Shown here piece by piece: positions 1-64,000 of a stretch of DNA of 64,000 nucleotides (positions within the stretch are counted from its first letter, which is position 1; the number at the start of each line of letters is the position of its first letter). The notes under the pieces are model-generated. The model was not told the origin of the DNA and did no database searches. It saw nothing but the letters and a program-made list of their open reading frames with translations. The stretch lies in assembly GCA_964016885.1 (NCBI GenBank), contig OZ024744.1, positions 125,922,001 to 125,986,000 on the forward strand. Direction: 5' to 3'. The position numbers and the translations under genes were made by a program. The DNA comes from Eledone cirrhosa. Lineage: Eukaryota.

Positions 1-802
1 TTTCGATTGCGCTTCCGTCGCGGCAAAAGAATTGCCTTTCCAGACCGCCGTCGCCCGACCGGACCCATGATAGAAGACGTTCGTTACCGTTGGAGCAACG
101 CAAATTACTCCTCGGTTGACGCCAAAAACGAACGCCTTCCCGCCTCGCGCCGCCTTCTCCTCGCCGACCCTCGGCCTCGACGATTAGCCACTTTCCGTCA
201 CAGCAGTAGATACGCGTCCGTCGTAATAGCCGTCATTTTAACGCAGGAGAAACGCCTAATTGCCCTGCACCGCGTTTGACGGCGATCTACGACGGCGACG
301 ATGCGCGCACTCTTCCTTGCTGCGACGAAGGTTTCGGCTTTTCGTCGTGGACCCGGTCAGGTCATGCCGCTGACCTCGCGTTACGGCGACGCGAGAAGAC
401 GTTCGTTACCGCTGGAGCAACGCAAATTACTCCTCGGTTGACGCCAAAAACGAACGCCTCGCGCCGCCGCTTCCTCCTCGGCCTCGACGATTAGCCGCTT
501 TCCGTCACAGCAGTAGATACGCGTCCATCGTAATAGCCGTCATTTTAACGCAGGAGAAACGCCTTGACGACGATATACGACGGGTCGACGACGCGCGCAC
601 TCTTTCTGCTGCGACGAAGGTTTTGGCTTTTCGTTGTGGACCCGGTCGGGTCATGCCTCTGACCTCGCGTTGCGTCGCCACCGCCGCGGCGGGCTTGGGT
701 TTAGCCGTAGCTACCCTCGTTTTGCCAACGGCGACGCGAGAAGACGTTCGTTACCGCTGGAGCAACGCAAATTACTCCTCGGATGAGGCCAAAAACGAAC
801 GC
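1..802 (+). repeat. Diverged copy of the rDNA spacer/5'ETS-like sequence found at 6904-7850 (no 18S follows)
   Basis: Shares GAAGACGTTCGTTACCG(C/T)TGGAGCAACGCAAATTACTCCTCGG...AAAAACGAACG (three copies, near 73, 395 and 741) and CGTCACAGCAGTAG...CGTAATAGCCGTCATTTTAA with 6904-7800; internal ~320-bp duplication; CpG-rich. Confidence 0.8.
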
Positions 803-845
803 TGAAGAGATATTGTCCATGGATATCGGGAATTTTACCCGCCCT

Positions 846-881
846 AGATAGATAGATAGATAGGGATGTATGTATGTATGT

Positions 882-923
<42 letters not shown>

Positions 924-975
924 GTATGTATCTTTCTCATTCTCTCTGTATGTATGTATGTATGTATATATATAT
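846..975. repeat. Compound microsatellite (GATA)n/(TATG)n/(CA)n/(TA)n
   Basis: Directly visible. Confidence 0.95.
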
Positions 976-1302
976 AATTATATATTTATAGACATCCTGA
1001 AAGCTTTTTAAATGTCTGAGAGATTGGCTAAATATGTTTTGCAGGTATGACCAGTAAGAGAGAGGTAAGTTATTTCAAAACAATTCTTTGACCATTATTT
1101 TAAGGTACTATCTCAGTGTATTTTTAAATTGACCTCTTGATAGGATGAAATGACCTGTATAATTTTTTTCATATTTAGATGGAATAGAAGAAAAACAAGA
1201 AAAATGAAATGAATTCAAACAGAAAATATACACCAATGCCAATGGAGGTATGATTTCAGTTTAATCTTAACCTAATGACCACTTTACAGAGTGTACTGGA
1301 TA

Positions 1303-1324
1303 TCTCTCTCTCTCTCTATCTCTC

Positions 1325-1369
<45 letters not shown>
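1303..1369. repeat. (CT)n microsatellite
   Basis: Directly visible. Confidence 0.95.
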
Positions 1370-1373
<4 letters not shown>

Positions 1374-1829
1374 AGGAAGCTCCAACCGTTAAGGTTGTCT
1401 TTCCATTTATTAATATATTGTGTATTTACTCCACTAAACTGTTGAGTGCTTTATATCAGTTATAAAAAAATTTCAGCTTGTTGAATCCCAAAATAGTTGT
1501 TGAAACAGCCACAGCTCAGCCGTCGGGGTCCTGAATATTTATCATATATATATACGTATGAGTGTGTGTGTTTTGAGAATTAATAATTATATAAACAAGT
1601 TTGTAATGAACAATTTATTTCTTATCAAAACTGTATAAACATGATATTATTTACAGTAAGAATAACAATAATAATGATGGTTTCTATTAAAGGTGGAAGG
1701 CCAGTAATTTGGGGGAGGGGAAAGTTGATTAAATCGAAGAGAGAAAGAAAGAAAAAACAGAACGGGAAGGAGAGGGGATGGCAAGAGGTCCGGTGTCGCA
1801 GGAGAGAGGGGAGGGTGGTTGAGCTTTGA

Positions 1830-2320
1830 GTCTAGGGCAAGAGGGCAGAAATGCTGCGCCCCACGGATAAGACGGCAAAAATATTCTCGCGGACGATGGC
1901 CAGAGATACCCAATGCAACAACCACCCAACCTCGCGGTGTTCCCTCCTCAGATGGGCTGCTGACTCTCCGATCTTTTGGAGGAGCTCGGCAGTACAAGGT
2001 CCAAGTACTCCTGGGGTCTCGACGTTGACTGGTGCAGAGAGGAAGTGGCCGGACAATCCTCGGTATTTGTTTATTTTACGTTCTTCTGCGAGGTGGGCTG
2101 CGATGCCGGGGTTTGTGACCGAAACGACTTGGAAACGAAGTTGTAGGCGGAGATTGTGTCGTAGCTGGTGGTGTCCCAGATGAGGGACCTACGTCCTTCG
2201 AATGGGAAGAGAGTGATTCCGTCGGGGCGCTTGCCATCTCCGGGACCTGTTGGCCCCAGTTGTGATGGGAAGCCAGCTGCGTCCAGGCTTCTTCTCAATA
2301 TGTCGTTGACAACGACGTGT
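1830..2320 (-). mobile_element. CRE-clade non-LTR retrotransposon 3' fragment (restriction-like endonuclease domain), frameshifted
   Basis: Minus-strand translation HVVVNDILRRSLDAAGFPSQL..GDGKRPDGITLFPFEGRRSLIWDTT, then PVNVETPGVLGP and VSLAIVRENIFAVL; matches the RHxxxND..DGKRPDG..WD..VETLG.WG..SIAIQRGN pattern of CRE RLE domains. Confidence 0.8.
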
Positions 2321-2679
2321 ATCTATTCAATAATTATTTGAATATTGAAATTTTAGGTTTAACTACCTTTTAAACCAAATACATTAAGAAAGGCATGACC
2401 AACACCACATCATTTTTATTTCTATTTTGAAAGTAGGTTTATAAGTATTAAATTTCAGTAGATTCTTATATCCTTCATGGTGGTCTGGTGGGAGATACGA
2501 GAGATGGTGGAGGTTCTGGTCTGGGGTTCAATCCTGCTCAGGAGATACTCTAAGGGGGTTCATACTAAACTTCTTCAGTGTTTCTTATCTCTAGAGACAA
2601 ATATATATACATAAGGTAATCTGGTAAAGTTGTTAGAACATCACATAGAATTCTTTGTAGTATTTTTTCCAGTTCTTCA

Positions 2680-2747
2680 ATCTGAGTTCAACTTTACTTT
2701 TCTTCCATTCGGGGTTGATAATAACGTACCAGTCAAATACTAGGGGT
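2680..2747 (+). mobile_element. Decayed SINE fragment (same family as 62283-62392)
   Basis: CTGAGTTCAACTTTACTTTTCTTCCATTCGGGGTTGATAA..GTACCAGT..TACTAGGGG aligns by eye to 62283-62392. Confidence 0.6.
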
Positions 2748-2865
2748 TAATTCTTCCTCTATATCTCTTTCTCACTCTCTGTCTGTTTTATTAAGACCTG
2801 GAGAGGTGATGTACTCTACCAGGTTTTATAATGAGTGATGGGGTCATACCTGCCTGCTACACCTC

Positions 2866-3187
2866 TGTGTACTAAGTGTAGCATATTATATCCTTGTTCA
2901 GGGCCTTCCTGACATTACTGTGTACTAAGGGTAGCATTTTATATCCTTGTTCAGGGCCATCTTAACATTGCTGTGTACTAAGTGTAGCATATTATATCCT
3001 TGTTCGGGGCCTTCCTGACATTAGTGTGTACTGAGTGTAGATTTTAACATCCTTGTTCTGGGCCTTCCTAACATTACTGTGTACTGAGTGTAGATTTTAA
3101 CATCTTTGTTCAGAGCCTTCCTTACATTACTGTGTACTAAGTGTAGCATTTCATATACTTGTTCTGGGCCTTCCTAACGTTACTGTG
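2866..3187. repeat. Minisatellite, ~53-bp unit, ~6 copies
   Basis: TGTGTACTAAGTGTAGCATATTATATCCTTGTTCAGGGCCTTCCTGACATTAC in tandem. Confidence 0.9.
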
Positions 3188-3189
3188 GA

Positions 3190-3960
3190 AATAGTAGTTT
3201 ATATCCAATATGTAATATAGATATGGATTCTACAGGACTAAAACTCATTAATATGAGGGGTATTAGTAGATTATATGCCATATTTAATAGAGAAATGGCT
3301 TCTACAAGACTAAAACTCATTAATATGAGGGGTATTACAGTTTATATGCCATATTTAATACAGAAATGGCTTCTAAAGGACTAGAACTCTTTAAATTGAA
3401 TAAAATAGTAGTATATATCCTATGTTTAATACAGAAATGCCTTCTAAAGGACTCATTAATATGAGGGTATTAGTAGATTATATAACATATTTAATACAGA
3501 AATGGCTTTTAAATTCAGGGACTCGTTAATTTGATGGAAATAGTAGTGTCTATGCAATATTTAATACAGAAATAGCTTCTACAGGACTAAAACTAATTAA
3601 TATGAGGGGTATTAGTAGTATATGTGCCATATTTAATACAGAGATGGCTTCTAAATGGAGGTATCTCATTAATTCGATTGAAATGGTAGTGTATATGCAA
3701 TATTTAATACAGAAATAGCTTCTACAAGAATAAAACTCATTAATATGAAGGTTATTATTACATTATATGCCATATTTAATACAGAAATCGGTTCTAAAGG
3801 ACTAGAACTCTTTAATTCAAATCAAATAGTAGTATAAAGCAATATTTACTACAGAAATGGCTTCTACAAGACTAAAAATCCTTAATATGAGGGGTATTGT
3901 TAGATTATATACCATATTTAATACAGAAATGGCTTCTAAATGAAGAAATCTCTTTAATTC
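3190..3960. repeat. AT-rich minisatellite, ~71-bp unit, ~10-11 diverged copies
   Basis: Recurrent ATATTTAATACAGAAATGGCTTCTA..GACTAAAACTCATTAATATGAGGGGTATTA at ~71-bp spacing. Confidence 0.9.
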
Positions 3961-4619
3961 GATAGTAATAGTAATAATAATAATAGTAATAGTAATAATA
4001 CAGCCAATTTTCCACGCAATACTTTTAGTTAGCACCCCAAACGCATAATTGGGAATATAATCACTTATTTCCTAATGTTTGTTGAGTGAGTTGGGAAAAA
4101 AAACTTGGGAAATATATTTTCAGGGTCTCAAAATCTTAAAGAGAAAAAAAAGTCCTGTGGAAGGTAGCAAAACAATTAGGAAGAAAATGGTTTGAAGTTG
4201 GTTGGTGAGTATAAGATTACAGTATCTTGTTGATTTCTATAAAGTTTACTTTTAACTGAATTGGTAAAAATGGATAAATTAGAAGACACAATATAATAAC
4301 TAATATTGTCTTCTAAAACAGGGAATAAAAATATGTTGGTGTATTGGGGGGGGGGGGGGGTAAACATGTGAGTTAATGGGAATGTTTTTGTTTGTTTTTA
4401 TTGAAACATATTCAATCTACAGATAGGTTGTTATAGTTATTTAGTCTCGGGTCTGCCATTATCTGCAGATTTATAATTGAGGGGTGTTCCAGGTGTGACC
4501 ACCCTACATTATTCCTAGAGATTGTTACTCCTTCATTCTTCAGTCATCTTGGTCTTCTTATGAGATGGTGGTGTAGTCTTATTTATTGTTAAGGTTATGG
4601 TCTTCCTTTGTCCACACTC

Positions 4620-4656
<37 letters not shown>
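4620..4656. repeat. (CTAT)n microsatellite
   Basis: Directly visible. Confidence 0.95.
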
Positions 4657-4657
<1 letters not shown>

Positions 4658-4894
4658 AAAGGCTTCCTTCTCTGGAAAAAGATGATTTAATATTCACAAC
4701 CATCTGTCTAATTGTTTTCTGATGAGAATAAAGTTAATCTTGCTTGTATGTCTACCTGATCAAATGACTGGCTGATATCTTGAAGTCATTTACACCACAG
4801 AACTGTAGGAGTCTTGATCCCTCAAGCCATACCTCTAGCCATCATGTACTCCAAAAGAGTCTCACCTTGGTGCTACTCAACATGTCCATTAAAT

Positions 4895-5690
4895 TTAGCA
4901 GCAAGGATGCCCTCTTCTTAGTGAGAGACAACTACAAGAGAGGTTCTTAGAGAAGAATAAGCCACTATAGTTAACTTTTGTTGACATAGAGAACCCCGAT
5001 CTGTCATCTGGTGGTCCTTAAGGAAACTAGGTGTAGGGGAATGGCTTGTGAGGACAGTGCAAGCTATGTACAAGGGTGCTGTCAGTAAAGTGAGAGGAGG
5101 AATTCCAGAAACAAAGTAGGTGTACATCAGGGTTCGGTCCTCAGTCCGCTCTTGTTCATTATAGTCCTCCCTCCCTCCCTCCCTCCCTCCCTCCCTCCAA
5201 GCCATAACAGAGGAGGAGTAGTTTAAGACTGGATGCCCATGGGAACTTCTCTATGCTGACGATCTGGTTCTTATAGCAGAATCAGTAGAGGAGCTAGCTA
5301 GAGAATAAATTCTGGCTATGGAAACAGCAGTAGTTGGAATCAAGAAGACTGAGAGTGAACCTAGCTAAGACAAAAGTGTTTATAAGTAGAAGAGAGGACA
5401 AAACTCTGATTCTGTCAGGGAAATGGCCATGTTCGATATGTAGGAAAGGAGTTGGCATAAATTCTATGAAATGTAGTACGCAATGCAGATCTTGGCTACA
5501 CAAGAGATGTAGTGGGATAGCAGGAAAACTGACTGACAGGTAGGGAGAAATACGTATGCAGTAGATGTACAGGGAAATTTGACAGAGATTGCAGTGATAG
5601 ACACATTTTTCAAATGCAGGTGGGATCTATAGAGGGAGTTGATAGCTTCTGATACCTAGGTGATCAGATTAGTAAGGGAGGAGGGTGATA
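4895..5690 (+). mobile_element. Decayed RTE-type LINE, reverse transcriptase region
   Basis: Interrupted translation QLQERFLEKNKPL*LTFVD..VIWWSLRKLGVGEWLVRTVQAMY..VGVHQGSVLSPLLFIIVL..CPWELLYADDLVLIAES..LRVNLAKTKV..KWPCSICRKGVGINS; stops, frameshifts and a (CCCT)n insertion at ~5167-5198. Confidence 0.9.
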
Positions 5691-5748
5691 TAAAATATAT
5701 TGTTATCATGACTGTCTTTATTATTTAAATTACCTCTGTCTATTTACA

Positions 5749-5893
5749 GATTTTACAGAGTGTACTGGGTGCTTTTATGATGGGAGCAGCAACTCTATAC
5801 GATTTTACAGAGTGTACTTGGTGCTTTTATCATGGCACATGGCAGCAGCAGCAGCAGCAACTACGATTTTACAGAGTGTACTTGGTGCTTTTT
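5749..5893. repeat. Three tandem copies of GATTTTACAGAGTGTACT(G/T)GGTGCTTTT (repeat-family fragment)
   Basis: Reverse complement resembles the AAAAGCACCCAGTCCAC(A/T)CTGTAAA unit at 61620-62202; related fragments near 1283 and 56640. Confidence 0.7.
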
Positions 5894-6099
5894 ACTCTGA
5901 CATCAGCACTGAGGAAGTTGTCATATTTTCAGCTAAATTAATGAGTAGAAAAACCAAGTTTCTGCTACAAAAAATTCTCAGATTCAAGGGAGACATTCAG
6001 TTTAAGTATGGTATACTGTCACTAAGGCAGCAAATTGGCAGAGTCGCTAGAATATCAGATAGCATTCTTTACATTATTTGTTTCAGCTCTCTGTTCTCT

Positions 6100-6185
6100 C
6101 AATTCAAATCCTGCTCAGGTCAACTTTGCCTTTCATCCATACAAAATAGATTAATAAAAGTACCAGTGTATTACTGGGGTCAATT
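6100..6185 (+). mobile_element. SINE fragment
   Basis: TTCAAATCC..AGGTCAACTTTGCCTTTCATCC..AAAGTACCAGTGTATTACTGGGGTC matches 62283-62392. Confidence 0.75.
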
Positions 6186-6216
6186 CTTCTTCTAACTCTT
6201 CTGCACTTCCATTCTC

Positions 6217-6257
<41 letters not shown>

Positions 6258-6519
6258 GCTTCTTTAGAACACATCTGCTGTATTCAGACCTGGAGCGGAG
6301 ATGGGCTCCACCAAGTTTTAAAAATTGCCCTTTAAGCGCTGTATGTCAATATGGTGCCCCTATGATTCCCTCCCTCAGGAGTTATGGGACCATAGATACT
6401 GTCAATTGTAAAGAATAACAGAGATATTCAGTGCTAGTGTGGTGTTCTGTCAGTTGTGGAGATTGATGAATCTAAACAGAAATATCAACAGCACTTTTCA
6501 TTTCTGAGTAACACATTTG

Positions 6520-6685
6520 TTACCAAGTGCTGCATGGCTGGAATGAAAATCAGTGCTGTGAAAACCAAGACATTCATCCTCTCAAGGAAGCTTGTGCAGT
6601 GCACTCTACATGTAAATGGAGTCCCACTGAAGCAGGTAGAAAAGTTCATGTATCTCGAAGCTGTGTTCACGAGTGATGACAGAGA
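6520..6685 (+). mobile_element. RTE-clade (Rex3/Expander-like) LINE RT C-terminal fragment
   Basis: GMKISAVKTKTFILSRKLVQCTLHVNGVPLKQVEKFMYLEAVFTSD resembles the GMKIS..K..L.QV..FKYLG..FTS motif. Confidence 0.75.
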
Positions 6686-6820
6686 CGGCAAAGGCACAAC
6701 ACACAACAGAAGAAAAGAACAATGACAATTATTATTATTATTATTATTATTATTATTTGTTTTATTAGTTTTATTATAATAAAAATTGTGCTGTTAGTTT
6801 GCTTGCTATACCATCATGTA

Positions 6821-6907
6821 CCCTAACCCTAAACCTAACCCCAACTCCAACTCTGACCCTAAACCTAACCCCAACCCCAACCCTAACCCTAACCCTAACC
6901 CTAACCC
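6821..6907 (-). repeat. Interstitial telomeric tract, ~14.5 hexamers of CCCTAA and variants (TTAGGG on the minus strand)
   Basis: ccctaa ccctaa acctaa ccccaa ctccaa ctctga ccctaa acctaa ccccaa ccccaa (ccctaa)4 ccc, all in hexamer register. Confidence 0.9.
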
Positions 6908-7492
6908 ACGATAGAAGACGTTCGTTACCGCTGGAGCAACGCAAATTACTCCTCGGTTGACGCCAAAAACGAACGCCTTCTCGACGGCTAGCCGCATTTC
7001 GTGATCCGCCTTTCGATTGCGCTTCCGTCGCGGAAAAAGAATTGCCTTTATAGGCCGCCGCCGCCCGACCGGACCCACGATAGAAGACGTTCGTTACCGC
7101 TGGAGCAACGCAAATTACTCCTCGGTTGACGCCAAAAACGAACGCCTTCTCGACGGCTAGCCGCATTTCGTGATCCGCCTTTCGATTGCGCTTCCGTCGC
7201 GGAAAAAGAATTGCCTTTATAGGCCGCCGCCGCCGCCCGACCGGACCCACGATAGAAGACGTTCGTTACCGCTGGAGCAACGCAAATTACTCCTCGGTTG
7301 ACGCCAAAAACGAACGCCTTCTCGACGGCTAGCCGCATTTCGTGATCCGCCTTTCGATTGCGCTTCCGTCGCGGAAAAAGAATTGCCTTTATAGGCCGCC
7401 GCCGCCGCCCGACCGGACCCACGATAGAAGACGTTCGTTACCGCTGGAGCAACGCAAATTACTCCTCGGTTGACGCCAAAAACGAACGCCTT
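6904..7492 (+). repeat. Tandem 169/172/172-bp repeats plus a partial fourth copy; rDNA spacer subrepeat-like
   Basis: ACCCACGATAG recurs at 6904, 7073, 7245 and 7417; copies appear identical except for one GCC triplet; located directly upstream of the 18S 5' end. Confidence 0.9.
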
Positions 7493-7850
7493 CCGGTTCG
7501 GGCGACGTAAAAGTCTGTAGCCTTTTCGCCGATCCTCGACGATTATCCGCCTTCCGAACAACCGCCTTTCCGCCGTCACAGCAGTAGGTACTCGTCCGTC
7601 GTAATAGCCGTCATTTTAATGCAGGAGAAACGCCTAAATGCACTGCGATTGACGACGATCTACGACGCGCTTACTCTTCCTTGCTGCGACGAAGGTTTCG
7701 TTCGGCTTTTCGTCGTGGACCCGGTCAGGTCATGCCGCTGATCTCGCGTTGCGTCGTTACCGCTGGAGCAACGCAAATTACTCCTCGTTTAACGCCAACA
7801 TCGAACGCGCTTCGGTTCTCGGTCGTCGTTGTTTTGTTTCGTGCGGAAGA
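7493..7850 (+). other. 5' external transcribed spacer-like sequence
   Basis: CpG-rich, lies between the spacer repeats and the 18S start, homologous to 180-670; the assignment is positional. Confidence 0.6.
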
Positions 7851-8035
7851 TACCTGGGTGATCCTGCCAGTAGTCATATGCTTGTCTCAAAGCTTAAGCC
7901 ATGCAAGTGGAAGTTCATGCCGTAAACGAAAATGGTGAAACCGCGAATGGCTCAGGAACCGGATCTAATCCTCGGGACCGTATTCCTCACCGCGAGGAGA
8001 GGATAACTGTGGCAATTCTAGAGCTAATACATGCA
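7851..8035 (+). pseudogene. 18S rRNA 5' fragment (~185 nt), divergent and truncated
   Basis: TACCTGGGTGATCCTGCCAGTAGTCATATGCTTGTCTCAAAGCTTAAGCCATGCA, GGTGAAACCGCGAATGGCTCA and GGATAACTGTGGCAATTCTAGAGCTAATACATGC in canonical order. Confidence 0.95.
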
Positions 8036-8043
8036 ATTGAGAT

Positions 8044-11000
8044 CGGAGAGGGAGCGATCCGTCTGCTTGATTCCGATAACGAACGAGACATTCGTATCCG
8101 AAAGAACGTTTGTCTGGAAACTGGTGCAGTCAGTGAGTCGAAAAAAAAATATCTCGGTGGTAGTAGCAAATATTCGAACGAGACATTCGTATCCGAAAGA
8201 ACGTTTGTCTGGAAACTGGTGAGTCAGTGAGTCGAAAAAAAAAATATCTCGGTGGTAGTAGCAAATATTCGAACGAGACATTCGTATGCGAAAGAAAAAT
8301 ATCTCGGTGGTAGTAGCAAATATTCGAACGAGACATTCGTATGCGAAAGAACGTTTGTCTGGAAGTGGCGATCCATGCCCGGTGGATAGTTGGTTCCGGG
8401 TTTTACTATGATTGTTGCAAAACAGAAACTTAAAGGGATTGACAGAATTTGCGATTCCGGAGAGGGGGCGATCCGTCTGCTTGATTCCGATAACGAACGA
8501 GACATTCGTATCCGAAAGAACGTTTGTCTGGAAACTGGTGAGTCAGTGAGTCGAAAAAAAAATATCTCGGTGGTAGTAGCAAATATTCGAACGAGACATT
8601 CGTATGCGAAAGAAAAATATCTCGGTGGTAGTAGCAAATATTCGAACGAGACATTCGTATGCGAAAGAACGTTTGTCTGGAAGTGGCGATCCATGCCCGG
8701 TGGATAGTTGGTTCCGGGTTTTACTATGATTGTTGCAAAACAGAAACTTAAAGGGATTGACAGGATTTGCGATTCCGGAGAGGGGGCGATCCGTCTGCTT
8801 GATTCCGATAACGAACGAGACATTCGTATCCGAAAGAACGTTTGTCTGGAAACTGGTGAGTCAGTGAGTCGAAAAAAAAATATCTCGGTGGTAGTAGCAA
8901 ATATTCGAACGAGACATTCGTATGCGAAAGAACGTTTGTCGGTGGTAGTAGCAAATATTCGAACGAGACATTCGTATGCGAAAGAACGTTTGTCTGGAAG
9001 TGGCGATCCATGCCCGGTGGATAGTTGGTTCCGGGTTTTACTATGATTGTTGCAAAACAGAAACTTAAAGGGATTGACAGAATTTGCGATTCCGGAGAGG
9101 GGGCGATCCGTCTGCTTGATTCCGATAACGAACGAGACATTCGTATCCGAAAGAACGTTTGTCTGGAAACTGGTGAGTCAGTGAGTCGAAAAAAAAAATA
9201 TCTCGGTGGTAGTAGCAAATATTCGAACGAGACATTCGTATGCGAAAGAACGTTTGTCGGTGGTAGTAGCAAATATTCGAACGAGACATTCGTATGCGAA
9301 AGAACGTTTGTCTGGAAGTGGCGATCCATGCCCGGTGGATAGTTGGTTCCGGGTTTTACTATGATTGTTGCAAAACAGAAACTTAAAGGGATTGACAGAA
9401 TTTGCGATTCCGGAGAGGGGGCGATCCGTCTGCTTGATTCCGATAACGAACGAGACATTCGTATCCGAAAGAACGTTTGTCTGGAAACTGGTGAGTCAGT
9501 GAGTCGAAAAAAAAAATATCTCGGTGGTAGTAGCAAATATTCGAACGAGACATTCGTATGCGAAAGAAAAATATCTCGGTGGTAGTAGCAAATATTCGAA
9601 CGAGACATTCGTATGCGAAAGAACGTTTGTCTGGAAGTGGCGATCCATGCCCGGTGGATAGTTGGTTCCGGGTTTTACTATGATTGTTGCAAAACAGAAA
9701 CTTAAAGGGATTGACAGAATTTGCGATTCCGGAGAGGGGGCGATCCGTCTGCTTGATTCCGATAACGAACGAGACATTCGTATCCGAAAGAACGTTTGTC
9801 TGGAAACTGGTGAGTCAGTGAGTCGAAAAAAAAAATATCTCGGTGGTAGTAGCAAATATTCGAACGAGACATTCGTATGCGAAAGAACGTTTGTCGGTGG
9901 TAGTAGCAAATATTCGAACGAGACATTCGTATGCGAAAGAACGTTTGTCGGTGGTAGTAGCAAATATTCGAACGAGACATTCGTATGCGAAAGAACGTTT
10001 GTCTGGAAGTGGCGATCCATGCCCGGTGGATAGTTGGTTCCGGGTTTTACTATGATTGTTGCAAAACAGAAACTTAAAGGGATTGACAGAATTTGCGATT
10101 CCGGAGAGAGGGCGATCCGTCTGCTTGATTCCGATAACGAACGAGACATTCGTATCCGAGAGAACGTTTGTCTGGAAACTGGTGAGTCAGTGAGTCGAAA
10201 AAAAAATATCTCGGTGGTAGTAGCAAATATTCGAACGAGACATTCGTATGCGAAAGAAAAATATCTCGGTGGTAGTAGCAAATATTCGAACGAGACATTC
10301 TTATGCGAAAGAACGTTTGTCTGGAAGTGGCGATCCATGCCCGGTGGATAGTTGGTTCCGGGTTTTACTATGATTGTTGCAAAACAGAAACTTAAAGGGA
10401 TTGACAGAATTTGCCATTCCGGAGAGGGGGCGATCCGTCTGCTTGATTCCGATAACGAACGAGACATTCGTATCCGAAAGAACGTTTGTCTGGAAACTGG
10501 TGCAGTCAGTGAGTCGAAAAAAAAATATCTCGGTGGTAGTAGCAAATATTCGAACGAGACATTCGTATGCGAAAGAACGTTTGTCGGTGGTAGTAGCAAA
10601 TATTCGAACGAGACATTCGTATGCGAAAGAACGTTTGTCTGGAAGTGGCGATCCATGCCCGGTGGATAGTTGGTTCCGGGTTTTACTATGATTGTTGCAA
10701 AACAGAAACTTAAAGGGATTGACAGAATTTGCGATTCCGGAGAGGGGGCGATCCGTCTGCTTGATTCCGATAACGAACGAGACATTCGTATCCGAAAGAA
10801 CGTTTGTCTGGAAACTGGTGAGTCAGTGAGTCGAAAAAAAAAATATCTCGGTGGTAGTAGCAAATATTCGAACGAGACATTCGTATGCGAAAGAACGTTT
10901 GTCGGTGGTAGTAGCAAATATTCGAACGAGACATTCGTATGCGAAAGAACGTTTGTCTGGAAGTGGCGATCCATGCCCGGTGGATAGTTGGTTCCGGGTT

Positions 11001-13591
11001 TTACTATGATTGTTGCAAAACAGAAACTTAAAGGGATTGACAGAATTTGCGATTCCGGAGAGGGGGCGATCCGTCTGCTTGATTCCGATAACGAACGAGA
11101 CATTCGTATCCGAAAGAACGTTTGTCTGGAAACTGGTGAGTCAGTGAGTCGAAAAAAAAATATCTCGGTGGTAGTAGCAAATATTCGAACGAGACATTCG
11201 TATGCGAAAGAACGTTTGTCGGTGGTAGTAGCAAATATTCGAACGAGACATTCGTATGCGAAAGAACGTTTGTCTGGAAGTGGCGATCCATGCCCGGTGG
11301 ATAGTTGGTTCCGGGTTTTACTATGATTGTTGCAAAACAGAAACTTAAAGGGATTGACAGAATTTGCGATTACGGAGAGGGGGCGATCCGTCTGCTTGAT
11401 TCCGATAACGAACGAGACATTCGTATCCGAAAGAACGTTTGTCTGGAAACTGGTGAGTCGAAAAAAAAATATCTCGGTGGTAGTAGCAAATATTCGTATG
11501 CGAAAGAAAAGATCTCGGTGGTAGTAGCAAATATTCGAACGAGACATTCGTAGGCGAAAGAAAAATATCTCGGTGGTAGTAGCAAATATTCGAACGAGAC
11601 ATTCGTATGCGAAAGAACGTTTGTCGGTGGTAGTAGCAAATATTCGAACGAGACATTCGTATGCGAAAGAACGTTTGTCGGTGGTAGTAGCAAATATTCG
11701 AACGAGACATTCGTATGCGAAAGAACGTTTGTCTGGAAGTGGCGATCCATGCCCGGTGGATAGTTGGTTCCGGGTTTTACTATGATTGTTGCAAAACAGA
11801 AACTTAAAGGGATTGACAGAATTTGCGATTACGGAGAGGGGGCGATCCGTCTGCTTGATTCCGATAACGAACGAGACATTCGTATCCGAAAGAACGTTTG
11901 TCTGGAAACTGGTGAGTCAGTGAGTCGAAAAAAAAATATCTCGGTGGTAGTAGCAAATATTCGAACGAGACATTCGTATGCGAAAGAACGTTTGTCGGTG
12001 GTAGTAGCAAATATTCGAACGAGACATTCGTATGCGAAAGAACGTTTGTCTGGAAGTGGCGATCCATGCCCGGTGGATAGTTGGTTCCGGGTTTTACTAT
12101 GATTGTTGCAAAACAGAAACTTAAAGGGATTGACAGAATTTGCGATTACGGAGAGGGGGCGATCCGTCTGCTTGATTCCGATAACGAACGAGACATTCGT
12201 ATCCGAAAGAACGTTTGTCTGGAAACTGGTGAGTCAGTGAGTCGAAAAAAAAATATCTCGGTGGTAGTAGCAAATATTCGAACGAGACATTCGTATGCGA
12301 AAGAACGTTTGTCGGTGGTAGTAGCAAATATTCGAACGAGACATTCGTATGCGAAAGAACGTTTGTCTGGAAGTGGCGATCCATGCCCGGTGGATAGTTG
12401 GTTCCGGGTTTTACTATGATTGTTGCAAAACAGAAACTTAAAGGGATTGACAGAATTTGCGATTCCAGAGAGGGGGCGATCCGTCTGCTTGATTCCGATA
12501 ACGAACGAGACATTCGTATCCGAAAGAACGTTTGTCTGGAAACTGGTGAGTCGAAAAAAAAATATCTCGGTGGTAGTAGCAAATATTCGTATGCGAAAGA
12601 AAAGATCTCGGTGGTAGTAGCAAATATTCGAACGAGACATTCGTAGGCGAAAGAAAAATATCTCGGTGGTAGTAGCAAATATTCGAACGAGACATTCGTA
12701 TGCGAAAGAACGTTTGTCGGTGGTAGTAGCAAATATTCGAACGAGACATTCGTATGCGAAAGAACGTTTGTCGGTGGTAGTAGCAAATATTCGAACGAGA
12801 CATTCGTATGCGAAAGAACGTTTGTCTGGAAGTGGCGATCCATGCCCGGTGGATAGTTGGTTCCGGGTTTTACTATGATTGTTGCAAAACAGAAACTTAA
12901 AGGGATTGACAGAATTTGCGATTCCGGAGAGAGGGCGATCCGTCTGCTTGATTCCGATAACGAACGAGACATTCGTATCCGAAAGAACGTTTGTCTGGAA
13001 ACTGGTGAGTCAGTGAGTCGAAAAAAAAATATCTCGGTGGTAGTAGCAAATATTCGAACGAGACATTCGTATGCGAAAGAACGTTTGTCGGTGGTAGTAG
13101 CAAATATTCGAACGAGACATTCGTATGCGAAAGAACGTTTGTCTGGAAGTGGCGATCCATGCTCGGTGGATAGTTGGTTCCGGGTTTTACTATGATTGTT
13201 GCAAAACAGAAACTTAAAGGGATTGACAGAATTTGCGATTCCGGAGAGGGGGCGATCCGTCTGCTTGATTCCGATAACGAACGAGACATTCGTATCCGAA
13301 AGAACGTTTGTCTGGAAACTGGTGAGTCAGTGAGTCGAAAAAAAAATATCTCGGTGGTAGTAGCAAATATTCGTATGCGAAAGAAAAGATCTCGGTGGTA
13401 GTAGCAAATATTCGAACGAGACATTCGTATGCGAAAGAAAAATATCTCGGTGGTAGTAGCAAATATTCGAACGAGACATTCGTATTCGAAAGAACGTTTG
13501 TCTGGAAGTTGCGATCCATGCCCGGTGGATAGTTGGTTCCGGGCTTTACTATGATTGTTGCAAAACAGAAACTTAAAGGAATTGACAGAAT
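8044..13591 (+). repeat. rDNA-derived satellite: ~317-319-bp unit (variants 359, 372 and 459 bp), ~16 units, with an internal 54-bp subrepeat; mosaic of 18S and 28S motifs
   Basis: Unit marker TTGGTTCCGGG at 8390, 8708, 9025, 9343, 9662, 10034, 10352, 10670, 10988, 11305, 11764, 12081, 12398, 12857, 13174 and 13533; contains 18S motifs GATTCCGGAGAGGG, TTCCGATAACGAACGAGAC and GAAACTTAAAGG(G/A)ATTGAC, and 28S motif ATCT(C)GGTGGTAGTAGCAAATATTC. Confidence 0.92.
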
Positions 13592-13619
13592 TTTCGAATC
13601 GACATCAACTCGGCTACGG

Positions 13620-13965
13620 CTATCCCGTCGAGTACGAGAGTATCGCGGGATCAGAGCAACGGTTTGCTAGGCTGCCTCTGAGCGATAACGGCTGAACGCC
13701 TCCTCTAAGCCGGAACCCTAGCCGGACCCGAGTTGTTTTTCGACAAGCGTCTCGACCTTCTTAAGGCCCATGCCTTAGTTTGGCGATTGCCGTCCGTTCG
13801 CCGACGGCGGCAGCGTCAGCGGAAATGCCATTCTGTGACGACTACGACGATTCGTCGTCGTCGTCGTCCATTCGATTTCCTGAAAGAGATAGAGACTAAA
13901 GTGATCAAATTGTTCGGAGTTACGTGCTTAGTAGAGCAGCTACCACACTGCAATCTATTGAGAGT
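13620..13965 (+). pseudogene. 28S rRNA 3'-terminal fragment, divergent
   Basis: AGTACGAGAG (sarcin-ricin loop core, 13631), CTGAACGCCTC(CTC)TAAG(C)C(G)GAA(C)CC (13692), and TAG(T)AGAGCAGCT..CTGC(A)ATCTATTGA (13929-13961) in canonical order. Confidence 0.85.
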
Positions 13966-14591
13966 TTTCTGACGAACGATACAATCCGCCCACGTGGCGC
14001 CAGAAAGGGAGAAGAAAAGAAAAGTTAGACGCCGCCGATCGATCGGTTCGTTGTTTTACGTGTACACAGCTTGTGTGTGTGTCTGTATGTGATACAAGCC
14101 GCCTATCCGTCTTCCAAGTAAGTTTTGTGTGTAGACTGCGGAAAGAAATCCAATCCGCCGTCTAGGCGGTTCTGCCGCCGACCCATACTTTTGCGAGTCG
14201 CTCCCGGGAAAGACAGGCGGCAAGACGGCGTGTATACACGACGCCTTCCGTCTTCCGCCTCGAACCCGGCAAACGTTCCTTTATTCGTCCACGCCTTCCC
14301 GCTTCGATCGCGAGAAAGTAATCAATCTGTTTTGTGTGTGTGTCTGTGTGTGATACAAATTTGTTTTCTTAATTTGATAACCATGAATTGTTTCAACACC
14401 GGCCCTTTTAAGGGCCACTTATATTTTCAATAATCAGTTTAAATGGGTTGCACCGTAGCCACTTGGTAATACACTGCAAATCTCCCGTCAATCTATGAAG
14501 GTTTTGTAGTAGATTAGATCAAAACACAATCAGCAAGACAGTAATGGAATGAATAATATAAACATTTGTTTATAATTAAAGCCTTAAGATG

Positions 14592-14645
14592 TCCCTCCCT
14601 CCCTCACTTCCTTCCTTCCTTCCTTCCTTCCTTCCTTCCTTCCTT
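14592..14645. repeat. (CCCT)/(CCTT)n microsatellite
   Basis: Directly visible. Confidence 0.95.
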
Positions 14646-14714
14646 ACGATATACACTTTAATAACATTGAAACTTATTTAATAAGTTTAAATTTTAAACA
14701 CTTTTTATTCAGAC

Positions 14715-14840
14715 GTACCGCGATAAGTAACTAGATATGTTCTAACGAATAATCCGCGATGTGGCGAGGATTACCGCGATAGGAAATTAGATACGTTCCA
14801 AAGAAATATCCGCGAAAAGTGAACCGCGATATAGCGGGTT
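14715..14840. mobile_element. Possible pogo/Tigger-like MITE end
   Basis: Five (A/T)CCGCGA subterminal-type motifs ending in GTGAACCGCGATATAGCGGG; the family call is from memory. Confidence 0.45.
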
Positions 14841-14846
14841 CACCAG

Positions 14847-14906
14847 CCAGTGTATTACTGGTACTTTATTTTATCGACCCCCATAAGGATGAAAGGCAAA
14901 GTTAAC
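14847..14906 (-). mobile_element. SINE fragment (inverted)
   Basis: Reverse complement GTTAACTTTGCCTTTCATCCTTATGGGGGTCGATAAAATAAAGTACCAGT matches 62306-62354. Confidence 0.85.
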
Positions 14907-15008
14907 TGTGCAATAACAAAGGGAGATAACCTCGTCTTTTTTTTTTTACGGAGTTATTTCCCTTTAAATTTTATCTATTACTTATGATGATACAATTTAA
15001 TCAGTTCT

Positions 15009-15132
15009 TAGCTGTCGAGACACTGCATCCTTTAAAACCTCCATGGAACAAGCTACCTGCAACAGTTGTTAGCTGTCGAGACACTGCATCTTTTAAAACC
15101 TCCATGGAACAAACTACCTGCATCAGTTGTTA
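15009..15132 (+). mobile_element. Tandemly duplicated 62-bp CR1/L2-like LINE ORF2 C-terminal fragment
   Basis: Translates WNKLPATVVSCRDTASFKTS (WNxLP..VV...FK motif); two copies 62 bp apart. Confidence 0.65.
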
Positions 15133-15134
15133 GG

Positions 15135-15191
15135 GTCTGAGTTCAAATCACGCCGAGGAGGTTAACTTTGCCTTTCATCCTTACGGGGTCG
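15135..15191 (+). mobile_element. SINE 5' fragment truncated at CGGGGTCG
   Basis: GTCTGAGTTCAAATCACGCCGAGG..GTTAACTTTGCCTTTCATCCTTACGGGGTCG, near-identical to 62283-62337. Confidence 0.85.
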
Positions 15192-15401
15192 GTCGGAAAA
15201 CGAACCATTCCCGGTTCGCTTTCGAAGCGGGTTTCCGAAAACAGCGCTTCTCTCGACCGGGCCCGTCGTCCGCTCGGCGGTGGTTTTCATCGTCCCAGGC
15301 ACGGCTAACAGGCGGAGACGGGACAAACGCGCGTGTTCCTTTTTTTATCAGCCGCAGCGCCGTTCGTATATATGCTTAGGTTGTTTTTTTTTTAAATATC
15401 C

Positions 15402-15632
15402 TAAGTTAAGTTGGGGCTAAGTTAAGTTGGGGCTAAGTTAAGTTGAGGTTAAGTTGAGTTGGGGTTAAGTTAAGTGGGGGTTAAGTTAAGCTGGGGTTAA
15501 GTTAAGTTGAGGTTAAGTTAAGTTGGGGTTAAGTCAAGTTGGGGTTAAGTTAAGTTGGGGTTAAGTTAGGTTGGGGTTAAGTTAGGTTGGGGTTAAGTTA
15601 AGTTGGGGTTAAGTTAGGTTGCGGTTAAGTTA
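15402..15632 (+). repeat. Telomere-like 16-bp tandem repeat (TTAAGTTAAGTTGGGG)n, ~14 copies
   Basis: Directly visible; G-rich on the + strand; variants TTAGG, TTGAGG and GGGGCT. Confidence 0.92.
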
Positions 15633-18600
15633 CATTCGCCGCCGGACTTCAGCTTCCTCATTTAGCATGGGCAGTTTTTCTTGAAAATCACACCACACAC
15701 AGCGATCGTGGGCCGGCCGGATGTTGACGGATCGATGTGTAATTAGAAGTACATGTGCAGACACTCATTGGCTGTGCGTGGTATGCATTTCAGCAAGATA
15801 TCTCCGTAACATCAAGAGTTATGGCTGTGGAGGCACACCTAGTCAAACGTAAACAAGGTCTGGAGCGTTTACGCTTCGCGATTTTGTTTACGTTTGACTA
15901 GGTGTGCCTCCACAGCCACAACTCTTGATGTTACGGAGATATCTTGCTGAAATGCATACCGCGCACAGCCAATGAGTGTCCGCACATGTACTTCTAATTA
16001 CACATCGATCCGTCAACATCCGGCCGGCCCACGATCGACGCACAGGGCCGGATGGCCCGTTTTCAGTGAATTTTCACCGGAATCGATCTGTAATTACTGG
16101 TACATGTGCGGAGACACATTTGCTGTGTGTGGTGTGATTTTCAAGAAAAACTGCCCATGCTAAATGAGGAAGCTGAAGTCCGCCGGCGAATGGTGTGCTT
16201 CGAAGAAAACTAATTCGAAAATGACCGTTTGCAGGCGGAGTAACCTTTTCGATCGTGGGCCAGCCGCCCGTGGTGGGATCCATCTGTAATTACTGGTACA
16301 TGTGCGGACATACATTTGCTGTGTGTGGTGTGATTTTCAAGAAGAACTGCCCATGCTAAATGAGGAAGCTGAAGTCCGCCGGCGAATGGTGTGCTTCGAA
16401 GAAAACTAATTCGAAAATGACCGTTTGCAGGCGGGGTAACCTTTTCGATCGTGGGCCAGCCGCCCGTGGTGGGATCCATCTGTAATTACTGGTACATGTG
16501 CGGACACACATTTGCTGTGTGTGGTGTGATTTTCGAGAAAGACTGCCCATGCTAAATGAGGAAGCTGAAGTCCGCCGGCGAATGGTGTGCTTCGAAGAAA
16601 ACTAATTCGAAAATGACTATTTGCCGGCGGAATCACCTTTTCGGTCCTGGTCCGGCCGGATCTTGCCGGATCGATCGGAAATTTGTGGACCATGTTCGGA
16701 AGGCCATTGTGCATGTGTGGTGAAAAAAATTTGTGTCGAAATCTTCTCGGAAAATAACGGATCGCCGGCGGAGATTGCCATTTCGATCGTGGGCCGGCCG
16801 GATCTTGTCGGATCGATTCGGACATATGTGCATCGTGTTCGCAAGGCCCTTGTCTATGTGTGGTGTGATTTTCATAAAGAAATTCCGAAAAACCCAGTTT
16901 TAAATCTGATTTCGCCAAAGAATTTTGGCTATCAGATCGGGTTGAAAGGTATGGTTTCAGGTCGATCTGAAAGTCTAAAATGGAATTCACTCGGTTAGCT
17001 AACTATTGATATATCGGAGATATCTTTCTGAAAATCACACCACACACTCCCAATGAGTGTCTGCACATGTACCAGTAATTACAGATGGATCCCACCACGG
17101 GCGGCCGGCCCACGATCGAAAAGGTTACTCCGAAGCACACCATTCGCCGGCGGAATTCATTTAGCATGGGCAGTTTTTCTCGAAAATCACACCACACACA
17201 GCCAATGAGTGTCCGCACATGTACCAGTAATTACAGATCGATTCCGGTGAAAATTCACTGAAAACGGGCCATTCTGCCCTGTGCGTCGATCGTGGGCCGG
17301 CCGGATGTTGACGGATCGATGTGTAATTAGAAGTACATGTGCGGACACTCATTGGCTGTGCGTGGTATGCATTTCAGCAAGATATCTCCGTAACATCAAG
17401 AGTTATGGCTGTGGAGGCACACCTAGTCAAACGTAAACAAGCTCTGGAGCGTATACGCTTCGCGATTTTGTTTACGTTTGACTAGGTGTGCCTCCACAGC
17501 CACAACTCTTGATGTTACGGAGATATCTTGCTGAAATGCATACCACGCACAGCCAATGAGTGTCCGCACATGTACTTCTAATTACACATCGATCCGTCAA
17601 CATCCGGCCGGCCCACGATCGACGCACAGGGCCGGATGGCCCGTTTTCAGTGAATTTTCACCGGAATCGATCTGTAATTACTGGTACATGTGCGGACACA
17701 CATTTGCTGTGTGTGGTGTGATTTTCACGAAAAACTGCCCATGCTAAATGAGGAAGCTGAAGTCCGCCGGCGAATGGTGTGCTTCGAAGAAAACTAATTC
17801 GAAAATGACCGTTTGCAGGCGGAGTAACCTTTTCGATCGTGGGCCAGCCGCCCGTGGTGGGATACATCTGTAATTACTGGTACATGTGCGGACACACATT
17901 TGCTGTGTGTGGTGTGATTTTCGAGAAAGACTGCCCATGCTAAATGAGGAAGCTGAAGTCCGCCGGCGAATGGTGTGCTTCGAAGAAAACTAATTCGAAA
18001 ATGACTATTTGCCGGCGGAATCACCTTTTCGGTCCTGGTCCGGCCGGATCTTGCCGGATCGATCGGAAATTTGTGGACCATGTTCGGAAGGCCATTGTGC
18101 ATGTGTGGTGAAAAAAATTTGTGTCGAAATCTTCTCGGAAAATAACGGATCGCCGGCGGAGATTGCCATTTCGATCGTGGGCCGGCCGGATCTTGTCGGA
18201 TCGATTCGGACATATGTGCATCGTGTTCGCAAGGCCCTTGTCTATGTGTGGTGTGATTTTCATAAAGAAATTCCGAAAAACCCAGTTTTAAATCTGATTT
18301 CGCCAAAGAATTTTGGCTATCAGATCGGGTTGAAAGGTATGGTTTCAGGTCGATCTGAAAGTCTAAAATGGAATTCACTCGGTTAGCTAACTTTTGATAT
18401 ATCGGAGATATCTTTCTGAAAATCACACCACACACTCCCAATGAGTGTCTGCACATGTACCAGTAATTACAGATGGATCCCACCACGGGCGGCCGGCCCA
18501 CGATCGAAAAGGTTACTCCGAAGCACACCATTCGCCGGCGGAATTCATTTAGCATGGGCAGTTTTTCTCGAAAATCACACCACACACAGCCAATGAGTGT

Positions 18601-20182
18601 CCGCACATGTACCAGTAATTACAGATGGATCCCACCACGGGCGGCTGGCCCACGATCGAAAAGGTTACTCCGCCTGCAAACGGTCATTTTCGAATTCGTT
18701 TTCTTCGAAGCACACGATTCGCCGGCGGACTTCAGCTGCCTCATTTAGCATGGGCAGTTTTTCTCGAAAATCACACCACACACAGCAAATGTGTGTCCGC
18801 ACATGTACCAGTAATTACAGATCGATTCCGGTGAAAATTCACTGAAAACGGGCCATTCGGCCCTGTGCGTCGATCGTGGGCCGGCCGGATGTTGACGGAT
18901 CGATGTGTAATTAGAAGTACATGTGCGGACACTCATTGGCTGTGCGTGGTATGCATTTCAGCAAGATATCTCCGTAACATCAAGAGTTATGGCTGTGGAG
19001 GCACACCTAGTCAAACGTAAACAAGCTCTGGAGCGTATACGCTTCGCGATTTTGTTTACGTTTGACTAGGTGTGCCTCCACAGCCACAACTCTTGATGTT
19101 ACGGAGATATCTTGCTGAAATGCATACCACGCACAGCCAATGAGTGTCCGCACATGTACTTCTAATTACACATCGATCCGTCAACATCCGGCCGGCCCAC
19201 GATCGACGCACAGGGCCGGATGGCCCGTTTGCAGTGAATTTTCACCGGAATCGATCTGTAATTACTGGTACATGTGCGGACACACATTTGCTGTGTGTGG
19301 TGTGATTTTCGAGAAAGACTGCCCATGCTAAATGAGGAAGCTGAAGTCCGCCGGCGAATGGTGTGCTTCGAAGAAAACTAATTCGAAAATGACTATTTGC
19401 CGGCGGAATCACCTTTTCGGTCCTGGTCCGGCCGGATCTTGCCGGATCGATCGGAAATTTGTGGACCATGTTCGGAAGGCCATTGTGCATGTGTGGTGAA
19501 AAAAATTTGTGTCGAAATCTTCTCGGAAAATAACGGATCGCCGGCGGAGATTGCCATTTCGATCGTGGGCCGGCCGGATCTTGTCGGATCGATTCGGACA
19601 TATGTGCATCGTGTTCGCAAGGCCCTTGTCTATGTCTGGTGTGATTTTCATAAAGAAATTCCGAAAAACCCAGTTTTAAATCTGATTTCGCCAAAGAATT
19701 TTGGCTATCAGATCGGGTTGAAAGGTATGGTTTCAGGTCGATCTGAAAGTCTAAAATGGAATTCACTCGGTTAGCTAACTATTGATATATCGGAGATATC
19801 TTTCTGAAAATCACACCACACACTCCCAATGAGTGTCTGCACATGTACCAGTAATTACAGATGGATCCCACCACGGGCGGCCGGCCCACGATCGAAAAGG
19901 TTACTCCGAAGCACACCATTCGCCGGCGGAATTCATTTAGCATGGGCAGTTTTTCTCGAAAATGACACCACACACAGCCAATGAGTGTCCGCACATGTAC
20001 CAGTAATTACAGATGGATCCCACCACGGGCGGCTGGCCCACGATCGAAAAGGTTACTCCGCCTGCAAACGGTCATTTTCGAATTCGTTTTCTTCGAAGCA
20101 CACGATTCGCCGGCGGACTTCAGCTGCCTCATTTAGCATGGGCAGTTTTTCTCGAAAATCACACCACACACAGCCAATGAGT

Positions 20183-20257
20183 TTAAAATACTCACCGTTT
20201 GATTTGGAAAAACTTAAAATGCTCACATATATATGTGTATGTATTTATCTATGCATG

Positions 20258-20303
<46 letters not shown>

Positions 20304-20779
20304 TATGTATTTATCTATCTATTTATCTATATGCATGGATATATATATATATATATATATTTATCTATGTATTTATCTATATGCATGGATATATATATAT
20401 ATATATATGTATTTATCTATGCATGTATGAATATATAAAATATATATATATATATATGTGTGTATGTATTTATCTATGCATGTATGAATATATAAAATAT
20501 ATATATATATATATATGTATGTATTTATCTATGCATGTATATATATATAAAATATATACATAAATATATATATATATGTATTTATCTATGCATGTGTGCA
20601 TACATATATATATATATATGTATTTATCTATACATGTATGTATATATATATATATACATATATAAGTATTTATCTATACATGTATGTATATATATATATA
20701 CATATATATGTATTTATCTATACATGTATGTATATATATATATATATATATGTATATAAGTATTTATCTATACATGTAT

Positions 20780-20812
<33 letters not shown>

Positions 20813-22452
20813 AGTATTTATCTATACATGTATGTATATATAAAATATTGTCATGTTTACAAAAATATTTTTCTAATATCGTGTTTAATATTTTATATTG
20901 TCGTCTGCTTCTCTTCTCACGTGGTTACTTACTCTCTCACCCTCTCTCTCTTTCCCCTCTCATACAACCCCTTCTTTCTCTTTCTTTCCCCTCTCACACA
21001 ACCTCTTCTTTCTCTCTCTTTTTGCCAGTCCCTTCTCTCACTCTCTCTCCCTCTTCCTTTTTTATCTCTTTCTTTCTGTCTCTGTTTCCCTCCTATAGAC
21101 ATTCTCTCTCTCTCTTTCTGCTCTCACTCAGCCTTCTCTCTCTCTCTCTCTCTTTCCCCTCTCACACAGTCTTCTCTCTCTCTCTTTCCCCTCTCACACA
21201 GCATTCTCTCTCTCTCTCTCTCTCTTTCCCCTCTCACACAGCATTCTCTCTCTCTCTCTCTCTCTCTTTATTTCCCCTCTCACACAGCCTTCTCTCTCTA
21301 TCTATCTATCTCTCTCTCTGGAGATTTTTTAACACAAAGTCACACAAGGATTAGAAAAATGGCGATAATCACTTTGAAAGTAACAATTATGCAATAAATA
21401 GTTGTTATTGCCACGTCTCGTATCCTCCTTTGGCAATGTGTAAAATGTTAGCGAGATCGAGTGAACAATACACAAGTTATAATACTTTACAGACGGGACT
21501 TATACAGTAGATGTAGCAAAATGCGTAGATTACGATTCTTGAGACGAGATTAAAATATACGATTAGGGGATACTTTAAGAAGACGAGTAGATGTTTGAGT
21601 AGATTTAGCTGCTTTTTCTAGCATTTTTAGTTATACTTTGAAGCACATTTTTTTTGTTACTATTATATTAAAAGTTATCTGGTTACGTTATTTGACTGGT
21701 ATTTCTAGCATTTTACAAGGACCACGTGTGTGTTTTATTTAAGGAAGATCTAGTTGTTATTTCTGATATTTTCTTCATCAAGTTAGTTGCTATTTCCTGC
21801 ATCCTCTTGAAGACAAGAAATAATAATGAATTAGCTGCTGTTTCTAGTAGGTTCTATGGTAGTGATGAGCGTGGGAGGGGGGTTTGACTGCTATTTTTAG
21901 CAGGTTCTAAGGCATTGAGGTTTATGTTTTACGAGAGATTTGGCTGTTATTTCTAACATGTTATAATGGAGAGAGAGAGAGAGTATAAGATATACAGAGA
22001 GAGGGAGTATAAGATATAGAGAGAGGGGAAACGGCCGATGTTTACGTTGAGAAAACCTAATAAAATGTTATAAATGGGTTTATAAAGAATAGAATGAGAT
22101 AAACAAGACAAAGTTAGATAAAATAAATCAGCTGTAAGGATATTATACGATATATTTATAATATTTTAATATATTTTTCCTGGTCGTCTGCTGCCATTGA
22201 TAGAGAGAGGAGTGGTGGGAGGTAGCCATAACAACCGTGGTAGCAGCACTGAGGTTTGTTTTTAAAGAAGTGAATACAAGAAAAACAAGCAACTAAGAAT
22301 ATTAATCTCTTAAACCCTTCAAGATGTGTATGACAAGAAAGAAGACGTTTTAGAGTCGTATGACATAGATGATAACTGGAAATTCTTACGTGACAACTTA
22401 CTGCAGGCTACTGAAGAAACTTGTGGCTGGAGCAGAGCTCCGACCAGACAGA
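20183..22452 (+). repeat. Captured flank cassette, copy 1 (type A, 2270 bp): (TA)-rich and (CT)-rich microsatellites, unique DNA, RTE fragment
   Basis: Starts TTAAAATACTCACCG and ends CGACCAGACAGA; the distal 831 bp match 52779-53609. Confidence 0.92.
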
Positions 22453-23915
22453 AGTACATGTGCGGACACTCATTGGCTGTGCGTGGTATGCATTTCAGCA
22501 AGATATCTCCGTAACATCAAGAGTTATGGCTGTGGAGGCACACCTAGTCAAACGTAAACAAGCTCTGGAGCGTATACGCTTCGCGATTTTGTTTACGTTT
22601 GACTAGGTGTGCCTCCACAGCCACAACTCTTGATGTTACGGAGATATCTTGCTGAAATGCATACCACGCACAGCCAATGAGTGTCCGCACATGTACTTCT
22701 AATTACACATCGATCCGTCAACATCCGGCCGGCCCACGATCGACGCACAGGGCCGGATGGCCCGTTTGCAGTGAATTTTCACCGGAATCGATCTGTAATT
22801 ACTGGTACATGTGCGGACACACATTTGCTGTGTGTGGTGTGATTTTCACGAAAAACTGCCCATGCTAAATGAGGAAGCTGAAGTCCGCCGGCGAATGGTG
22901 TGCTTCGAAGAAAACTAATTCGAAAATGACCGTTTGCAGGCGGAGTAACCTTTTCGATCGTGGGCCAGCCGCCCGTGGTGGGATACATCTGTAATTACTG
23001 GTACATGTGCGGACACACATTTGCTGTGTGTGGTGTGATTTTCGAGAAAGACTGCCCATGCTAAATGAGGAAGCTGAAGTCCGCCGGCGAATGGTGTGCT
23101 TCGAAGAAAACTAATTCGAAAATGACTATTTGCCGGCGGAATCACCTTTTCGGTCCTGGTCCGGCCGGATCTTGCCGGATCGATCGGAAATTTGTGGACC
23201 ATGTTCGGAAGGCCATTGTGCATGTGTGGTGAAAAAAATTTGTGTCGAAATCTTCTCGGAAAATAACGGATCGCCGGCGGAGATTGCCATTTCGATCGTG
23301 GGCCGGCCGGATCTTGTCGGATCGATTCGGACATATGTGCATCGTGTTCGCAAGGCCCTTGTCTATGTGTGGTGTGATTTTCATAAAGAAATTCCGAAAA
23401 ACCCAGTTTTAAATCTGATTTCGCCAAAGAATTTTGGCTATCAGATCGGGTTGAAAGGTATGGTTTCAGGTCGATCTGAAAGTCTAAAATGGAATTCACT
23501 CGGTTAGCTAACTATTGATATATCGGAGATATCTTTCTGAAAATCACACCACACACTCCCAATGAGTGTCTGCACATGTACCAGTAATTACAGATGGATC
23601 CCACCACGGGCGGCCGGCCCACGATCGAAAAGGTTACTCCGAAGCACACCATTCGCCGGCGGAATTCATTTAGCATGGGCAGTTTTTCTCGAAAATCACA
23701 CCACACACAGCCAATGAGTGTCCGCACATGTACCAGTAATTACAGATGGATCCCACCACGGGCGGCTGGCCCACGATCGAAAAGGTTACTCCGCCTGCAA
23801 ACGGTCATTTTCGAATTCGTTTTCTTCGAAGCACACGATTCGCCGGCGGACTTCAGCTGCCTCATTTAGCATGGGCAGTTTTTCTCGAAAATCACACCAC
23901 ACACAGCCAATGAGT

Positions 23916-23990
23916 TTAAAATACTCACCGTTTGATTTGGAAAAACTTAAAATGCTCACATATATATGTGTATGTATTTATCTATGCATG

Positions 23991-24035
<45 letters not shown>

Positions 24036-24373
24036 GTATTTATCTATGTATTTATCTATATGCATGGATATATATATATATATATATATTTATCTATGTA
24101 TTTATCTATATGCATGGATATATATATATATATATATGTATTTATCTATGCATGTATGAATATATAAAATATATATATATATATATGTGTGTATGTATTT
24201 ATCTATGCATGTATGAATATATAAAATATATATATATATATATATGTATGTATTTATCTATGCATGTATATATATATAAATATATACATAAATATATATA
24301 TATATATATGTATTTATCTATACATGTATGTATATATATATATACATATATATGTATTTATCTATACATGTAT

Positions 24374-24406
<33 letters not shown>

Positions 24407-26032
24407 AGTATTTATCTATACATGTATGTATATATAAAATATTGTCATGTTTACAAAAATATTTTTCTAATATCGTGTTTAATATTTTATATTGTCGTCT
24501 GCTTCTCTTCTCACGTGGTTACTTACTCTCTCACCCTCTCTCTCTTTCCCCTCTCATACAACCCCTTCTTTCTCTTTCTTTCCCCTCTCACACAACCTCT
24601 TCTTTCTCTCTCTTTTTGCCAGTCCCTTCTCTCACTCTCTCTCCCTCTTCCTTTTTTATCTCTTTCTTTCTGTCTCTGTTTCCCTCCTATAGACATTCTC
24701 TCTCTCTCTTTCTGCTCTCACTCAGCCTTCTCTCTCTTTCCCCTCTCACACAGTCTTCTCTCTCTCTCTTTCCCCTCTCACACAGCATTCTCTCTCTCTC
24801 TCTCTCTCTTTCCCCTCTCACACAGCATTCTCTCTCTCTCTCTCTCTTTATTTCCCCTCTCACACAGCCTTCTCTCTCTATCTATCTATCTCTCTCTCTG
24901 GAGATTTTTTAACACAAAGTCACACAAGGATTAGAAAAATGGCGATAATCACTTTGAAAGTAACAATTATGCAATAAATAGTTGTTATTGCCACGTCTCG
25001 TATCCTCCTTTGGCAATGTGTAAAATGTTAGCGAGATCGAGTGAACAATACACAAGTTATAATACTTTACAGACGGGACTTATACAGTAGATGTAGCAAA
25101 ATGCGTAGATTACGATTCTTGAGACGAGATTAAAATATACGATTATGGGATACTTTAAGAAGACGAGTAGATGTTTGAGTAGATTTAGCTGCTTTTTCTA
25201 GCATTTTTAGTTATACTTTGAAGCAAATTTTTTTTGTTACTATTATATTAAAAGTTATCTGGTTACGTTATTTGACTGGTATTTCTAGCATTTTACAAGG
25301 ACCACGTGTGTGTTTTATTTGAGGAAGATCTAGTTGTTATTTCTGATATTTTCTTCATCAAGTTAGTTGCTATTTCCTGCATCCTCTTGAAGACAAGAAA
25401 TAATAATGAATTAGCTGCTGTTTCTAGTAGGTTCTATGGTAGTGATGAGCGTGGGAGGGAGGTTTGACTGCTATTTTTAGCAGGTTCTAAGGCATTGAGG
25501 TTTATGTTTTACGAGAGATTTGGCTGTTATTTCTAACATGTTATAATGGAGAGAGAGAGAGAGTATAAGATATACAGAGAGAGGGAGTATAAGATATAGA
25601 GAGAGGGGAAACGGCCGATGTTTACGTTGAGAAAACCTAATAAAATGTTATAAATGGGTTTATAAAGAATAGAATGAGATAAACAAGACAAAGTTAGATA
25701 AAATAAATCAGCTGTAAGGATATTATACGATATATTTATAATATTTTAATATATTTTTCCTGGTCGTCTGCTGCCATTGATAGAGAGAGGAGTGGTGGGA
25801 GGTAGCCATAACAACCGTGGTAGCAGCACTGAGGTTTGTTTTTAAAGAAGTGAATACAAGAAAAACAAGCAACTAAGAATATTAATCTCTTAAACCCTTC
25901 AAGATGTGTATGACAAGAAAGAAGACGTTTTAGAGTCGTATGACATAGATGATAACTGGAAATTCTTACGTGACAACTTACTGCAGGCTACTGAAGAAAC
26001 TTGTGGCTGGAGCAGAGCTCCGACCAGACAGA
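23916..26032 (+). repeat. Captured flank cassette, copy 2 (type B, 2117 bp)
   Basis: Same junctions as copy 1; SNPs GATTATGGGA, AAGCAAATTT, TTATTTGAGG. Confidence 0.92.
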
Positions 26033-29000
26033 AGTACATGTGCGGACACTCATTGGCTGTGCGTGGTATGCATTTCAGCAAGATATCTCCGTAACATCAA
26101 GAGTTATGGCTGTGGAGGCACACCTAGTCAAACGTAAACAAGCTCTGGAGCGTATACGCTTCGCGATTTTGTTTACGTTTGACTAGGTGTGCCTCCACAG
26201 CCACAACTCTTGATGTTACGGAGATATCTTGCTGAAATGCATACCACGCACAGCCAATGAGTGTCCGCACATGTACTTCTAATTACACATCGATCCGTCA
26301 ACATCCGGCCGGCCCACGATCGACGCACAGGGCCGGATGGCCCGTTTGCAGTGAATTTTCACCGGAATCGATCTGTAATTACTGGTACATGTGCGGACAC
26401 ACATTTGCTGTGTGTGGTGTGATTTTCACGAAAAACTGCCCATGCTAAATGAGGAAGCTGAAGTCCGCCGGCGAATGGTGTGCTTCGAAGAAAACTAATT
26501 CGAAAATGACCGTTTGCAGGCGGAGTAACCTTTTCGATCGTGGGCCAGCCGCCCGTGGTGGGATACATCTGTAATTACTGGTACATGTGCGGACACACAT
26601 TTGCTGTGTGTGGTGTGATTTTCGAGAAAGACTGCCCATGCTAAATGCGGAAGCTGAAGTCCGCCGGCGAATGGTGTGCTTCGAAGAAAACTAATTCGAA
26701 AATGACTATTTGCCGGCGGAATCACCTTTTCGGTCCTGGTCCGGCCGGATCTTGCCGGATCGATCGGAAATTTGTGGACCATGTTCGGAAGGCCATTGTG
26801 CATGTGTGGTGAAAAAAATTTGTGTCGAAATCTTCTCGGAAAATAACGGATCGCCGGCGGAGATTGCCATTTCGATCGTGGGCCGGCCGGATCTTGTCGG
26901 ATCGATTCGGACATATGTGCATCGTGTTCGCAAGGCCCTTGTCTATGTGTGGTGTGATTTTCATAAAGAAATTCCGAAAAACCCAGTTTTAAATCTGATT
27001 TCGCCAAAGAATTTTGGCTATCAGATCGGGTTGAAAGGTATGGTTTCAGGTCGATCTGAAAGTCTAAAATGGAATTCACTCGGTTAGCTAACTATTGATA
27101 TATCGGAGATATCTTTCTGAAAATCACACCACACACTCCCAATGAGTGTCTGCACATGTACCAGTAATTACAGATGGATCCCACCACGGGCGGCCGGCCC
27201 ACGATCGAAAAGGTTACTCCGAAGCACACCATTCGCCGGCGGAATTCATTTAGCATGGGCAGTTTTTCTCGAAAATCACACCACACACAGCCAATGAGTG
27301 TCCGCACATGTACCAGTAATTACAGATGGATCCCACCACGGGCGGCTGGCCCACGATCGAAAAGGTTACTCCGCCTGCAAACGGTCATTTTCGAATTCGT
27401 TTTCTTCGAAGCACACGATTCGCCGGCGGACTTCAGCTGCCTCATTTAGCATGGGCAGTTTTTCTCGAAAATCACACCACACACAGCAAATGTGTGTCCG
27501 CACATGTACCAGTAATTACAGATCGATTCCGGTGAAAATTCACTGAAAACGGGCCATTCGGCCCTGTGCGTCGATCGTGGGCCGGCCGGATGTTGACGGA
27601 TCGATGTGTAATTAGAGGTACATGTGCGGACACTCATTGGCTGTGCGTGGTATGCATTTCAGCAAGATATCTCCGTAACATCAAGAGTTATGGCTGTGGA
27701 GGCACACCTAGTCAAACGTAAACAAGCTCTGGAGCGTATACGCTTCGCGATTTTGTTTACGTTTGACTAGGTGTGCCTCCACAGCCACAACTCTTGATGT
27801 TACGGAGATATCTTGCTGAAATGCATACCACGCACAGCCAATGAGTGTCCGCACATGTACTTCTAATTACACATCGATCCGTCAACATCCGGCCGGCCCA
27901 CGATCGACGCACAGGGCCGGATGGCCCGTTTGCAGTGAATTTTCACCGGAATCGATCTGTAATTACTGGTACATGTGCGGACACACATTTGCTGTGTGTG
28001 GTGTGATTTTCACGAAAAACTGCCCATGCTAAATGAGGAAGCTGAAGTCCGCCGGCGAATGGTGTGCTTCGAAGAAAACTAATTCGAAAATGACCGTTTG
28101 CAGGCGGAGTAACCTTTTCGATCGTGGGCCAGCCGCCCGTGGTGGGATACATCTGTAATTACTGGTACATGTGCGGACACACATTTGCTGTGTGTGGTGT
28201 GATTTTCGAGAAAGACTGCCCATGCTAAATGAGGAAGCTGAAGTCCGCCGGCGAATGGTGTGCTTCGAAGAAAACTAATTCGAAAATGACTATTTGCCGG
28301 CGGAATCACCTTTTCGGTCCTGGTCCGGCCGGATCTTGCCGGATCGATCGGAAATTTGTGGACCATGTTCGGAAGGCCATTGTGCATGTGTGGTGAAAAA
28401 AATTTGTGTCGAAATCTTCTCGGAAAATAACGGATCGCCGGCGGAGATTGCCATTTCGATCGTGGGCCGGCCGGATCTTGTCGGATCGATTCGGACATAT
28501 GTGCATCGTGTTCGCAAGGCCCTTGTCTATGTGTGGTGTGATTTTCATAAAGAAATTCCGAAAAACCCAGTTTTAAATCTGATTTCGCCAAAGAATTTTG
28601 GCTATCAGATCGGGTTGAAAGGTATGGTTTCAGGTCGATCTGAAAGTCTAAAATGGAATTCACTCGGTTAGCTAACTATTGATATATCGGAGATATCTTT
28701 CTGAAAATCACACCACACACTCCCAATGAGTGTCTGCACATGTACCAGTAATTACAGATGGATCCCACCACGGGCGGCCGGCCCACGATCGAAAAGGTTA
28801 CTCCGAAGCACACCATTCGCCGGCGGAATTCATTTAGCATGGGCAGTTTTTCTCGAAAATCACACCACAAACAGCCAATGAGTGTCCGCACATGTACCAG
28901 TAATTACAGATGGATCCCACCACGGGCGGCTGGCCCACGATCGAAAAGGTTACTCCGCCTGCAAACGGTCATTTTCGAATTCGTTTTCTTCGAAGCACAC

Positions 29001-30663
29001 GATTCGCCGGCGGACTTCAGCTGCCTCATTTAGCATGGGCAGTTTTTCTCGAAAATCACACCACACACAGCAAATGTGTGTCCGCACATGTACCAGTAAT
29101 TACAGATCGATTCCGGTGAAAATTCACTGAAAACGGGCCATTCGGCCCTGTGCGTCGATCGTGGGCCGGCCGGATGTTGACGGATCGATGTGTAATTAGA
29201 GGTACATGTGCGGACACTCATTGGCTGTGCGTGGTATGCATTTCAGCAAGATATCTCCGTAACATCAAGAGTTATGGCTGTGGAGGCACACCTAGTCAAA
29301 CGTAAACAAGCTCTGGAGCGTATACGCTTCGCGATTTTGTTTACGTTTGACTAGGTGTGCCTCCACAGCCACAACTCTTGATGTTACGGAGATATCTTGC
29401 TGAAATGCATACCACGCACAGCCAATGAGTGTCCGCACATGTACTTCTAATTACACATCGATCCGTCAACATCCGGCCGGCCCACGATCGACGCACAGGG
29501 CCGGATGGCCCGTTTGCAGTGAATTTTCACCGGAATCGATCTGTAATTACTGGTACATGTGCGGACACACATTTGCTGTGTGTGGTGTGATTTTCACGAA
29601 AAACTGCCCATGCTAAATGAGGAAGCTGAAGTCCGCCGGCGAATGGTGTGCTTCGAAGAAAACTAATTCGAAAATGACCGTTTGCAGGCGGAGTAACCTT
29701 TTCGATCGTGGGCCAGCCGCCCGTGGTGGGATACATCTGTAATTACTGGTACATGTGCGGACACACATTTGCTGTGTGTGGTGTGATTTTCGAGAAAGAC
29801 TGCCCATGCTAAATGAGGAAGCTGAAGTCCGCCGGCGAATGGTGTGCTTCGAAGAAAACTAATTCGAAAATGACTATTTGCCGGCGGAATCACCTTTTCG
29901 GTCCTGGTCCGGCCGGATCTTGCCGGATCGATCGGAAATTTGTGGACCATGTTCGGAAGGCCATTGTGCATGTGTGGTGAAAAAAATTTGTGTCGAAATC
30001 TTCTCGGAAAATAACGGATCGCCGGCGGAGATTGCCATTTCGATCGTGGGCCGGCCGGATCTTGTCGGATCGATTCGGACATATGTGCATCGTGTTCGCA
30101 AGGCCCTTGTCTATGTGTGGTGTGATTTTCATAAAGAAATTCCGAAAAACCCAGTTTTAAATCTGATTTCGCCAAAGAATTTTGGCTATCAGATCGGGTT
30201 GAAAGGTATGGTTTCAGGTCGATCTGAAAGTCTAAAATGGAATTCACTCGGTTAGCTAACTTTTGATATATCGGAGATATCTTTCTGAAAATCACACCAC
30301 ACACTCCCAATGAGTGTCTGCACATGTACCAGTAATTACAGATGGATCCCACCACGGGCGGCCGGCCCACGATCGAAAAGGTTACTCCGAAGCACACCAT
30401 TCGCCGGCGGAATTCATTTAGCATGGGCAGTTTTTCTCGAAAATCACACCACACACAGCCAATGAGTGTCCGCACATGTACCAGTAATTACAGATGGATC
30501 CCACCACGGGCGGCTGGCCCACGATCGAAAAGGTTACTCCGCCTGCAAACGGTCATTTTCGAATTCGTTTTCTTCGAAGCACACGATTCGCCGGCGGACT
30601 TCAGCTGCCTCATTTAGCATGGGCAGTTTTTCTCGAAAATCACACCACACACAGCCAATGAGT

Positions 30664-30738
30664 TTAAAATACTCACCGTTTGATTTGGAAAAACTTAAAA
30701 TGCTCACATATATATGTGTATGTATTTATCTATGCATG

Positions 30739-30783
<45 letters not shown>

Positions 30784-31121
30784 GTATTTATCTATGTATT
30801 TATCTATATGCATGGATATATATATATATATATATATTTATCTATGTATTTATCTATATGCATGGATATATATATATATATATATGTATTTATCTATGCA
30901 TGTATGAATATATAAAATATATATATATATATATGTGTGTATGTATTTATCTATGCATGTATGAATATATAAAATATATATATATATATATATGTATGTA
31001 TTTATCTATGCATGTATATATATATAAATATATACATAAATATATATATATATATATGTATTTATCTATACATGTATGTATATATATATATACATATATA
31101 TGTATTTATCTATACATGTAT

Positions 31122-31154
<33 letters not shown>

Positions 31155-32780
31155 AGTATTTATCTATACATGTATGTATATATAAAATATTGTCATGTTT
31201 ACAAAAATATTTTTCTAATATCGTGTTTAATATTTTATATTGTCGTCTGCTTCTCTTCTCACGTGGTTACTTACTCTCTCACCCTCTCTCTCTTTCCCCT
31301 CTCATACAACCCCTTCTTTCTCTTTCTTTCCCCTCTCACACAACCTCTTCTTTCTCTCTCTTTTTGCCAGTCCCTTCTCTCACTCTCTCTCCCTCTTCCT
31401 TTTTTATCTCTTTCTTTCTGTCTCTGTTTCCCTCCTATAGACATTCTCTCTCTCTCTTTCTGCTCTCACTCAGCCTTCTCTCTCTTTCCCCTCTCACACA
31501 GTCTTCTCTCTCTCTCTTTCCCCTCTCACACAGCATTCTCTCTCTCTCTCTCTCTCTTTCCCCTCTCACACAGCATTCTCTCTCTCTCTCTCTCTTTATT
31601 TCCCCTCTCACACAGCCTTCTCTCTCTATCTATCTATCTCTCTCTCTGGAGATTTTTTAACACAAAGTCACACAAGGATTAGAAAAATGGCGATAATCAC
31701 TTTGAAAGTAACAATTATGCAATAAATAGTTGTTATTGCCACGTCTCGTATCCTCCTTTGGCAATGTGTAAAATGTTAGCGAGATCGAGTGAACAATACA
31801 CAAGTTATAATACTTTACAGACGGGACTTATACAGTAGATGTAGCAAAATGCGTAGATTACGATTCTTGAGACGAGATTAAAATATACGATTATGGGATA
31901 CTTTAAGAAGACGAGTAGATGTTTGAGTAGATTTAGCTGCTTTTTCTAGCATTTTTAGTTATACTTTGAAGCAAATTTTTTTTGTTACTATTATATTAAA
32001 AGTTATCTGGTTACGTTATTTGACTGGTATTTCTAGCATTTTACAAGGACCACGTGTGTGTTTTATTTGAGGAAGATCTAGTTGTTATTTCTGATATTTT
32101 CTTCATCAAGTTAGTTGCTATTTCCTGCATCCTCTTGAAGACAAGAAATAATAATGAATTAGCTGCTGTTTCTAGTAGGTTCTATGGTAGTGATGAGCGT
32201 GGGAGGGAGGTTTGACTGCTATTTTTAGCAGGTTCTAAGGCATTGAGGTTTATGTTTTACGAGAGATTTGGCTGTTATTTCTAACATGTTATAATGGAGA
32301 GAGAGAGAGAGTATAAGATATACAGAGAGAGGGAGTATAAGATATAGAGAGAGGGGAAACGGCCGATGTTTACGTTGAGAAAACCTAATAAAATGTTATA
32401 AATGGGTTTATAAAGAATAGAATGAGATAAACAAGACAAAGTTAGATAAAATAAATCAGCTGTAAGGATATTATACGATATATTTATAATATTTTAATAT
32501 ATTTTTCCTGGTCGTCTGCTGCCATTGATAGAGAGAGGAGTGGTGGGAGGTAGCCATAACAACCGTGGTAGCAGCACTGAGGTTTGTTTTTAAAGAAGTG
32601 AATACAAGAAAAACAAGCAACTAAGAATATTAATCTCTTAAACCCTTCAAGATGTGTATGACAAGAAAGAAGACGTTTTAGAGTCGTATGACATAGATGA
32701 TAACTGGAAATTCTTACGTGACAACTTACTGCAGGCTACTGAAGAAACTTGTGGCTGGAGCAGAGCTCCGACCAGACAGA
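30664..32780 (+). repeat. Captured flank cassette, copy 3 (type B)
   Basis: Offset 6748 bp from copy 2; identical ORF translations. Confidence 0.92.
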
Positions 32781-35700
32781 AGTACATGTGCGGACACTCA
32801 TTGGCTGTGCGTGGTATGCATTTCAGCAAGATATCTCCGTAACATCAAGAGTTATGGCTGTGGAGGCACACCTAGTCAAACGTAAACAAGCTCTGGAGCG
32901 TATACGCTTCGCGATTTTGTTTACGTTTGACTAGGTGTGCCTCCACAGCCACAACTCTTGATGTTACGGAGATATCTTGCTGAAATGCATACCACGCACA
33001 GCCAATGAGTGTCCGCACATGTACTTCTAATTACACATCGATCCGTCAACATCCGGCCGGCCCACGATCGACGCACAGGGCCGGATGGCCCGTTTGCAGT
33101 GAATTTTCACCGGAATCGATCTGTAATTACTGGTACATGTGCGGACACACATTTGCTGTGTGTGGTGTGATTTTCACGAAAAACTGCCCATGCTAAATGA
33201 GGAAGCTGAAGTCCGCCGGCGAATGGTGTGCTTCGAAGAAAACTAATTCGAAAATGACCGTTTGCAGGCGGAGTAACCTTTTCGATCGTGGGCCAGCCGC
33301 CCGTGGTGGGATACATCTGTAATTACTGGTACATGTGCGGACACACATTTGCTGTGTGTGGTGTGATTTTCGAGAAAGACTGCCCATGCTAAATGCGGAA
33401 GCTGAAGTCCGCCGGCGAATGGTGTGCTTCGAAGAAAACTAATTCGAAAATGACTATTTGCCGGCGGAATCACCTTTTCGGTCCTGGTCCGGCCGGATCT
33501 TGCCGGATCGATCGGAAATTTGTGGACCATGTTCGGAAGGCCATTGTGCATGTGTGGTGAAAAAAATTTGTGTCGAAATCTTCTCGGAAAATAACGGATC
33601 GCCGGCGGAGATTGCCATTTCGATCGTGGGCCGGCCGGATCTTGTCGGATCGATTCGGACATATGTGCATCGTGTTCGCAAGGCCCTTGTCTATGTGTGG
33701 TGTGATTTTCATAAAGAAATTCCGAAAAACCCAGTTTTAAATCTGATTTCGCCAAAGAATTTTGGCTATCAGATCGGGTTGAAAGGTATGGTTTCAGGTC
33801 GATCTGAAAGTCTAAAATGGAATTCACTCGGTTAGCTAACTATTGATATATCGGAGATATCTTTCTGAAAATCACACCACACACTCCCAATGAGTGTCTG
33901 CACATGTACCAGTAATTACAGATGGATCCCACCACGGGCGGCCGGCCCACGATCGAAAAGGTTACTCCGAAGCACACCATTCGCCGGCGGAATTCATTTA
34001 GCATGGGCAGTTTTTCTCGAAAATCACACCACACACAGCCAATGAGTGTCCGCACATGTACCAGTAATTACAGATGGATCCCACCACGGGCGGCTGGCCC
34101 ACGATCGAAAAGGTTACTCCGCCTGCAAACGGTCATTTTCGAATTCGTTTTCTTCGAAGCACACGATTCGCCGGCGGACTTCAGCTGCCTCATTTAGCAT
34201 GGGCAGTTTTTCTCGAAAATCACACCACACACAGCAAATGTGTGTCCGCACATGTACCAGTAATTACAGATCGATTCCGGTGAAAATTCACTGAAAACGG
34301 GCCATTCGGCCCTGTGCGTCGATCGTGGGCCGGCCGGATGTTGACGGATCGATGTGTAATTAGAGGTACATGTGCGGACACTCATTGGCTGTGCGTGGTA
34401 TGCATTTCAGCAAGATATCTCCGTAACATCAAGAGTTATGGCTGTGGAGGCACACCTAGTCAAACGTAAACAAGCTCTGGAGCGTATACGCTTCGCGATT
34501 TTGTTTACGTTTGACTAGGTGTGCCTCCACAGCCACAACTCTTGATGTTACGGAGATATCTTGCTGAAATGCATACCACGCACAGCCAATGAGTGTCCGC
34601 ACATGTACTTCTAATTACACATCGATCCGTCAACATCCGGCCGGCCCACGATCGACGCACAGGGCCGGATGGCCCGTTTGCAGTGAATTTTCACCGGAAT
34701 CGATCTGTAATTACTGGTACATGTGCGGACACACATTTGCTGTGTGTGGTGTGATTTTCACGAAAAACTGCCCATGCTAAATGAGGAAGCTGAAGTCCGC
34801 CGGCGAATGGTGTGCTTCGAAGAAAACTAATTCGAAAATGACCGTTTGCAGGCGGAGTAACCTTTTCGATCGTGGGCCAGCCGCCCGTTGTGGGATACAT
34901 CTGTAATTACTGGTACATGTGCGGACACACATTTGCTGTGTGTGGTGTGATTTTCGAGAAAGACTGCCCATGCTAAATGAGGAAGCTGAAGTCCGCCGGC
35001 GAATGGTGTGCTTCGAAGAAAACTAATTCGAAAATGACTATTTGCCGGCGGAATCACCTTTTCGGTCCTGGTCCGGCCGGATCTTGCCGGATCGATCGGA
35101 AATTTGTGGACCATGTTCGGAAGGCCATTGTGCATGTGTGGTGAAAAAAATTTGTGTCGAAATCTTCTCGGAAAATAACGGATCGCCGGCGGAGATTGCC
35201 ATTTCGATCGTGGGCCGGCCGGATCTTGTCGGATCGATTCGGACATATGTGCATCGTGTTCGCAAGGCCCTTGTCTATGTGTGGTGTGATTTTCATAAAG
35301 AAATTCCGAAAAACCCAGTTTTAAATCTGATTTCGCCAAAGAATTTTGGCTATCAGATCGGGTTGAAAGGTATGGTTTCAGGTCGATCTGAAAGTCTAAA
35401 ATGGAATTCACTCGGTTAGCTAACTATTGATATATCGGAGATATCTTTCTGAAAATCACACCACACACTCCCAATGAGTGTCTGCACATGTACCAGTAAT
35501 TACAGATGGATCCCACCACGGGCGGCCGGCCCACGATCGAAAAGGTTACTCCGAAGCACACCATTCGCCGGCGGAATTCATTTAGCATGGGCAGTTTTTC
35601 TCGAAAATCACACCACAAACAGCCAATGAGTGTCCGCACATGTACCAGTAATTACAGATGGATCCCACCACGGGCGGCTGGCCCACGATCGAAAAGGTTA

Positions 35701-37411
35701 CTCCGCCTGCAAACGGTCATTTTCGAATTCGTTTTCTTCGAAGCACACGATTCGCCGGCGGACTTCAGCTGCCTCATTTAGCATGGGCAGTTTTTCTCGA
35801 AAATCACACCACACACAGCAAATGTGTGTCCGCACATGTACCAGTAATTACAGATCGATTCCGGTGAAAATTCACTGAAAACGGGCCATTCGGCCCTGTG
35901 CGTCGATCGTGGGCCGGCCGGATGTTGACGGATCGATGTGTAATTAGAGGTACATGTGCGGACACTCATTGGCTGTGCGTGGTATGCATTTCAGCAAGAT
36001 ATCTCCGTAACATCAAGAGTTATGGCTGTGGAGGCACACCTAGTCAAACGTAAACAAGCTCTGGAGCGTATACGCTTCGCGATTTTGTTTACGTTTGACT
36101 AGGTGTGCCTCCACAGCCACAACTCTTGATGTTACGGAGATATCTTGCTGAAATGCATACCACGCACAGCCAATGAGTGTCCGCACATGTACTTCTAATT
36201 ACACATCGATCCGTCAACATCCGGCCGGCCCACGATCGACGCACAGGGCCGGATGGCCCGTTTGCAGTGAATTTTCACCGGAATCGATCTGTAATTACTG
36301 GTACATGTGCGGACACACATTTGCTGTGTGTGGTGTGATTTTCACGAAAAACTGCCCATGCTAAATGAGGAAGCTGAAGTCCGCCGGCGAATGGTGTGCT
36401 TCGAAGAAAACTAATTCGAAAATGACCGTTTGCAGGCGGAGTAACCTTTTCGATCGTGGGCCAGCCGCCCGTGGTGGGATACATCTGTAATTACTGGTAC
36501 ATGTGCGGACACACATTTGCTGTGTGTGGTGTGATTTTCGAGAAAGACTGCCCATGCTAAATGAGGAAGCTGAAGTCCGCCGGCGAATGGTGTGCTTCGA
36601 AGAAAACTAATTCGAAAATGACTATTTGCCGGCGGAATCACCTTTTCGGTCCTGGTCCGGCCGGATCTTGCCGGATCGATCGGAAATTTGTGGACCATGT
36701 TCGGAAGGCCATTGTGCATGTGTGGTGAAAAAAATTTGTGTCGAAATCTTCTCGGAAAATAACGGATCGCCGGCGGAGATTGCCATTTCGATCGTGGGCC
36801 GGCCGGATCTTGTCGGATCGATTCGGACATATGTGCATCGTGTTCGCAAGGCCCTTGTCTATGTGTGGTGTGATTTTCATAAAGAAATTCCGAAAAACCC
36901 AGTTTTAAATCTGATTTCGCCAAAGAATTTTGGCTATCAGATCGGGTTGAAAGGTATGGTTTCAGGTCGATCTGAAAGTCTAAAATGGAATTCACTCGGT
37001 TAGCTAACTATTGATATTTCGGAGATATCTTTCTGAAAATCACACCACACACTCCCAATGAGTGTCTGCACATGTACCAGTAATTACAGATGGATCCCAC
37101 CACGGGCGGCCGGCCCACGATCGAAAAGGTTACTCCGAAGCACACCATTCGCCGGCGGAATTCATTTAGCATGGGCAGTTTTTCTCGAAAATCACACCAC
37201 ACACAGCCAATGAGTGTCCGCACATGTACCAGTAATTACAGATGGATCCCACCACGGGCGGCTGGCCCACGATCGAAAAGGTTACTCCGCCTGCAAACGG
37301 TCATTTTCGAATTCGTTTTCTTCGAAGCACACGATTCGCCGGCGGACTTCAGCTGCCTCATTTAGCATGGGCAGTTTTTCTCGAAAATCACACCACACAC
37401 AGCCAATGAGT

Positions 37412-37483
37412 TTAAAATACTCACCGTTTGATTTGGAAAAACTTAAAATGCTCACATATATATGTGTATGTATTTATCTATGC

Positions 37484-37534
<51 letters not shown>

Positions 37535-38000
37535 TATGTATTTATCTATGTATTTATCTATATGCATGGATATATATATATATATATATATTTATCTATG
37601 TATTTATCTATATGCATGGATATATATATATATATGTATTTATCTATGCATGTATGAATATATAAAATATATATATATATATATGTGTGTATGTATTTAT
37701 CTATGCATGTATGAATATATAAAATATATATATATATATATATGTATGTATTTATCTATGCATGTATATATATATAAAATATATACATAAATATATATAT
37801 ATATGTATTTATCTATGCATGTGTGCATACATATATATATATATATGTATTTATCTATACATGTATGTATATATATATATATACATATATAAGTATTTAT
37901 CTATACATGTATGTATATATATATATACATATATATGTATTTATCTATACATGTATGTATATATATATATATGTATATAAGTATTTATCTATACATGTAT

Positions 38001-38033
<33 letters not shown>

Positions 38034-39673
38034 AGTATTTATATATACATGTATGTATATATAAAATATTGTCATGTTTACAAAAATATTTTTCTAATAT
38101 CGTGTTTAATATTTTATATTGTCGTCTGCTTCTCTTCTCACGTGGTTACTTACTCTCTCACCCTCTCTCTCTTTCCCCTCTCATACAACCCCTTCTTTCT
38201 CTTTCTTTCCCCTCTCACACAACCTCTTCTTTCTCTCTCTTTTTGCCAGTCCCTTCTCTCACTCTCTCTCCCTCTTCCTTTTTTATCTCTTTCTTTCTGT
38301 CTCTGTTTCCCTCCTATAGACATTCTCTCTCTCTCTTTCTGCTCTCACTCAGCCTTCTCTCTCTCTCTCTCTCTTTCCCCTCTCACACAGTCTTCTCTCT
38401 CTCTCTTTCCCCTCTCACACAGCATTCTCTCTCTCTCTCTCTCTCTTTCCCCTCTCACACAGCATTCTCTCTCTCTCTCTCTCTCTCTTTATTTCCCCTC
38501 TCACACAGCCTTCTCTCTCTATCTATCTATCTCTCTCTCTGGAGATTTTTTAACACAAAGTCACACAAGGATTAGAAAAATGGCGATAATCACTTTGAAA
38601 GTAACAATTATGCAATAAATAGTTGTTATTGCCACGTCTCGTATCCTCCTTTGGCAATGTGTAAAATGTTAGCGAGATCGAGTGAACAATACACAAGTTA
38701 TAATACTTTACAGACGGGACTTATACAGTAGATGTAGCAAAATGCGTAGATTACGATTCTTGAGACGAGATTAAAATATACGATTAGGGGATACTTTAAG
38801 AAGACGAGTAGATGTTTGAGTAGATTTAGCTGCTTTTTCTAGCATTTTTAGTTATACTTTGAAGCACATTTTTTTTGTTACTATTATATTAAAAGTTATC
38901 TGGTTACGTTATTTGACTGGTATTTCTAGCATTTTACAAGGACCACGTGTGTGTTTTATTTAAGGAAGATCTAGTTGTTATTTCTGATATTTTCTTCATC
39001 AAGTTAGTTGCTATTTCCTGCATCCTCTTGAAGACAAGAAATAATAATGAATTAGCTGCTGTTTCTAGTAGGTTCTATGGTAGTGATGAGCGTGGGAGGG
39101 GGGTTTGACTGCTATTTTTAGCAGGTTCTAAGGCATTGAGGTTTATGTTTTACGAGAGATTTGGCTGTTATTTCTAACATGTTATAATGGAGAGAGAGAG
39201 AGAGTATAAGATATACAGAGAGAGGGAGTATAAGATATAGAGAGAGGGGAAACGGCCGATGTTTACGTTGAGAAAACCTAATAAAATGTTATAAATGGGT
39301 TTATAAAGAATAGAATGAGATAAACAAGACAAAGTTAGATAAAATAAATCAGCTGTAAGGATATTATACGATATATTTATAATATTTTAATATATTTTTC
39401 CTGGTCGTCTGCTGCCATTGATAGAGAGAGGAGTGGTGGGAGGTAGCCATAACAACCGTGGTAGCAGCACTGAGGTTTGTTTTTAAAGAAGTGAATACAA
39501 GAAAAACAAGCAACTAAGAATATTAATCTCTTAAACCCTTCAAGATGTGTATGACAAGAAAGAAGACGTTTTAGAGTCGTATGACATAGATGATAACTGG
39601 AAATTCTTACGTGACAACTTACTGCAGGCTACTGAAGAAACTTGTGGCTGGAGCAGAGCTCCGACCAGACAGA
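37412..39673 (+). repeat. Captured flank cassette, copy 4 (type A, 2262 bp)
   Basis: SNPs GATTAGGGGA, AAGCACATTT, TTATTTAAGG as in copy 1. Confidence 0.92.
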
Positions 39674-41136
39674 AGTACATGTGCGGACACTCATTGGCTG
39701 TGCGTGGTATGCATTTCAGCAAGATATCTCCGTAACATCAAGAGTTATGGCTGTGGAGGCACACCTAGTCAAACGTAAACAAGCTCTGGAGCGTATACGC
39801 TTCGCGATTTTGTTTACGTTTGACTAGGTGTGCCTCCACAGCCACAACTCTTGATGTTACGGAGATATCTTGCTGAAATGCATACCACGCACAGCCAATG
39901 AGTGTCCGCACATGTACTTCTAATTACACATCGATCCGTCAACATCCGGCCGGCCCACGATCGACGCACAGGGCCGGATGGCCCGTTTGCAGTGAATTTT
40001 CACCGGAATCGATCTGTAATTACTGGTACATGTGCGGACACACATTTGCTGTGTGTGGTGTGATTTTCACGAAAAACTGCCCATGCTAAATGAGGAAGCT
40101 GAAGTCCGCCGGCGAATGGTGTGCTTCGAAGAAAACTAATTCGAAAATGACCGTTTGCAGGCGGAGTAACCTTTTCGATCGTGGGCCAGCCGCCCGTGGT
40201 GGGATACATCTGTAATTACTGGTACATGTGCGGACACACATTTGCTGTGTGTGGTGTGATTTTCGAGAAAGACTGCCCATGCTAAATGAGGAAGCTGAAG
40301 TCCGCCGGCGAATGGTGTGCTTCGAAGAAAACTAATTCGAAAATGACTATTTGCCGGCGGAATCACCTTTTCGGTCCTGGTCCGGCCGGATCTTGCCGGA
40401 TCGATCGGAAATTTGTGGACCATGTTCGGAAGGCCATTGTGCATGTGTGGTGAAAAAAATTTGTGTCGAAATCTTCTCGGAAAATAACGGATCGCCGGCG
40501 GAGATTGCCATTTCGATCGTGGGCCGGCCGGATCTTGTCGGATCGATTCGGACATATGTGCATCGTGTTCGCAAGGCCCTTGTCTATGTGTGGTGTGATT
40601 TTCATAAAGAAATTCCGAAAAACCCAGTTTTAAATCTGATTTCGCCAAAGAATTTTGGCTATCAGATCGGGTTGAAAGGTATGGTTTCAGGTCGATCTGA
40701 AAGTCTAAAATGGAATTCACTCGGTTAGCTAACTATTGATATATCGGAGATATCTTTCTGAAAATCACACCACACACTCCCAATGAGTGTCTGCACATGT
40801 ACCAGTAATTACAGATGGATCCCACCACGGGCGGCCGGCCCACGATCGAAAAGGTTACTCCGAAGCACACCATTCGCCGGCGGAATTCATTTAGCATGGG
40901 CAGTTTTTCTCGAAAATCACACCACACACAGCCAATGAGTGTCCGCACATGTACCAGTAATTACAGATGGATCCCACCACGGGCGGCTGGCCCACGATCG
41001 AAAAGGTTACTCCGCCTGCAAACGGTCATTTTCGAATTCGTTTTCTTCGAAGCACACGATTCGCCGGCGGACTTCAGCTGCCTCATTTAGCATGGGCAGT
41101 TTTTCTCGAAAATCACACCACACACAGCCAATGAGT

Positions 41137-41211
41137 TTAAAATACTCACCGTTTGATTTGGAAAAACTTAAAATGCTCACATATATATGTGTATGTATTT
41201 ATCTATGCATG

Positions 41212-41256
<45 letters not shown>

Positions 41257-41594
41257 GTATTTATCTATGTATTTATCTATATGCATGGATATATATATAT
41301 ATATATATATTTATCTATGTATTTATCTATATGCATGGATATATATATATATATATATGTATTTATCTATGCATGTATGAATATATAAAATATATATATA
41401 TATATATGTGTGTATGTATTTATCTATGCATGTATGAATATATAAAATATATATATATATATATATGTATGTATTTATCTATGCATGTATATATATATAA
41501 ATATATACATAAATATATATATATATATATGTATTTATCTATACATGTATGTATATATATATATACATATATATGTATTTATCTATACATGTAT

Positions 41595-41627
<33 letters not shown>

Positions 41628-43253
41628 AGTATTTATCTATACATGTATGTATATATAAAATATTGTCATGTTTACAAAAATATTTTTCTAATATCGTGTT
41701 TAATATTTTATATTGTCGTCTGCTTCTCTTCTCACGTGGTTACTTACTCTCTCACCCTCTCTCTCTTTCCCCTCTCATACAACCCCTTCTTTCTCTTTCT
41801 TTCCCCTCTCACACAACCTCTTCTTTCTCTCTCTTTTTGCCAGTCCCTTCTCTCACTCTCTCTCCCTCTTCCTTTTTTATCTCTTTCTTTCTGTCTCTGT
41901 TTCCCTCCTATAGACATTCTCTCTCTCTCTTTCTGCTCTCACTCAGCCTTCTCTCTCTTTCCCCTCTCACACAGTCTTCTCTCTCTCTCTTTCCCCTCTC
42001 ACACAGCATTCTCTCTCTCTCTCTCTCTCTTTCCCCTCTCACACAGCATTCTCTCTCTCTCTCTCTCTTTATTTCCCCTCTCACACAGCCTTCTCTCTCT
42101 ATCTATCTATCTCTCTCTCTGGAGATTTTTTAACACAAAGTCACACAAGGATTAGAAAAATGGCGATAATCACTTTGAAAGTAACAATTATGCAATAAAT
42201 AGTTGTTATTGCCACGTCTCGTATCCTCCTTTGGCAATGTGTAAAATGTTAGCGAGATCGAGTGAACAATACACAAGTTATAATACTTTACAGACGGGAC
42301 TTATACAGTAGATGTAGCAAAATGCGTAGATTACGATTCTTGAGACGAGATTAAAATATACGATTATGGGATACTTTAAGAAGACGAGTAGATGTTTGAG
42401 TAGATTTAGCTGCTTTTTCTAGCATTTTTAGTTATACTTTGAAGCAAATTTTTTTTGTTACTATTATATTAAAAGTTATCTGGTTACGTTATTTGACTGG
42501 TATTTCTAGCATTTTACAAGGACCACGTGTGTGTTTTATTTGAGGAAGATCTAGTTGTTATTTCTGATATTTTCTTCATCAAGTTAGTTGCTATTTCCTG
42601 CATCCTCTTGAAGACAAGAAATAATAATGAATTAGCTGCTGTTTCTAGTAGGTTCTATGGTAGTGATGAGCGTGGGAGGGAGGTTTGACTGCTATTTTTA
42701 GCAGGTTCTAAGGCATTGAGGTTTATGTTTTACGAGAGATTTGGCTGTTATTTCTAACATGTTATAATGGAGAGAGAGAGAGAGTATAAGATATACAGAG
42801 AGAGGGAGTATAAGATATAGAGAGAGGGGAAACGGCCGATGTTTACGTTGAGAAAACCTAATAAAATGTTATAAATGGGTTTATAAAGAATAGAATGAGA
42901 TAAACAAGACAAAGTTAGATAAAATAAATCAGCTGTAAGGATATTATACGATATATTTATAATATTTTAATATATTTTTCCTGGTCGTCTGCTGCCATTG
43001 ATAGAGAGAGGAGTGGTGGGAGGTAGCCATAACAACCGTGGTAGCAGCACTGAGGTTTGTTTTTAAAGAAGTGAATACAAGAAAAACAAGCAACTAAGAA
43101 TATTAATCTCTTAAACCCTTCAAGATGTGTATGACAAGAAAGAAGACGTTTTAGAGTCGTATGACATAGATGATAACTGGAAATTCTTACGTGACAACTT
43201 ACTGCAGGCTACTGAAGAAACTTGTGGCTGGAGCAGAGCTCCGACCAGACAGA
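41137..43253 (+). repeat. Captured flank cassette, copy 5 (type B)
   Basis: Offset 10473 bp from copy 3. Confidence 0.92.
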
Positions 43254-46200
43254 AGTACATGTGCGGACACTCATTGGCTGTGCGTGGTATGCATTTCAGC
43301 AAGATATCTCCGTAACATCAAGAGTTATGGCTGTGGAGGCACACCTAGTCAAACGTAAACAAGCTCTGGAGCGTGTACGCTTCGCGATTTTGTTTACGTT
43401 TGACTAGGTGTGCCTCCACAGCCACAACTCTTGATGTTACGGAGATATCTTGCTGAAATGCATACCACGCACAGCCAATGAGTGTCCGCACATGTACTTC
43501 TAATTACACATCGATCCGTCAACATCCGGCCGGCCCACGATCGACGCACAGGGCCGGATGGCCCGTTTGCAGTGAATTTTCACCGGAATCGATCTGTAAT
43601 TACTGGTACATGTGCGGACACACATTTGCTGTGTGTGGTGTGATTTTCACGAAAAACTGCCCATGCTAAATGAGGAAGCTGAAGTCCGCCGGCGAATGGT
43701 GTGCTTCGAAGAAAACTAATTCGAAAATGACCGTTTGCAGGCGGAGTAACCTTTTCGATCGTGGGCCAGCCGCCCGTGGTGGGATACATCTGTAATTACT
43801 GGTACATGTGCGGACACACATTTGCTGTGTGTGGTGTGATTTTCGAGAAAGACTGCCCATGCTAAATGCGGAAGCTGAAGTCCGCCGGCGAATGGTGTGC
43901 TTCGAAGAAAACTAATTCGAAAATGACTATTTGCCGGCGGAATCACCTTTTCGGTCCTGGTCCGGCCGGATCTTGCCGGATCGATCGGAAATTTGTGGAC
44001 CATGTTCGGAAGGCCATTGTGCATGTGTGGTGAAAAAAATTTGTGTCGAAATCTTCTCGGAAAATAACGGATCGCCGGCGGAGATTGCCATTTCGATCGT
44101 GGGCCGGCCGGATCTTGTCGGATCGATTCGGACATATGTGCATCGTGTTCGCAAGGCCCTTGTCTATGTGTGGTGTGATTTTCATAAAGAAATTCCGAAA
44201 AACCCAGTTTTAAATCTGATTTCGCCAAAGAATTTTGGCTATCAGATCGGGTTGAAAGGTATGGTTTCAGGTCGATCTGAAAGTCTAAAATGGAATTCAC
44301 TCGGTTAGCTAACTATTGATATATCGGAGATATCTTTCTGAAAATCACACCACACACTCCCAATGAGTGTCTGCACATGTACCAGTAATTACAGATGGAT
44401 CCCACCACGGGCGGCCGGCCCACGATCGAAAAGGTTACTCCGAAGCACACCATTCGCCGGCGGAATTCATTTAGCATGGGCAGTTTTTCTCGAAAATCAC
44501 ACCACACACAGCCAATGAGTGTCCGCACATGTACCAGTAATTACAGATGGATCCCACCACGGGCGGCTGGCCCACGATCGAAAAGGTTACTCCGCCTGCA
44601 AACGGTCATTTTCGAATTCGTTTTCTTCGAAGCACACGATTCGCCGGCGGACTTCAGCTGCCTCATTTAGCATGGGCAGTTTTTCTCGAAAATCACACCA
44701 CACACAGCAAATGTGTGTCCGCACATGTACCAGTAATTACAGATCGATTCCGGTGAAAATTCACTGAAAACGGGCCATTCGGCCCTGTGCGTCGATCGTG
44801 GGCCGGCCGGATGTTGACGGATCGATGTGTAATTAGAGGTACATGTGCGGACACTCATTGGCTGTGCGTGGTATGCATTTCAGCAAGATATCTCCGTAAC
44901 ATCAAGAGTTATGGCTGTGGAGGCACACCTAGTCAAACGTAAACAAGCTCTGGAGCGTATACGCTTCGCGATTTTGTTTACGTTTGACTAGGTGTGCCTC
45001 CACAGCCACAACTCTTGATGTTACGGAGATATCTTGCTGAAATGCATACCACGCACAGCCAATGAGTGTCCGCACATGTACTTCTAATTACACATCGATC
45101 CGTCAACATCCGGCCGGCCCACGATCGACGCACAGGGCCGGATGGCCCGTTTGCAGTGAATTTTCACCGGAATCGATCTGTAATTACTGGTACATGTGCG
45201 GACACACATTTGCTGTGTGTGGTGTGATTTTCACGAAAAACTGCCCATGCTAAATGAGGAAGCTGAAGTCCGCCGGCGAATGGTGTGCTTCGAAGAAAAC
45301 TAATTCGAAAATGACCGTTTGCAGGCGGAGTAACCTTTTCGATCGTGGGCCAGCCGCCCGTGGTGGGATACATCTGTAATTACTGGTACATGTGCGGACA
45401 CACATTTGCTGTGTGTGGTGTGATTTTCGAGAAAGACTGCCCATGCTAAATGAGGAAGCTGAAGTCCGCCGGCGAATGGTGTGCTTCGAAGAAAACTAAT
45501 TCGAAAATGACTATTTGCCGGCGGAATCACCTTTTCGGTCCTGGTCCGGCCGGATCTTGCCGGATCGATCGGAAATTTGTGGACCATGTTCGGAAGGCCA
45601 TTGTGCATGTGTGGTGAAAAAAATTTGTGTCGAAATCTTCTCGGAAAATAACGGATCGCCGGCGGAGATTGCCATTTCGATCGTGGGCCGGCCGGATCTT
45701 GTCGGATCGATTCGGACATATGTGCATCGTGTTCGCAAGGCCCTTGTCTATGTGTGGTGTGATTTTCATAAAGAAATTCCGAAAAACCCAGTTTTAAATC
45801 TGATTTCGCCAAAGAATTTTGGCTATCAGATCGGGTTGAAAGGTATGGTTTCAGGTCGATCTGAAAGTCTAAAATGGAATTCACTCGGTTAGCTAACTAT
45901 TGATATATCGGAGATATCTTTCTGAAAATCACACCACACACTCCCAATGAGTGTCTGCACATGTACCAGTAATTACAGATGGATCCCACCACGGGCGGCC
46001 GGCCCACGATCGAAAAGGTTACTCCGAAGCACACCATTCGCCGGCGGAATTCATTTAGCATGGGCAGTTTTTCTCGAAAATCACACCACAAACAGCCAAT
46101 GAGTGTCCGCACATGTACCAGTAATTACAGATGGATCCCACCACGGGCGGCTGGCCCACGATCGAAAAGGTTACTCCGCCTGCAAACGGTCATTTTCGAA

Positions 46201-47884
46201 TTCGTTTTCTTCGAAGCACACGATTCGCCGGCGGACTTCAGCTGCCTCATTTAGCATGGGCAGTTTTTCTCGAAAATCACACCACACACAGCAAATGTGT
46301 GTCCGCACATGTACCAGTAATTACAGATCGATTCCGGTGAAAATTCACTGAAAACGGGCCATTCGGCCCTGTGCGTCGATCGTGGGCCGGCCGGATGTTG
46401 ACGGATCGATGTGTAATTAGAGGTACATGTGCGGACACTCATTGGCTGTGCGTGGTATGCATTTCAGCAAGATATCTCCGTAACATCAAGAGTTATGGCT
46501 GTGGAGGCACACCTAGTCAAACGTAAACAAGCTCTGGAGCGTATACGCTTCGCGATTTTGTTTACGTTTGACTAGGTGTGCCTCCACAGCCACAACTCTT
46601 GATGTTACGGAGATATCTTGCTGAAATGCATACCACGCACAGCCAATGAGTGTCCGCACATGTACTTCTAATTACACATCGATCCGTCAACATCCGGCCG
46701 GCCCACGATCGACGCACAGGGCCGGATGGCCCGTTTGCAGTGAATTTTCACCGGAATCGATCTGTAATTACTGGTACATGTGCGGACACACATTTGCTGT
46801 GTGTGGTGTGATTTTCACGAAAAACTGCCCATGCTAAATGAGGAAGCTGAAGTCCGCCGGCGAATGGTGTGCTTCGAAGAAAACTAATTCGAAAATGACC
46901 GTTTGCAGGCGGAGTAACCTTTTCGATCGTGGGCCAGCCGCCCGTGGTGGGATACATCTGTAATTACTGGTACATGTGCGGACACACATTTGCTGTGTGT
47001 GGTGTGATTTTCGAGAAAGACTGCCCATGCTAAATGAGGAAGCTGAAGTCCGCCGGCGAATGGTGTGCTTCGAAGAAAACTAATTCGAAAATGACTATTT
47101 GCCGGCGGAATCACCTTTTCGGTCCTGGTCCGGCCGGATCTTGCCGGATCGATCGGAAATTTGTGGACCATGTTCGGAAGGCCATTGTGCATGTGTGGTG
47201 AAAAAAATTTGTGTCGAAATCTTCTCGGAAAATAACGGATCGCCGGCGGAGATTGCCATTTCGATCGTGGGCCGGCCGGATCTTGTCGGATCGATTCGGA
47301 CATATGTGCATCGTGTTCGCAAGGCCCTTGTCTATGTGTGGTGTGATTTTCATAAAGAAATTCCGAAAAACCCAGTTTTAAATCTGATTTCGCCAAAGAA
47401 TTTTGGCTATCAGATCGGGTTGAAAGGTATGGTTTCAGGTCGATCTGAAAGTCTAAAATGGAATTCACTCGGTTAGCTAACTATTGATATTTCGGAGATA
47501 TCTTTCTGAAAATCACACCACACACTCCCAATGAGTGTCTGCACATGTACCAGTAATTACAGATGGATCCCACCACGGGCGGCCGGCCCACGATCGAAAA
47601 GGTTACTCCGAAGCACACCATTCGCCGGCGGAATTCATTTAGCATGGGCAGTTTTTCTCGAAAATCACACCACACACAGCCAATGAGTGTCCGCACATGT
47701 ACCAGTAATTACAGATGGATCCCACCACGGGCGGCTGGCCCACGATCGAAAAGGTTACTCCGCCTGCAAACGGTCATTTTCGAATTCGTTTTCTTCGAAG
47801 CACACGATTCGCCGGCGGACTTCAGCTGCCTCATTTAGCATGGGCAGTTTTTCTCGAAAATCACACCACACACAGCCAATGAGT

Positions 47885-47956
47885 TTAAAATACTCACCGT
47901 TTGATTTGGAAAAACTTAAAATGCTCACATATATATGTGTATGTATTTATCTATGC

Positions 47957-48007
<51 letters not shown>

Positions 48008-48473
48008 TATGTATTTATCTATGTATTTATCTATATGCATGGATATATATATATATATATATATTTATCTATGTATTTATCTATATGCATGGATATATAT
48101 ATATATATGTATTTATCTATGCATGTATGAATATATAAAATATATATATATATATATGTGTGTATGTATTTATCTATGCATGTATGAATATATAAAATAT
48201 ATATATATATATATATGTATGTATTTATCTATGCATGTATATATATATAAAATATATACATAAATATATATATATATGTATTTATCTATGCATGTGTGCA
48301 TACATATATATATATATATGTATTTATCTATACATGTATGTATATATATATATATACATATATAAGTATTTATCTATACATGTATGTATATATATATATA
48401 CATATATATGTATTTATCTATACATGTATGTATATATATATATATGTATATAAGTATTTATCTATACATGTAT

Positions 48474-48506
<33 letters not shown>

Positions 48507-50146
48507 AGTATTTATATATACATGTATGTATATATAAAATATTGTCATGTTTACAAAAATATTTTTCTAATATCGTGTTTAATATTTTATATTGTCGTCT
48601 GCTTCTCTTCTCACGTGGTTACTTACTCTCTCACCCTCTCTCTCTTTCCCCTCTCATACAACCCCTTCTTTCTCTTTCTTTCCCCTCTCACACAACCTCT
48701 TCTTTCTCTCTCTTTTTGCCAGTCCCTTCTCTCACTCTCTCTCCCTCTTCCTTTTTTATCTCTTTCTTTCTGTCTCTGTTTCCCTCCTATAGACATTCTC
48801 TCTCTCTCTTTCTGCTCTCACTCAGCCTTCTCTCTCTCTCTCTCTCTTTCCCCTCTCACACAGTCTTCTCTCTCTCTCTTTCCCCTCTCACACAGCATTC
48901 TCTCTCTCTCTCTCTCTCTTTCCCCTCTCACACAGCATTCTCTCTCTCTCTCTCTCTCTCTTTATTTCCCCTCTCACACAGCCTTCTCTCTCTATCTATC
49001 TATCTCTCTCTCTGGAGATTTTTTAACACAAAGTCACACAAGGATTAGAAAAATGGCGATAATCACTTTGAAAGTAACAATTATGCAATAAATAGTTGTT
49101 ATTGCCACGTCTCGTATCCTCCTTTGGCAATGTGTAAAATGTTAGCGAGATCGAGTGAACAATACACAAGTTATAATACTTTACAGACGGGACTTATACA
49201 GTAGATGTAGCAAAATGCGTAGATTACGATTCTTGAGACGAGATTAAAATATACGATTAGGGGATACTTTAAGAAGACGAGTAGATGTTTGAGTAGATTT
49301 AGCTGCTTTTTCTAGCATTTTTAGTTATACTTTGAAGCACATTTTTTTTGTTACTATTATATTAAAAGTTATCTGGTTACGTTATTTGACTGGTATTTCT
49401 AGCATTTTACAAGGACCACGTGTGTGTTTTATTTAAGGAAGATCTAGTTGTTATTTCTGATATTTTCTTCATCAAGTTAGTTGCTATTTCCTGCATCCTC
49501 TTGAAGACAAGAAATAATAATGAATTAGCTGCTGTTTCTAGTAGGTTCTATGGTAGTGATGAGCGTGGGAGGGGGGTTTGACTGCTATTTTTAGCAGGTT
49601 CTAAGGCATTGAGGTTTATGTTTTACGAGAGATTTGGCTGTTATTTCTAACATGTTATAATGGAGAGAGAGAGAGAGTATAAGATATACAGAGAGAGGGA
49701 GTATAAGATATAGAGAGAGGGGAAACGGCCGATGTTTACGTTGAGAAAACCTAATAAAATGTTATAAATGGGTTTATAAAGAATAGAATGAGATAAACAA
49801 GACAAAGTTAGATAAAATAAATCAGCTGTAAGGATATTATACGATATATTTATAATATTTTAATATATTTTTCCTGGTCGTCTGCTGCCATTGATAGAGA
49901 GAGGAGTGGTGGGAGGTAGCCATAACAACCGTGGTAGCAGCACTGAGGTTTGTTTTTAAAGAAGTGAATACAAGAAAAACAAGCAACTAAGAATATTAAT
50001 CTCTTAAACCCTTCAAGATGTGTATGACAAGAAAGAAGACGTTTTAGAGTCGTATGACATAGATGATAACTGGAAATTCTTACGTGACAACTTACTGCAG
50101 GCTACTGAAGAAACTTGTGGCTGGAGCAGAGCTCCGACCAGACAGA
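47885..50146 (+). repeat. Captured flank cassette, copy 6 (type A)
   Basis: Offset 10473 bp from copy 4. Confidence 0.92.
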
Positions 50147-52778
50147 AGTACATGTGCGGACACTCATTGGCTGTGCGTGGTATGCATTTCAGCAAGATAT
50201 CTCCGTAACATCAAGAGTTATGGCTGTGGAGGCACACCTAGTCAAACGTAAACAAGCTCTGGAGCGTATACGCTTCGCGATTTTGTTTACGTTTGACTAG
50301 GTGTGCCTCCACAGCCACAACTCTTGATGTTACGGAGATATCTTGCTGAAATGCATACCACGCACAGCCAATGAGTGTCCGCACATGTACTTCTAATTAC
50401 ACATCGATCCGTCAACATCCGGCCGGCCCACGATCGACGCACAGGGCCGGATGGCCCGTTTGCAGTGAATTTTCACCGGAATCGATCTGTAATTACTGGT
50501 ACATGTGCGGACACACATTTGCTGTGTGTGGTGTGATTTTCACGAAAAACTGCCCATGCTAAATGAGGAAGCTGAAGTCCGCCGGCGAATGGTGTGCTTC
50601 GAAGAAAACTAATTCGAAAATGACCGTTTGCAGGCGGAGTAACCTTTTCGATCGTGGGCCAGCCGCCCGTGGTGGGATACATCTGTAATTACTGGTACAT
50701 GTGCGGACACACATTTGCTGTGTGTGGTGTGATTTTCGAGAAAGACTGCCCATGCTAAATGAGGAAGCTGAAGTCCGCCGGCGAATGGTGTGCTTCGAAG
50801 AAAACTAATTCGAAAATGACTATTTGCCGGCGGAATCACCTTTTCGGTCCTGGTCCGGCCGGATCTTGCCGGATCGATCGGAAATTTGTGGACCATGTTC
50901 GGAAGGCCATTGTGCATGTGTGGTGAAAAAAATTTGTGTCGAAATCTTCTCGGAAAATAACGGATCGCCGGCGGAGATTGCCATTTCGATCGTGGGCCGG
51001 CCGGATCTTGTCGGATCGATTCGGACATATGTGCATCGTGTTCGCAAGGCCCTTGTCTATGTGTGGTGTGATTTTCATAAAGAAATTCCGAAAAACCCAG
51101 TTTTAAATCTGATTTCGCCAAAGAATTTTGGCTATCAGATCGGGTTGAAAGGTATGGTTTCAGGTCGATCTGAAAGTCTAAAATGGGATTCACTCGGTTA
51201 GCTAACTTTTGATATATCGGAGATATCTTTCTGAAAATCACACCACACACTCCCAATGAGTGTCTGCACATGTACCAGTAATTACAGATGGATCCCACCA
51301 CGGGCGGCCGGCCCACGATCGAAAAGGTTACTCCGAAGCACACCATTCGCCGGCGGAATTCATTTAGCATGGGCAGTTTTTCTCGAAAATCACACCACAC
51401 ACAGCCAATGAGTGTCCGCACATGTACCAGTAATTACAGATGGATCCCACCACGGGCGGCTGGCCCACGATCGAAAAGGTTACTCCGCCTGCAAACGGTC
51501 ATTTTCGAATTCGTTTTCTTCGAAGCACACGATTCGCCGGCGGACTTCAGCTGCCTCATTTAGCATGGGCAGTTTTTCTCGAAACTCACACCACACACAG
51601 CAAATGTGTGTCCGCACATGTACCAGTAATTACAGATCGATTCCGGTGAAAATTCACTGAAAACGGGCCATTCGGCCCTGTGCGTCGATCGTGGGCCGGC
51701 CGGATGTTGACGGATCGATGTGTAATTAGAAGTACATGTGCGGACACTCATTGGCTGTGCGTGGTATGCATTTCAGCAAGATATCTCCGTAACATCAAGA
51801 GTTATGGCTGTGGAGGCACACCTAGTCAAACGTAAACAAGCTCTGGAGCGTATACGCTTCGCGATTTTGTTTACGTTTGACTAGGTGTGCCTCCACAGCC
51901 ACAACTCTTGATGTTACGGAGATATCTTGCTGAAATGCATACCACGCACAGCCAATGAGTGTCCGCACATGTACTTCTAATTACACATCGATCCGTCAAC
52001 ATCCGGCCGGCCCACGATCGACGCACAGGGCCGGATGGCCCGTTTGCAGTGAATTTTCACCGGAATCGATCTGTAATTACTGGTACATGTGCGGACACAC
52101 ATTTGCTGTGTGTGGTGTGATTTTCACGAAAAACTGCCCATGCTAAATGAGGAAGCTGAAGTCCGCCGGCGAATGGTGTGCTTCGAAGAAAACTAATTCG
52201 AAAATGACCGTTTGCAGGCGGAGTAACCTTTTCGATCGTGGGCCAGCCGCCCGTGGTGGGATACATCTGTAATTACTGGTACATGTGCGGACACACATTT
52301 GCTGTGTGTGGTGTGATTTTCGAGAAAGACTGCCCATGCTAAATGAGGAAGCTGAAGTCCGCCGGCGAATGGTGTGCTTCGAAGAAAACTAATTCGAAAA
52401 TGACTATTTGCCGGCGGAATCACCTTTTCGGTCCTGGTCCGGCCGGATCTTGCCGGATCGATCGGAAATTTGTGGACCATGTTCGGAAGGCCATTGTGCA
52501 TGTGTGGTGAAAAAAATTTGTGTCGAAATCTTCTCGGAAAATAACGGATCGCCGGCGGAGATTGCCATTTCGATCGTGGGCCGGCCGGATCTTGTCGGAT
52601 CGATTCGGACATATGTGCATCGTGTTCGCAAGGCCCTTGTCTATGTGTGGTGTGATTTTCATAAAGAAATTCCGAAAAACCCAGTTTTAAATCTGATTTC
52701 GCCAAAGAATTTTGGCTATCAGATCGGGTTGAAAGGTATGGTTTCAGGTCGATCTGAAAGTCTAAAATGGAATTCACA

Positions 52779-53609
52779 CATTTTTAGTTATACTTTGAAG
52801 CACATTTTTTTTGTTACTATTATATTAAAAGTTATCTGGTTACGTTATTTGACTGGTATTTCTAGCATTTTACAAGGACCACGTGTGTGTTTTATTTAAG
52901 GAAGATCTAGTTGTTATTTCTGATATTTTCTTCATCAAGTTAGTTGCTATTTCCTGCATCCTCTTGAAGACAAGAAATAATAATGAATTAGCTGCTGTTT
53001 CTAGTAGGTTCTATGGTAGTGATGAGCGTGGGAGGGGGGTTTGACTGCTATTTTTAGCAGGTTCTAAGGCATTGAGGTTTATGTTTTACGAGAGATTTGG
53101 CTGTTATTTCTAACATGTTATAATGGAGAGAGAGAGAGAGTATAAGATATACAGAGAGAGGGAGTATAAGATATAGAGAGAGGGGAAACGGCCGATGTTT
53201 ACGTTGAGAAAACCTAATAAAATGTTATAAATGGGTTTATAAAGAATAGAATGAGATAAACAAGACAAAGTTAGATAAAATAAATCAGCTGTAAGGATAT
53301 TATACGATATATTTATAATATTTTAATATATTTTTCCTGGTCGTCTGCTGCCATTGATAGAGAGAGGAGTGGTGGGAGGTAGCCATAACAACCGTGGTAG
53401 CAGCACTGAGGTTTGTTTTTAAAGAAGTGAATACAAGAAAAACAAGCAACTAAGAATATTAATCTCTTAAACCCTTCAAGATGTGTATGACAAGAAAGAA
53501 GACGTTTTAGAGTCGTATGACATAGATGATAACTGGAAATTCTTACGTGACAACTTACTGCAGGCTACTGAAGAAACTTGTGGCTGGAGCAGAGCTCCGA
53601 CCAGACAGA
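52779..53609 (+). repeat. Right flank homologous to the distal part of the cassette (presumed donor)
   Basis: Matches 21622-22452 with type A SNPs; the LINE reading frame continues past the cassette breakpoint (..APTRQRVTWWWDNTVDKAIRDKRLAW). Confidence 0.92.
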
Positions 53610-54077
53610 GAGTGACCTGGTGGTGGGACAACACGGTAGATAAGGCCATTAGAGACAAAAGACTAGCATGGAACACTTGAAAAAATGGTGGGAGTAGAGA
53701 CCGATACACAGCTGCTAAGAGAGAAGCTAGACGTCAGATGTACTTAGCACGCACGGAGGCTGAGAGTAGGAGGTTTGCCAATGTTCTGTGATGGGAAGAT
53801 CAGAGGCGTGCGGTGTTCCACATTGCAAGGCATGGTGTCAGTGTAAATCAGGATGTTGTTGGAGATAAGTGTATCCGGAATGATGCCAGTGTACTTGGTG
53901 TCACGAATGATCAAAAAAAGGAGGCCTGGAAATATCATTATGAGAGGCTGATGAATTGTGGAGAATGAATGGGAGAGAGGGAAACTATCCCCAGTAGACC
54001 CAACAGAGGGACCAGCTATTGAGATTGGGAAATATAGGGTACAAGAGGCAATTAAGGAAATGAAGAATGGCAAGGCT
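53470..54077 (+). mobile_element. Decayed RTE-type LINE (endonuclease-RT linker region)
   Basis: NWKFLRDNLLQATEETCGWS..TWWWDNTVDKAIRDKRLAW, AWKYHYERLMN, ENEW..EGPAIEI..VQEAIKEMKNGKA. Confidence 0.85.
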
Positions 54078-54085
54078 ACATTTAA

Positions 54086-54306
54086 CCCTTTAGCATTTAA
54101 ACCAGCCATACCTAGCCAGAATACTCTCACATCTTTCTGTTCAAACCAGCCATAACTGGCCACTCATACTGACGTTAAGGTATTGTTCTCAATATAAATA
54201 ATATCAAAATCTCATAGATTCGATATTATATGAGATAATTATGTAAGATAAAGCCTTTACCACAAAAATACAATAGTATATATAGAGTAATAAAAATGCT
54301 AAAGGG
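54086..54306. mobile_element. piggyBac-like MITE (221 bp)
   Basis: TTAA|CCCTTTAGCATTT...AAATGCTAAAGGG|TAAA: 13-bp TIR, CCC/GGG termini, TTAA target site (degenerate on the right). Confidence 0.8.
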
Positions 54307-54309
54307 TAA

Positions 54310-56250
54310 AAGTAGCTTATTATTTTGTGAGCTCTTGCTACTTATTGCTCTTGTGCATCAAGAACATACACAGCTTACATTTTGTTGCTAATCTCACTGA
54401 GATCCAACTACATCTCTTGTTTATCCATAGTTTGGAATTTCTACCTACTCCTTTCCTTTAGAATGATCAAGGCCATTTTCTTGTGGGGATCTAGGCCCTG
54501 TTTTCCTTTCTATTTTGCCAAGTTATCTTACATCACTTTCATTCTAGACCATGCTTCCAGGTTTGGAATTTCTCCTCTAATTTTACCACAGATTAAGTGA
54601 CAAGGGTTCAATCATGTGCATACAGGAGTTCCCATGGACAGCCAGTAATATGTAATAGCCTGCAGGATGATAATAAACAGAAGAGGGTTAATTACAGAGC
54701 CTTGATAGAGGGTTAATAACAGAGCCCTGATAGACTTGTTCACTCAACTCCTCACTATAGCCATCATTACTTTTAACCTTACTGACTGCTCCTCCATACA
54801 TGGCTTTTACTGCTCTCACAAGCCACTCATATACCCCTAGTTTTCTAAGTTATACACCAGATTAGGGAAGGGGGAAGTCTCACAGAAGCTCTCTCTGGGT
54901 CAACAAATGCCAAGTAGAGGGGCTTATTTTAGCTAGGTACTACTCTTGCAGTTGCCACACAAGGAAGAGGACATCAGTGGTACTTTTACCTGGCACAAAT
55001 CCAAACTTCATCTCATCTAGGTTAACTTGGTCCCTAATCAGCTGTGTTATAAATCTAACACCTTCATGAAGTGGTCCATCTAATATCTCTATAGTTTTCT
55101 AGCTCTAGTACATCTCCTTTGCCCTTGTAGCAGTTGATGATGATGATACTACACCATTTATTTGGTATGACACCATTTTGTATTACATGCTGTACGATAC
55201 CAGTGGTTAAGATGTGACCCACCATCCCAGATACTTTCAGTATCTCAGCAACTATCACCAATGGACAAGATACTTTCTCTGTCTTCATATCCTTAATTAC
55301 CTTACTTCATATCCTTAATTACCTTACTGCTTACTTGTATGGCTGGACCCTCTGTTGGGCCCACTTTCCGTAGACTATCTTCCTCCCATGCATTCTCCTC
55401 ATTCAGTAATCTTTCATAAAGGCATTTCCATGTTACAAAGGTTGGCTGAAAAGTTCATAGACTATCAATGATAGCATGATGCTAGAGCTGTGAAATCTTG
55501 CCTGCATTAATTTCAACTCTTCTTATTAATAACTGCATTGTTTCCTTCCAGGGACTATGTTGAAAAATAAACCTCATTTGGTCATTCCATGAGTGTATCT
55601 TGGTCTGCCTATGAACTTTTCAGCTGACCCTATTCAGCATCAGTGAGCCCAAATGCCCCATTATCATCCTGGACACACTTTACCCCAACATCACAATTTG
55701 CCCTCACACACTGCCTCACAATCCTGAACATCTCATGTATTTCATCCTCACATCATAAAACCAACTGAAATTATATATTCTCTGCTTCCCTCCTTGCAAA
55801 GAATACTTCTTGCCTAGCTTCCTGTAGTGTACCCTCCAGCTGCCTCCATTCTGCCATTATTCCATGCCTGTCTCTTGGCCTTAACTGTCTCATCTACCCT
55901 AGTGTTTCACCACCAAGATACTCTCCTCTCTGAAGCCCTGCTCCAGCCACAGATCTAGTTTGACACCTTCAGCAAAGGTTCTTTAAGGAACTCCCACTGT
56001 TCCCCTATATTGTATGTTTCTATTTGTTCTTCCTTACTGTTGTAAAGATCAAACAAAATATCTCTAAATTTGGAACTGGCTGAGGGGTCCTTTAACTTCC
56101 ATATCCTTCTCCTCCAAGTTGCCCTCAGTCTTCAAGTTCATCTAAGTCTATGAAATCACTAACTACTGGGTTATGTTGGGAGGTGCATTCTTCCCCAGGG
56201 GGTGGGGATTGTGTGTTTACAAATGTCAATATCTCATCTTCTGGTGAGGA
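54310..56250 (-). mobile_element. Decayed RTE-type LINE (linker and RT), minus strand
   Basis: IVAEILKVSG..GVIPNKWCSIIIINCYKGKGDVLELENYRDI (ORF 55064..55288); PPPGEECTSQHNPVVSDF endonuclease end; RKWP..RKGVGRNS near 54430-54485. Confidence 0.85.
55436..55634. mobile_element. Tc1/mariner-like MITE inserted in the RTE
   Basis: TA|CAAAGGTTGGCTGAAAAGTTCATAG ... CTATGAACTTTTCAGCTGACCCT imperfect ~23-bp TIRs. Confidence 0.75.
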
Positions 56251-56345
56251 TAAAAATCTGACTGGCATGCTCCTCTGACCAATAGGTGTTGAAGTGGTTG
56301 TCGGGTAAACGTTAAGACCCTCTGATATACATATATATATATATA

Positions 56346-56600
56346 CTAGCAGTGGTACCCGGCGTTGCACGGGATAACGTATTTCGGAACGCGGGCCGCC
56401 ATCTTCCACTTCAGCCGGTCGCCCTAAAGTGTTGGCTATTCAGTCTACTTGAGGCCAGTTGGTGAGGGGGGGTAAAGCTTTCAGTGTGCTACTACCCTCA
56501 CGGTCAAATAGAAAGGGAGAGGAAGAAAAGTCAGCGTTAATATCGTGCTACACGTTTGAAAGGTTGGATGACCTTAGAGTTCACCAGGGTGGGGGGTTCT
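56346..56600 (-). mobile_element. Non-autonomous Helitron 3' end (upstream extent uncertain)
   Basis: Minus strand: GC hairpin CCCGTGCAACGCCGGG, 8 nt, then CTAG|T next to a (TA)n tract. Confidence 0.65.
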
Positions 56601-56689
56601 AAAAGTATCTATCTTGGTATTTTATCTTAGAAGTAATCATTACAGAGTGTACTGGGTGTATTTTAGTGGGCAGTAATTCCATAAAGAAC

Positions 56690-57425
56690 ACAGTATAATC
56701 TGTGGACACAAGCCTTGCAGTGTGATTACAGGCAGGTTAATGGGAAAGATAGATTATATATGTGACATGATGTACATGAGAAGTGAGGACACAGACCACA
56801 CATGAAATAGATTCCTACAACTGTCAGGGAGGCTCCCTAGAATTACAGATGACATATTTCAATATCTCGGTGATCAAGTTAGCAGTGGAGGAAGAATCTC
56901 TAAAAGTGTAATACCCAGGATAAGGACAGGCTGGAAGAAGTTTAGAGTACTGTTCCATCTGTTGACAACAAAGGGCTTCTCTCTCAGAATGGAGGCTAGA
57001 CTGCTTGATACTTATGTGTGGTCTGCAATCTACACCCCAGCCATGCCCCTTCCACTACCACTCCTTAGCTATTTCTCTCCATTAATACTCCTCACATTTC
57101 AAGCAGTTTTCTCATCTCAATGAAAGAAAAATATTGGGCTCAAGAGAAGTCTTCAGTTATGCCATGGTGTGGCAACCTCCCTAGGGTTGGGCAGAGTGTA
57201 AATGAGAGTGAAATTAGGTATGAGAGGGATCAGATGCAGTATACAAGAGAGTAGATTACATTGGTATGGTCATGTGATGGGTATAAAGGATGACAGCTGT
57301 ATAAAAATGTGCTGGGCAATCAAAGTTGATGGAAGTTATGAAGGCGGAAGACCTAGGATGAGGTGATAAAAGATGACTTTGCACAATTGCAACTCTCAAA
57401 GACAATGACACAGGATAGAGATCTT
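56690..57425 (+). mobile_element. Decayed RTE LINE 3' region
   Basis: FQYLGDQVSSGG..RIRTGWKKFRVL; RLHWYGHVM..GGRPRM. Confidence 0.8.
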
Positions 57426-58153
57426 ATTTATGTTTATTTACGTTTAGCGTAATCGATTTGTTTTCGATTTGTTTCCATATCACCACGCGTTTTATTTCAT
57501 AGTCATAGTTATCAAGTTAGAAAACAAATGAAGTTCAGGGGGCCGACACTACCGACTTTCTTAAAGAAAAACAATTTAACGCGGGTAACTACAAGATAAC
57601 CTTGATTTGTAATACTGGCAGACATTGAAATATTTAAAATTCTCTATAATTTCCTTTTTATCAGGTCCCAAGCAGTAACACTTCGAATATTTCAATAAAT
57701 ATTAACCAGTTACTCCCGTTTTCGTTCTTTCTTTAATGTGCACTCTTTCTTTCTTTAATGTGCATTCTTTCTTTCCTCTACACTGCATCTGACCTCTCTT
57801 ATACCTAGTTTCTCTCTCAGTTTATTAATGCTTGTTGTTCATGCACACTATTACACATCTATCAGATCCTGTAAACTTCATTTCTTTCCAGTCTTTATAG
57901 GTCCTCTGAATATATTGCCCTGGTCTCACTTCAATGTAACATTGCTGTTTGTACACAGACTTCATACAATCTGCCTTTCACTTTCAGGGGAAATCATTTT
58001 GTAGGCATCAGTAGTAGTAGCTCCCTAAACTGTTTCCATCCCATTCTCACTCAGGCTACTGTACCTTCAGAACACCCACCTCCACTGTTAATTTGGTTAA
58101 TTAAGTTAACAGAAATTATGAACCGGTTTCTACAGAGCCTTCTGGACATTTAA

Positions 58154-58374
58154 CCCTTTAGCATTTAAACCAGCCATACCTAGCCAGAATACTCTCACAT
58201 CTTTCTGTTCAAACCAGCCATAACTGGCCACTCATACTGACGTTAAGGTATTGTTCTCAATATAAATAATATCAAAATCTCATAGATTCGATATTATATG
58301 AGATAATTATGTAAGATAAAGCCTTTACCACAAAAATACAATAGTATATATAGAGTAATAAAAATGCTAAAGGG
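58154..58374. mobile_element. piggyBac-like MITE (duplicate)
   Basis: As 54086-54306. Confidence 0.8.
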
Positions 58375-59503
58375 TAAAAGTAGCTTATTATTTTGTGAGC
58401 TCTTGCTACTTATTGCTCTTGTGCATCAAGAACATACACAGCTTACATTTTGTTGCTAATCTCACTGAGATCCAACTACATCTCTTGTTTATCCATAGTT
58501 TGGAATTTCTACCTACTCCTTTCCTTTAGAATGATCAAGGCCATTTTCTTGTGGGGATCTAGGCCCTGTTTTCCTTTCTATTTTGCCAAGTTATCTTACA
58601 TCACTTTCATTCTAGACCATGCTTCCAGGTTTGGAATTTCTCCTCTAATTTTACCACAGATTAAGTGACAAGGGTTCAATCATGTGCATACAGGAGTTCC
58701 CATGGACAGCCAGTAATATGTAATAGCCTGCAGGATGATAATAAACAGAAGAGGGTTAATTACAGAGCCCTGATAGAGGGTTAATAACAGAGCCCTGATA
58801 GACTTGTTCACTCAACTCCTCACTATAGCCATCATTACTTTTAACCTTACTGACTGCTCCTCCATACATGGCTTTTACTGCTCTCACAAGCCACTCATAT
58901 ACCCCTAGTTTTCTAAGTTATACACCAGATTAGGGAAGGGGGAAGTCTCACAGAAGCTCTCTCTGGGTCAACAAATGCCAAGTAGAGGGGCTTATTTTAG
59001 CTAGGTACTACTCTTGCAGTTGCCACACAAGGAAGAGGACATCAGTGGTACTTTTACCTGGCACAAATCCAAACTTCATCTCATCTAGGTTAACTTGGTC
59101 CCTAATCAGCTGTGTTATAAATCTAACACCTTCATGAAGTGGTCCATCTAATATCTCTATAGTTTTCTAGCTCTAGTACATCTCCTTTGCCCTTGTAGCA
59201 GTTGATGATGATGATACTACACCATTTATTTGGTATGACACCATTTTGTATTACATGCTGTACGATACCAGTGGTTAAGATGTGACCCACCATCCCAGAT
59301 ACTTTCAGTATCTCAGCAACTATCACCAATGGACAAGATACTTTCTCTGTCTTCATATCCTTAATTACCTTACTTCATATCCTTAATTACCTTACTGCTT
59401 ACTTGTATGGCTGGACCCTCTGTTGGGCCCACTTTCCGTAGACTATCTTCCTCCCATGCATTCTCCTCATTCAGTAATCTTTCATAAAGGCATTTCCATG
59501 TTA

Positions 59504-59702
59504 CAAAGGTTGGCTGAAAAGTTCATAGACTATCAATGATAGCATGATGCTAGAGCTGTGAAATCTTGCCTGCATTAATTTCAACTCTTCTTATTAATAA
59601 CTGCATTGTTTCCTTCCAGGGACTATGTTGAAAAATAAACCTCATTTGGTCATTCCATGAGTGTATCTTGGTCTGCCTATGAACTTTTCAGCTGACCCTA
59701 TT
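59504..59702. mobile_element. Tc1/mariner-like MITE (duplicate)
   Basis: As 55436-55634. Confidence 0.75.
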
Positions 59703-60413
59703 CAGCATCAGTGAGCCCAAATGCCCCATTATCATCCTGGACACACTTTACCCCAACATCACAATTTGCCCTCACACACTGCCTCACAATCCTGAACATC
59801 TCATGTATTTCATCCTCACATCATAAAACCAACTGAAATTATATATTCTCTGCTTCCCTCCTTGCAAAGAATACTTCTTGCCTAGCTTCCTGTAGTGTAC
59901 CCTCCAGCTGCCTCCATTCTGCCATTATTCCATGCCTGTCTCTTGGCCTTAACTGTCTCATCTACCCTAGTGTTTCACCACCAAGATACTCTCCTCTCTG
60001 AAGCCCTGCTCCAGCCACAGATCTAGTTTGACACCTTCAGCAAAGGTTATTTAAGGAACTCCCACTGTTCCCCTATATTGTATGTTTCTATTTGTTCTTC
60101 CTTACTGTTGTAAAGATCAAACAAAATATCTCTAAATTTGGAACTGGCTGAGGGGTCCTTTAACTTCCATATCCTTCTCCTCCAAGTTGCCCTCAGTCTT
60201 CAAGTTCATCTAAGTCTATGAAATCACTAACTACTGGGTTATGTTGGGAGGTGCATTCTTCCCCAGGGGGTGGGGATTGTGTGTTTACAAATGTCAATAT
60301 CTCATCTTCTGGTGAGGATAAAAATCTGACTGGCATGCTCCTCTGACCAATAGGTGTTGAAGTGGTTGTCGGGTAAACGTTAAGACCCTCTGATATACAT
60401 ATATATATATATA

Positions 60414-60668
60414 CTAGCAGTGCTACCCGGCGTTGCACGGGATAACGTATTTCGGAACGCGGGCCGCCATCTTCCACTTCAGCCGGTCGCCCTAAAGTGT
60501 TGGCTATTCAGTCTACTTGAGGCCAGTTGGTGAGGGGGGGTAAAGCTTTCAGTGTGCTACTACCCTCACGGTCAAATAGAAAGGGAGAGGAAGAAAAGTC
60601 AGCGTTAATATCGTGCTACACGTTTGAAAGGTTGGATGACCTTAGAGTTCACCAGGGTGGGGGGTTCT
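60414..60668 (-). mobile_element. Helitron 3' end (duplicate)
   Basis: As 56346-56600. Confidence 0.65.
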
Positions 60669-60757
60669 AAAAGTATCTATCTTGGTATTTTATCTTAGAA
60701 GTAATCATTACAGAGTGTACTGGGTGTATTTTAGTGGGCAGTAATTCCATAAAGAAC

Positions 60758-61550
60758 ACAGTATAATCTGTGGACACAAGCCTTGCAGTGTGATTACAGG
60801 CAGGTTAATGGGAAAGATAGATTATATATGTGACATGATGTACATGAGAAGTGAGGACACAGACCACACATGAAATAGATTCCTACAACTGTCAGGGAGG
60901 CTCCCTAGAATTACAGATGACATATTTCAATATCTCGGTGATCAAGTTAGCAGTGGAGGAAGAATCTCTAAAAGTGTAATACCCAGGATAAGGACAGGCT
61001 GGAAGAAGTTTAGAGTACTGTTCCATCTGTTGACAACAAAGGGCTTCTCTCTCAGAATGGAGGCTAGACTGCTTGATACTTATGTGTGGTCTGCAATCTA
61101 CACCCCAGCCATGCCCCTTCCACTACCACTCCTTAGCTATTTCTCTCCATTAATACTCCTCACATTTCAAGCAGTTTTCTCATCTCAATGAAAGAAAAAT
61201 ATTGGGCTCAAGAGAAGTCTTCAGTTATGCCATGGTGTGGCAACCTCCCTAGGGTTGGGCAGAGTGTAAATGAGAGTGAAATTAGGTATGAGAGGGATCA
61301 TATGCAGTATACAAGAGAGTAGATTACATTGGTATGGTCATGTGATGGGTATAAAGGATGACAGCTGTATAAAAATGTGCTGGGCAATCAAAGTTGATGG
61401 AAGTTATGAAGGCGGAAGACCCAGGATGACCTGGGATGAGGTGATAAAAGATGACTTTGCACAATTGCAACTCTCAAAGACAATGACACAGGATAGAGAT
61501 CTTGAGATGTATGCAGCAATACAGAAGGCCTGCTTTCCAATGTGCACGGA
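60758..61550 (+). mobile_element. Decayed RTE LINE 3' region
   Basis: ORF 61270..61581 SRLHWYGHVMGIKDDSCIKMCWAIKVDGSYEGGRPRMTWDEVIKDD..QDR is a typical RTE C-terminus. Confidence 0.85.
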
Positions 61551-61619
61551 CTCAAACATACATCTAGTAGGCCCCTCCTAACCACTATACTCCTTTCCAA
61601 ACTCCCACACTCCCACTTC

Positions 61620-62202
61620 TGTACACACCACCTTTAGACTGTAAAGTGGTAGTGTACAAGTCACAACAAAAGCACCCAGTCCACTCTGTAAAGTTGATGT
61701 GTTGGTGTCATAACAAAAGGCACTCAGTCCACTCTGTAAAGAGGTTGTGTAAGTGTCACAACAAAGACATCTAGTCCACACTGTAAAGTGGTCATGTAGG
61801 TGTCACAACAAAAAGTACCAGTCATTATTGTAAAGTGGTTGTATAGGTGTCATAACAAAAAGCACCCAGTCGACACTGTAAAGTGGTTGTGTAGGTGTCA
61901 GAACCAAAAGCACCCAGTCCACCCTGTAAAGTGGTTGTGTAGGTGTCATGATAAAAAGCACCCAGTCCACACAGTAAAGTGGTCATGTAGGTGTCACTAA
62001 AAAAGCACCCAGTCTACTCTGTAAAGTGGTCATGTAGGTGTCATGACAAATAGCACCCAGTCCACCCTGTAAAGTGTTCATGTAGGTGTCATGATGGAGA
62101 GTAACCAGTCCACAATGTAAAGTAGCCATGTAGCTGTCACAACAAAGCACCCAGTCCACACTGTAAAGTGGTCATGTAGGTGTCATTTCAAAAAGCACCC
62201 AG
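61620..62202. repeat. Minisatellite, ~47-48-bp unit, ~12 copies
   Basis: AAAAGCACCCAGTCCACACTGTAAAGTGGT(T/C)(G/A)TGTAGGTGTCA in tandem. Confidence 0.9.
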
Positions 62203-62282
62203 GTCCATGGCTTGGCCTGCTAACCGACGCTATACCCAAGTCGGTCGCCATGCTTTCCAGCATAGAGTTACGTCTCTTTATG

Positions 62283-62392
62283 GTCTGAGTTCAAATCACG
62301 CCGAGGTTAACTTTGCCTTTCATCCTTACGGGGTCGATAAAATAAAGCACCAGTAATGTACTGGGGTCGATTTAATCGACTTTCCCCTCCTC
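62283..62392 (+). mobile_element. SINE (octopod-type by recollection), longest copy in the window
   Basis: B-box-like GAGTTCAAATC followed by AACTTTGCCTTTCATCC..GGGGTCGATAAAATAAAG..CCAGT..ACTGGGGTCGATTTAATCGACTT; at least five dispersed fragments in the window. Confidence 0.8.
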
Positions 62393-62426
62393 TGCCAAAT
62401 GACACACACATGCATGGTTCGGGGGA

Positions 62427-62432
62427 ACCTAC

Positions 62433-62484
<52 letters not shown>

Positions 62485-62490
62485 GTAGGT
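62427..62490. repeat. Perfect 64-bp palindrome ACCTACG-(TA)25-CGTAGGT
   Basis: Directly visible. Confidence 0.9.
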
Positions 62491-63359
62491 CACTGGTTGA
62501 GTCGGTATTAACCACAGTAACTAAGGTACTCAATACATATTAGATATAGGTGTCTTTCTAATTGCTGGCCTTGTTCATAAGGTATACACAAGTATGATGT
62601 GTGTCTGTTTAACTGTACGTGTGAAAACATCGCGAAATTGCGCCTTTTAATATTTGAATATAAACAGTTAAAAAATAATTATTTTAGTAATTTTTAAATA
62701 TCGATAATGTGTATATAAATATTAGAAATCAATTTAATTAGTTCAGTAACATTACTCGGAGTTAAGATAAACCTTCATTTGAAGAAATTCGAGATTTGAC
62801 CAAATAAATAGATTATGTGATCAATAAAAAAAATATGTATACGCGCTTGAACGACGGGTTGCAGACAGTCAGGCATACAGACACATATTTTAAAGCGTGC
62901 GACGTTAAAAGTCTTACTCTCTCTCTTTTTAGATAGATAGACTTAATTAAAGCAGTTTCACTCTCTCTATATTTCATCAGCTCCCTCTCTCTTAAATTGA
63001 AAGATTCATTAAGGCTGAAATAATCTAAACAGTAACATCATTTTTCGCCAGCTCTAGCTTGCGTCCAGAGATATACACACACATATATATATATTTTTTT
63101 TGTTATCGAGTTGAGCTTTGCCAAGCATAGAATTCCAAATTTGACCATCTCCACTGAAAATGTTCGTGAAATAGTCTTTAAGAAGCAATTTAATTTTTTC
63201 CAACTGAAACTGTAAGTATTTTAAAATTTATTTCAACATGGTCTTAAAAGATTGTTGGCTTTTTTTAAATTCATAACTATTTACTATGAAATATAAATTA
63301 TTAAATCCAATTTATTTGATAACCATGATTTGATTTTATAATTACCTGAATCACGTTAA

Positions 63360-63363
63360 CATG

Positions 63364-63408
<45 letters not shown>

Positions 63409-63659
63409 GTGTGTGTATATATATATATATATAATAATTGTTTCTACGTTACGCAGTGTATTACTGGTACTGTATTTTACGATATTAAATATTAAATATT
63501 AACTATTAGATATTAAATATTAAATATTAGATATTAGATATTAAATATTAAATATGATATCCCTGAAATATATATAATGAAATAAATATGGTTTTATAAA
63601 TGTAATTTCCATTTGTTTAATATCAAATATATATATATATATATATGTATTTATGTATA

Positions 63660-63703
<44 letters not shown>

Positions 63704-63930
63704 GCAGACACAGACACAGAATATCGTATATATCACACACACACAATTAAGACTTGACGTGTTGCAGACAGCCAGACATACAGAGAGATATTTTAAAGCG
63801 TGCGACCTTACATGCCTTACTCTTTCTCTTATCAAAAGAGAAAGAGTAATGCTAACACTTACGTCTACTTCACGCTCTCTTGAACCGTTACAGAAATTGC
63901 ATCACATCTAATTATAACTTTGTACGTTTG

Positions 63931-64000
<70 letters not shown>
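63360..64000. repeat. Cluster of (TA)n, (CA)n and (ATATTA(A/G))n simple repeats
   Basis: Directly visible. Confidence 0.9.

Follow-up and report, generated by a model that had tools for sequence, protein, structure and literature searches.

The window analysed here is a 64,000-nucleotide stretch of the Eledone cirrhosa genome (contig OZ024744.1, positions 125,922,001 to 125,986,000), located at C28:125.92-125.99 Mb in a 136.5-Mb scaffold. A degenerate telomere-like tract lies in it between a LINE retrotransposon remnant and a piece of rDNA, and the features concerned are listed in Table 1. The 30 nt to the left of the tract belong to the LINE remnant, which we take to be an RTE element; weak RVT_1 and PHD matches, below the Pfam cut-off, were found on a dispersed copy of this LINE. 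The interval 6904-14358 and its 60 other copies represent a collapsed, likely promoter-less rDNA, with short conserved rRNA pieces arranged as a tandem patchwork in its middle. Directly after its 3' spacer piece, a Histone 3' stem-loop (Rfam RF00032, above the gathering score) was found at 14396-14440. The repeat unit is 71 kb long here, through an expanded 196-bp foldback satellite block at 15640-52800 with periods of 1.6 kb and 3.6 kb.

Table 1. Features of the window around the telomere-like tract and the rDNA-derived pieces.
Feature	Position	Strand	Remarks
Module 2, paralogous ETS-derived piece	1..802	+	Begins about 33 bp before the window; joint without ACCC
Flank block with (ATT)n	6675..6799	+	Paralogous to blocks upstream of module 2 and in ETS-less tandem families on C1, C3, C4 and C5
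LINE retrotransposon remnant, reverse-oriented	6791..6823	-	Left joint on a telomere-like word of the LINE (ACCC or AACC, by donor position)
Degenerate telomere-like (CCCTAA)n tract	6820..6907	-	G-rich strand on minus, heading away from the rDNA piece
ACCC/GGGT overlap, right joint	6904..6907	.	Common to tract and rDNA piece
172-bp tandem repeat, 3.4 copies	6904..7493	+	Chimera of the two ETS-like sub-repeats of canonical rDNA
Shortened 5'ETS-like sequence and 18S 5' end (from about 7853)	7494..8041	+
Tandem patchwork (about 318 bp) of short 18S, ITS1 and 28S pieces	8042..13600	+	Resolvable joints with 4-10 nt overlaps
28S 3' end and 3' spacer pieces	13602..14358	+
28S piece (15197-15402) joined to 16-bp telomere-like satellite (15402-15632)	15197..15632	+	Internal control; 2-nt overlap

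The tract measures 87 nt in the window (63-99 nt across the fetched copies) and carries nine mismatches over this length. Seven of its 14 whole hexamers are pure, the four adjoining the right joint being pure, and a 30-bp period was observed inside it. The initial annotation had read the first rDNA repeat as CCCTA-ACCC-ACGATAG against CCGG-ACCC-ACGATAG in the internal repeats; this was confirmed, and the in-register microhomology it proposed amounts to an overlap of exactly 4 nt between tract and rDNA piece. The tract is thus short and internal with an in-register overlap, as in short interstitial telomeric sequences.

In the assembly, the left joint and the right joint were each found in 61 copies, in matching places. 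All 61 right joints read identically, with the left joint about 70-106 nt away in every case. The copies are distributed over C28 (44, over 1.73 Mb), C18 (2) and five small contigs (15), and their spacing on C28 is 28-91 kb with a median of 37.7 kb, the unit being a ~38-kb macrosatellite. When other genomic copies were compared for the position of the putative telomere addition, as the initial annotation had suggested, the same site was found in 61/61, and differing sites were not observed among them. None of the 61 copies is terminal. The C28 array is located at 124.7-126.5 Mb, 10-12 Mb off the scaffold end, with the G-rich strand directed away from the near end, so that it is neither subtelomeric nor pointing towards the telomere. 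At C18:6.704-6.765 Mb the array occurs a second time, in rearranged form and with slight divergence (mostly 97.5-99.8%).

For three further samples carrying the same species label, raw reads extend over the tract side of the joint (6886-6891), where their summed depths are 44, 74 and 57, versus about 1,000 just inside the 172-bp repeat; an assembly artefact was thereby ruled out. In run X2, a contig spanning the tract side of the joint has a depth of 3709, and the canonical-ETS contig 3905; in run X1, the contig depth is 3684 for the collapsed rDNA and 3858 for true rDNA. Depth being a rough guide, these values fit a megarepeat copy number near that of true rDNA. Runs X4, X5 and X6, which come from other organisms, were rejected as evidence of age. 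The array pieces in X4 and X5 are near-identical, yet present at about 1% or less of each run's own 18S depth, which looks like carry-over, and the X4-X6 comparison skipped repeats and hence was blind to the joint itself.

Full rDNA units are present on C4, C6, C12 and C25. The canonical 18S is about 2.87 kb long, and each spacer sub-repeat carries a promoter-like motif. Neither (CCCTAA)2 nor (TTAGGG)2 was found in five canonical rDNA regions of these four scaffolds (160 kb). That the tract normally belongs to the rDNA spacer, or is an artefact of the assembly, is therefore hardly conceivable: within the rDNA units examined this explanation is refuted by the missing telomere dimer together with the raw reads over the joint, and support for it was found nowhere in the data examined.

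The rDNA piece that meets the tract was traced to two or three dispersed sub-repeats located 1.3-2 kb upstream of the 18S. The motif TATTATATAGGG, presumably the polymerase I start, is repeated in the canonical spacer sub-repeats, with its last copy about 215 bp before the first ACCC site, and it was not found in the array unit or the window. Since the rDNA piece corresponds to sequence downstream of the last TATTATATAGGG and is devoid of it, the sequence at the joint is likely promoter-less 5'ETS, and the joint marks where the pseudo-rDNA megarepeat lost the promoter-like motif. A similar, though not identical, promoter motif was proposed for mussels, in the accessible part of that paper (PMC6730533). 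The "spacer repeat" of the initial annotation is accordingly rDNA-derived as supposed, but instead of a tandem repeat of the canonical spacer it represents rearranged sequence of likely 5'ETS.

Each 172-bp unit consists of copy-2 upstream sequence, a copy-1-type linker and the copy-1 downstream end, in this order, a combination that occurs in none of the canonical or dispersed rows compared. Because the 172-bp unit contains the copy-1 linker, which canonical rDNA has upstream of its first ACCC, the ACCC joint is younger than the rearrangement that formed the unit. Either an already rearranged rDNA piece would have broken at ACCC, or the ACCC would be the scar of a later deletion. In contrast to the proposal that rDNA was broken in its spacer, the donor was an already rearranged ETS-like piece and not the canonical spacer.

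On the left side, the last LINE letters of the window can be read from two LINE positions. The dispersed LINE copies continue with CCC in 9/14 cases at one candidate donor position and with AACC in 14/19 at the other, so that the left joint, too, falls on a telomere-like word with a 3-5 nt overlap, whichever LINE position was the donor. Since telomerase extends the G-rich 3' end only, the overlap at the left joint needs end joining. It fits the fusion step supposed by the initial annotation, yet end joining alone gives such overlaps here. The two flanks are unrelated, the left continuing as LINE and the right as rDNA, and are not the halves of one contiguous empty site; a search for a clean pre-insertion site yielded relatives only.

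At 20 dispersed loci, fetched from 196 non-array matches to the LINE flank motif, the tract did not follow the motif (0/20), and its being part of the flanking LINE or of a dispersed element was rejected on this basis. Being absent from both canonical rDNA and these loci, the tract is not, in the units and loci examined, a fixed component of the canonical intergenic spacer or of the LINE; it was such a fixed component that the initial annotation had named as speaking against its reading. The same 0/20 makes it improbable that the tract grew by slippage, as an ordinary microsatellite, from the ACCC/AACC words at the joint, or that it came in with a mobile element that escaped recognition. Telomere-like words in both flanks, the length variation among copies and the position of three other tracts of the unit within (TC)n-rich simple sequence would agree with such an origin, but short telomere-like tracts were absent from 39 of 40 arbitrary 10-kb samples (the hit in the fortieth being the 16-bp satellite), and a 4-nt word would be a poor seed for a hexamer repeat.

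Four ETS-less relatives, tandem or dispersed, lack the tract at this LINE position, where their match stops, indicating that the tract came with or after the rDNA piece, in agreement with the initial annotation. Related repeats that have part of the macrosatellite unit in common with it but lack the ETS were found at C1:1.2 Mb, C3:361.6 Mb, C4:1.9 Mb and C5:9.6 and 134.65 Mb; those on C4 and C5 are tandem, with 3.3-3.7 kb units. Several of them are near scaffold ends, and as their subtelomeric orientation is mixed, orientation was left out as evidence. Two short exon-like segments of the window (about 1040-1255 and about 6672-6725) have splice-like borders and are conserved, as judged by eye, in the related tandem families; they are possibly a gene or lncRNA amplified along with the repeats.

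A second ETS-derived piece, module 2, is located about 6.9 kb upstream of the first (module 1) within one macrosatellite unit and was found in the raw reads of all three other samples. Upstream of it, just before the window, lie a 30-nt telomere-like remnant and a LINE and flank block as in module 1. In module 2, the point of entry into the ETS is about 120 bp upstream of an ACCC site. The two modules share the flank block, the tract polarity and the LINE position, and on the second reading of the left joint no more than about 20 nt of LINE sequence separates the starts of their tracts; most simply, both would descend from one LINE-tract-ETS block. Only three ETS columns are shared-derived between them, versus 20 and 30 private ones, and a common origin of the two ETS pieces thus rests mainly on the flanks. 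As the module 2 joint lies elsewhere and is without ACCC, one or both of the tract-ETS joints were presumably remodelled later, by deletion. Shared variant hexamers as proof that the tract was already degenerate at capture were dropped; counted by hand, the module 2 remnant has five mismatches in 30 against the pure repeat and six against module 1. The end of module 2 (803-847) resembles, in our assumption, the terminal repeat of a DNA transposon, and a lone, diverged 500-bp copy of the module 2 end joint was observed at C11:15.5 Mb.

The initial annotation attributed the right joint to chromosome healing. In the form considered here, telomerase would have been primed on the ...GGGT 3' end of broken, rearranged rDNA, and the short new telomere would have been joined to a LINE break, either in the same repair event, as in the model for short interstitial telomeric sequences, or after a time as a chromosome end, as the initial annotation had it. 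We regard this as a real possibility that falls short of being probable. The repeat in the tract is the terminal repeat of the organism: at the right end of C6, the final 5 kb contain 445 TTAGGG, with TTGGGG variants proximally, such a terminal array being observed at 1/11 scaffold ends examined. The polarity is correct, and the G-rich strand runs in register from a 4-nt seed, within the 1-5 nt expected at a healing site. The pure hexamers next to the right joint, the ETS-less relatives without a tract at this site and a tract decay of 10%, close to the 5-12% by which the adjacent ETS pieces differ from canonical rDNA, are also consistent with telomerase. When (CCCTAA)n is joined bluntly and at random to the canonical 5'ETS-like region, an overlap of at least 4 nt arises in 1.2% of position x phase trials, which suggests that the right joint was probably homology-guided. 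Precedents exist for such seeds: according to the accessible parts of the respective papers, 17% of short interstitial telomeric sequences in mouse and rat have at least 4 nt in register, versus 0.39% or less expected (PMC2246262), and 19/24 healed rDNA truncations in Magnaporthe lie on 1-4 nt seeds (PMC7367193).

One point against telomerase is the single site. The 2,163 bp of the canonical ETS-like region contain 40 equally good 4-mer seeds and two 6-mers, and one joint sequence was used; the joint of module 2 differs. Recurrent healing at dispersed rDNA copies was rejected, since telomere repeats were found at 0/11 dispersed rDNA ends (8 distinct loci; ends within 1.5 kb of the ETS motif), for which 30 ETS-motif loci were fetched and 27 examined, three canonical loci on C12 being left out. 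Truncated rDNA copies are dispersed in large numbers over C1-C4, C10 and C11. A long, terminal array, as at a healed end, is not what is seen either, the tract being short and internal in 61/61. A search for PF12009 (telomerase RNA-binding domain) gave no match, which speaks neither for nor against telomerase, as exon-split genes are easily missed and a positive control gave no signal.

Another point against telomerase is that overlaps of equal size were found at the far end of the tract and at non-telomeric joints. The comparison was limited to the six joints for which both donors were identified (J4, J8, M2a and others were left out), and their overlaps range from 2 to 10 nt. The ETS-ETS joint has 3 nt; the joint inside the 172-bp unit has 3 nt against module 2 and 0 against today's canonical copy; the 18S-18S joint has 5 nt; the 28S-ITS1 joint has 4 nt with one substitution beside it; and an 18S scrap and a 28S scrap have a common 10-nt word at their joint. 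The sixth, between a 28S piece and the 16-bp satellite, serves as an internal control: the satellite is unlike the terminal TTAGGG, its G-rich strand is directed away from the rDNA, and the joint, made within this unit, has a healing-like geometry although a telomerase origin is unlikely. At one neighbouring joint an 11-nt insert was observed, so that few-nt overlaps, deletions and short inserts, as left by end joining, occur together nearby. Polymerase-theta end joining produces deletions, short overlaps and inserted filler DNA. By this comparison, an overlap of 4 nt is ordinary for the patchwork, and short homologies of 1-12 nt at telomere fusion points are documented, in the accessible text of that study (PMC2847243).

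The 16-bp satellite was also found at all four sampled C28 points from 128 to 134 Mb, in both orientations, and to the left of the C28 array at about 124.67 Mb, a 230-bp piece of it being built into the unit. A linear rDNA piece capped at both ends, by CCCTAA on the left and the 16-bp repeat on the right, was considered and rejected, as the interval 14359-15196 does not consist of rDNA and the 16-bp repeat belongs to a widespread satellite. The 34-kb unit contains six hexamer tracts, all C-rich on the plus strand and of about three independent origins, to which the 16-bp satellite piece is opposite in polarity. A degenerate island at a block boundary with shared polarity, the latter seen here in 6/6 tracts, is also what is known from subtelomeric islands. 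Long, highly degenerate interstitial TTAGGG-type arrays were observed at C1:208.55-208.59 Mb and C1:217.83-217.88+ Mb, the second with higher-order periodicity. Judging from these sequences, telomere-like donor DNA for capture was apparently plentiful.

The joint is a single one, internal, amplified with the unit, and absent from canonical rDNA and the LINE family. On balance, we lean towards the tract being filler at one old LINE-rDNA joint, with ACCC deriving from microhomology-mediated end joining and not from telomerase priming. With similarly modest confidence, the structure is classified as a rearrangement joint that was guided by microhomology and contains a short interstitial telomere-like sequence. 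In this course of events, a LINE-bearing repeat would have broken and been linked to an ETS fragment via telomere-type DNA; duplication of the resulting LINE-tract-ETS block would then have given modules 1 and 2; microhomology-guided deletions would have removed sequence from each module; and unequal exchange would have expanded the unit inside a megabase satellite block. The ACCC would be the place where the ends annealed at capture, or else a scar left by a later deletion, and event counting favours neither an original nor a secondary ACCC. The tract is predicted to have no sequence-specific role and to have been simply carried along.

The ACCC overlap is not diagnostic of telomerase, because like overlaps are present at the far end of the tract and at non-telomeric joints, because there is one site, and because the joint is perhaps not the original one. 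The healing proposal agrees with the type of repeat, its polarity and the length of the seed, but no feature points to telomerase in particular, with one joint and no terminal copy. A stable healed chromosome end that was fused later is possible. The fullest version, in which telomerase healed the rDNA at ACCC/GGGT just past the promoter and severed the promoter, and in which the short telomere, once fused to a LINE, was multiplied until it roughly equalled real rDNA in copy number, is rather doubtful. If true, a megabase array of telomere islands of the same polarity would exist, each heading a promoter-less pseudo-rDNA, and the islands could bind telomere proteins or re-seed telomeres after breakage. 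If telomerase acted, a healed rDNA break was preserved and multiplied in a marine invertebrate germline, an earlier case of which was not found in the accessible parts of the literature searched. For comparisons among related species, the joint offers a fixed marker with which the array can be dated, and a 4-nt in-register overlap is no proof of telomerase where neighbouring joints show equal overlaps.

Short interstitial telomeric tracts that carry seed overlaps are already known, as are healed rDNA breaks. The structure comes closest to two known classes, short interstitial telomeric sequences and the internal telomere islands found at duplicon borders; the likenesses given here refer to the accessible parts of the papers cited. 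The tract resembles the mammalian short interstitial telomeric sequences of Nergadze et al. (2007) in being a short internal TTAGGG-type tract with the in-register overlap at the 5' side of the G-strand and decay with age, but the flanks of the latter are contiguous in the empty orthologous site, whereas here the flanks are LINE and rDNA, overlaps are present at both ends and the whole is 61-fold amplified (PMC2246262). As in Magnaporthe oryzae (Rahnama et al., 2020), an rDNA break is continued by TTAGGG from a seed of 1-4 nt; unlike there, where the additions are terminal, at many positions and caught forming, one internal and decayed site is seen (PMC7367193). The joint also shares deletions, 1-12 nt overlaps, filler DNA and complex patchworks with the telomere fusion junctions of Letsolo et al. 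(2010), which are somatic and from cultured human cells, in contrast to the inherited, amplified germline relic described here (PMC2847243). Internal telomere islands at duplicon borders are likewise short and degenerate, with the TTGGGG variant, unrelated blocks on both sides and a polarity shared within the duplicated unit; the present array differs from them in lying 10-12 Mb from the scaffold end, with the G-strand away from that end and pseudo-rDNA as one flank (PMC2323237).
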